From positions 140,802,001 through 140,866,000 of the forward strand of contig OX597817.1 of assembly GCA_951406725.2 (NCBI GenBank): a stretch of 64,000 bases of DNA, in the 5' to 3' direction. The stretch comes from Octopus vulgaris (taxonomy: Eukaryota). Below, piece after piece: positions 1 to 64,000 of the stretch (the stretch's first letter is position 1; each line of letters starts with the position of its first letter). The position numbers and the translations under genes are program-made. The notes beneath the pieces are model-generated. The model was not told the DNA's origin, ran no database searches, and was given only the letters and a program-made list of their open reading frames with translations.

Positions 1-332
1 CAACGGGTAGTGTCAGAGCTATGCCGTCGGGAACTTCGGTTCCTGGTAGGGCCACCCAAGGTGGATTGGTCTAACACCGAATGGTATTAGGGCCACAACC
101 TGGCAGACGGGGCTCTGGTGAAAATCATCGGAGCGTCTGCTTCGGCAACCGGCAGCTCCTCGGTCGTTCTGTCTCTGTGTCTGCGGACAATCTGCGGCAA
201 ACAGGATGTCTCCACATGCGGGATTGTTGGGGACCGCTTGTGAAATCCACATATTCCCACGAAACTTCTTCCATGAGAAGAATAAGCCGACTCAACCCGC
301 CCAGGGTGAATGTCGCCACAAGTAAGTAAGTA
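1..332 (+). mobile_element. Short RTE-derived non-autonomous element (5' part runs off the window edge)
   Basis: The 5' motif gagctatgccgtcgggaacttcggttcctggtagggccaccca resembles, from recall, the conserved 5' UTR of RTE/Expander LINEs. It ends in a (TAAG)n tail (aagtaagtaagtaa at ~320-333). No RT-like ORF. Confidence 0.55.
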
Positions 333-1101
333 ATCCCTATCTACACGTCGTAGGCCTATCAATATATTGAAAAGTCCTATTGAATACTGTTGTACAGCCA
401 GTAGCATCTTATACTAATTCGTTACCGAGTATCAATATCCAGTTGTAACGGCTGTACTGTAGTAGTATTTCAACTCAGTGACATCACTAATGCCCTTGAG
501 ATAAGCATAAACGTCGCTTAATCTCCATTTACTCCCAATAATAATATAAAGCATTTGTGTTTCTCACCAATCAATATTGATGAATGATGAGACTAATGTA
601 AGCTTTATGTAATCTGGTGAGGTTTGTGTGTTTAAAGATAATTGTAGCAGAACAAATAATTATTGCTATCACGTAACTAAGGGAGGAGGTTTATTATTCC
701 CTATTGTATCAGGTGAACGGGATTTTTTTGTGAGAAAACATGTTTTCTTTGCGCAATACACAGGAATATATACATTGTCTGGTAGCTCATTATATCGAGC
801 GTCAATATCAGCTAATGCTATCAATCTTTCTGATAGGCTTTCATCTTTGCAAGGTGATTTAATCATCATTACGATTTGTATGTGTGCGTATATGTGTATG
901 TATGTGCGTGTGTGTGTGTACATACATATATATAAAAATATATATATAGATATACACATATATATACATATACATATACATACATACATACATACATACA
1001 TACATACATACATACATACATACGTAGGTACGTATGTATGTATATATATGTGTTTATGTGCGTCTATGTGTGTGTATGCATATAGTTATATACATATATT
1101 A

Positions 1102-1790
1102 TATTTTACAATCCAGGAACAGGAAATATTACCCAAATATCTGATGCACAAAAAGGACAGAGATGCAAGAAAAGCAGTAAAATGTGACAGCCCTTGCAGG
1201 TTCTGTGGAGTTAACACCGAAGATATTACCAACATCTTAAGCAATTGTCCGAAAATGCTATCGCGGTATTCTACCAATGAGACCTGATGTTGTAGCTAGG
1301 ACACTGTATAACGAGATCCGTCGAAAGGATAACCTCGAGGACACATAAATAAGAACCCACAGTATGGTGGAAGTCATAGCCACTGATAATATAAAGGATT
1401 ATTGCTGGAGTGTCCCAGTGAAAGCCTCAATAAGATGTAAACACAATATACCTGATATAATGATTTAGGATAGAGAAGAGAAACTGTGTACAGTTGTGGA
1501 AATCAGCTGCCCAGCGAATGTTAAAGTTGAAGATCAGTGAAAAAGAGAAAAACTACGCTGGACTATAGAGAAATCTGCAGTTAAACTATCCACAATACAA
1601 GTACAGGCTTATACCTGTAATTATTGGGGCACTAGGGTATCTGACACACTGTCTAAATACCTATCTTGAGAAATTAAGCCTCTCGAAACTAGAAAGTGAA
1701 AGCTGATTCGAAGACTACAGACCCATGCTATCACTGAAACTGTAAAAATCCGTATGTCTGGATATGCAACTATATGCATAAGAAGACATA
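1102..1790 (+). pseudogene. 3' fragment of an R4/Dong-like non-LTR retrotransposon (CCHC knuckle + restriction-like endonuclease), decayed
   Basis: Translation across frameshifts gives IQEQEI...CRFCGVNTEDITNILSNCPKM...D VVARTLY...HNIPDIMI.DREEKLCTVVEISCP...EKEKNY...IPVIIGALG. Flanked by (TACA)n. Confidence 0.8.
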
Positions 1791-2478
1791 CGTAAAACAA
1801 AACACACCAATTTGCACATATACATACATACAATCAAAAATACCCAGTTGTTGATGTTGAAATTCCAATGAAGGAGCCTTGGATCTAGGTTAGAAACCGA
1901 TTCTTTCTCTATGGCAAGAAATCTTGAAATAAACTGAATAAGGACATACATACATACATACATACATACATACATACATACATACATACATACATACATA
2001 CATACATACATACATACATACGTACGTACGTGCGTACATACACACCTACATATATACATTTGTTATTTACGATCGTTTTACGAGAGTTCAAAATGCTCGT
2101 TAACAAAGTGACAAGACGTTTCGAGATGAGACAGTTGCTGATGTTTGTAAATATGTGGTTGTGTTGGTGCGTTGGTTAAATGATTGTTGCATCGCCCAGA
2201 TTTGTGCATCTGTTTATTCACCTAAAGAATCCCAGATTCTCCAAATAAAATAGATTTGATTTGGAGAATCCGCGTCGACTTCTTTTGCTCTTTCTTCGAA
2301 AAATCTAGCATTTCTAGGCTTTTATGTTAATTTGTAGATATATAGCCTAATAATGCACCTACGATAATATGTACAAATGAGAGCTTATATTGGGGTACAA
2401 GAGATGTAATTTCCGTTAATTCACTATAAATATTCTTTTTCTTGCACGATTGATGGTAGATACATACATCCCTTGTGA

Positions 2479-2628
2479 ATGTATGTATGTATGTATGTAT
2501 GTATGTATGTATGTATGTATGTATGTATGTATGTATGTATGTATGTATGTATGTATGTATGTATGTATGTATGTATGTATGTATGTATGTATGTATGTAT
2601 GTATGTATGTATGTATGTATGTATGTAT
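2479..2628. repeat. (ATGT)n microsatellite
   Basis: Pure tetranucleotide run of about 150 bp. Confidence 0.98.
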
Positions 2629-3496
2629 CTGCATGTATGTATGCGCCTGCATGTGTGTGTGTATCTGTGTGTACATATGTATATATTCAAGGTATAGTTA
2701 GAATATACTGAGCAAGCCACATCAGGTAGTAGAATTAGAAAAAGTCGAGCTTATATACCATGTATGCAGCATCTATTATACTTAGAGACCCCCTGTTAAG
2801 TTATTGAGATAGAGTGGCAGAGTGAGTTTTATCTCCCGATAACTCAATGTTCTCTCTGTTCTTTCTATGCTTATGTTCACGCTTAGTAAAATAATTTATG
2901 CAATACAATCTTTCGATAACATTTTTCACATTCTACTTTCGTACCTGTTTGTGACATTTGCCATTAAGCGTACAAGAGGTGAGGTTACTGCTATTCAAAT
3001 CTGGTGAACGAGTATGTGTGTACCTGTATCTATTATTTTCTTTATAGTGGGATATTACGGTTGTGATGTTTCTAGGCAATTATAGCTAACTTTTATGTTT
3101 TCTTACTTATGGGATTATAGTATAATAAAAGTACTTTTTATCATTGACAGGAAGTTTCCAGCTATATTAGAAACAACATAGCAAAATATACAACTTCCTT
3201 ACTTCTCGTGCACTGTATAGCTTGTTCTATACACTAAATTTATTTATATGTGTATGTGTGTGTATACACACACACACACACATGTATTATATATATATAT
3301 ATACATATATACACACACACGCAAGCATATTATGTATGTATGCATGTGTGTACGTATGTATGCATGTATATATGAATATGATAGATTATTGTCATAATCT
3401 CTCTTTACGAGATTGTTTAAACATTGACATCAGTCGAGAAACAATAAAACGAATAACACTGCAGAAACTCTGCATTCCACTATAACTGAATTATAT

Positions 3497-3908
3497 ATTT
3501 ACTCTTTTACTTGTTTGTCATTTGACTGTGGCCATGCTGGAGCACCGCCTTTAGTCGAGCAAAATCGACCCCCAGGACTTATTCATTGTAAGCCTAGTAC
3601 TTATTCTATCGGTCTGTTTTGCCGAACCACTAAGTTACGGGGACGTAAACGCACCAGCATCGTTTGTCAAGCGATGTTGGGGGGGGGGGACAAACACAGA
3701 CACACAAACATATACACACATACATATATATATGTATATACATATATACGACGGGCTTCTTTCAGTTTCCGCCTACCATATCCACTCACAAGGCTTCGGT
3801 CGGCCCGAGGCTATAGTTGAAGACACTTGCCCAAGGTGCCACGCAGTGGGACTGAACCCGGAACCATGTGGTTGGTAAGCAAGCTACTTACCACTCAGCC
3901 ACTCCTAT
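3497..3908 (-). mobile_element. tRNA-derived SINE family A (CORE-like, probably octopus OR-type), near full length
   Basis: The minus strand has A/B-box-like gtggctgagtggt...ggttcagtccc, a CORE-like ccttgggcaagt, an internal TA/TG tract and the tail gcatggccacagtcaaatgac...gtaaaagagt. More than 10 copies in the window. Confidence 0.85.
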
Positions 3909-3916
3909 GCTTATGT

Positions 3917-3950
<34 letters not shown>

Positions 3951-4769
3951 ACATACATACATACATACATACATACATACTAGCAATGCATCCCGGCGTT
4001 GCCTAGGTGCTATGACAATCATTCACATTGTAATTTTTGTTCCTTTCTTATGGACAGAATTAGCACACGAGTATAAAGCAAACAACTTTTCTTTATAAAC
4101 ATGATTTCTGGTCATTTTCTGATGAACAACGCTGAAGTTTCCGTCTACGAAATTCAGTCACAAGTCTGTGGTTGGCCTATGGCTATAGTGGAAAACACTT
4201 GCCCAAGGTACCATGTAGAGGGACTGAACGTGGAACCATGTGGTTGGGAAGCAAACCTCTCAACCCCACAGTCATTTTTTGCACCTAATATATGTGTGCG
4301 CATGCGAGCGCGCATGTGTTTACATTTATTGCTTAATTGAGCATTGTCTCCCATTATGTCTCAAAGTTCATCAAGCAGAGATCTATTAAATAAATGACAA
4401 AATTGAAATACGTACTGAGGTCAGTATGAGCAATTAAATTTTTGAAGGTGAAACCCCATCATGGCGACATTCGAAAGACTAAACCCAGTAAAATAATGTT
4501 TAAAGACTTAATGGCTTCAAATTTAAGGCAATGGATTACTAACCTCAAGATAATGAGTTCAAAACTTCGTATTGAACTTCCGCTCTGTACGGTAACAGTA
4601 TATGTACATCTCAGGCTACTTGACTTCCAACAACTAACAATTGTAATTTGAAGTTGAATGGTTAGCAGTAAGAAAGATGCCCGGATTTCTTTAAAAAAAT
4701 TATTGTGCAAAATATCCTGAGGAAAAGTATTTTTTCACCAGAACAAAACACACACACACACACACACAC

Positions 4770-4820
<51 letters not shown>

Positions 4821-5441
4821 CACTCACACACACACACACATTCTGGTGACTTTGTAGTAACTTGAGCGACTACAAATAGCAGCTAAATCTCTCTTAAAAT
4901 ACATCCTTTCATCAAAAGAAATACACAGATTTACGTTATTTCAGGAAAAAGAAAAAAAGTATTCGATGCGTCGTTTACATCAGAGGCAACTCTCGGTTAG
5001 ACAAGACATCAAGACATAGACAAACATACTTTATATTAAAAGATTATCTAGTAAATAATACTAATAAAGTTGACGGCATATCTTCGAAATGTCATTCCCT
5101 GGTAAAACTCCATATAGAGTGTTCAGGCAGAGTTGCCTCCCTTATCTAAAGACTAAAAATTGTGCGACCCGACCTCCTTTCGATGTAATTTTTGTAGTAA
5201 AAAAGATTTGCTGTGCAAAAAACATACTTTATTTGATAACCGAAAGATTACTGAATATTTCTTAGTGGTAAGACCATAGCGGATCTATTTCTAGCATAAG
5301 GGTGTCCACATAGTGGTTTCTTTCTAATATGTATATAATACAATTTTACTGAACCTTCGGTTTTTTTATATGCTAGACCACTGGTGTGAAATCGATGTTA
5401 ATTAAATTAATATCTAATTTTCCCACCCTCATTTTAAATTT

Positions 5442-5499
<58 letters not shown>

Positions 5500-6212
5500 G
5501 TTAGTTAACTTTTCGCTGTGTCCAAAATATTTTACACTCCTTTGTCGAATATTTTACCATGTGTGTGTGTGTGCGAGCCAGTGAATATTTTGAAACCTAG
5601 TAATAATTTGCGGGATTTTCTATTTATCCACCTCAAATACACAGTTATTGATTACGCTTCTTTTGAATTCAGTTTCTCTTAGTTGGGAATTACTTTGTCT
5701 CTCAGAATGGCAGGGCGTTTCCAAAGTAAAATTCCCCATTCCACTGCATCAAGATCTAGAGGATCAATAAGCTTAGTTCGATCTGTAGCAGTAACATCGA
5801 TATGAATACAGTTGAGATCATCCTTTGTAGTTCATTCTCAAGAAATGTATGTGCACTTTTAGAAGACATAGACTCGGGTGTTTTTATAAATTTGTAATCA
5901 ATCTTTTGGCAAATGAATGATAGAGATTTATTGAGAGCCTCTGAAAGGATTTGAGAGAAACTGGATTTTCTAGCAACACAAAATATTTCTCATATAATTT
6001 GAGGATCGCAAAAAGTTTTTGTAAATATATAAATATATATAAATATAAAAATATAAATATTCTGTTGCTAATGATTTTTGTGCGCATTAATACGGATGCT
6101 TTCACACAAATGTGATGATTTTCTTTGTATGAAATCGTTTCATCATATTTAGAAATTCCTCAAAACACTGCAAGTACACTTACACTGGTGCTATACCCCT
6201 AGAATACTTTAA

Positions 6213-6625
6213 ATACTCTTTTACTCTTTTACTTGTTTCAGTCATTTGACTGTGGCCATGCTGGAGCACCGCCTTTAGTCGACCAAATCGACTCCAGGAC
6301 TTATTCTTTGTAAGCCTAGTACTTATTCTATCGGTCTGTTTTGCCGAACCACTAAGTTACGGGGACGTAAACTCACCAGCATCGGTTGTCAAGCGATGTT
6401 GGGAAGACAAACACAGACACACAAACACACACACACACACATATATATACATATACATATATGACAGGCTTCTTTCAGTTTCTGTCTACCAAACCCACTC
6501 ACAAGGCTTCGGTCGGCCCGAGGCTATAGTAGAAGACACTTGCCCAAAGTGCCATGCAGTGGGACTGTACCCGAGACTATGTGGTTGGTAAGCAAGCTAC
6601 TTACCACACAGCCACTCCTACGCCT
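6213..6625 (-). mobile_element. SINE family A copy
   Basis: Same sequence family as 3497-3908. Confidence 0.85.
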
Positions 6626-7500
6626 ATGTTTAATAGTTTAATTTATGAAGGCTCTTAACATTTCTTGTCCTTCATCTTGGAATTTATCAGTTTCGTTTCG
6701 TGTTTTTTTCTTTAAATTCTCACATTTCTTCCAATCTTGCAACAACTTCGATTTCTTCCAAGACTGTTGCGAATTTGAAATGAAATTTATTCAGTTATTG
6801 TTGTTGTTGCTGTTGTTGTTGTCATTATCGTCGTTGTCGTCGATGCCGTTGTTGTTCAATGTATTTTTTTTTAGCTGTCTTTGATATTCTTATTATTTAT
6901 CTTTTTTTTTGCTGTTGTTATTTAACGACCCCCCACCACCACCACCACGATGTTGGGAAGACAAACACAGACACACAAACACACACACACACGCACACAC
7001 ATATATACGTACATATATACGACAGGCTTCTTTCAGTTTCCGTCTACCAAACCCACTCACAAGGCTTCGGTCGGCCCGAGGCTATAGTAGAAGACACTTG
7101 CCCAAAGTGCCATGCAGTGGGACTGAACCCGGGACTATGTGGTTGGTAAGCAAGCTACTTACCACACAGCCACTCCTACGCCTATGTTTAATAGTTTAAT
7201 TTATGAAGGCTTTTAACATTTCTTGTCCTTCATCTTGGAATTTATCAGTTTCGTTTCGTGTTTCTTTTTTTAAATTCTCACATTTCTTCCAATCTTGCAA
7301 CAACTTCGATTTCTTCCAAGACTGTTGCGAATTTGAAATGAAATTTATTCAGTTATTGTTGTTGTTGCTGTTGTTGTTGTCATTATCGTCGTTGTCGTCG
7401 ATGCCGTTGTTGTTCAATGTATTATTTTTTTAGCTGTCTTTGATATTCTTATTATTTATCTTTTTTTTGCTGTTGTTATTTAACGAAACCCCCACCCCAC
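6394..7500. repeat. Tandem duplication with a period of ~555 bp
   Basis: 6394-6947 is nearly identical to 6948-7500 (half a SINE plus unique flank). Confidence 0.9.
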
Positions 7501-8457
7501 TGTTAGTAAAGCCAAGGACGTTTCCGCTGTGATTATTCCATCTTTTAAGGTATAATATATCTAAGGCCTCCTTCGCTATTTATCACAATACGATATGATT
7601 TGATTGCTATTTAGCTATTATGTTTATTATGCTTCATTGAGGTTAACGCTTGTCATAATGAAAGCAAGGGTGTTGATTGAGACAGGGCTTCCTTTTGGGT
7701 GGAAGTTGTAGATTTATTCCAGTCGAAAGTGTTGTTTTTATTACTGACGCAGCTTAGATTTTCTCATGTTAAAATGATTGTATCAACAAACACTGGACAC
7801 TGCTTGGTTGAAGGCTGGACATGGAATCATTATACACTGGACACGCAATGATTGTAGACTGAACGCTGATTGGTTTTAGTCTGGACAGAGAATGACCGCG
7901 GACAGAGCACTGATACATTCCATCCCGCAGTTCACCGGTACGCCATCTCCTCTCACTGTCATTCCTACCACAGCTATATTGGCCTATGTTGCTCGGTTCT
8001 GGTTCAGTCCGAACCATCTCCTCTTTAGCAATGCCATCCTTCTCGTCTCTCTACCTCCCATCATTTGCCTTGTTTCTGTGCTCAACCCTCACCCAGGCCT
8101 CTCACCGAACACTTCCTATCTAGAATGTCCGTCTCTGGAATTATCTCACTGCTCATATTTTTCTGAAAGTTGTCAACTTGCAACCGTTTAAAGTGAAACC
8201 TCAAGAGTATCTCCGACATCCATCCAGAAGGACCTTCCGACCCAAGATGTAAAAAACGACGGAGCACTCAACGATTGTAGCCACACATACTGACCACAGC
8301 ATAATTTTCCATTAGCTTATCTCACAAATGTACCAATGATATTTCACCACAATCAATCTTATTTTTATCTCGATCTGCTAAATATTAAACACTACTAAAG
8401 AAGAAAAACATGATTGTGTATAAACATGCACTGAAGTAGAAACATGGGCGTATATAA

Positions 8458-8534
<77 letters not shown>

Positions 8535-9055
8535 TATGTACATGTGTGTGTAGGTGTATTCTGTGTGCATTGGAAAGTCAGAGAGAAAAGAAGAGATGCA
8601 TACATGCAAATGTTCAAATATATAAATAAATTTTAACAAAATCAGCCTTAAGTTAGTTACTGGAAACTAAAAGACATTAAAAAAACTCTATTAAGGTTGT
8701 GCTGTAAACTAAATGTTTGTCTATTGGGCTTTCACAACTTGACTTTTATTGCGTTGCATTAGGTTTTCTGAATAGATTCTTAGCTCTATTTAGCACCGTT
8801 TTACTGGCAAATAGGCGCCAGATTCTTTGAGACTCTTCTCTGCGAAAGATTGCTGTCTTCTGTAGAAAAGAGTTGTTTCTCTTCCCCTTAATTCAGATCG
8901 GAACCCAAGCATATGACTATGGTCTTTTGCATTACTTAAATAAGATAAAGGATGGCAGCAAGTAGTTTAATGTGCCTGTATGTGAGTTGAGTGCGTGTGT
9001 AAGTGTGAGTGAATCTGTGTAAGAGAGACAGATTGTTCACTTTACATAATATATA

Positions 9056-9112
<57 letters not shown>

Positions 9113-9115
<3 letters not shown>

Positions 9116-9300
9116 CCCAACTACATGGTTCCAGGTTCAGTCCCACTGCGTGGCAACTTGGGTAAGTTTCTTCTACTATGGTCTTGGGTCGACCAGATCC
9201 TTGTGAGTGGATTTGGTAGACGGAAACTGAAAGAAACCCGTCGTATATATGTATAGGTATATATCTATGCGTGTATGTTTTTGTGTTTGTGTTTGTGCCA
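9113..9300 (+). mobile_element. SINE family A fragment
   Basis: catggttccaggttcagtcccactgcgtggc...gaaactgaaagaaacccgtcgtatat. Confidence 0.75.
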
Positions 9301-10139
9301 ATTTTAATGTTTTTTGTGTCAAAATGTTCAACAATGTATCGTCTCATTGGCATTAAAACACTCCCCATCTTTCTCTAATCTCAGTCGCGTTGTATCTCCT
9401 CCTAAGAATTTCTAAAGCTACTACAATGGCCTCTGCCCCTCAGAATTGTCTAGTCACGTGTCAATATGTGTCGAACGCATGTTGCTTCCTGTCGAACACT
9501 TCTGACTTATACGTTTCTCTTTCTTTTCCTCCTTCTCCTTTTCACTCCATCTTTATCTTAGAACATGCAGCGGACAAAATATAAATGAAGAGAAGAGAAA
9601 AGATTGTCCCTACTAAGCTATGCACGTGTTCACGCGCATCGATTTTGAAACCTGTGCACGAAGATAATTAATGTGAGCACAAAATAGTAGTAGCCTAAAA
9701 TAAAGTATTAATTACTAATTATAATTCCTGAAAATAATCTTTTAATGAACAGTTTCGATCAATTAGTTCGTTTCACAAACGACGTTTGAACTCTCTACTT
9801 TACATCATCTCACCTCTTCCTGTTCCGGTTTATATAAAGGCAGCCATGTTTGGTGGACGATGTTCGGAAAGTTTACGAAGATATTTCTTCCGAGTGTTTA
9901 ATTAGAAAAAAACATATCGATTGATTATATCGGATTCCAATGAAGTAGATGGCAAGAAGTGCAAAAGAATCTGTAATTTTCTTTAAAGGTAAATAACTTA
10001 AGATCGTAGAAACTGCACCGAAAACTCATAAGGCTATGAATGTTTAGCTACGAGAAAGATGTGGTGTATGTGTACGTTAAATACATACATGCATATATAT
10101 ATGTTTATGTGTATGTATGTATACGTATATATGTATGAG

Positions 10140-10291
<152 letters not shown>

Positions 10292-11914
10292 CATACATTA
10301 AGTACACACGTGTGTGTGTGTGTGTGTGTGTGTGTCGGCTGTTATTATTTAGCAATGAATCAGAAATTAAAGTTGCTTGTATTTGTAGTAAAAATTCTTT
10401 AAAATTTCGCAAGTGCAAAGAACTGGTTTGATATTTAGAAAGTTGACATTTTTGAAGTCTTGTTTTCAGAAGTAAACTCTATAAAGATGCTGTTTAAAAT
10501 TTCGTTTATAAAATTTCGTCGTTACCTCTTACAAAAAAAAGTTGCGCATTTTATCGTTCAAAGTAATGATTAACCGAGAAGGAAAACGATGAAACTCAGA
10601 AGAGATCACAGTTCTTATTGACAAGGTGTTGTTAGGGCTTAAAACGAATAACGCTTTGTATTCAGTTCAACACATTAACGAAGATGAGGTAAGTTGTGTT
10701 TAACTCCCAGGCAGCTGGAGAAGCAATATTTATGCATTTGAGTTCTAGGAGACTATCAACTATGTTATTCAGAACGATATGTTTGAAGAATACAATTAGT
10801 AAATTTCTCACGCATTAACAATTGATAGGCATATCTGTCAGAAAATGTTGTATAACATCTTCGGAAAACTGTTCCTTAAAATAATCATAGTGTTACCAAT
10901 ACACTCGTGTCTGCGCTTCAAATTTAGATCTAAAGATTGTAGCGCATTCAAAACATTTCACATCAACTACCACCACAGTATCACACACACACTTGGAAAC
11001 CCTGGAGGTTTGTGATACAGGAAAGAAGTCAGATTTATATTTTGTTGAGAACAATCTCTATTGTATTTTCTCGATGTATATTTAAAAGCTGGAAATTTAA
11101 AGAAAATACAAAGGCCTCTAAAAAGAAGTGTATTACTTTCAAAGCACTTAATAAAATCATTTACTTATTTTGACACTTTGTTTTGCAGGCAAATAATAAA
11201 AATGTGACACTGATTGCAAACTTCAAAGAAAATAAGTGGAATGAGCCCATAGCTAAATACTGTCACAAAAGATCGATAAAATCCACATACAAAATAGATT
11301 TAAAGGCTTTAGGTGATAGCTTTGAAGAACTGACTGACGGACAGGGATTTTACAAGCGTCTGTTTGACATGACGTTATGAGAGGTAAAATGGAAAGATAA
11401 GATAGAAATATTTGAGAGATACTGTTTCATGGAATGACCAAAGTTCTGATAAGCCTACAACGTGAAGAGCAAAAATAAATAAGAATTTACAGGGGATTTT
11501 ATGCTCAATAGTCAAGTTTGATTCCTTTTGGATTATAATTTTACACTGTGCAATAAACGAGATAATGTTTTATATTTAATGCATGATCCTATAGCTGAAA
11601 ATATATGGTTAAATAGTTCAATCATTTGAAATTATCGTTGCAAGAAAAAATAATTCAAATTGGTTTCAAACAGTGGACTTCAAAATAAATAGGTTTGTAA
11701 CTTTGAGGAAAACTTTCTTGTGTCCAACGCTGACTATAAGTAGTGGTTTAGTCTCAAAAACAAACATAAAGCCGTTTAGCTGTCACTTTGATATACTAAG
11801 AATGAAAGGCTCTGAGTCTAGAGTGTACAAAAATGGGTAAATTCCATAGAAAATAGAGACCAAAAGGTTTCTGATGAACTTAAGTATATAAATGTTAATC
11901 TGTGAAGTTTATAT

Positions 11915-12330
11915 TCACCCTCCTTTCAACAGAAATGCTGAGTGGCACCCCTTTGCAAAGGCACCATCTTTGCTATTGCTCACATCTAGGACCGCCAACA
12001 TACCATTCAGGTCCATGAAGATTGTCCGCACTTCGTGATTCAGGTATTTCTTAACCACAACTTCCACCCTGTCTTTCACTCCAAACCGACTAAGTGATGC
12101 GTAGTCCCAAAGCAATTGAAAATGAGAGCTAGTGTGCGTGTGCGAGAAACCCTGGTCTCACTGGCAGCTATCACATCCAAACATAACAACTGGAGGTCAT
12201 TGAGCAAGCGATCTTGCTTCCAAGACGACTCCAGGCCACGTACATTTATGCACCCCACTCTAATATTTGCCATCTTGGCCGGAAAGAGTTGAGAGAAAAG
12301 ATAAAGTTGAGGTTACTTAACTTGCCGGTG
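11915..12330 (-). pseudogene. Tx1/L1-like LINE apurinic endonuclease N-terminus, decayed
   Basis: MANIRVGCINVRGL...LDVIAASETR...VLDVSNS; homologous to 49795-50259. Confidence 0.8.
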
Positions 12331-12344
12331 TTGTCGGCGGGTGA

Positions 12345-12665
12345 GCCTTTCATGGAACCCTCTGAGCTATCCTTTCATGGAACCCTCTGAGCTTCCTCAT
12401 CCAATAACCTTGGACCCCATTCGGTTCTGAGCTCTTCCAATTTGGGAATTTTCTTAACTACTTTTTTTTTTACCATTTCTTGGACCTTCATATTTCTTAA
12501 CCTATCTTGAATTTCATGCAGCCACTCTGCTCCATCACTATGCTCTACAGGTTGATCCCAGATCCTTCTCCAGAATGCCTTGCTTTTCTCTGCATCTGGT
12601 ATCATTGTTATGTGTATTTGCCCATCTAGTTCCTGAAACAGTTTCTTCTAATTTGCTTCAAACAC
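12345..12665 (-). pseudogene. R4/Dong-like LINE fragment (region just N-terminal of RT)
   Basis: FQELDG...PDAEKSKAFWRRIWDQPVEH...AEWL..., then frameshifted WKSSEPNGVQGYW. Confidence 0.7.
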
Positions 12666-13479
12666 TAATACAATCACAACCTCATCTCAAAAGAAAGCAT
12701 GCACAACAGCAAGCAAACACATAGACACCAAACTTCGTGCTGTAAGGAGGGCCAATGATGAATTGATGGCCCTCATAGCTTGAAACAAAGACATAGAGAG
12801 AAGAGTGCAATTTGCAACACAAGTACTTTTAAAATGCCTGATGACTTAATGTTAGTGAGAATGCCTCTTAACTCATACAAGAAAATCGGGAGGTTTTGCC
12901 ATACGACGTGGGAACGCCACGAGCAGACGTTTAAAGGGATTCCCAAAGGAATCCCAACCAAACTCGGAGGTCAACTTCCTGCCTAGGGCGAGCCCACAAC
13001 AATATCATATCTTCTCCACTATTTCAGTATTACGTGTTAAAAGTGAAACAAAAACATCTCTCTATTGTAATGTCAGATACTTTCACTTTAATACTGAAAC
13101 TATTAAAGTCAAACTATTATATAAGAGGGATGAGCCATTAACAGTGGACATCCATTTTGCCAGAAGATCCGCTATGGTCTTATATGCTACACCACTGGTT
13201 TTCAATTCATATTAATCAAATTAATATTCAATTTCTCACCCTTATTTTAAATTTAAATTTAAACCCAGGACCTTGTGTTTTGGAATGAAGTTTGTTACCA
13301 CACAGCCACACCTGCACCTATGTATGTATGTGTGTGTGTGTGTATGTGTGTATAGCTGTATATGTATACATTTATTTCTATACATATAGATGTATAAGTA
13401 TACATGTATATGTGTAGATATATATATATAGATGTACATGTAATATATACACATATATATTCACATATATACACCCATA

Positions 13480-13516
<37 letters not shown>

Positions 13517-13524
<8 letters not shown>

Positions 13525-13830
13525 GTGTGGCTGTGTGGTAACAAACTTCGTTCCAAAACACATGGTCCTCAGTTCAGTCCCACTGTGTGGTGACTTGGCA
13601 TGTGTCTTCTGCTAAAGCCTCAGACCAACCAAAGCCTTGCCAGTGGATTTTGTAGACAGAAACTGAAAGAAATCAATCGTATATATATGTATGTATATAT
13701 GTAAGTCTGTGTGTGTGTCTTTGTGTTTCTCCCTCAGCACTGCCTAACAACTGGTGTTCGTTTATTTACATCCCCATGACTTACTGGTTTCACAAGAAGA
13801 AACTGATAGAATAAGTACCAGGCTTATCAA
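13517..13830 (+). mobile_element. SINE family A copy (diverged), head-to-head with a fragment at 13265-13320
   Basis: ggtgtggctgtgtggtaacaaac...gatagaataagtaccaggctta. Confidence 0.75.
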
Positions 13831-14005
13831 AATAAAAAAAAACACTAGGCAGTATCTCATATTTTTGTTTGCCCACATAATTTATCTTTGTGTGTGTGTG
13901 TGTATCGGTGTGTATATCGACTTATCAACATAAAAATAGCACTACGCTGTGTCTCATATTTTTGTTTGCCCACTCAATTTATCTTTGTGTATGTGTGTGT
14001 GTATG

Positions 14006-14141
<136 letters not shown>

Positions 14142-14169
14142 CATGTATGTATATGTGTACATTCATATT

Positions 14170-15838
14170 TATTATATCAAAGACAATATCTTTATGTGTT
14201 CGTGTATTACTTATACATTCGAAGACTGCTGCACCGATCATAATGAAATTTGGAACACAAAATCGAAGCCCAGGGAGAAAGGTAATGCTGTGTTTCATAC
14301 AATTTCATGGACCAAAATTTCGGAATGGATCCTAATGATATTTGAAACTTAGATTCAATGCATAAGGGCGGGTATAATGCAATATGTTTGGTTTGAATTT
14401 CGGATGGCTTAAAGGGGGCAGAACCCCCCATGAAAATTCATAAATTTTCGATGTTGATGAAATTTCAACCATGGGTAATTGACACATAAGAAGTATTCTC
14501 AAAGATTCCACTTCACCTGAGGATTCTAAGACACCCTAATGGGGGCCTTAACCCCCAAATTTTAGTCACTTCTTTTATGATCCAAAACTAAGTCAAAAGT
14601 ACTGAATGGATCTTTACGAAATGTGGAAATTATATTCTATGCATAAGGGCCATAACCCCCATGATAATTCATATATTTTTGCTGTTGATGAAATTTTAAC
14701 CATAGATATTAGATACAAATGAAGTAATATTTATGAAATTTCATCTTCTTACAAGTTAGGAAGACCCCCACCATGGGGACTTAACACCCACAATTTTGTC
14801 ATTTTATCTAAGCAAAGACGAATAGTTGTACTCTTGGAAGCTGTGGGGTCATCCGAGCATAGAAGATGCGCATTATTGGTAATTCAATGGTACAACAGTG
14901 TAAGAGTTTGCTTTGACATACACTTAGATTGGGATTTCTGCAATGTGCTACATAAATTGTCAAGTAAATGAGAGGCATCTTTGCCTCCACTGATTCAGTT
15001 GCAAAGTATTGAGTAAAGTTATTTGATTGCATATCTACTTTCAGTATTTTTATTATCAATGGGTCACACATAGTCCCCAGATGGTAATATTGATTTTAAG
15101 GCCTTCCCAGATGAGTGACTGGTTATTCAAAGACATTTATAGATTGTATATTTATTCTGTCCAGTTACGTATCATTATAGTGGTCATTTGCAAACTCCAA
15201 CTTTCATTTCTCCTTAGCCCTCACGTCACACAGTTGTTAACGTTTATTTCAGTTGGGTCACGCCCTTCCAATTGCTATAGATTCGTAATGCATCTTACAG
15301 CTGTGCCTGTTACCTGGATGATGACGAATACTACATTGGGAGTGGTAACGACTAGGGTAGGGTAACTGACTGCTTATTGTGATCATTCGTCTTTTGGTTT
15401 CCTGTAGCTTTGCTCTCTTTTACAAACCCAGTGAGCATATATTTCATATTTCAAAGAAATTCAAACAACAGATATAAGACCCAAGTAAAAAAGATTCTCA
15501 ACAATTCAACTTCTCTGGTTGACATTAAGACGCCCACCCCCAACAGGGGCCTTAACTCTCACATTTTAGAGCTCTATGACCTTCATTTTTTAGGAGCAAA
15601 ATCTTTTTAACAGGTTCAATAAGACTGCAATTTTGGAATATGCGCATAAAAATCAGTAGTATGGGATATATGTGGCACGATTACAATTTTTGGGGGTGTG
15701 TAAGGAGGGAAATAACCCTCATCTGCAATTTTGATGAAATTCGAAACATAGATATTCCAGTTCATTAGAGAAAATATAACAGAAAAGTCTAATTCTTCAA
15801 TTGTATGTAACGCGGGCAACGCCGGGTATCTCTGCTAG
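14170..15838 (+). mobile_element. Helitron-like non-autonomous element with internal imperfect tandem repeats
   Basis: The 3' end has the GC hairpin cgggcaacgccggg followed by ctgCTAG|T. The same 3' end recurs at 53255-53281 and on the minus strand at ~3980-4008. The 5' region carries gcaccgatcataatgaaatttgg. The 5' boundary is uncertain. Confidence 0.6.
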
Positions 15839-16659
15839 TTGTTAATATATTTCATCGCATAAAACTAAGAAATATTCGATTATGTTTTATAGAATGGAGA
15901 TTACAACAAACTGAAGAAAAATAGTTCAAAGAACTGAAATATTTTACTTGTTAGATTGTAATCATAATTTGTTTTATATGAAAACGGGGAACGCTGTAAC
16001 CCATCCCCACTACACATATCAAACTCACTACCGACAAAATCCCTTTCTTGAACAAGTGTTTTATTAAAGGAAGCATATTAAAATTTTAAAGGGACTTTAT
16101 CAAGGAAAATCTTATTGAATTTTAAAATAAGTTTTAAAAGATTTCCAATAAGTTTTCTTTTGATAAACTTCTCAAATATTTCCATAAACCCAAAAGAGTT
16201 TCGATAACTTTATTTAATTAACATTCCCTTTAAAAAAAAAAGAGAGAGAGAAATATTTTTAGTATGCTTCCTTTAAAATAATATTTATGCAAAAGAGGTG
16301 GGGTCTGTCGCTTGAGGTTTTCTTCGTCAGTTATTAAAACATGTCACTACATTTTTTAAAAATCATGAGATAGATGTACCAAAATTATCTTCAAACCATT
16401 TTACATTTCTCTTCACACAAACCTTCAGCGCACACACATACTTTTACAAAGAAAAATATTTATACAACACAATTTTTCAACCCTCAGAAAACCCAATGTC
16501 TGCAGTTTCTTCTCTGCTCATGTTTTACCTGCAATTGTCATTCGGTTCTTTTAATGGCATCAAACTCGATGGTTTCAAAAGAGTTTAGAAAAGCCGTGGA
16601 CACAATCCTTACATCTTCATATCTCAAGGTTTGCCTCCTTTTTTCAGTCACAACAATTG

Positions 16660-16837
16660 CCGAAACTCTACAAAGTTCAGTTGGGGCCCGTATGTGAGTA
16701 TTGCGGCCACATGTGAGACAGTACTGCTGCTATACACACAAATTTCGTGGGCATATGCAGAGAAGGGCTATTTACTTGATTAGCATCCAATCACAATTGA
16801 ACACGCACAACTCTGTCCCACAAGCATGTTTCCTCTC

Positions 16838-16887
<50 letters not shown>

Positions 16888-17170
16888 ATCGCTACTATAA
16901 TCTCTCTTCCTCGGAGTTTATTGGTTCCATACTTTCTCCTCAAGGAAACTCTTTCCCGATCCACTCGTCTCTCCACCTCCAGTCACCCAGCTGTATCCAA
17001 TGTCACCTTACTCTCACATTAACTACAAATCCTAGTCCTTTCTCTCCGAACTATAATCCCTCTGGAATTTTCTATCTTCTCTTATCTTTCCTGCGGATGT
17101 TGACTTGCAACAGTTTCAACAGAACAATAGCATCTCTCCCACCAAACTGGGGGAGCCTACAAAGACCATG
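16660..17170 (+). pseudogene. Decayed LINE (CR1/Jockey/I-like) ORF2 3' region
   Basis: ...EYCGH...MQRRAIYLI...LLYRYYN..S.E motif, typical of post-RT regions; clade uncertain. Confidence 0.45.
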
Positions 17171-17585
17171 AACCCTGTCGTTTCCTCCAGACTCAGCAGC
17201 TAAAAGTAAGATTAAACCAATAAAAAAAAACGTGCGAATCTATTTGGTCGCTACAAACTAGAATAGACACACTAGTATTTAAAACTGTGTTGTTATATAC
17301 CTGTGGATGTGTGAAACTATTTTGTCACTATTATATACATATCGATATATGATAGAAATTGCTATGTACCAAAGTAGTTCGGTCGTATTTTGTTTTCAGT
17401 ATAACGAATTTTATTATCCGTATAACTGATTGAAAGCTAAGACAATGGTGATAAATAAGCTAAGGTGTAGACCCCGAATAGATAATAGCGAGGCAGTTCC
17501 CGGAGTTGAGATTTGTGTAATCAATCAAACAAACGCAGCGAGTCGTGCCAGCGTTTTACTAGTTTGTTATATTTGATGAGGAGAA

Positions 17586-17816
17586 GGCGACGAGCTGGCA
17601 GAAACGTTAGCGCGCCGAGCGAAATGCTTAGTGGTATTTCGTCTGTCGTTACGTTCTGAGTTCAAATTCCGCCGAGGTCGACCTTGCCTTTCATCCTCTC
17701 GGGGTCGATAAATAAAGTACCAGTTACGCACTGGGGTCGATGTAATCGACTTAATGCCTATGTCTGTCCTTGCTTGTCCCCTCTATGTTTAGCCCCTTGT
17801 GGGTAGTAAAGAAATA
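17586..17816 (+). mobile_element. tRNA-derived SINE family B (central domain resembles MetaSINE-type), full length with TSD
   Basis: ggcgacgagctggcagaaacgttagc...gagttcaaattcc...gcctttcatcctctcggggtcgataaataaagtaccag...aaagaaata. Flanked by tatatttgatgaggagaa / tatatttaatgatgagaa. Confidence 0.85.
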
Positions 17817-18279
17817 TATATTTAATGATGAGAATATAGTGACTGTAGAACACTTTTACTGCAACTGAAATCTAATTAGCCGCTACTGTGGATGTATTTC
17901 CATTTAGATTCCTACAGAAACTACTCAAAACGTATGTTAATGTAACCAACTAAAGAGAATGACCGTTTAAATAATAACCAGAATAACAAAAGAAACTTCT
18001 TTACTTCTGCTAGTTTAGCATAACGTGGAATGGTTCGATAAAGAGCTAGCATAAGATTTGATGGTTTGGTTTCTTCTAACAAATCTAAAAGGCAAAAATC
18101 GATCGCTTCTATTCGAAGCACTCAACGAAGTCTGAACATCAAAGTGCTTGATGCTTTAAACAATGGTAAGTGTTCCCAGAAGTCCATCCATGCTCTTAAC
18201 ATTGAAAGATATGAAAAGATGCTGCAATCTCTATCTTCTCAACAACACTAGCATCTGTGTTCATTTGACCTTTATCAGG

Positions 18280-18720
18280 TCGGAATGATAACTGAGTTGT
18301 GTTTTCTGGCCCGAGGAGCTGCTCTTTAAACCAATTTCCATAATGGGCATCAAGAGGAAATATTCTATCTGATGGCTAACAGCAACTGCTGACTATATCC
18401 AAGACAATTCACTTATCAGCCAGCTCCTCCTCCGACCTTTCCTTTTCTAATTTGTTTTTAATCTTGCAGCATTTTCTACAATTATTAGCTATACTGGCCA
18501 CCACACTCTCTCATGTTCTATTAAGAGTTATACAAAGTTTAACAGCTGCGAAGTTTCCTTCAAATACGTTACTTTTCTGCTTGAATAACCTACTTGCCAA
18601 TTTATACTAGACCAATGAACAATGCGATTTCTTCGACGGATTCCTCTCGTTGTTAATTAAAACAAGTATTTCCCAAAAGGGATTCTGCTTGAAGATCCAA
18701 GAGAAAAACCAAAAATGTGT
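18280..18720 (-). pseudogene. Possible decayed DNA-transposase C-terminus (hAT-like)
   Basis: The minus frame reads ...AAVKLCITLNRT*ESVVASIANN...ERSEEEL...LDAHYGNWF with stops; recognised from memory only. Confidence 0.3.
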
Positions 18721-19404
18721 TTTATTTTAGTCTAATCATGCAAGATCAAGTTCCTGCAACACTTTTATTCAATACAAGCATAAATATCTCGTGTCACCGG
18801 CGCGTTGCATTCCTGAAAATTCTCGTGGGAACATATAGTTCCGTAACGAGAGGCATTTTCTTTTTCCTTTTCAGTGACTTACATACTACATTGAGGTCAT
18901 AGAACAGAGAAAGCAATGGGGGAAATACATTACGCGCAACAGAACTCCACGTTACAGTAAACCTTTCATGAATGCAACTCTTCCATATTGTGGGTTGGAA
19001 TGGCGCCGGTAATGGACAGACAGAAAGAACATGGAACTCTCGCTATGACTGATTCCGATCTTATATCAGACGGCATGTTGATTAGAATCTGTTGATCTCT
19101 GGGGAAGATATTGGCGACTACCAACATGTGGTACATGATAACATCTACATTTGTTACACTCTGACATTCCGCACTTATCACAAGCTGGCAACGTCCATAG
19201 GTTTAACTCTCAACATGTGCTAAAAATTGGCGTTTTATCTGTGTTACACATTCACATCCTACATTAAACACTGGCACTGTACATATGCAACGCAGACACG
19301 CTACATGTGGAACACACTGCTACACTACATGTCTTAAATGCTGACAACCAACATGTATTACACACTGAAATCCTACATATACTAAGCGACAATACTTTAC
19401 ATAA

Positions 19405-19760
19405 TCAGCCTAGTGGTTGAGATGTTGCATTCACGACCGCTAGATCGTAGGTTCGATTCCCGGTCAGAGCAGCGTGTTACGTTCTTGAACAAAACACTTC
19501 ATTTCACGTTGCTGCTCTGGTGCTGGGTGGGGGCCGCAATGCCAGAGAATAGGCCCAACGTTTCTTCTGCGCGTCGTCGTAAAAGGCGACTAAAAGAGCT
19601 TGTGGTAGAATTTGCACTCCGACCTCGAAGAACGCTCACCTGCAACGACTACCCAAAACAGACCCATGGGTGGTAAGAGGTTGTCACCTGAGTAGTGCAA
19701 AGGTGTCATCTGTCAGGAGTAGGGAATCGCCAACAAATATTGGTGATTCCCTACTCTATA
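19405..19760 (+). mobile_element. tRNA-headed SINE-like element joined to an RTE-like structured segment
   Basis: A/B boxes (gcctagtggttgag...ggttcgattccc), then gtcgtcgtaaaaggcgactaaaag and a 17-bp hairpin at 19717-19756. Confidence 0.5.
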
Positions 19761-20189
19761 CATGTTGACACTAGACATGTTTTACAGGCTAAAACCGAAG
19801 TCTATTACCCACGCCTATCACATGTAGCTATGAGTTAATAATTACAAATTAATATTTCATATTGTAGTTTAGATTTAACTATGACACTAAATTGGTGAAG
19901 AAAACTCACTAATACAACATTGATTTCAAATTTTGACGATATGCCAGCAAGTTTGGAGTAGAAGGTAAGTCGATTACATTGCCCCAGGATTCAACTGGTA
20001 CTTATTTTATCGATCCTGAAAGGATGAAAGGAAAAACTGACCACGGCGGCATTTGGACGCAGGACGTAAAGTCGGAAGAAATGCCGTTAAGCATTTTTAT
20101 CGGCACAGTAACAATTCTGTCATTTTGTGGCCTCAGCCCTGGCAACTTTAACTTAACCATACTCGTATCTGTCAATAATTTTTCTAGCA

Positions 20190-20410
20190 TATACTCTTTA
20201 CTCTTTTACTCTTTTACTTGTTTTAGTCATTTGACTGCGGCCATGCAGGAACACCGCCTTTAATCGAGCAACTCGACCCCGGGACTTATTCTTTTGTAAG
20301 CCCAGTACTTATTCTATCGGTCTCTTTTGCCGAACCGCCAAGTAACGGGGATATAAACACACCAGCATCGGTTGTCAAGCAATGCTAGGGGGACAAACAC
20401 AGACACACAA

Positions 20411-20489
<79 letters not shown>

Positions 20490-20656
20490 TACAACGGGCT
20501 TCTTTCAGTTTCCGTCTACCAAATCCACTCACAAGGCTTTGGTCGGCCCGAGGCTATAGTAGAAGACACTTGCCCAAGGTGCCACGCAGTGGGACTGAAC
20601 CCGGAACCATGTGGTTGGTAAACAAGCTACTTACCACACAGCCACTCTTGCGCCTA
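20190..20656 (-). mobile_element. SINE family A copy, full length
   Basis: Same family as 3497-3908. Confidence 0.85.
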
Positions 20657-21807
20657 TATATTAAGAAAATGAAATTAAGTTTTACATCTTAACGTAAAAT
20701 CATTTGAAAATCATCAAAATGACAACCTTTCTTTTCCGTCTGTTTAATCATTAACGGAGTTAATTCAATAACAGCAAAGCAGTCATATCATTCAAATATG
20801 TGATCACGTAGTTGCCATTAACTCTTCTGCCACATACACAACCATTAATAACATTACATTTCAACGTTACAACTTTGTTATTGTGAATGGTTTATAACTG
20901 TACTGTTGTTGTTTGAATGTTTTAAGTGAACATTTGAGAATTGCAATCAACTTTTATACTCAGACCGACAGAAGTCCATAAATGAGTCTTGTCACGTATA
21001 ATTAGAGCTGACATGTAACTGGAGACTCTGCCTTTGGGTTTTCCTGTACTATATTTCCTAACAATGACATCAGTTAATTACGATGAGGCCTTTATTTAAC
21101 TGTAGTTCGACTTCATAAGATAAAGCAAAGGATCTGGGAAGTGGTTTGATGTATATCTGGAAACTGAAAGTTACCAGTTTCGGTCGATAACTGATGAAGT
21201 GTTGGGGTTCTGGTGTCTGCCCTGCGTGTACGTTTTGTAGCAGTTTATGCATTTTTCATTTATGGAATAACTGAACGCCACGCATCCCGACTTTGTTAAC
21301 AGTAAGTGTATAGGTATATACTAGGGAACGTAATTTTGATACATAAATATAGGCAGTTTGTATATATTTAATCAAATAAGCTATGTTGTTTATGGTTTGT
21401 TATAAGATACATGAATCTTTGATGAAATACAATATTCCTTTAGAAATATCGTAATCTAATTTCTTGTAACAGCAAGATAGATTCTAGATAAAGAGACGTC
21501 TGCTTTTGCTTCGCTTTTATTAAATTGTTTGTTTATGAAAGCTGAATAGTAAAGGACCCCTAGCTATTGGCTACAACTGTACACGGTATGTATGTATACA
21601 CACACACACACACATACACACACCCAGTAAGCACATAAATGCAAAGCAAGTTGGAAAAAATAATACTCGAATGCCAAAGGTGAAATAATATGCTTTTTTT
21701 ATTAAAGCAACGAAAACATCACCTGATGTTTTTACAGCGTTAATAGAAAAAAACGTTTGTGCGTGTGTATGTGGTGTGCATACACATGAGAATTTCGATA
21801 TATATAT

Positions 21808-22542
<735 letters not shown>

Positions 22543-23279
22543 GTTTAAATATTTGTTGTGCAAGATTTTTTATGTGAAGTCGTGTGTTGAAACAGATATT
22601 GTTATATTTCGGAATGGTCATATTGCCAGTTTAGCCAATAAAAACACACGCACTATATATTTGGTGTTATTTTGCTTCAGTGATATTTATTTTTTACATT
22701 AATCTTAATCTTATTTCGGCCAAAGTTCTTTCGTCACACTCCTGTGACCGCATCAGTGGTCCTTTGTTTTCTTCTCACTAATTGTGTCTCTCCTTACTAA
22801 CCGTCAGCCATTTTGTATTTCTATTGTATGTCTTCATTTGCGCATGCTTATATCTCTATGTGCGTCTATGTTTATTTAGTGTGTGTGTGGGGGGGATGCC
22901 TGTAATATTTGTATCTTCTGGTTATATACATTCTTGTAATTTGTATTTTGTTTTTGTTGTTGTTGCTTTTGTTCTAATTTTGTTCATGTGTTTACATCCA
23001 CCCATTATCATCATTACATATGCTTGTATGTATGTATAACAACAATATTAGTAATAATAATAATAAATCTAATCGAAAAAAAAAAAATATATATATATAT
23101 ACATATACACATATATATATACATACACATACATATACATATATATATATATATACATATATACACACATATATACACATATACATATACATATATATAC
23201 ACATATACATATATATAGATATTCATTTCTATTTCTTTAATTACCTGTGTATTTATTATGTTTGCAGGATCCACTATTG

Positions 23280-24546
23280 TCATATGTTGTGGTGTGCGCT
23301 ATTGCTCCATTCTAGTTTTCTATTCAGGCTAGGTTTATTTTCTATTATATGTGTAGCTTCTGTAATTTGTCTAATTGTTGCATCTGTTCTGTGTGTGGAC
23401 AATATCTTAATCTCTATGTTATTGATTGATCCCCCGTGTTCTTGTTCGGCGTGTTGGTACAGAATCGATGAGCTTTTACCTTCCTTGAGTTGTCTCCAAT
23501 GTTCATTCATCCGCTCACCAATGCTTCTTGCAGTTTCCCCTACGTATGTTACTGTCTTGTTACTGCATTGTCCCTCTATACATCTTATACTATAGACCAC
23601 ATTTCTGGCTTTACAGTTCGTTTGTGGGCTAAATCTACATACAGTGCAATAGTTATCCGTACAGAGAGTTCTACTAAAAGGATAGCTTCTACCAATTATA
23701 GATCTGATAGGGTTGCCTGGCTTTTCAACAACCTTAATTCTTAGTTTAAGTTTATCTAGGGTCCTTCTAAAGCGGTACGCTAGTTCACCTCCAGGGGTGG
23801 TGTCAACGAACATGACACTCTGGTATTTATGGCTATCATACCAAGAGTTGGCCTTCCCTATTTTCTTTTTTGTCCTTTCTATAGTGTTCCATGACTTGTT
23901 CCTATAGAGTGGGCAAATCCCATTCCTATCATTACATAATATATTATCAAATTTTTTTCATGGCTCCTTTGTATACTCTGATCCTTTCTTTATGGCTGTA
24001 ACCTGAGAACTGCATGCGGTGAATGAAATACTGTATGTGTCTCTTTAATTCTGTAGGCTCGCACATGCGTGACACATTTCTCATTATTCTGACGAGGTCT
24101 GCCATCAAAATATTGAATTTGGCATTGCCCGCAATGGCTGAGTTCCGGTGGATCAGGTATTTTGAGGCCATAGGTTTTGCATAGTATGAATGAAGGATTT
24201 GGGTTTGGGTTTTATTTTTCACAATTTCTAGCCAGAGTTCAGTGTCTAGTACTGGTAGTCTATGGTTGGGGTGTTTAGTGGGGTAGTCTATTGTGACCTT
24301 AATACTCTGGTGGATGGAGTTAGCTATTTGCTGGATGCTCTCCATAGTATTAGTTTCTATTACTATATCAACAGTACTCTCTTGTGGGGGTGCCTTTACT
24401 ACTATATTGATATCATCAACATAGCGAGAGTACATGTTTACGAGTATGGATTTCTGCAGTAGGCATTCTTTAAGCCTTCTGTCCCACCATACCATGAAGA
24501 GGTTGGCCACATCACCAGCGATACTAACACCGATGGCTGCCCCCTC
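23280..24546 (-). pseudogene. PLE reverse transcriptase (C-terminal half) + GIY-YIG endonuclease, with one frameshift
   Basis: GAAIGVSIAGDVANLFM, YSRYVDDI, LPVLD, YYAKP, then C..C..C...NVVYSIRC...[16 protein letters not shown]...LN. Removing one A from the run at ~23952-23958 fuses the two ORFs. Confidence 0.9.
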
Positions 24547-24631
24547 GTTTTTTTTTTCGATTAGATTTATTATTATACAAAATGGCTGACGGTTAGTAAG
24601 GAGAGACACAAGTAAGTGAGAAGAAAACAAA

Positions 24632-24676
24632 GGACCACTGATGCGGTCACAGGAGTGTGACGAAAGAACTTTGGCC
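24632..24676 (+). ncRNA. Hammerhead-like motif in the PLE pLTR with a variant core (second copy at 22718-22762, minus strand)
   Basis: cca CUGAUGCG GUCACA-ggag-UGUGAC GAAAG-aa-CUU ugg; non-canonical position 9. Confidence 0.55.
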
Positions 24677-24790
24677 GAAATAAGATTAAGATTAATGTAA
24701 AAAATAAATATCACTGAAGCAAAATAACACCAAATATATAGTGCGTGTGTTTTTATTGGCTAAACTGGCAATATGACCATTCCGAAATAT

Positions 24791-24856
<66 letters not shown>

Positions 24857-25347
24857 ATTTGTATATCTAAAGAAGGATAAAATTTTTTCGAAAAAAAATG
24901 TTATCAATGGCCAGCATATTAAAAAATACCTTTAAAGGTTAAATTATAAACAACTTATAAATAAGGGCAAACGAAAAAATTTCTAATGCCAAATATGCCG
25001 AAAATTGAACATATTGTCCATTTACCATATAATTTTTCTCCAGTACGCACGCTACTCAAAAAAAGGTCGACAGAAATCTCTAAAAAATTCCATTATTACC
25101 ATATCGGACAGATTTCAGGGTTAGTTCAAAAAGAACCCTCCCTTCGTCAGTGATACATGTGGCAAAGAAGTAAGTGAGATACTTACTCATACCCATGGAA
25201 GAAGCAAACACTAAGTCATGAGCACAACTAAGTACCCCAAATAAATCCAAAGTAGAAATACTCCAGCCCATTCAAGACACGTGCGATTTGAACTGAGGCA
25301 CTCACAGAGTGGGAGAGTCCAGAAGTGAACACTATTAAATTTGTATA
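24857..25347 (-). mobile_element. ~480-bp ORF-less hammerhead-bearing monomer (pLTR/retrozyme-like)
   Basis: Homologous to 50776-51362 in circularly permuted order; terminal redundancy atttgtata at 24857 and 25339. Confidence 0.8.
25097..25155 (-). ncRNA. Type I hammerhead ribozyme
   Basis: uauca CUGACGA AGGG...CCCU GAAAUC-uguc-cGAUA uggua. Confidence 0.75.
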
Positions 25348-25363
25348 TATGTATGTATGTATA

Positions 25364-25831
25364 TAGTTGAAAAATATCGTTATAGGTATAAAAATACCAT
25401 AAACAATTATAGAAAAATGGAAGCGAAAAAGATGTTGAATCAAAATTAGATTTAATACAAAATAGGATTCAATACATACGCGCGTTTCAAAGGACAATAC
25501 AAATATGTAAGAAAAAACAATAACCATAGTAATTATAATTAAATTTATGCATTGTCATTTTCATCAATGTAAAGAACTTTTGTAAGGACTTCAAAAAAGG
25601 TTTTGGTGTTCTTACAAAAATTCCTTACATTGATGAAAATGACAATGCATAAATTTAATTATAATTACTATGGTTATTGTTTTTTCTTACATATTTGTAT
25701 TGTCCTTTGAAACGCGCGTATGTATTGAATCCTATTTTGTATTAAATCTAATTTTGATTCAACATCTTTTTCTCTTCCATTTTCTGTAATTGTTTATGGT
25801 ATTTTATACCTATAACTATAGTTTTCAACTA
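25364..25831. repeat. Long inverted repeat (~225-bp arms); each arm carries a hammerhead fold
   Basis: 25364-~25590 is the near-perfect reverse complement of ~25608-25831. Confidence 0.92.
25626..25724 (+). ncRNA. Type I hammerhead-like fold with a long stem II (mirror copy at 25473-25571, minus strand)
   Basis: uaca UUGAUGA AAAuGACAAUGCA...UGUAUUGUCcUUU GAAAC-GCGC-GUA ugua. Confidence 0.7.
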
Positions 25832-25981
25832 CTATTTTCATGTTCTTATTACTTGCTCTGGGTTTTTTGGGGGTTTTTTTTAATATGTTGAATCTTTATT
25901 AGAAATCATTCTTTCTCTCTTTTTTGAACCTCTCAAAAAGTTTGAATTGTTTTCTTTTGAACTTATTTTTTCCCCAGATAT

Positions 25982-26099
<118 letters not shown>

Positions 26100-27711
26100 G
26101 TATATATATCGATGGAGGCCTAATTAGGAGAACTGAAGGTTAGTTGTTTATTAGTGACAACAACTAGTAGTTGTAATGTTTGCATTTGAAGATCATTGTT
26201 TGCACGTTAGAGATTAACGGTTTGAACGTTTGAAATTAACAGTATGTTAGAAATTAAGGGTTTATATGTCAGAGATTAACGGTTAAATAACCAGCTGTTG
26301 TGCGGTTGTATTATGTAAATAACTGATGCTGATGGTAGGTCATTTGATCTTTGTCGTTAGAGTTTAGTCCCGGGTCGACCCTCATCGAGCAGGCCTGTAA
26401 CCAAAGGTGTTATGTGTTTCACTCTGTCGCTTCTAAAATCAAGAACTTGTTATTCAAAGCGTCCTTATTTCAAAACAATATGATGTTATTTGACGGAGAA
26501 TTGGCAACTATTCCAAAAAGTATACGAAGTGGAGGAAGTGGAATGAGTTGAAACGTATGGCATTCATGAAAGTTGGACGAAATATTGTTCTTGTTTCTGT
26601 GTAGTGTTTGCGTTTTTGGTACTGCTACCTGAGAATAAATTATGTCCTTGTGGAAATTATAAGGTTTATCACAGATAACAACAATAATAATTATATATAA
26701 TTTTTCCGTTATTTTCAAGATACCAATAGAAAATAGACTTTTTCCTGTCTTGTTGTTATAATAATTCATTAATAGTTAGAAAGAACATGTTTTGTGAGCA
26801 GACTTTAAGAAATACAACATGAACACAGAGAAAAATAACAAGTTTGGTAAAATGGTATTAATGAGATGTTAAGTGTACATAATATATTATGAGAATGTAT
26901 GTATAAATTTCTTTGTTTGTAAAGAGAAATGAATAGAAGCAGAAAAATGGTCAGCAATAATGAGAAAACGATAATAGACTTGTTTTAAACTGGTGACAAT
27001 AACAATACGCAAATGATTTCTTATTCAGCTTTTATGAGAGCCAAAAAGAGAAGTAATTTAGTTCTTTAGAGACAAAAACGAGAGTTTTCCTTTTCCCACC
27101 TTTCTCTCTCTCCACCTCTCTCTCTCTCTCACACATTCCTTCTAGTTTGGAGGGAAGAAGAGGAGGAGAAGTAAAGCAACTTGGCTCTGGCAGCTAACTA
27201 TCGACTGAAGGAAAGAACAGATACGGAGAGAAGTAAGAGAGTTGGTAGAGGAGGAAGCTTGTGTCTGCCTGAATAGCAAACACTGACTGACATATCGCCA
27301 GTCCCTGATTGATTAGAATAACGCACATTACAGAACAGTGACATACTAAGATGTCGCTTGAATGAGGTCGTTACTGACACTTTACGAAATGTTTTGGAGT
27401 TTATCGTTTATCAAAATTATACAGATTTTGGTGGGAGGAGCATTTTGCAGATGCGCTGCTGTCTCTTGTGTAGGAAAAGTCATGCAAGAATAGAGGGATG
27501 TCTTTAGATATAGAGTAAAAGTGTGGGGGCTGAAGATGATGAGACTTAGGCTCTTAATGTGAAGACAAAAGAAAACCAGAAAAGGAAATAAGGTTTTAGT
27601 TATTAACAAAATTGAGTTAGCTGAGATCTCATAAGGAGAATGCGAAGGAGAAGAGAACGGAGTGACAACATTGCAGCGCATTGCGGTCGTTCTAGACTTC
27701 CGTGACTACAA

Positions 27712-28222
27712 AGGTGGGGGAGGGGGAGAAGGAGGTGGTGGTGGTGGTGGAGGAGGGGGGAGGAGGAGAAGGAGAAGGAGGAGGTGGTGGAGGAGGAGGA
27801 GAAGGAGAAGGAGGTGGAGGAGGAGGAGGAGGAGGAGAAGGAGGAGGAGAAGGAGAAGGAGGAGGAGAAGGAGAAGGAGGAGGAGAAGGAGAATGAGGAG
27901 GAGAAGGAGAATGAGGAGGAGAAGGAGAATGAGGAGGAGAAGGAGAAGGAGGAGGTGGTGGAGGAGGAGGAGAAGGAGAAGGAGGAGGAGGTGGAGGAGG
28001 AGGAGGAGGAGAAGGAGAATGAGGAGGTGGTGGAGGATGAGGTGGTGGAGGAGGAGGAGGAGGGGATAAGGAGGTGGAGGAGGAGGAGAAGGAGGAAGAG
28101 GGGAGAAGGAGGTGGAGGAGAAGGAGGTGGAGGAGGAGGGGAGAAGGAGGTGGAGGAGAAGGAGGTGGTGGAGGAGGAGGAGGAGGAGGAGGAGGAGGAG
28201 GAGGAGGAGGAGGAGGAGGAGA
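27712..28222. repeat. (GGA/GAG)n compound purine-rich microsatellite
   Basis: Direct reading; the poly-E/G/R/P ORFs here are repeat artefacts. Confidence 0.97.
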
Positions 28223-29574
28223 TGAGGGTTTCGTTTGCTGGAGTAGTGTCATACAACTATTTATGTAACAAAACAGTAAGCGGAAGATTTTTTAAAAAGC
28301 AAAGAAAAACTGAAGAAATTATTTTCAAGGGTAGGAATCATGGACAGAAATTGAAAGAGATTTTTTTTAACTAAGATCATACCAGAATGGACCAATGCGG
28401 TGTTTTATAATATAAAAAGATGTATTATTATACGTTGATAGAATAGATACCCAGCGAGCAAAATATAGAACCCTGTTCTGTGACAACCACAATTGAGTAA
28501 TATCTGATTCAATAACAAAGAAATGTCTGTTACAGTCAGAAAGAAATTGTACTGTCACAAAAACAGTAAAGATATGTTCTGTTACAACAGCAACAGAATC
28601 GCCTCAACTGTCACAACAACAGACTAAATGAGAACCTTCAACATATGCTATTGTTGAACCCAGTTACCATTTCACCAGCAAATATGCAAATGCATGTGAG
28701 TACCCATTCTTATAATTCTTTCTACAATAGACAGAAGCCTGATGTTTTGTGGGGTGGGGGTCCAGTCGACCACATCGACCCCGGTGCTCAACTGCTGCTT
28801 ATTTTATCGAATACGAAAAGAAGAAAACAAAGTCGACCTCGGTGAGATTGGAATTCAGAATGTAAAATACCAGAAGAATGGCTGCTAAGCATTTTGTGCT
28901 ACGCGCTAACGATTCTGCCAGCTCACCACCTCCATAATAACATAATAATCGATAAACAAAAAGTTTAGAGAAATACCTGAAGTTGAAAAACAGAAAGGTG
29001 GGACATGCCACTACAGGTGTGGTTACTTCTTCACACGATATAACTAATCAACGTTAACACTACATAGAATCATGCTAATTAAAAACAAAAATTATCATAT
29101 TTTCATTTTCTGGCTCACATCCTATATTTTAATTTAATTAGAATTTAGGTGTTATTGAAAGGTGTTACGGAAGCTCGACTCTCTTTCACCTAATTTTCCA
29201 AATGAAACCAAGATGAAATTTAAATCAACATTCTGCATATTCAGTAACCATATCTGATGTGTTGACTCACCAACAGAAAGTATACAAAGTACGCTGGTAC
29301 AAAGTAATTATAACGAAATACATTTGTTTGTGCATGTGTGATTGCATTAAATATAAAAGCGAAATGTATTTATATGAATAAATATATGTTGCATACAGAC
29401 AACATATTGTGGGGTGCAGGTATGACTATGTGGTAAAAAGCCTGCTTCTAAACCACATTGTTCCGAGCTCAGTCCCATTGCGTGGTACCTTGGGCAAGTG
29501 TCTTCTATTACAGCCTCGGGTCAACTAAAGCCTTGTGAGTTGATTTGGTAGACAGAAACTGAAAGAAGACCGTT

Positions 29575-29575
29575 G

Positions 29576-29658
<83 letters not shown>

Positions 29659-30080
29659 TATATATATATCTGTGTGTGTGATATATATGTTATATTTTGT
29701 ATGTATACATATATATATATGTTGTGTGTGTATGTTTTTTTTTTTTGTTATATATGTATATATATATATGCATACGTATGTGTATGTACATGTATATATG
29801 TATGTGTGTATATGTATATATTTTATATATAATATGTATGATATAAGTATATGCATGTGTATGTATGGTATGTGTATCAGTATATGTATATATGTATGTG
29901 TGTGTGTATTATATGTATGTATATGTGTATATATGTGTATATGTGTATATATGTATATATGTATATATATGTATATATGTGTTGTGTGTATGTGTGTATG
30001 TTTTTTTTTTTTTTTTTTTTTGTGTTGTATATATATATATATATGTGCGTGTGTGTATGTATCATATATGTATATGCATG

Positions 30081-30111
<31 letters not shown>

Positions 30112-31211
30112 GTGTGTGCATGTATGTACATGTATGTGTATGTGCGTGTATGCTATACGTGTATGTATATGTGTGTGCTAGTTGTATATATGTGAGTGTG
30201 TATATATGTATATATATATATATATATACATATATATAGATGGGTGTGTGTATCGTATAAATGCATGTAATATGGATGTATGGATGTATGTATGTATGTA
30301 TACGTATGTATGTGTATGTGTTATGTATATATATATGTGTGTATATGTTTGTGTATGTATATATATGTGTATGTATGTGTGTATATGTATGTGTGTTGTG
30401 TATGTATGGTTTTTTTTTTTTTTTTATATATATATATATATAGGTATTTCTGTATGTAGGAGTATATATGTGTGTGTGTATGTATATGTGGTATATATAT
30501 ATATATGTATATTTATTGGTGTATATGTATGACTATAAAGTGTAGACACATCTGTAGTAAGTACTATGTGTATATACGTGAACGTATGTAGATGTTTGTA
30601 TGTATGAATATAACGCGTACGTGTTGTGTGTGTACGAATGGGGATGTACGTGTATAGTGTGCGTGCGAAGTATTGCCTTCTGTAGACAGAAAATGACATG
30701 CAGCTTCAGTTTGCTCTAGCGATCAAAGATAACAAAGTATAAATGAAGATAATAAAATTGAATGCCTGTATTGATTGTATATATATATATGTATATGTAT
30801 ATGTTATTTGTATGTATGTTGTGTGTATGTGTAGGTATGTATAGTACACATGTGTATGTGTATGTATGTATATATGTGTGTATGTATGTATGTGCACACA
30901 TGTATATATATATGCGTGTATATGTTTATATATATATATGTGTACATAGGTGTATGGTATGTATATATAGGTGTAAATATGTGATATAGTAGGTGTTTGT
31001 GTGTGCATGAGTGTATGTGCGTACGAATATATATTTTTATTGTATATGTATGTGTGGTCTGGGATATATATATATATATATATATACATGTGTGTATGGT
31101 CATCATGGGGTGATGTATGCATATATACGTGTGTTTGTGTGACAGGTATAGGCATGTGCATGTATAAATTTGTATATGTGGTGTATGTATGTGTGTATTA
31201 GATATGTATGT

Positions 31212-31261
<50 letters not shown>

Positions 31262-31320
31262 ATATATGTGTTATATATGTGTATGTATGTATGTGTAGTA
31301 GTATACGTGTGTGTATGGTA
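29575..31320. repeat. ~1.7-kb degenerate (TA/TG)n low-complexity tract
   Basis: Direct reading; it begins inside a SINE A copy (29412-29580). Confidence 0.95.
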
Positions 31321-31585
31321 TAGTGAAATCTCCTATTTACCTATAACTCTATCCCCCTTTATATATATATTTTTTTTATTTTTTTTTTTTATTTTTATTT
31401 TTTTTATCTATTCTTTCATCTAACTTACTGACTCTTGACCCTCCCCAAGTATGATATTTTGCTTCTCCCCAAAAAGTCCCCACCACCTTTTAAACCTGCT
31501 AAATGTATAAATGCTATCAATTTGTTAAATAGCTTCCTGAAGATTTCTCTTGAATGCATACTATCCTGTAGAAGCCTTCTATATA

Positions 31586-31678
<93 letters not shown>

Positions 31679-31768
31679 AGAGTTTACGAAAAAAACAACA
31701 AAAGACGAAGACATGTGGTGTACAAAACAAACAGATGTATTAGTATAAAGCTCAGGAATAGAAAAAGT

Positions 31769-31804
31769 CTTTTACGTTTCGAGCCTACGCTCTTCTACAG
31801 AAAG
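31769..31804 (-). ncRNA. Minimal hammerhead-like motif in a ~180-bp TA-flanked element (31676-31852)
   Basis: cuuu CUGUAGA A GAGC-guag-GCUC GAAAC GUA aaag; sister copy at 47176-47213 on the plus strand. Confidence 0.65.
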
Positions 31805-31852
31805 GGACACAGAAAAAAAAAACAAGGAGAAAAAAATGTGTAGTGGCTAACG

Positions 31853-31917
<65 letters not shown>

Positions 31918-32131
31918 GGATATGAGAGGTATTGGTATCACGAAAACCCAAAAGGTGTCGGCTAATGCTAAGTACGAGCTATGGATAGACCATGGTTAGT
32001 TCCAGGTTCGATAATGATACGAATGAGGAGTCCCACGTAGGTCATGTATTAGCATGCGTATATAAATTGACAGAATGAGATTTAAAAAATTCAAGGCTGT
32101 AAATAGTTTTCCGAACATTTATAAAGAAATG

Positions 32132-32179
32132 GTCTTACAGCTGTTTCCGGGATATTTTATATATCCCTTCATCAGAAAC
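32132..32179 (-). ncRNA. Minimal type I hammerhead ribozyme
   Basis: guuu CUGAUGA aGGGAUAU-auaaa-AUAUCCCg GAAAC-AGCU-GUA agac; palindromic stem III. Confidence 0.75.
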
Positions 32180-32290
32180 GGTGCAAGAAAATATTTGAGA
32201 ATTAATTTTGGCGCGTTGATGCCGGAAATAACTCTGTAGATAATAAATTACCGCAGTTAATTTACCGGTTAGATAACATTGCTATTTTAA

Positions 32291-32507
32291 CCCTTTGGTG
32301 TTTAAACCGGCCACATCTGGCCCAGATATTCTACTTGTTTTATATTTGAACTAGCCATATCTAACCTCTCACACCTAACCTACATTGACATTCTAAAAAT
32401 AAGCAATCACATTGAAACCTCAAAGCTGTAAGATAATGCATGAGTACTGCAAAACAATTTGAGTGAAAAAGTATTACATTTAACAGAGTAATCTGAACAC
32501 TAAAGGG
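32291..32507. mobile_element. piggyBac-type MITE
   Basis: TTAA|CCCTTTGGTGTTTA ... TGAACACTAAAGGG|TTAA. Confidence 0.8.
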
Positions 32508-32514
32508 TTAAATT

Positions 32515-33160
32515 AAATGATGAGGGTAGATATTGATATCAATCAATTAACATCAATTTAAATCAGTGGTCTAGCATATTAAAAAAAATCCGAAGATTTA
32601 GAAATTATATTACAATTAATAAGAGGCATGACCACTAAAATGGATTCCTAATATGCTAACGATAGACGTTGAATCGCCTAACCAAGAAGGGCCTCAGCGC
32701 GCCAAGATGAAGACATTTGAAAGATACCCCCAAATATATTTTGCAGAAATGCACACGAGTTTTCTTTCGGGTGAACGTTTCTGTGAATAGTTTTTGTGAA
32801 ATATGTTTTGAAATGCAACAGACTACGCTGAGGAGTTACAGATATTTTCATTTTTGCATTTTGCATTATGCAAGTGTTAATAACGAAATCATGATACGTA
32901 GGTAATCGTTTTATTTTGTATATTTTCATTTGTCTTGCTTATTTTTACATTCTGGCGTTTTTGCTGAGATTTTTCTTGAGAACATACTCTTCGTTGTTAA
33001 GCGATATTTGTCGTCTATCTTTAGCATATTAGGAATCCACTTTAGTGATCATTCCTCTTATTAATTGTAATATAATTTCTAAATCTTCGAATTTTTTAAT
33101 ATGCTAGACCAGTGGTTTAAATCGATGTTAATTGATTGATAATTTCTACCTTCATTATTT
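32515..33160. repeat. Inverted repeat with ~150-bp arms (32515-32668 / 33012-33160); related fragments at ~5290-5440 and ~13130-13255
   Basis: Arms are reverse complements with a few mismatches. Confidence 0.85.
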
Positions 33161-33161
33161 A

Positions 33162-33229
<68 letters not shown>

Positions 33230-33242
33230 ATGTATATATATG

Positions 33243-33323
<81 letters not shown>

Positions 33324-33641
33324 AGGAACAAAGAAGTGGACCGAACCGACGAATCGGAACGAACCTGATGCGGGGCGCTGTCAGACAAGGTGATAAATAA
33401 AAATATATATGCATACATACAAACATATATGTACGTACCTACATCTACATGTATATATACATGCATATATAAATAATTATACGTGAGTACAGGACATCAC
33501 AATAAGACGTAGAAACGGAAAAAACCAAAAAGCAAAAAACAAGGTGGTGCCCCAGCATGACTGCAGTTAAATGACTGAGACGTAAAAAATACAAAAAAAA
33601 TGATATGCATATACATATAAATGTGTGTGAGAGGTGTGTGT

Positions 33642-33681
<40 letters not shown>

Positions 33682-33929
33682 TGTGAGATTACATGTCGAT
33701 CGTTGGCGATTTTTTTCCTCCGGCTTCCTTTTCTCTTGGACTTTCCTCTGAGTCCTGTTTCAGAAAGAAGAGCTTTGCTCGAAACGTACAACACCCTTTC
33801 TTTCGATATGGGTCGGTACTTTTGTCGAATACAGTTAAATGTGAAAAAGTGAAATCAAAGAAGAGAGTAACTCACTGAACTAAGTGACATAGTTTCTTGT
33901 GTGTTGTTGTGTGGATTTGGTCTGAGGCT

Positions 33930-34325
33930 CAATTTTCCAGCTTTTTACAACAGGGAGCAACATTTTCCAGAACTTTCGAACAACTGTTTAGCGGGAAATT
34001 CGCGCAATTCATTTGAAGTTCGCTGCATCAACCATAATGAGTCAGTTAGTCAGTGCTGATTGGCCGAGTCATATTTACGTTTACCTTAATTCCCGATATG
34101 GCGACACTTCTCAAAACTTAGTAGGAGCCTCGCTACACTTCTGTATCTATTCATGATTGATGGTTGGCCAATTCTTGGACATCAGAATTATTTGCGGTAG
34201 AAATGGAACTAATGGAATTACAAGTTGACCTGGATCACATGATGATCTGTAAATCCATGTCTACCATTCAGTTTTGGAAACAAATTCCACAAATAAAGTA
34301 TCCTGAACTAAAGAAAACTAGCGAT
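33930..34325 (+). pseudogene. hAT (Buster/SPIN, GTF2IRD2-like) transposase remnant
   Basis: ...EMELMELQVDLD...IQFWKQIPQIKYPELKK. Confidence 0.55.
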
Positions 34326-35714
34326 CGATAAAACGTTGCATATACTAACAACGTCTTCCACTGTCGAACATATCGATATCCTATCATGCCAACATCACGA
34401 TATACCGAAGTAGTACCAATATCCTTGAAACTATTTCCGTCTGATCGATATCAAGCCATATAGCTACGATGTTAAGACATGAATGAGTTGTCAGTATGAA
34501 GACTGAGTTACCGAGTTACCGTTCAGCATTTTCCTAGTGGTATTAATTCAGGATGTTTGACAGAGGAGTCGAGTCTGTTAGTGAATATGTAACATTGAAA
34601 CTAATGTTTAATATCAAATAATGAGTAGAGTTAATATGAATATATCACCAATGAGACAAATACATCTCATTCTTTAGCTTATTGATTTCACAAAGTCGAC
34701 TCGTAAACAAATGAAGAATTAGGATATTTCTTCACGAAGAAATCGACCCATATATTTCTTTATCCTGCTGCGAGGAGCTGAGAAATGGTGTTAAATGGAC
34801 AACCAATGCCATTACACGCCAAATACTAGCAATAAAAACGCCTATTAAATACAATTTCCGATGCAATTCTAATTTCCCATAATGCCTCTCACTCTCTCTC
34901 TCTCTCTTCTTCCGTCACCTTCTTTCTATTCCTCGTTCTCGCCTTCTCTCCCTCTCCTGTACCTCACTCTCCCAGACTGTGGTTGTAACGCCTTCCATTG
35001 CTCCGAGGTTAGTGAAGATTAGTGGTGACTGCCCGCACTGATCATCCATACATTAGGTTACGCTATTTACATTCAACTCTACGCTGCTCACAACCGATCA
35101 TCCATTCATTTTATTAACACTATTTACATTTAACACTTCGCTCTTACTAATAGCTGCCAACTAGAATTATAAATACAGCAAGCTCTCTCTCTCTCCCCTT
35201 ATATATCCCACAGTATGCTCGTTTTACTTGTACAGAAAAAAATAACTTCACACAGTGGCGCCTTGTGATGTTTAGTTGTCTAATTTGACGCCGCCACTAA
35301 TATAATTTTAGCATTTCGTTTCTTCTTCGGAATGTAATCATTTGCAATGTGGAACGCAGATATTTTTCACTTTACTAACATAAAAAGGTTTCTGAAGATG
35401 AGGGAAGTGTCGATCGGTTGTTTCAGGAGTTTGTGTTTTTATCTTTATTTTTTTTTTTTTTTTCAGTTAATGTCTTACTTCAATATTTGCCAACTGCATC
35501 AGTTTCTGTTTTTTAGGCCTGCAAGTGGTTGCGGATTCAATATTAGTGTTTAATTTGGTTGCTTAAAGTATTTATCTTCAGCTTCTGTCGCTAGTAATTC
35601 CATAGTTACCCAGATATGCATCTCTTATAACTTGTTCTAAATAGGTGACCATCCAAATTTAAATACATTTATAATTATAAAATCCAGGATAGACTCTTCT
35701 GTGAGGTTTAATAT

Positions 35715-35746
<32 letters not shown>

Positions 35747-35865
35747 ACGGAGATGTACTTGCATAGCGAGTGACTTGATCTGAGATCGTGTGCTGGAACG
35801 AAAACAATTGCATCGTGGAAGGTGTTCATAAAAACCGTGAGATACACTTCAACATTTAAATTTAA

Positions 35866-35916
35866 TTTGTCAAAATATTTTCGTCGCTTTGAGACCGCGA
35901 CCTGTTCACTGACAAA
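35866..35916 (-). ncRNA. Hammerhead fold with a G3-C8 swapped core pair
   Basis: UUUGUCA GUGAACA G GUCGC-ggucucaaa-GCGAC GAAAA-ua-UUU UGACAAA, in a TA-flanked element (~35746-36030) with an internal inversion. Confidence 0.65.
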
Positions 35917-36028
35917 ACTTCGTGCCGCATCTCGTGGTGCATTTAAATTAAATTTAAATCTTGAAGTGAATCTAACGGTTTTTGTGTGTTTCTTAAATTG
36001 CTTATACACACATTCCACGCTGCAATTG

Positions 36029-36104
<76 letters not shown>

Positions 36105-36209
36105 AAGTAGATAAATGAATTATCTTATTACGGATAATTCAAATGATGACCGATACCTGGGTTTGTCGAAAAGCTCGCTGTGCATTTTGTTGGAGAATTA
36201 AGTTCCTGG

Positions 36210-36295
36210 ATTTTCCTGAAGAGAAGGCTGCAAAATGGACTCCTTATTCAATCCGAATTAGGGACTTTGCAGCCTTTGAAACATATGTAGAAAAT
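36210..36295 (+). ncRNA. Type I hammerhead ribozyme, canonical core
   Basis: auuuuc CUGAAGA GAAGGCUGCAAA...UUUGCAGCCUUU GAAAC-AUAU-GUA gaaaau, in a ~245-bp TA-flanked element (36101-36347). Confidence 0.85.
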
Positions 36296-36343
36296 AATAA
36301 AAAGGAATTTTGTTAAATCTTCGTTCAGCTCCATTTCTACCTA

Positions 36344-36385
<42 letters not shown>

Positions 36386-36876
36386 TGAGTGAAGGAGATG
36401 AAGACTATTTTAAGGCCAAGCCATGTAGGAGATATCCAACGGATTCATGACTGATGATAAAAACTTCAGTTTTAACGTTAGTTTCCCTTCTTCTTCGATT
36501 GTGCACTTAAAATTTGTTTCTTTAAACGTCCAAATTTGTCATCTTGGGTTAAACAGAGGTGGATCTAGATAAGTCCATTTAATTCAATTCTAATTTCTGT
36601 GACCTAGTTTACTTTTAACACAGATATATATTTGCGATGCCCGATGCCTGTAAAAAAAAAACAGACGGTTCCTTTCTGTAACCTTCCGTCATTCCAGAAT
36701 AAAATCTTCACCACTGAAAATGGCTTCTTTAGTTTCAAATGTTTTATTATCTACTCTAATGACTTTCTCGAAATACCAAAGGATATTTACAATGCCCAGG
36801 TAAACGTATAACGTGTGTGTGTGTGTGTAAATATGTTTATATATGTGTATGTATACATATACATGTACATATGTAT

Positions 36877-36981
36877 AGGCGCAGGCTTGGCTGTGTGGTA
36901 AGACGCTTGCTTCCCAACCACATTGTTCTGGGTTCAGTCTCACTGGTTGGCACCTTGGGCAAGAGTATTCTACAGTAACCC

Positions 36982-37019
<38 letters not shown>

Positions 37020-37215
37020 GTGAATATATCTATGTGTTTGTCCCCTCCCATCACCAATTGACACCCGGTGTTGATGTGCTGGGTTCGACAAAAGAGACCG
37101 ATAGAATAAGTACCAGGTTTTAAAAGTCTTGGGGTTTATTTGTTCGACTAAAACCCTCCAAGGTGGTACTCCAGCATGGCCGCAGTCAAATGACTGAAAC
37201 AAATAAAAGAGTAAG
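36877..37215 (+). mobile_element. SINE family A copy
   Basis: Head, CORE-like region and tail present; internal (AGAT)n. Confidence 0.8.
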
Positions 37216-37374
37216 AGAATATGTGGATTAACTATGTAACCAATGGTTTCATGTAAAGTGGAATCTCTTAACAATTATCAAATGGCAGGCGTGATAATTG
37301 GAACCATTAGTAATCTTGTTAAACAGAATATATACTTATACACCAATGCGAGTGAGAGTGGTTTCTAAGAAACC

Positions 37375-38592
37375 GTGGAATGAAGTGTTGGAACTCAACA
37401 AAAAATGAGGCGGAGGATTTTATCACCTACGCCGGAGTAGTCAACCGTATGTGCGAAAATTTCAAACTCCAGGATCTCACTCAGGATATGTTCAAATCAC
37501 GTATTTTCGTGCAAGGATTTACAGCACCAGAAGATATAGAAATTTGGGCAAGAATTCTCTCGAAAATGGAACAAGCGAACCAGGATTTATCTCTATAGAC
37601 CATCGCAGAAGACTGTCAAACTATGATAAATCTTAAACATAATGTGAAAAAAATACAAGATAAAGACTGCAAAAATTTAAATGTGTCGTCCCGAGAAGCA
37701 CAATAAAAGTGTCAGGCTCCAGTCTGTTTTATGTTTGTAGAGGCCTACACTATAAAAAGGAACGTCCGTTCTCATTGTAGAACAAGACTACGAGGCTCAA
37801 ACACGAAAATTTCAAAGGTGTTTTCAATGGAGAGTGATTGTGATGGGAAAACATGAAAATTCGTGCACGTAAAAATAAATGATGCAAATACGAAATCACA
37901 GTTAAACACAGGTAGTGACATCTTGTTTATAAATGCGGATACTTGGAAAAATAATTGGTAAAATAGCGAAAATAGCACGTGGTGTAACGGGCGATAAATT
38001 TTATTTCATGGACAAAATATGTATCGACGTCACATTTCGAGGAGAAACACGCGAAGCAAAATTATTCGTTGTGGATAATATAGTCAATTTGTTTGGCACA
38101 GATTGGTTAGGACTATTCAATTTATGATACATCCCCATAAATCTTTACTGCAATAACATAAATGGTTGTCTCGTAAAAAACAAGTCTTCGGAAGATATGA
38201 AGAAAACATTTTTTTTAAATGTTCCCGCAAGTGTTATCAGACGATTTTAGTATTTAGAATGTAGAAAGACGGAAGCCTATTTCCAAGAAAGTGAAAACGC
38301 TGTACCTGTATTTAAAGCAAACAGAAAAATACCGTTCGAGGCATTTGAAACCGTAAATGAAGAGTTGGACAGACTCGAAAAGAGTGGAGTCATCCAAAAA
38401 ATGGATTACTCGAAGTGGGCGGCACCCACGATATGTATTTAAAAATAATAATAAGAGTAGACTGTGTGCCGATTTCTCTACAGGATTGGACGACTTCATA
38501 AAAGCATACCACAACCCACTCCCGACTGCAGAGGACATTTTTTCAAAGTTAAATGGTGGAATTTTTTTTTTCTAAACTAGATCTGTCTGAAA
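37375..38592 (+). pseudogene. Ty3/Gypsy (K02A2.6/Mag-like) gag-protease-RT remnant
   Basis: EDFITYAGVVNRMCENFKL...; protease-like QLNTGSDI and LFGTDWL; EELDRLEKSGVI...WAAP; RLCADFSTGL...PLPTAEDIFSKLNGG..FSKLDLS. Confidence 0.85.
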
Positions 38593-38753
38593 CCCGTATA
38601 TAATACCCAATTGCGAGATTGCCATGCAATAACTAACACTTGGATATGAATAATTGGGTACACTATTACCAACAGTATATTGGATAGGTACTATCTCTCA
38701 GTTGGTTTCGCAACCTCTAACTCATACAGAAATATATATATTTATATATATGC

Positions 38754-38854
<101 letters not shown>

Positions 38855-39028
38855 GGATTGAGGTGTAGGAAGAAAGTTAGCTCCAAGCAAGCCGTAGCAA
38901 ATATTAGTGGTTTATTGAAATGGAAGGTTGTAGATTTTTTTTTTCATCGAAGTACGATAAATTGAAAAAAATTCTTTTTATATTTCCCACTAGGCAACCA
39001 GGGTTGTGGGGTATGCGAATAAGAATAC

Positions 39029-39346
39029 AAGAGTTGTGAAATGGAGTAGATAAGATGCGGACTACATGTGTTTCAGAGCGAGTGGAACCTCAGAAGTGGT
39101 AAATATCCAAGCGAGGTGTATACTGCAGGCTACTCTTTAGGCCGAGGGTATCTTGATTAAATGAAAGTTTACAGTGTCACAGGGAGGTACATGCTAACAC
39201 ATGGAAGATTCAATCAAAATCAAGATATCCTTGGCTTAAGATTGACCTGCAGTATACACTTCGCTTGGATATTTACCACTGGCGGGGTACCGCTCCGTAT
39301 GAAACATATATAGCCCAGTTCTTTTGTACTCCATTCCTTAACTCTT
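39029..39346. repeat. Diverged inverted pair of a hammerhead-bearing element
   Basis: Arms at ~39029-39163 and ~39210-39346. The left arm (minus, 39060-39143) reads ggc CUAAAGA GUAGC...GCUCU GAAAC-ACAU-GUA guc. Same family as 42950-43440. Confidence 0.7.
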
Positions 39347-39590
39347 TATATATATATATATATATATATATATTATGTGAAATAGAAAGATGAATAATCT
39401 TGTAGTAGATTAATCAAAAGTTTAACCGATACCTTAGTAGCAAAAATCACAGCAGTAAAACAGCACGGCTGGAGGTACAACCATATGGTGTTGCAACCGT
39501 GCGTTGGTGCGGATAATTGAAATTAGAACATTATTGGTGAATTGAAGAAATGGAGCTGAACGCAGATTGAACAGAAATCGTTTTATTTCA

Positions 39591-39646
39591 TTCTACACGT
39601 GTTTCGATGGAATAATGGGACCATATTGTGTCTTTCTCTTCAGGAA
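39591..39646 (-). ncRNA. Type I hammerhead ribozyme, related to 36210-36295
   Basis: uuc CUGAAGA GA...UC GAAAC-ACGU-GUA gaa; the downstream flank (gttcagctccatttc) is shared with the 36.1-kb element. Confidence 0.7.
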
Positions 39647-39750
39647 GAAAATAGGAAATCCGTTGGAAAAACAAAAACAGAACAGAGGCGGAGCAAAAAC
39701 AAATCGAACTATGCTCCTAAGAGCCCATGGCGAAACCATGTTTTTGCTCC

Positions 39751-39847
<97 letters not shown>

Positions 39848-40020
39848 ATATATGTGTGTGTGTGTATGTATATATGTGTGTGTGTGTGTATGTATATATG
39901 TGTGTGTGTGTGTATGTATATATGTGTGTGTGTGTGTATGTATATATATATGTGTGTGTGTGTGTGTATGTATATATGTGTGTGTGTGTGTATGTATATA
40001 TATGTGTGTGTGTGTGTATG

Positions 40021-40068
<48 letters not shown>

Positions 40069-40088
40069 TGTGTGTGTGTGTGTGTATG

Positions 40089-40127
<39 letters not shown>

Positions 40128-40217
40128 GTGTGTGTGTGTGTATGTATATATATATATATGTGTGTGTGTGTGTATGTATATATATATATATGTGTGTGTG
40201 TATGTATATATATATAT
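39751..40217. repeat. Compound (TG)n/(TA)n microsatellite
   Basis: Direct reading. Confidence 0.97.
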
Positions 40218-40321
40218 AAACAATTGCAGCGTGGAAGGTGTTTATAAGCCATTTAAGAAACACACCAAAACCGTTAGATTCACTTCAACATTTAAATTTT
40301 ATTTGTCTAAATATTTTCGTG

Positions 40322-40371
<50 letters not shown>

Positions 40372-41029
40372 TGGTTGGTGGGTTTCTCCAGCCACACTTT
40401 ACATTTTATTGAGAGGTAAGAAGAGAAGGTAAAAGAAAGATTTAGCATAAGAGGTGGAGAAAGAGTGTCTTATAACTTTCTGAAAAATATACATTTTTAA
40501 TAAAATCTTGCAGAGATAGATTTTTGATCGAGTAGATTGCAATTACGTTGGCATAATTTATAAAAATAGTAATATGTTTATTGTAAATGAGAAATCGTTT
40601 CGTTTAATTATATTTTAAGGTAATATAAATATGTTTCTTTTGAAACTTCATATTTATATTTCATCAAGAAAAGAAAAAAAGAATAAAAATATATATGAGA
40701 GTGGGAGAGTTACAAGTTAAGAATTTAAGCAGGGTCATTTCACAGATGGCTTTCAATAGGGCTATTTTAGCCGAGTCGGAGAGAGGAATAGAAAGTGGTG
40801 TTTGAATATGATAGAGTGGAATGAATTGGGGAGGAATTTGTGATCGATAGGAAGAAAGATATATGCTTGAAAAGAAAGTATAATAGCAAAATTGAAAGTC
40901 TAGAGGAGAAGAAGAAGAATGGTGGTTATGACTAAAATCCAAGAATTAAGGAATATGGCCGAAGCGATTTCTCGGTCGTCGGCAGTGGTATCGAGCACGA
41001 GTGCAGCCGGTCGGTCGGCGCACGAAATC

Positions 41030-41985
41030 GGGCAGAAACGTTAGCGCGCCGGGCGAAATGCTTAGCGGTATTTCGTCTGCGTTACGTTGTGAGTTCAAAT
41101 ACCGCCGAGGTCGACTTTGCCTTTCATCCTTTCGGGGTCGATAAATTAAGTACCAGTTACGCACTGGGGTCGATGTAATTGACTTAATACCTATGTCTGT
41201 CCTTGTTTGTCCCCTCTGTGTTTAGCCCCTTGTGGGTAATAAAGAAATAGGTATTTCGTCTGTCGTTACGTTCTGAGTTCAAATTCCGCCGGGGTCGACT
41301 TTGCCTTTCATCCTCTCGGGGTCGATAAATTAAGTACCAGTTACGCACTGGGGTCGATGTAATATACTTAATACCTATGTCTGTCCTTGTTTGTCCCCTC
41401 TATGTTTAGCCCCTTGTGGGTAATAAAGAAATAAGTATTTCGTCTGTCGTTACGCTGTGAGTTCAAATTCCGCTGAGGTCGACTTTACCTTTCATCCTTT
41501 CGGGGTCGATAAATTAAGTACCAGTTACGCACTGGGATCGATAGAATCGACTTAATACCTATGTCTGTCCTTGTTTGTCCCATCTATATTTAGCCCCTTG
41601 TGGCTAATAAAGAAATAGGTATTTCGTCTGCCGCTACGTTCTGAGTTCAAATTCCGCCAAGGTCGACTTTACCTTTCATCCTTTCGGGGTCGATAAATTA
41701 AGTACCAGTTACGCACTGGGGTCGATGTAATCGACTTAATACCTATGTCTGTCTTTGTTTGTCCCTTCTATATTTAACCCCTTGTGGGTAATAAAGAAAT
41801 AGGTATTTCGTCTGTCGTTACTTTCTGAGTTCAGATTCCGCCGAGGTTGACTTTGCCTTTCATCCTCTCGGGGTCGATAAATAAAGTACTAGTTTCGCAC
41901 TGGGTCGATGTAATTGACTTAATCCCTCTGCCTGTCCTTGTTTGGCCCCTCTATGTTTACCCCCTTGTGAGTAGTAAAGAAATAT
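41030..41985 (+). mobile_element. SINE family B expanded into five head-to-tail ~184-bp units
   Basis: Units start at gtatttcgtctg near 41068, 41251, 41436, 41619 and 41803. Confidence 0.92.
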
Positions 41986-42257
41986 ATATTGTTGAACACG
42001 CGCGTGTGTACTGTATGAACTCATAGAGTTGTATGTAGGCGTATGTACTTGTAAGTTTACAAAGGAGTGGAGCTGATGTGGAGGAAGGCGAATTAAAAGT
42101 ATTTAGATTTTAATCATTACCACCATTCTTCTTCTCCTCAAGACTTTCACTTTTACTGATATACTTTCTCTTCAAGCATACATTTTTCTTCCAATCAACC
42201 ACAAATACCTCCCCTCCGCCTTTCCTCCACACTATCCTATTGAAATACCATTCTCTC

Positions 42258-42325
<68 letters not shown>

Positions 42326-42329
42326 TCTC

Positions 42330-42705
42330 CAGTCTCGAGAAATCGACTTATTCGTTTTCCACATGAAACGGAAAATAATAAGGCTGGAGAAGAAATGCCT
42401 GTCGCAAAATGTGTTTCGTAAAAGATGGAAGTCTATAGCAAGTATGTTGCGAGTGAAAGAACCTGTTTAAACGAGAATATAAAAAAGGAGAAAGCAAAGT
42501 CTTCAGTGTCAGTATGTGGTTTGTGGGGTCGACCGCGTCCTCCGCTTCATTTTTTGTTAATCACTCATTCTCATTTAATCGTATGTATTTTAATTGTTTG
42601 TTTATTCATACGTTTCGTTTCATTCGATACCCTGACCCCAACGTTTGTTTTGTCTGTTCTCGTATCGTCCCCTCTTTTTCTCAACCTTATGGTGAATAAA
42701 GAAAT
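42330..42705 (+). mobile_element. 3' end of a Tx1-like LINE within a (TC)n tract
   Basis: FVFHMKRKIIRLEKKCLSQNVFRKRW resembles the LINE C-terminus at ~57900; ends aataaagaaat|tctctctc. Confidence 0.6.
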
Positions 42706-43027
42706 TCTCTCTCTCTGACTCGGCCGAAATAGCCCTATTGAAAACCATCTGTGAAATGACCCTGCTTAATTTTTTTACTTGTAACTCTCCCACTCTCTTA
42801 TATATTTTTGTTCTTATTTTTGTTCTTATATTCCTAATTTTTGTTTCTTATATTCCTAATTTCTCTTTACACATTATATCCTCCACTCAAACTGTGCTCT
42901 CTACGCATTGTGATAAAATCTTCCGTGTCGTCCAAACGACAAATTAAGACTTCATTTAATCAAAATAAATTCGGCCTGAAGTGTAGCCAGTGCTAAACAC
43001 CTTGCTTGGATATTTACTACTTCTGCG

Positions 43028-43368
43028 AGGATCGCGGTTTCGATTCCCAGACCGGGCGTTCTGAGTGTTTATTGAGCGAAAACACCTAAAGCTCCACGAG
43101 GCTCCGGCAGGGATGGTGGTGATCCCTGCTGTGCTCTTTCACCACAACTTTCTCTCACTCTTACTTCCTGTTTCTGTTGTACCTGTATTTCAAAGGGCCG
43201 GCCTTGTCACTCTCTGTGTCACGCTGAATATCCCCGAGAACTACGTTAAGGGTACACGTGTTTGTGGAGTGCTCAGCCACTTACACGTTAATTTCACGAG
43301 CAGGCTGTTCCGTTGATCGGATCAACCGGAACCCTCGTCGTCGTAACCGACGGAGTGCTTCCATCCCC
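43028..43368 (+). mobile_element. SINE family C (5'-truncated tRNA head) with a 12-bp TSD
   Basis: B-box-like gtttcgattccc; TSD actacttctgcg at 43016-43027 and 43369-43380. Confidence 0.8.
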
Positions 43369-43441
43369 ACTACTTCTGCGGTTCCGCTCGCTATGAAACA
43401 TATGTAGCCCAGATTTTATCTATTCCATTTCTTAACTCTTG

Positions 43442-43502
<61 letters not shown>

Positions 43503-43505
43503 TAC

Positions 43506-43816
43506 TACTACTAGCGAACAGTGGTCTCGGTGCGCGCATCCGTGCTAGCTAGTCGTAAGTAGTCGATCCCACAACGACTTTTTAACCCTAACCCTAACCT
43601 TAGTTTGTTTATAAAAATAATTTATTTACTTAGTTTTCAAAATGATTTACTTTGCGTTTTATTTACTTTGTTCGAAAAATATTATTTAATTTTCTTTGAT
43701 ATGCATTCAGCCTTGAAATACAAACATACGCGCAAGTCATTGTAGGATCGACTACTTACGACTAGCAAGCGCGGATGCGCGAGTGCGCGCACCGGGACCA
43801 CTGTTCGCTAGTAGTA
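43506..43816. mobile_element. MITE with ~75-bp terminal inverted repeats and an internal (TAACCC) tract
   Basis: tactactagcgaacagtggtctcggtgcgcgca... / ...tgcgcgcaccgggaccactgttcgctagtagta; flanked by TA repeats. Confidence 0.85.
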
Positions 43817-44576
43817 CCTATATATATATATATATATATATACAGACATACATACATGCATGCATACATACATACATACATACATACATACATACATACA
43901 TACAAATATATACAGGAGTGGCTGTGTGGTAAGAAGCTTGCTTTTCAACCACATGGTTACGGGTTCAGTCGCACTGCGTGGCACCTTTGGCAAGTGTCTT
44001 CTACTATAGCCTTCGGCCGACCGAAGCCTTGGGAGTGGATTTGGTAGACTGAAACTGAATAAAGCCCATCATATATATATATATATATAAATATAATTTT
44101 ATCTTTATACAACAACAATATAGTTTATATACAATCATCCATATTACCCCCACGATAATTTCCTCTGTATTAACATCATAGGTTTTATTAGCATCTTACT
44201 CCTTTAACTGGTAATTAATATATTGATTTGGGGTCTTCTCCTACCCAACCTTCTTTATGGACAATTACTTATACAAATCCTAAAATCCTGAGAATATTGA
44301 TGATCATACCCAACAATAAACTGTCAACTCACTCTGTCTATCCATTCTAAACAGACACTGTCCTCTAGCCTTAGATTTGGTAGTTGATAAAAAAGACTAA
44401 TAAATTAAAAATGAACCACAATCCTTTATAAGCTATGACTCTAACAAACTTCATGCACTTCTTAGAAGTGTAATATATTCTAAGCTACATAAGTAGCAAC
44501 ATGGACACTTTTCTTCTTCTTGCTCTATTAGAAAATTTTAGTCAAATTATATTAATGTATCCAACTGATAAAAAAT

Positions 44577-44725
44577 AGGTAGCTCGCTTACCAACCACAT
44601 GGCTCCGGGTTCAGTCCCACTATGTGGCACCTTGGGCAAGTGTCTTCTACTATAGCCTCGGGCCAACCAAAGCCTTGTGAGTGGATTGGTAGATAGAAAC
44701 TGAAAGAAGCCCGTCGTGGATATAC

Positions 44726-44811
<86 letters not shown>

Positions 44812-45012
44812 TTGTGTTTCTGTCGCCCCAACACCACTTGACAACCGATGCTGATGTGTTTACGTCCCCGTAAATTTAGCGGTTCGGCAAAAGAGAACGA
44901 TAGAATAAGTACTAGGCTTACAGAGAATAAGTCCTGGAGTCGATTTGGTCGACTAAAGGCGGTGCTCCAGCAAGGCCGCAGTCAAATGACTGCAACAAGT
45001 AAAAGAAGAGTA
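44577..45012 (+). mobile_element. SINE family A copy
   Basis: Same family, slightly 5'-truncated. Confidence 0.85.
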
Positions 45013-45934
45013 GAGAGTATATATATATATATATATAGTCTTTGCTCTTTATATTTATATATATATATATATGTATATATATATGTATATTACATGTCAT
45101 GTTAAGAAGTGGTGCACGGTACCAGAGTGTTCGACTTGTGTCAAATGTAACAAACAACTCTCATTCGTTGTTTGAGGATTCGCATAAATGGAGTCAAGAC
45201 CGTCTGGTGTGTATTGGCGTTGAGCCATATTAGTTGTAAAAATGAAGTGAAACGAAATAGTGATATTTTGAAATCATTTAATGTGTCTGTGTGTGTGTGT
45301 GTGTGTTTGTTTGTGTGTTGAATTAAATGCAAGTCAAAACTGTAGCTGTTTCAAGTACGGACGAGGAAAGTAACTACGTAAAAAAAGCCAAACAAAAATT
45401 TTTTTTATAAATAAGGAAATAAGGCAACTGCCTGAAAAATGGGGGCATAACTAGAAAAGATGCCAAATGAAAATGACAGCAGAGTTCCCAAGAAAGAAAT
45501 GGAGAGAGAGAGAAAATATTCATAAGTCGCAAAGATTAAAAGAAAGAGAAAGTAAATATTGTGGAGATAATTTCTGTTCGTATGAGATGTTAGCAAGACA
45601 TGAAACTAAAATCAATAGCTACTGTCTTTTGTTAACAACTATCATTATAGTTTGGGTAGGAATTGGGGGGGGGGAGATGGAGGTGCAGACATAAAGCTTA
45701 GAGAAAATATGTGACTACAAAACTTGCCGATTCTTATTGCTGCAATTTCTTCCCAACATTGATTTTGCTCTGAAATAGTTTTGATGTAATTATTCACTGC
45801 TCAACGTCCATTAATAACCGCAGATCCACGGTTCAACATGGCGAACACAACTGCTAGTATACCCAATTACATTTAGGAATTCCTTGACGAGATTTTTTTT
45901 CTTTTTTTCCAGTTTTTATGTTCTTTGTCAATTT

Positions 45935-46003
<69 letters not shown>

Positions 46004-46768
46004 TTCTCGTTCTCTTTCTCTCTCTTGCTTACGAACTAAAATTCTTTCTGCTACATTTTTATCACTTTTTCTCCTATTTTACAATGCGCATATGCATCGT
46101 AGCAAACGTACACATACAATTTGACACAAAAACATACACACCTACACACACACACACAAGTGGGGGAGGAACTGAATGTGTGCACAGACTTCTCTTTGGC
46201 ATATTTCCAGCCACTAATATATTTGTTGTGCGTTTCCCATGCGTCCATTTGCATATTCCTTATTTATTCATATATTTATTATCGTTAATATTCCTATAAT
46301 ATACATACGTCCGCGCACGCATACACACATACACATATATGTACATACATATATACATACATACATAAACACACACGCACATATACATACATATATGTGG
46401 GAGGCGTACGCGCGCGCATGCGCATGTGTGTGTACCTCACTTGCTCTGGAACCAGCCGACTCTGATGTTTCATGAAATCGACACTATCGTTCCATCAATT
46501 ACTTCCAGCCAAACTAATTAATGATGTCATCAACAAATTGTAAGCATAAACAAACTAACAATTTGTTGACAACCGATGTTTCACAGTTGCCTTCCCTTGG
46601 CAAACCAGCGAGGCGTGCCCCCCCCCCCCCCGAAACAATTTTGGCGGTGTTGAAATTGTAAATATCAATCTGTTTGTTTCATTTCCGAAATAGCACTTCT
46701 ATTATTGCAGTTGGGGAATAAATTGCCTTTTTATGTGTGCAAGTACATGCATACACACATAAACGCTC

Positions 46769-46917
<149 letters not shown>

Positions 46918-46928
46918 TACAGACAGAC

Positions 46929-46999
<71 letters not shown>

Positions 47000-47006
47000 G
47001 ATAAAG

Positions 47007-47052
<46 letters not shown>

Positions 47053-47065
47053 CATATATATGTAC

Positions 47066-47098
<33 letters not shown>

Positions 47099-47175
47099 GA
47101 TCGCCATGTTGATTCGTTAGCTACTGCACGCATTTTTTTTCTCTCCTTCTTTCTGTGTTTTTCTCTCTCTGTGTA

Positions 47176-47213
47176 TCTTTCTGTTGAAGAGCGTAGGCTC
47201 GAAACGTTAAAGA
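47176..47213 (+). ncRNA. Minimal hammerhead-like motif in a TA-flanked ~210-bp element (47099-47311)
   Basis: ucuuu CUGUUGA A GAGC-guag-GCUC GAAAC GUU aaaga. Confidence 0.6.
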
Positions 47214-47310
47214 CTTGTTTTATTTATATTTCCTGAGCGCCATACTAATACAATTGTTCGTTTGTTTTCCACCTGCCTTCGTCTTTTGTTTATTTTCATA
47301 AAGCTTCCCG

Positions 47311-47377
<67 letters not shown>

Positions 47378-48279
47378 AGTATATATGCATTTGTATGTAT
47401 ACGTAAATATGTACATATACATACACAGACAAGCAGTTAGAGAGATAGAATTTATATTATTATATTCTTCTGCCTACGCATCGGCTCCGTTTTGTTGAGG
47501 AAAGTGCTTATAGAAAAGTCTTAGTGATTTTCAGAAATTCTTTGATGATCTTAATCAATATTCTGAAAAATGAACCCTGAAAAATTATGGTAGCCACAAG
47601 AATGTCATTAGCATTATCGAATATCTGCCCCAAGATTCCATATTCCTTTCTGTAGATTGAGGTAGTTATTCTTCATGGAAATGGAGATGAAATGGGATGG
47701 ATTTTTTTTTCTTCCGTTTTCATCACAACTTTCGCAAATAAATCAATTGTTCTGCTCGTGGCATTGATTCAATTAAGAGAGGAAAACTGCGAAGGCGACC
47801 AAACAAGTGACTGGGAAAATTGTAGAGCACTGCGGAGACCTATATTTTTATCTTTGATTTTTTTTGTACTCTTTTCAGTCATTGATCTTCAGGTATGTGA
47901 CTGGTACTTTACTTTATCGACCCCGAAAAGAAAAAAAGGCAAAGGTGGCTTTGGGAGAATTACAGCACAGAATGTAAAGAGCCGGAAGGATTGCTACTAA
48001 GCCTTTTGTCCGCGTGATTCTGCCAGCACACCGCCACAGCAACAACAACAAAAACAACAGCATCATCAACATCATCAACAACAACAACAGCGTCAACAAC
48101 AACAACAACAACAACGACGACAACAACAACAACAACAGCAACAACTTCAACAACAGTAATAATAATAATAACAAGGTTCTTGAAGCATCACCAGTAAACA
48201 AGTGTCAACTTAGTCTGCTGGCCTTGGACAGCTAACACTTTGCATCATGCCCAGCAAAATAAGCTGAGAGTTTCCATCA

Positions 48280-48322
<43 letters not shown>

Positions 48323-48324
<2 letters not shown>

Positions 48325-50750
48325 TCTTTCATTTGTTGGCCACCAAGGCCGACATACAGGGGACAATACAGTAGAAGTGGACAGTGGGGTTCTACACAAA
48401 ACAAGTTCACAATTAAAACGATAACAATAAAATCAAACAAGAACAATATAACAATGAAAGTTCCCCGATAATGGGTAACCACCTGAGATTGGCTCAGGTA
48501 CCCCCAACAACCCTGAACCACTCGACGCTTCGAGGGCACCCGTGAAGGGCACCCTTCTCCTTCTCACATTCACTAGCCTACAGACGCATTATTAGAGTTG
48601 GTCCACTCACATTTTTTGCTATATTCACCCACCTTTTAGCAAATGTACGGGTGGGTAGCACTTCTCTCGCCACCCTCCTTCTCAGTTCTAAGTGAAATTT
48701 GAAAAATGCTGATGGGGGATTGGCCGAAGAGAAAAGTGTCTGTCTTCAGCCGTTTCAACCTGGTCTACCATACAACCTCATTCGCTACTGCTATCAGGCA
48801 GAGGAAAATTGCATGCCCTTCCGGACCAATGGAATGTGGTGGATCGATCTTCACTATCGACTTGGCCGATAGCCAGATCCGTCCTATACGTGATAACAGC
48901 TGTTAAACATAACTCCACAAGTCAGTAATGCACAGACACTGGACGAGTTCGTGCAGAACAGTTTCATCGCTCTGCACGCATTTATGGAAGTTATCTTTCG
49001 TCCCCTGCTCAAAAGTCCTCAGGGACAGACTGGTCAGTTCGACTTCGCCGACGCCTAGCACCTCCCCGAGTGCATCATAACATTTTCCCTTCACTAACCC
49101 TCTATAGAACTCGAGATGCCCGACTGGTAGAAGACAATGAGTGCCTGGCAACATTCCAGATGCCAGTCATCCTGTCTAGGTCTCTTCTTAACCCAGGACT
49201 GCAGTTCAGTCAGGGAGACGCGCTAGGGAAAGGCCTGTTTGACAAACGGCGACCACACCTGTTCACCGTTTAGGCAGAGTATCTGGAGATGTCACAGCCT
49301 CAGCACATGCCCAGACCTCCGCGTGGAGGATATACTGCCTCACCAATGGAACCTGTCCCTTCCACAAGAATTTGAAGAGGAGTGCTCCAACGCTACTTCT
49401 TTGCTAACCCCTATCGATATTACTCGAATCTCTCTTTTGAGAGCCGCCCACCACCTGTTGTTGACGACCCCACTGTCAACGTCTGCTTAACTAAACTCTT
49501 GACCCGATCCCTGTAAGCCTTACGTGCCGGAAACGACATGTTCAGCTTCCAGCACCTGGGTCGACCGTACAGATGGCAAACTTATGATTTGAATAGACGA
49601 CAGTTTTAAAAAGTGGACATCCTACATTACTACTATCTATTTTCCTAGTGAAAATCCTATCTATATACGATCTAGATGCCCCTAAGCGGTTGGTCTAGGT
49701 TCACACTGGTGCATTAGGGAAATCTCGTCGGTACCTGTCAGACGGTTGGAACTGGCTGATCAGGTTCTTGAGGCTTTTGCACACACACCTTCTATCAGCT
49801 ACTCCCACACAATCCCAACATTGGGTCTAAGATTCTGTTCCAGTCCCACACTAACAGTAAAGGGCGAGACGTATCTAGAAAGGCTTCCAGACGACCAAAG
49901 AAATCCGGCCGTTTGGCTCTGGTAGGGGTGTAGACGACCACCAGTCTAAAGATACCACCTTCACTATTGCTCACATCCAGGATCACCAACTTCCCGTCCG
50001 GGTCCCGGAAGATCGACTCTACCTCGAGATCCAGTTCTTTCCTAAACAGCACTGCCACTCAACCTCTCATTCCCGGCCGACTAACAGATGAAAAGGTCTG
50101 ATAACCGTCGAACACGGGGGGCAGTGCGCGTGTATTGGAAATCCTGGTCTCCCTGACAGCAATTATATCCAATTCTAAAGATTTGTGATCGTTGAGCAGG
50201 CGCCCTTGCAAATCTTCTGGTACGAGAAATGTGCTCGATTCGAAAATCACTCCCCCCACCCCACCCCTGTTTCAAATTCAATGTTTTGTGGTACGAGTGC
50301 CATCAGTTCTTCGTTATCCCTCCTGATAAGTACGAAGTTGAGTGTTTTGTGTTGGTATTGTTTGATTTGCTTTCTTGACTGTAGTGGTGATGGCCATGTT
50401 GTTGTTTCGGTTGTGTCTGTGTTTACTGTGAGTGTGGTCTCTAGTCTGATCTACATGCTGTGAGTCAATGGGCAGTCAAAAGCAAAATGCAACTAAACGT
50501 TGGAGTGCCCACATCAACAATAAGGTCGATATAGCTGAATCCTAAGAACTTTCCGGTCCAGAGAACAAGGTATCATCATTCCACTTTTCTCCTCCTTTGT
50601 ACGACCACAACCCGAATACTGCTGCCCCCTGTGGTCTCCCCACACAAAACAAAACAGGTCGAAAACTGAATCACCGCAGAGGCCATTCACTAAACGAATT
50701 AAGGGCATGACTGATCTTGATTACGGGACCGCCTTAAAGCATTGAAAATC
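48323..50750 (-). mobile_element. Tx1/L1-like LINE, internally deleted (ORF1 remnant, endonuclease, post-RT region, 3' UTR)
   Basis: LDIIAVRETR, VAVLFRK, GKLVILDV, FRLVVVYTP, WDWN; C-terminal C..SDETVLH.LVQC; ends against an (ATT)n tract. Confidence 0.8.
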
Positions 50751-50775
50751 TACTCTCTCCATCGCCGCCGCCAGC

Positions 50776-51362
50776 GGCTTTCTTCGATGAACTATATGGT
50801 TATGTGATGAACTATATGGTTATGGTCGATGTGTCTAGTTTCGGCATATTTGGCATTAGAATTTTTTTTCTTTTGCCCTTGTTTATAAGTTGTTTATAAA
50901 TTTAACCTTTAAAGGTATTTTTTAATATGCTGGCCATTGATAAAATTTTTTCCGAAAAATTTTATCCTATATTAGATATAAATTTAATAGTGTTCAGTTC
51001 CGGACTCTCACTCTGTGAGAGTTTTCAGTTCGAATCGCACGTGTCTCGAATGGGCTGGAGAATTTCTATTATGGATATATTTGGGGTACTTAATTATGCT
51101 CATGACTTAGTGTTTGCTTCTTCCATGGGTGTAAGTATTTCATTTATTTTTTTTGCCGCATTTATCACTGATGAAGAGAAGGTTCTTATGAATTAACTCT
51201 GAAATCGGGTCCGATATGATAATAACGGAATTTTTTAGAGATATCTGTCGGCTTTCTTCGAGACGCGTGCTTATAGTGATGAACTATATGGTTATGGACG
51301 ATGCGTCTAGTTTCGGCATATTTGGCATTAGAAATGTTTTTCTTTTGCCTTTGTTTATCAGT
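50776..51362 (+). mobile_element. ~472-bp hammerhead-bearing monomer plus a partial second unit
   Basis: gtgatgaactatatggttatgg...tagtttcggcatatttggcattaga occurs at 50804 and again at 51276; no coding signal. Confidence 0.85.
51162..51222 (+). ncRNA. Type I hammerhead ribozyme, canonical core
   Basis: uuauca CUGAUGA AGAG...CUCU GAAAUCGG-gu-CCGAUA ugauaa. Confidence 0.85.
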
Positions 51363-52359
51363 TATATATATACATACATACATATATGTACATACCTACA
51401 TATATATGTATATATACATGCATATATGGGTACAGGACATAAAAAAAACGTTGAACACAATGAGAAACGAAAACATAAAAAAGAGCATTGAAACGAACGT
51501 TTTTTCGAACAGCGAAAAAACCAAACAGAGAAATGAGACATACAATATGAAGATTATTTACCTTCTTCAGTTGCCCCTGTTTCATCTACTCCGCGTTACG
51601 AAGGCAAGAACAAGACGCGACTTCATTGAAACAGTCCTTCCCGCAAAGCAAATTAAATAAAATTTGGGATTTTTTGAGAGGGTGAAAGTGGTAACAAGAG
51701 CAGGACAGTGAGAACAAAACAATAAAAACAAACGGTGAGGGCTGTTAAGCCAAGACAATAGAAGAGTTATTATGAACACTAGGAAGACGAGCTTATGAAG
51801 GAGACAGTATAAACACGTTTTTTCTTTACAAAGGTAGTGGGCAGAAAGATTCTTTTTCGTCACGTATCAGCGACAAGAGAGTCGAGGAGGAGGAGTGAGA
51901 TAGAGGGAACAGTGAAGAGGAGAGGAGAAGAATATGGAAGGTGGGAGAGAAAACCAGAAAGGATGAAGAACAAGAGATGGAGAGAGATAGACAGAGAAGA
52001 GATAGTAAAGATAGAAGAGTGCGCATCGTAATTATTAAGGTAAAACTTACTTGGAAAAGGATGCGTGGTGTTCGATCATATAATAATATAAATAATATAT
52101 AAATATATGCATATATACCTACACATATGTACATACCTACATATGTATATATACATGCATATATGGGTACAGGACATCAAAAGGAAACGTAGAACACAAT
52201 CCAGCGAACATTTGCATTTAAATACCAACCAAGGAGATGTAAGCCACAATGATAAACACCAACTACAACCAATCTGTAGTAGTAGAATTACTTATGATAC
52301 AGCTAGCATAGTAACAACGGCGGTAAATGAAGTTAGGGCTGCTTTATATACAAATAAAT

Positions 52360-52799
52360 ACGATAAATACTCATGCAGAGAAAAATCCAAATGTCCTTTG
52401 ATGAATCTCTGAATGAGTACAAATCTTGTATATAAATGTACCGTGCACACAAGTAGAGGGCTCTATGTTTACATTGGGCAGGCAGCTGATTCATTTAAGA
52501 ATCGTTATCGTAACCATGCTGCCAGCTTTAAGACAATCAATAAAAGACATTCAATATTTTTAGCAGATTTTGTATGGCGACTGAAGGAGGATAAAATTAA
52601 GTACAGCATTAATTGGCTCATAGTAAGGTATGCGAAACCATACAATATAATTTCCAGGACATGCGGTCTCTGCTCCGAGGAATCCCTGTCTATTCTGTGG
52701 ACTAACGAGAAGATAATAAATAGAATTTCTGAACGATTCTCGAGATGCCTACACGAATATAAATGTATTTTCGCCCAATGCAGTGAGAATGAATTTTGA
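52360..52799 (+). pseudogene. C-terminal GIY-YIG endonuclease of a second PLE family
   Basis: SCREKSKCPLMNL*MSTNLVYKCTV...YIGQAADSFKNRYRNH..SF...VWRLK...I.W.IV....PY....C.LC..E...IN..SE...C.H. Confidence 0.85.
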
Positions 52800-53281
52800 G
52801 TAACCGTTAACTTAATTTAATTTACTTTAAGGAATGGATGACTTGAGTTTACTTTTAACCTCCCCATTCTTATAAACACCAAGTAGATAACTATCTCGCT
52901 TTTTGATCATGAGTGCATCAAACCTCACGTGTGAGTAAGCTCACATTTTTGCGGATGCTTGTATGAGCGAATGAACTCGCGCCATACAGTTTGCTCGAGT
53001 GTGTTTATACATCCATATTTATCTACGGTTACTTTTAATACCTTTCTCGCTGGATTGCGTGTTCATTTCTCTTTTTGTCATCTGTGATTTTATTTTTGAT
53101 CTTTATAAATTAAGATATTTCCTCCGTCTGGCTGCTTTTCTCTCTACAGAAAGGAAAGTTACATTGCGGAATGTAGTCTATTTGTTCGACTAAAGGCGGT
53201 GCTCCAGCATGGCCGCAATCACACATTACTGAAACAAATAAGACAATAAAAATTCCGAGCAACGCCGGATATCTCTGCTAG

Positions 53282-53359
<78 letters not shown>

Positions 53360-53587
53360 TAATATAGGATGAAGCTTTTTTACAGAAAAAAATTTCATCA
53401 GAAAATATGGCAGCATATTAAAATACCTTTAAGGTTAAAATTATAAACAACTTATAAACAAGAGCTAAAGAAAATTATTTCTATGCGAATATGCTGATAA
53501 CAGACTTTTAAATCGTCAATTTCCACATATTATTTACTCGCTACAGAAAACACGTAGAGCTGAAATCGAGGTAAGCTAGCCAATAGA

Positions 53588-53618
<31 letters not shown>

Positions 53619-53622
53619 CAGA

Positions 53623-53685
<63 letters not shown>

Positions 53686-53748
53686 CAGAATATATAAATA
53701 TATATATATACATATACAGAATATATAAATATATATATATATTTATAT

Positions 53749-53793
<45 letters not shown>

Positions 53794-53796
53794 AAA

Positions 53797-54013
53797 ATAG
53801 GACAAGGTATAAAATGCTAGGATAATTTAATTACGAAGAACATTTTAATACCGGTTTCAGTCTTTGTGACTTTTTCAACTTAGAGAAAAGCATGAAAAAT
53901 AATTTAATAGTTTTTTCATGCTTGACTCTAAGTTGAAAAAATCGTAAAGACTGAAACCGGTATCAAAATGTTCTTCGTGATTAATTATCCTAGCATTTTA
54001 TACCTTGTCCTAT
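53797..54013. repeat. Inverted repeat (~100-bp arms) carrying a U3-A8 hammerhead-like fold
   Basis: Arms are reverse complements. The minus strand at 53843-53885 reads UUGAAAA AGUC-acaaa-GACU GAAAC-CG-GUA. Confidence 0.8.
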
Positions 54014-55279
54014 ATAAATTTTTGTTCATTAATATTTCTCCTTTTTCTGTTTTATATATATATATATATATATACAGGTTTTGTTGTGTGGTGGCGCTGG
54101 AATAGCTGTGTAGTAAAAAGCTTGCTACCCAACCACATGATTCAGGGTTCAGTCCCACTGCGTGTCCCCTCGTGTATTCTAGCCCGGGGCTAGAATACAC
54201 TAGCCCCGGGCCGACCAAAGTCTTGCGAAAAGATTTGATAGAAACTGGAAGAAGCCCGTCGTGTATATGTGGGGGGGGATAAATGATCCGATGCCAGAGC
54301 TGCGATGAAAAACACTTCTGGCACTACATAATACTCCGTACAAATACAGAATAAGGGAAAAATAAATAATTTTTGTATATACATGTTTTATGTCTGTGTG
54401 TGTGTGTGTGTGTGTGTGCGTGTGTGTGTCTGTCTGTCTGCGTGTATACGTACATACATATACGTCGTATATATATACATATATATATATATTTACATTT
54501 AACCATATTATGCAGAGATACATATATATATAAATATATGCAAATATATAGATATATATTTATATATACACGTACACATGTACCTATATATGTTGAAGTA
54601 CATGTTTGTGTGTGTGTATACTTTACATATGTGTGTGTGTGTGAGTATGTGAGTGTGTGTGTGTGTGTGTGATCATAAACACATACATATGTATATTTTT
54701 ATCTGCATAAGCATATTTACACAAGCGATATTTTTTATTTAAGTAAATACACAAACATATCTATATGCATACACACATATATCCATATACACACATATCT
54801 ATGTTATGACAAAGTAGTAAAAAAAAATATGTTATATATACGTGAAAGGGAAGTGAATTTGTTGGCGTTCGATATCTTTGATCAGTGGTGCTTGATCGGT
54901 TAAACGTTGTCGATTGATGAATCATCGATGACTATAGAAAAAGCGTTTATTAACAGAATAGCTACAAAACTAATTCTTTGATCGCTGCTTCGAACCAAAT
55001 TTATTAGAGTTGCCAACTTGAAAATAAGATATATTAAATAGTTTTATGGGAGATGGGTGAGGGTGCTACATATATATTTTTTTTTTTGTTATTTTTGTTA
55101 TTTTTCCAGTTGATTTGGTCACTACTGTTGCTATTGATGTTGCTGTTGTTGTTGTTGTTGTTGCTGCTGCAGCCGTACAGAAATATTCGGGTTGTCATAG
55201 AAACATGAATTAACGATTTCTGTTTGCATCTTTTACTCCTTTTACTCCGGTCGGTGAGCACAGAGAGGGAGAGAGTGTG

Positions 55280-55715
55280 AAGGGGGAGGAGGGGAAAGAA
55301 GAAGAAGGAGAAGGAGGAGAAGAAGAAGAAGAAGAAGAAGAAGAAGAAGAACAACAACAACAACAACAACAACAACAAGGAGAAGAAGAAGAAGGAGAAG
55401 AAGAAGAAGGAGGAGGAAGAGGAGAAGAAGAAGAAGAAGAAGAAGAAGAAGAAGAACAGCAACAACAAGGAGAAGAAGGAGAAGAAGGAGAAGAAGGAGA
55501 AGGAGGAGGAAGAGGAGAAGAAGAAGAAGAAGAAGAAGAAGAAGAAGAAGAAGAAGAAGAACAACAACAACAACAACAAGGAGAAGAAGGAGAAGAAGAA
55601 GAAGAAGAAGAAGAAGAAGGAGGAGGAAGAGGAGAAGAAGAAGAAGAAGAAGAAGAAGAAGAAGAAGAAGAAGAAGAAGAAGAAGAAGAAACAAAAAGAA
55701 AGAGAGAGAGAGAGA
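55280..55715. repeat. (GAA/GGA/CAA)n compound microsatellite with higher-order periodicity
   Basis: Blocks of GAA run, CAA run, GGAGAA and GGAGGAAGAGGA recur three times. Confidence 0.95.
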
Positions 55716-55748
55716 GCTGCAGCTGAGCAAGTTGATTAGATTCGGTTC

Positions 55749-55900
55749 TACTAGACCAATCTACTTTCCAAGCCAATCGAGTACCTGTCTGCTAGGCCAA
55801 ACGGGTACCTGTCTTCCAAGTGAAACGAGTCTGCTAGGTCAATCGAATTCTTGTCTTCCAAGTGAAACGAGTACCTGTCTGCTAGGCCAAACGAGTACCG
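55749..55900. repeat. ~24-bp minisatellite with alternating variants
   Basis: gagtacctgtctgctaggccaaac and gtacctgtcttccaagtgaaac units. Confidence 0.8.
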
Positions 55901-56461
55901 GCCAACTAAATTATAAGATGCCACTCTACAGAGTCAAACGGTACCAGTCATACAGTTGTTGTCTGCTGAAGTTTGAGCGCTGCTCTGCCATGTCCCACGG
56001 TGCCCTTCTGTTAGGTCACAATCTCTGAAGTCAATCGATGTCTGACTCATAAACTTCCGACCAGTTAAACTGACCGCTTCTAAGGTCCTTCCGTCTCTTG
56101 TCTCTTCGATCGATAGTTTTCAGTTGGATTGCACTACCACGGCAGCAGTGATGATGCAACACTCTCTCTCTCTCTTCTCTCTTTCTCTCTCTCTCTCTCT
56201 CTTCTCTCTTTCTCTCTCTCTCTCTTCTCTCGTTCTATCTCTCTCTTCGTCTGTCTCTCTCTTTATCTCTTTCCCTCTCTCTCCGTCTCTCCCTCTTTCT
56301 CTCTCTCTCTTCCTCTATCTCTCTCTTTATCTCTTTCCCTCTCTCTCCGTCTCTCCCTCTTTCTCTCTCTCTCTCTTTCATTCCCTCACTCTCTCCCTCT
56401 TTCTCTAGCTCTTCCTCTTTCTTCCCATCTCTCTCTTTCTTTATATCCCTCTCCCCCCTTC

Positions 56462-58300
56462 CCTATCTCATCTCTTCTCCACGTTCTGGCGCTCGACCCT
56501 TTGCTGCAGAAACTAGAACTCTTGAAAGGCATCCCGCTCGAACTAGGATGCTGGAGAACAACTGTATCAGCATATGCGGATGACATCACGCTCATGGCGT
56601 CAGACACTGCTGGGTTTCAGGTTGTCGATTCTATTTTAAATGAATACGAGGAGATGGCAGAGGATAGGATAAATCTGAACAAGTTGGTAGGCCTGTGGCT
56701 CGGCAAAAAAGAGAAGCAAAACTATGCCAACGATAGACACACGGTCCATAGTAATTGCTCGATTTCTGGTTCGACCCTGACCTCCAGCTAAACAAGAACT
56801 GGCACAAGGGTAGCTAGTTTCACTCAGAAGTGGGCTGAGAGGAAATTGTCCCAGAAAGGTCGATCAGAGGTGGCGAATGCGAACATCGCATCTTTAATAA
56901 CTTATTGCCTGACCTTTGTCCTTAGCCTCAGTTCACGTTTGGCCCAACTAGAGCATTTACTTTACCGCTTCCTGTGTTCAACTGGTCAGGCGGTCCATCT
57001 ATTATCAGTGCCCTCTGAGTGGTGGATTTGGCAATCCATGGTTGCTAATGCGCAGACACGCCATGCGGCTACGCCACTTAAAGATTTTTCTAGACGGTGA
57101 ACCGGTGTAGTCTTCGTTTGTAGGATACGCTTTTCCGAGGCTCATCTCTTTGACAGAACGGCAATCCTGGATCAAGAAAAGACAAATATGAGGTACCTAA
57201 CATCTAGAATGTTGTCTGGCGCTCACTTCTCTACAAGTCAGGAAATACGGTGGGTATTAACCATATATAGAAATGTGGTGGTGGGTAAGAGCGATCGCGT
57301 TTTCGGGATAACTCTAGGCGTTGACAAGAATAAACTAGCTGACAGTTCGAGATAACCTTTACCGGCACAGAAGCGATGTCAGGCGGAACTGTCCAAGATA
57401 TGCGCTAAACGATGAAACTGCTCTGCCTGAAGCCATGCAGTATATGAGTATTTATTTCTTTATTGCCCACAGGGGGCTAAACACAAAGGGGACAAACAAG
57501 GACAGACAAAGGGCTTAAGTCGGTTACATCGACCACAGTGCGTAACTAGTACTTAATTTATCGACCCTGAAAGGATGAAAGGCAAAGTCGACCTCGGCGG
57601 AATTTGAACTGAGAACGTAACGGCAGCCGAAATACCGCTAAGCATTTCGCCCGCCGTGCTAACGATTCTGCCAGCTCGCCGCCCTACATGTAGTATATGA
57701 GTATTGTTAACTTGTGGAGTTATATCGAACAGCTGTTATAACGTGTGGAACGAATCCAACTCAGGGCCGACTCTATGGTGAGGATCACCCCACCAGCCAC
57801 CTTTAACAAGGCAAGGCAAACGGTGTTCCTCTGTCCAGTGGCTATGGTGAAAGAGATGGGATGGACGAGGCTGAAAGGATTGAGGAAAAACACCATCCTC
57901 TTTGGTCAAGCGCTCATCGACTTTTTAAAGTTCCAATTGAAAAGTAAAGTGGGGGTGGAGAGGGAAGTGCTATCAATGAATTTGTGTAAAGATGGGTGAC
58001 TATGGCAAAAATGGTTCAAGTGAATTGCTCTACTCTAAGTAGGTGCCTGAAGATTGGAGAGACCTGTTGGGTGAGGGCTCGTACCTTTGGTCGTCAGGAT
58101 AATTCTGGATCTATGGGGTTCCTTGATTGGCGCTTGTGGGAGTTTCACCTGTATCAGGAGGACCACATCATTCATGTTATCACATACTTCCATCACATTT
58201 CGCTGCCTTTTCCATTTCTTTCACGGCATCCTTTATGAAAACGCCCACACAAATTGTTGCCTTCCCTCATCTATGCCCGTGTGGCTAATAAAAGATTATT
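56462..58300 (+). mobile_element. Tx1/L1-like LINE, 5'-truncated, with RT remnant
   Basis: SSLLHVLALDPLLQKL...VSAYADDITL...INLNKLVGLWLG; W..RKLS.KGR; 3' end ctaataaaagattattgttg. Confidence 0.85.
57453..57686 (-). mobile_element. SINE family B nested in the LINE, with a 19-bp TSD
   Basis: TSD catgcagtatatgagtatt (57434) / catgtagtatatgagtatt (57687). Confidence 0.9.
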
Positions 58301-59167
58301 GTTGTTGCTGCTGCTGCTGTTGCAGTTCTTACTATTTTGAGTATTAAATATTCTTGCTGTTATTGTTCTCACCATCACAACCGCCATCGTCATCATCATC
58401 ATCATCATCATCATCGTCGTCGTCGTCGTCGACATTTGAGATAGCTTCACTTCATATTCGCGAATGAAGACACACAGCTAACAGCGAGAAACCAATAATA
58501 GTGTTTTGAAGGTGAATTTTATTGATAATGTTTGACACATTAAATATATTTTATCAATAAAAGAGAACAGAAATAGAAATAGGTTTTTATTGTTTCTTTT
58601 TTTTTTCCTCTTCTGTTAATCTTTATTCCTATTTCTGTCTCGTAGTGATGCAATAAGCAAGTCAGTGAAACAATAATGAAATGGCCTCCAGACATTGGTA
58701 CGTCGATATAAGGCCACGGAGTGCAGAGTAGGTTAAGTAAGGACGCATGTAAACCGGTCGTAAACAACCCTAACTAGATTGGATGTGAGGGAATAATTAG
58801 TCAGTGGCGAATTATTGGAAAATGTCTCATCCTTAAAGAGCTGCAGGGAATTTATTCTGGTAAATATGAATGGATGAAAGATGTAATTAAAGAGATTGGC
58901 AGAAGAAAGTGATTTTCATAGAAAACGGTACCAGTTTCCATATTTCCTTATATACAAGCCAGTCTGCAGAAGTTCAGGCTGGCTTGTGCATAAAGGACAT
59001 AACGAGGTTTCGTTTAATTTGTAAATATATTTATTCGGAGTACTGCGTATAAACCACAAATGAATTAGAGACGCTTAACCCAAGCAAAGATAAGATTATT
59101 GGAACTAAATCTTACTGCAAATATTCTAAAAGGGATAGTTATTATGGTTAACGTACAAGCATATTAA

Positions 59168-60004
59168 CAGAGGTGGGCACTGTTAATCGATAAGTTAACT
59201 TCGTTAATCGTTAATCTGTTAATTCTTTGTAACGGAAGTTAACTTTAATCTGTTAACGTTAACTTTTATTGAAAAAAAGTACAGCTACAGTTTAATACCC
59301 CATCTTATAACCTCCAGAAAAAATGGATACTTTTTAACGAAACTTACACCAAATAATCGCTTATATCCTGTAAATTGAGTGTATATAAAGGTTTGTTGGA
59401 AAAGATTTTCCGATGGGTTGGAGAGAGAAGTTTCGGAAAATTCACAGGACCCGACATTTTCCCCCTCATAACTTTTTGGAAAATAGGTATTTTTAATGAA
59501 ATTTTATACAAATACCTTTCAAACTGTGTAGATTACGATTACAAAGAAATTTGTGGACAAGATATTTGGAAGGGGCGGGGAGGAGGAGTTTCGGATCAAA
59601 CAACTCGTATAAGTTGGAATTTCTCCATTTTGATGGGGATTTTTCCCAATGTTTTTCACCAAAGTCTTCTAAATGTTGGGAGGCATCTTTTCACGAAACA
59701 AAAAGGAAAAACATTTTGAAATTTTTTTTTCACTCCTGCCAACCATTTTTTTTTTTCACTACGCACTTAAAACCCGTGAGAGAAACATTTTCGGTTTCAA
59801 AAATATTAATAATTTCAGAGGAAAATGTGTGATTAAAGGGGGATCTGGTTGTTGTTTCTAGCACATCCCAAAACCTTCCTCCTCGTTTCTTTCTCACTCA
59901 CACATCTGTTGATATTTTTCAATATTTTCCTCCCTATACATAAATTTTATGGAATGATGATGTCAAAGTAACACACGTGTAGTTCCAATCGAGAGAGGCT
60001 GTGT

Positions 60005-60075
<71 letters not shown>

Positions 60076-61370
60076 CCCAAAACACCTAAAAACATCTTTA
60101 GTGTTCATATTAATCTGTCAAATGTAATGCTTATTTGTTCACGTTATTTTGAATTATTCAGGTTCAAGAGGGTTGTCCATAATATTGTTTGTAACTTAGT
60201 AAATTTTTTACATAGAGATTTGAAATTTTGTCAGTGGGTGCTTTATATATCATTTGTTTATCGTTATGAAATTTTAGCTGCTCTTGCTGATTAAATTTGA
60301 CTTTTATGAGCAGGTAAATTTAATTAACAGGTGTAAAAGAAATAAAATTATGGATAAGCACTAAAATTGAAATCCTTAATGCATGTTACCTGTTTGATCT
60401 GTTACTAAAATTATCCCAGATGGCAACCGACAAAAATTTTGCCACTTTTCAAGATGAGGTACATTAATTTTAATTAAAATACAGGTATAATCGGTACAAG
60501 ATTTTATTCTTTCGGTAAATATTTCATACCTCGGTGTGGAATAATTTTTTCCAGTTTTTTTCGGATGCATTCAATGTATCTGACCTCCAAACACACCGCA
60601 AGCCACTTTTTTCCGGAAACGAAAGGTAGCAGGGGTGGCAGGACCTCGAAGTTTCCCACCAAGGGAGTTTTGTTTCGCGGGTCTTTTTGTCTTTTCCAGG
60701 TTATTTTGCATGCTTTCAACGAATGTGACATCGAAATCACGCGTAAACAGCTCCTTTTTCCAGATAAGGAATGATTTGGCTGCTATTTTTAGCATGCCCT
60801 GCTACCAAGTAACAGCTATTTGCGTTCACGCCGAAATATTTGCGTTCACGCCGAAATATTTGCGTTCACACCGAATTAGTTACCAACTTTTTTCTTTCCA
60901 TATATTTTTTCCACTTTATGGAAGTCAGTATTTTCTCTGTTGACATCCACCTCAGTGAGGTCATGGATCAAGTGGAAACACACCAATCACTGTTCCCTCT
61001 TGACAGGACAAAGGGATTTCACACTGTCTTTGCAAGCAACAAGCGAGTGGATTTGGTTTCAAATCTAGGCAGGGCCAAACGAGGTCCCACAAGTTATAAT
61101 AATAAATGGCGTTATATCGGGTTTGAAAGAATAACGCGTACAATATTAAATATGCTAAGACAATCTGAAAACAATAGACACTTTTAAGCATTTACCGGGT
61201 TTTACGAAATTTTGAGGTTAAGGGACTTGTGTTAACGGAAGCTAAATGTAACGGAAGTTAATTAGGCCGATAATGATTTGTCAAATTTAACTTAAAAGTT
61301 AAATCGTTAACGAAAATATTAACTTCGTTAATTAACGATTAACGTGTTAACGGACTTACGCCCAGCTCTA
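59168..61370. mobile_element. hAT-type non-autonomous element
   Basis: TIRs cagaggtgggc / gcccagctcta; subterminal GTTAA-rich arrays at both ends; degenerate 8-bp TSD catattaa / tatattag. Confidence 0.7.
60817..60876. repeat. 3 x 20-bp tandem repeat
   Basis: tatttgcgttcacgccgaaa repeated three times. Confidence 0.95.
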
Positions 61371-62451
61371 TATATTAGTTATACTGAAAAATAGCCTGTA
61401 CTCTTGATTACAAGCAGTTTATCTAAATCTTTTGTTACCATATTTTTGTCGAATTACTCTCATTTTGCTTTAATTAATTTTGAAAATAACGAAGTATTTA
61501 AGAAAACAACTTTGTCCTTATTAAGCTGCTAATTGGAACATAAATTATCATGAAATTTCGATGATAGGTTTTAGTCTAGATTACTTTAGAACAGGAAGTC
61601 TGAGTCATAGAATTAAGATAGTACCATTGCCTATTTCACAGAAAAATTGTGAAGATTACTTGAAACAATATTTATGAAAACTTACTCAATTACAAACCAC
61701 AGAATCACCAGAGAAAATAGAAAATATCTTAAGTTCTCTAAGTGTCTATCTTCGAAAATATAGTTTCCAAAGTCTTCTCTAACTGAGATTATTAAAGGAA
61801 TGTTACTTTAGAGGCATTGCTAAAGACGATGATTTATGGTAATCTTGGAAGCAAAAGGCTGCATTTTACTTCTTGTAGCACACTGATTGGTGAAGAATTG
61901 GCGTTAGATTGAATGAAATGCATTGCAAATACTTTTCGGCTCTTTGTGCCGAGATCAAATCCCGGTGAGGTCAATTTTGCCTCACATTCTTTTGGATTTG
62001 AATCGCAAAATACTTGATGGCTATTACCCAGCACCGCAATTCCTACAAGACTATCATCGTAACCATGATTATCACACTACCAACAAGATCTCCCGACTTC
62101 CAAACTGCAGTCATTCTTTTTGGTCTCTTACCAAAAAATCTCCACCAAATTTTCAAAAGCATCTTTTTCTCTTCTTCCCAACCATGATAATCCCGCCTAG
62201 AAAATGTCCACGTTTGTCACCCGCTTTACCTACCAATTCGCACTATACTGAACACAGTAGAAAAACCTCTCTCAAGACTATCTCTGTCCAGTGTATCAAC
62301 TTTATCACCATCATATACACACATACATACCAAATGCCAAAGTAATTCTAGTCACTTCAAACCGATAAAGGCTATTATTGACTCTCTGCCAATCTTCTAT
62401 CATTCTCAAACAATATGTTCCAGTGCTAGGCTGTATCTACACAAAACTTTC

Positions 62452-62518
<67 letters not shown>

Positions 62519-63047
62519 CTGCTTGCTCTGAGTGCGTGTGTGTGTGTGTCGGGAATATAATATATAAACCAGTCTTGGGAAATGTACCGCACTGTGCCTC
62601 ATTCCTGTAATTACCCCTGCTAACTACCCTTCTATTCCACTCACTAACAATATCTTCAAATGTGACAGACACAATCTTTAACAATAGTATTATCCATCAC
62701 CTTCAAATCCCCTCCTCTCTCTCTCTCTCGATTTCTCTCTTTCTCTATCTATCTATCTCTCTCTCTCTCTATTTCTCTCTCTCTCTCTTTCTCCCTCTTG
62801 CTCGTAAGCACACCTTGAAAACATTTACCCTATTTTTTTACTTCTGAGAATATCAACCTGCATGAGTACCCTGCCTACAGATAGTTTCTTTGCTCTCATC
62901 GACTTTTAACATTTCAAACGAAATGTGAACATCATCAATCTCACCAATTAGAGAGAGCCTGCCAATAAGCACGGGTTCAACTTCCTCCTGACCAAACCAA
63001 AAGGAAAGGGGTCGGAGAAATGTGAGTTGATATATTTCCCAATTATA

Positions 63048-63228
63048 TTTTATTTCTTTACTACCCACAAGGGGCTAAACACAGAGGGGATAAACAAGGA
63101 CAGACAAACAGATTAAGTCGATTACATCGACCCCAGCGCGCAACTGGTACTTAATTTATCGACCCCGAAAGGATGAAAGGCAAAGTCGACCTCGGCGGAA
63201 TTTGAACTCAGAACGTAACGGCAGACGA
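63048..63228 (-). mobile_element. SINE family B, 5'-truncated
   Basis: Reverse complement of the family B body and tail. Confidence 0.85.
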
Positions 63229-63571
63229 GGAGCAAGTGACTAAACCTACCAAAAATTAAAATGTGAAGTACCTATGTGTGTATCGAACCTGTGTCACAGA
63301 ATTATGAGGCAAGACGTTTACCATTTCATCTGCGTTACGTGGCAGATAACAGCGCTGAAACTGTCTGAAAATTTAGTCTGAAAATTGCTTCAGCATAAAA
63401 GTTTGCGTCTGGTTGAGAGTTTGGGGATGGTATGGGGTGCGGTGGGTTTTTTTTTTTTTCTTAATCTGAGTGGTGCAGAGTGGTGGGAAAGAAATTTGGA
63501 AGGAAACCTAACGTTGATGACTTAATAAATCAGTTTAACATAGAGAACCAATAACAATAATAATAATAATA

Positions 63572-63626
<55 letters not shown>

Positions 63627-64000
63627 CGATGATGATGATAATAATAATAATGGCAGAAGTTCAAAGTGACAAATTTATTTCTGTTATGACCTGAAAACAA
63701 TTTCTCATCTATCTAAAATAAAAAATATTTTCCTTTTCCGTTTTTTTTTTAGTTTTTTTTTTTTCTGTGTGTCAGTGTGATGGTGTAAAAACTCATTCTA
63801 TTTGGTATACCTACACACACGCACACGCACACGCACACACAAACATCATATTTATGTGTGTGTGCATACATATATACACCTATGTATGTATATAAGTGTG
63901 TATATGTGTATGTATATATATATACACGTATATGCATACACATATGTGTATATGTATCTCTCTCTTCCTCTTCCTTACTCTCACTCCCCATATATATATA

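Follow-up and report, generated by a model that had tools for sequence, protein, structure and literature searches.

A circularly permuted, hammerhead-bearing repeat of about 475 bp in Octopus vulgaris, probably a non-LTR retrozyme

Copies of the repeat unit

The window, that is, the whole 64-kb stretch of Octopus vulgaris DNA that was analysed, contains three copies of a non-coding repeat unit and remnants of two Penelope-like elements (PLEs), as follows.

25348-24857, minus strand: copy 1, a complete unit (period 482) that begins and ends with the same 10-bp word, flanked on either side by (TA)/(TACA) tracts
25089-25162, minus strand: type I hammerhead motif of copy 1 (core 25150, GAAA 25116, predicted cleavage after 25102)
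50775-51362, plus strand: copy 2, about 1.25 units (period 472) in a different circular phase from copy 1
51156-51228, plus strand: type I hammerhead motif of copy 2 (core 51168-51174, GAAA 51201-51204, predicted cleavage after 51216)
53359 to about 53535-53566, minus strand: copy 3, 5'-truncated, without the hammerhead, running into (TA)n
23283-24567, minus strand: broken Neptune-like PLE (RT and GIY-YIG), across a (TA)n tract from copy 1
22478-22818 (direct) and 24575-24794 (inverted): terminal repeat of the Neptune-like PLE
25364-25831: near-perfect (94%) palindrome of 468 bp, abutting the 5' tract of copy 1
52341-52799, plus strand: PLE endonuclease fragment resembling the Hydra clade (Cys motifs compared by eye), followed by an unrelated 3' region of its own

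The original prediction described copy 1 as a circularly permuted copy of a ~475-bp unit, and a self-comparison of the window bears this out. Copies 1 and 2 align in one block of 409 nt at 83% (24945-25349 with 51370-50973) and another of 175 nt at 87% (24862-25034 with 50980-50810), and the order of the two blocks is swapped between the copies; after rotation to one phase, 412 of 485 columns (85%) are identical. As was also claimed, the end and the start of copy 1 are fused inside copy 2, at 50980/50981. The redundancy at the ends of copy 1, given as 9 bp, is in fact a duplication of 10 bp (25348 and 24866). In copy 2, where about 85-110 bp had been proposed, we found a terminal redundancy of 87 bp (arms 50804-50890 on the 5' side and 51276-51362, 81/87 identical), and the extra 29 bp (50775-50803) correspond to a rearranged 5' junction, in which 13 nt from phase 51249 are followed by a re-copied 16-nt piece and the joins are short microhomologies. 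Such a stuttered junction would be typical of reverse-transcriptase template switching. The two arms are more similar to each other (93%) than to copy 1 (82-86%; 78/91 and 75/91), as would be expected if a single template was read beyond one full turn.

The third decayed piece that had been placed at about 53360-53510 is real: nhmmer detected copy 3 (E 1e-10 to 2.5e-10), which is about 72% identical to copies 1 and 2, and no fourth copy in the 64-kb window. The 3' end of copy 3 has the same phase as that of copy 1 and therefore does not define a third 3' phase. An extension of copy 3 to the cleavage site was not significant, since 121 of 500 shuffles scored as well. Its divergent 5' part (53500-53535) resembles the loose-end consensus letters of two public sequencing runs, X2 and X17, and copy 3 may represent a separate subfamily instead of a merely decayed copy.

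The unit has a GC content of 33-34% and no conserved ORF, the longest Met-ORF being 89 aa in copy 2 and the longest stop-free stretch of copy 1 not exceeding 63 codons. The self-comparison gave no LTR pair at the unit, no PBS or PPT was seen by eye, the window contains no tRNA gene and no promoter was identified for the unit. Like retrozymes, it is thus non-coding, has a GC content under 50% and is devoid of LTR, PBS and PPT (the last two as judged by eye).

Hammerhead motif and predicted folding

In both full copies the hammerhead core is intact, with an A-U pair closing a two-part helix II, a palindromic helix III and a helix I extended with an internal loop. A type I descriptor retrieved both copies among 5 sites in the window, compared with 0.03 per shuffled window, and none of 100 shuffles gave at least 2 sites; a palindrome-weighted descriptor gave 6 sites compared with 0.05 per shuffle (maximum 1 in 60 shuffles). 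The motif is therefore beyond chance. Rfam returned no hammerhead family, either at the gathering score or at E values up to 10, the weak matches being to microsatellites or due to chance. When the 23 pairs were compared between copies 1 and 2, 16 were the same, 2 were changed on both sides, 2 were changed on one side and still paired, and 3 were broken in copy 1. Among the variants listed from public contigs (40 of 134), five fall in 51156-51228. One of them is at position 7, the variable position of the core, and the other four, in helices, are compatible with pairing; none of the five touches the invariant core. On the descriptors and covariation, and with Rfam negative, each unit can be said to carry one type I hammerhead as a motif.

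The thermodynamic predictions are mixed. Helix III of copy 2 would form a 12-bp self-duplex of -15.0 kcal/mol; that of copy 1, weakened by the loss of 1 nt and a mismatch, reaches only -2.4 kcal/mol. When the core was forced, the outer helices formed unprompted, and the active fold cost 4.1 and 5.7 kcal/mol. Against a ribozyme, the local fold of copy 2 with the lowest energy (-19.1) differs from the active one (-15.5), and the local fold of the motif alone is no better than shuffles (weak z-scores of -1.4 and -0.8). Directly 5' of the hammerhead, a long, G-U-rich hairpin (51082-51142, plus strand) is predicted in both copies, with -17.3 and -28.3 kcal/mol on the sense strand and -3.8 and -6.4 kcal/mol on the antisense strand. 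The whole unit folded as a circle has z-scores of -7.3 and -3.0 in sense versus -3.7 and -0.4 in antisense (40 shuffles each). The unit RNA is predicted to be 63-66% paired, and the models describe a self-paired RNA that would leave the ribozyme able to fold.

A consensus splice-donor word is present at 51131, just 5' of the hammerhead, and a pyrimidine tract with AG at 51362 (also at 50890). These words could mark a PLE-type retained intron holding the ribozyme; no splice-type joint was found among the matches listed (15 of 37 joints), and the donor word also lies within the conserved hairpin.

Other hammerhead motifs and repeats were noted in the window. Another type I motif, not related to that of the unit and also with a palindromic helix III (32828-32901, plus strand), is contained in an element at about 32512-33163 that has an inverted 5' piece (32512-32689 versus 33163-32989) and ends in (TA)n; a fragment of this element also occurs at 5336-5487. 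A third hammerhead family has two copies (36216-36295, plus strand; 39643-39590, minus strand), interleaved with (TA)n and (CA)n tracts and with inverted internal pieces. At 41031-41990 there is a five-fold tandem of a dispersed SINE-like repeat of ~185 bp, also present at 17586-17826, 57449-57683 and 63042-63228.

Ends of the copies, public contigs and neighbouring PLEs

The 3' ends of all three window copies lie within 3 nt of a TA tract, compared with 2.8% of non-tract positions within 10 nt as background, a statistic that would be inflated if TA tracts grew from AT-rich ends after insertion. At the 5' side only copy 1 ends at such a tract. The window is AT-rich, and its about 100 TA-type tracts make up 7% of it. 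The 3' ends fall into two phases, 50890-98 and 50968-80, which correspond to TA-like words within the unit; their distance from the predicted cleavage site, in the 3' direction, is 146-154 and 236 nt. The different phase of each insertion, as originally proposed, thus holds for copies 1 and 2, which are permuted; the phases are not free, since the 3' ends recur at these two words. Fixed termini, which had been named as evidence against the proposal, are shared in part, at the 3' ends only.

No end of the three window copies falls on the predicted cleavage site, which makes a simple linear monomer released by cleavage an unlikely template for copies 1 and 2; their template would have to span this site, as would be the case for a circle, a multimer or an RNA left uncleaved. 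The 10-bp word of copy 1 may be a target duplication or a terminal redundancy; two of its letters are absent from the copy 2 junction and it continues the flanking TACA tract; it may thus stem from duplication of the microsatellite target and not from the unit itself.

Part of the unit is contained in 20 of the 24 public runs listed, from 10 studies and with 4 organism labels, none of them on record as RNA. We aligned the contigs of four runs to the reference 50650-51362 at 80% likeness, which gave 4,662 and 7,708 contigs in the two genome-size runs, X1 and X2; X11 and X17, whose RNA nature is only guessed, have 594 and 168 contigs with pieces of the unit. The summed contig depth tracks the match of the reference to short contigs and was not taken as a copy number or a truncation profile. 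In X17, 22% of the pieces run on into unlike sequence. Among the loose ends listed (24 of 804), one at 50898 followed by (TA)n, at the end phase of copy 2, recurs in 40 contigs of X1, 36 of X2 and 5 of X17. Those at 50951-50963, which begin at homopolymer tracts and have a low agreement (0.52-0.67), weakly back the end at ~50980. Loose ends at 51137 and 51160 were rejected as termini because they reflect a 4-nt indel, as was a single X17 contig that enters at 51229, near the predicted cleavage site, and is no evidence of an end.

Among the 32 records listed, with 13,256 further ones beyond the list, the junction 50980/81 is bridged, with at least 31 letters on each side, in three (two of X1 and one of X2). 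These three records differ from copy 2 at 21-29 positions, so other loci carry the junction internally. Among the 15 of 37 joints listed, four go back 403-462 nt from 51290-51333, the other junction, with the caveat that such joints can come in part from contigs split between the two arms of the reference; nine switch strand, each in one contig, and are like the inverted 5' pieces of PLE insertions (PMC8557442). One X1 contig crosses the left junction of copy 2 without gaps, and the copy 2 locus is therefore not an assembly artefact. The left flank of copy 2 (50650-50769) is itself high-copy in the public runs, its junction to the unit being unique. None of the three window copies is a full dimer with two tandem hammerheads and no contig among the matches listed spans the whole unit; head-to-tail junctions occur in copy 2 and in the public contigs. 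A conserved 20-nt motif of the unit had no match in viral and prokaryote genome contigs, and a lone metagenome match proved to be a chance 21-nt match inside an unrelated gene of bacterial type.

The permuted copies might be pieces excised or recombined from the array of a DNA-level repeat, either a dispersed satellite or a rolling-circle DNA element, with the hammerhead as a relic. Pieces of tandem arrays are naturally permuted, and local tandem amplification of such units has been discussed (bioRxiv 10.64898/2026.07.22.740005). The polarised 3' ends at (TA)n, the stuttered 5' junction and the strand-switch joints argue instead for an RNA intermediate, as do the sense-strand-biased structure and the covariation, and we regard this origin as highly improbable.

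The same ends and junctions suit a linear, non-autonomous mini-PLE with its start at phase 50981 and its end at ~50980, for which no circle is needed. Copy 1 would then represent the complete element, with its 10 bp as a target duplication, and copy 3 a 5' truncation of it; copy 2 would be an ordinary PLE partial tandem, made of an upstream pseudo-LTR and a body primed at a secondary TA word. That copies 1 and 3 have one 3' end and that the duplicated 10-mer has two letters that the copy 2 junction lacks and continues the TACA tract both agree with this; moreover, PLE insertions typically make partial tandems and inverted 5' pieces (PMC8557442), and the 146-236 nt from the ribozyme to the 3' end compare with about 100-210 nt before the end for the hammerheads of Hydra PLEs. 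On the other hand, the presence of the junction 50980/81 inside the unit at other, diverged loci implies that it was templated or remade very precisely, a ribozyme mid-way in a linear 475-nt transcript would cut that transcript in two, and the whole unit has a sense-strand fold like that of retrozyme circles. We consider a linear mini-PLE with partial tandems unlikely; it stays a live rival, and the main one, since fixed termini are shared in part, at the 3' ends.

Copy 1 sits in a nest of PLE-type insertions. The protein fragment encoded by the PLE at 23283-23954 matches a protein of Octopus vulgaris with 93% identity, and the Cys linker motif suggests that the element at 23283-24567 is of the Neptune clade. 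A hammerhead-like motif with a non-canonical core was seen by eye in its terminal repeat, near 22760 (minus strand). Each arm of the palindrome 25364-25831 has a different hammerhead-like motif with one core change, and the palindrome is probably an inverted PLE-type terminal repeat. The Hydra-like endonuclease fragment had no database match. It has an in-frame stop, and its 3' region (the whole spanning 52341-53170) folds well around 52940-53020 (z -3.0), resembles a decayed hammerhead and has splice-like signals on both sides. According to the literature, O. vulgaris has 31 recently active PLE families (PMC13282606), PLE clades that target (TA)n occur in Octopus (PMC8557442 supplement), the Neptune and Hydra clades both prefer (TA)n targets (PMC8557442), and PLEs tend to insert beside each other (PMC6765202).

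In such surroundings, the unit could be no more than a terminal repeat or 3' UTR belonging to an autonomous PLE family, with its copies as truncated insertions. Indeed, the distance from copy 1 to the PLE RT frame downstream on its strand is about 290 bp, and a PLE endonuclease fragment follows copy 2 after about 1 kb; type I hammerheads with a palindromic helix III are known from PLE terminal repeats (PMC6765202), and attachment to an ORF may occur elsewhere, since the loose ends listed are 24 of 804. By self-comparison, however, neither PLE remnant has sequence in common with the unit, and both have terminal regions of their own that are unrelated to it; the unit is therefore not the pseudo-LTR of either. 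Within the window it is neither contiguous with nor repeated around an RT + GIY-YIG ORF, and we found no PLE sharing sequence with it in the window or in the available part of the PMC8557442 supplement. In addition, about 1 in 100 aligned contigs of X1 and X2 enters unlike sequence, most contigs being short, and the coincidence of the 5' start of copy 1 with the internal junction of copy 2 would be rare by independent truncation. We therefore judge this explanation quite improbable.

Proposed origin and comparison with known systems

We propose, with a probability of roughly 0.6, that the unit is a non-LTR retrozyme copied from a ribozyme-cut, likely circularised RNA by a (TA)n-targeting PLE enzyme. 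Tandem or partial-tandem copies would be transcribed, and the hammerhead, perhaps dimeric through its palindromic helix III, would release the unit, which would likely be circularised. A (TA)n-nicking PLE RT/endonuclease would then let the nicked target anneal to a TA-like word of the RNA (phases 50890-98 and 50968-80), so that priming would be internal, 146-236 nt past the cleavage site. The enzyme would continue across the ribozyme site, whether ligated or uncleaved, making 0.4 turn in copy 3, 1.0 in copy 1 and 1.25 in copy 2, and copying would finish by microhomology or template switching.

Against the retrozyme proposal, the 3' ends are recurrent and not random, and copy 1 is exactly one turn long, as would equally be expected of a linear element whose ends are fixed. 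What stands of the initial retrozyme-like reading is a self-contained non-coding repeat whose junctions fit a template read beyond one turn; freely permuted ends are not supported. The original prediction is thus partly supported: class and permutation were correct, the phases are limited by TA microhomology and, alone, are no proof of a circle. A more specific reading, which we put forward tentatively, is that the copies preserve, as fossils, events of reverse transcription that were target-primed on a circle made by the ribozyme, with primer sites at its TA-like words and variable numbers of turns. If it is true, the start and end phases of thousands of copies would be direct genomic evidence for the circular-template step, the part proposed by the retrozyme model for which we found no demonstration in the available text of the retrozyme papers. 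With so many dispersed copies whose ends can be scored, the family could distinguish between circular-template and linear-tandem models of mobilisation by PLEs, and it may give rise to abundant circular RNA in cephalopods that has escaped annotation.

The class is known, as animal retrozymes and their dependence on PLEs are published, and the octopus family appears to be new. A title and abstract search of the literature (Repbase and Dfam being outside its scope) gave no report of an octopus retrozyme or of this unit family, and the available main text of the O. vulgaris repeat annotation (PMC13282606), whose repeat library was outside our scope, does not contain the words 'ribozyme', 'hammerhead' or 'retrozyme'. 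Non-LTR retrozymes, with circles in coral, mussel and axolotl, were described by Cervera & de la Pena in 2020, who proposed primed reverse transcription of the circles by PLEs (PMC7229834). A vertebrate survey links retrozymes to PLE terminal repeats and reports monomers and units of 51-972 bp; its working definition of an active retrozyme is two tandem hammerheads, and one of nine predicted Xenopus retrozyme dimers was cleaved in vitro (bioRxiv 10.64898/2026.07.22.740005).

Like the animal non-LTR retrozymes, the octopus unit is non-coding, of low GC and a few hundred bases long, with one type I hammerhead per unit, a self-paired predicted RNA, a high copy number, monomers and co-occurrence with PLEs, here as two coding remnants in the window. 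It differs from them in its length, 472-482 bp compared with circles of 170-400 nt, although it is included in the 51-972 bp of the survey, and in its dispersed 0.4-1.25-mers in (TA)n with recurrent TA-like ends.

The architecture and (TA)n targeting of EN+ PLEs were described by Craig et al. in 2021 (PMC8557442). The unit is like the pseudo-LTRs of the Neptune and Hydra clades in its type I hammerhead with a palindromic helix III shortly before the 3' end, and its insertions have the PLE-type signature of (TA)n targets, partial tandems and inverted 5' pieces. Unlike them, it has no ORF and no sequence in common with the PLEs of the window, its helix I is extended with an internal loop and its helix II is two-part. 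The hammerhead of Hydra-1_Obim from Octopus bimaculoides has different helices (PMC8557442), and when nine exact motifs of the unit were compared with the available PMC8557442 supplement, eight were absent and one, a 10-mer, occurred in unrelated sequence.

Newt satellite 2 and the hammerhead SINE-like repeats of Schistosoma (PMC6765202, PMC7229834) are likewise short, of type I and probably dimer-acting; they are mostly in tandem arrays, unlike the octopus unit, which is without an identified promoter. Plant LTR retrozymes (PMC4918200) share with it a non-autonomous, hammerhead-bearing nature and, if our proposal is right, a circular RNA intermediate. They have a type III hammerhead in two true LTRs, PBS/PPT, a 4-bp TSD and gypsy machinery, whereas the octopus unit has none of these and carries a type I motif, one per copy.
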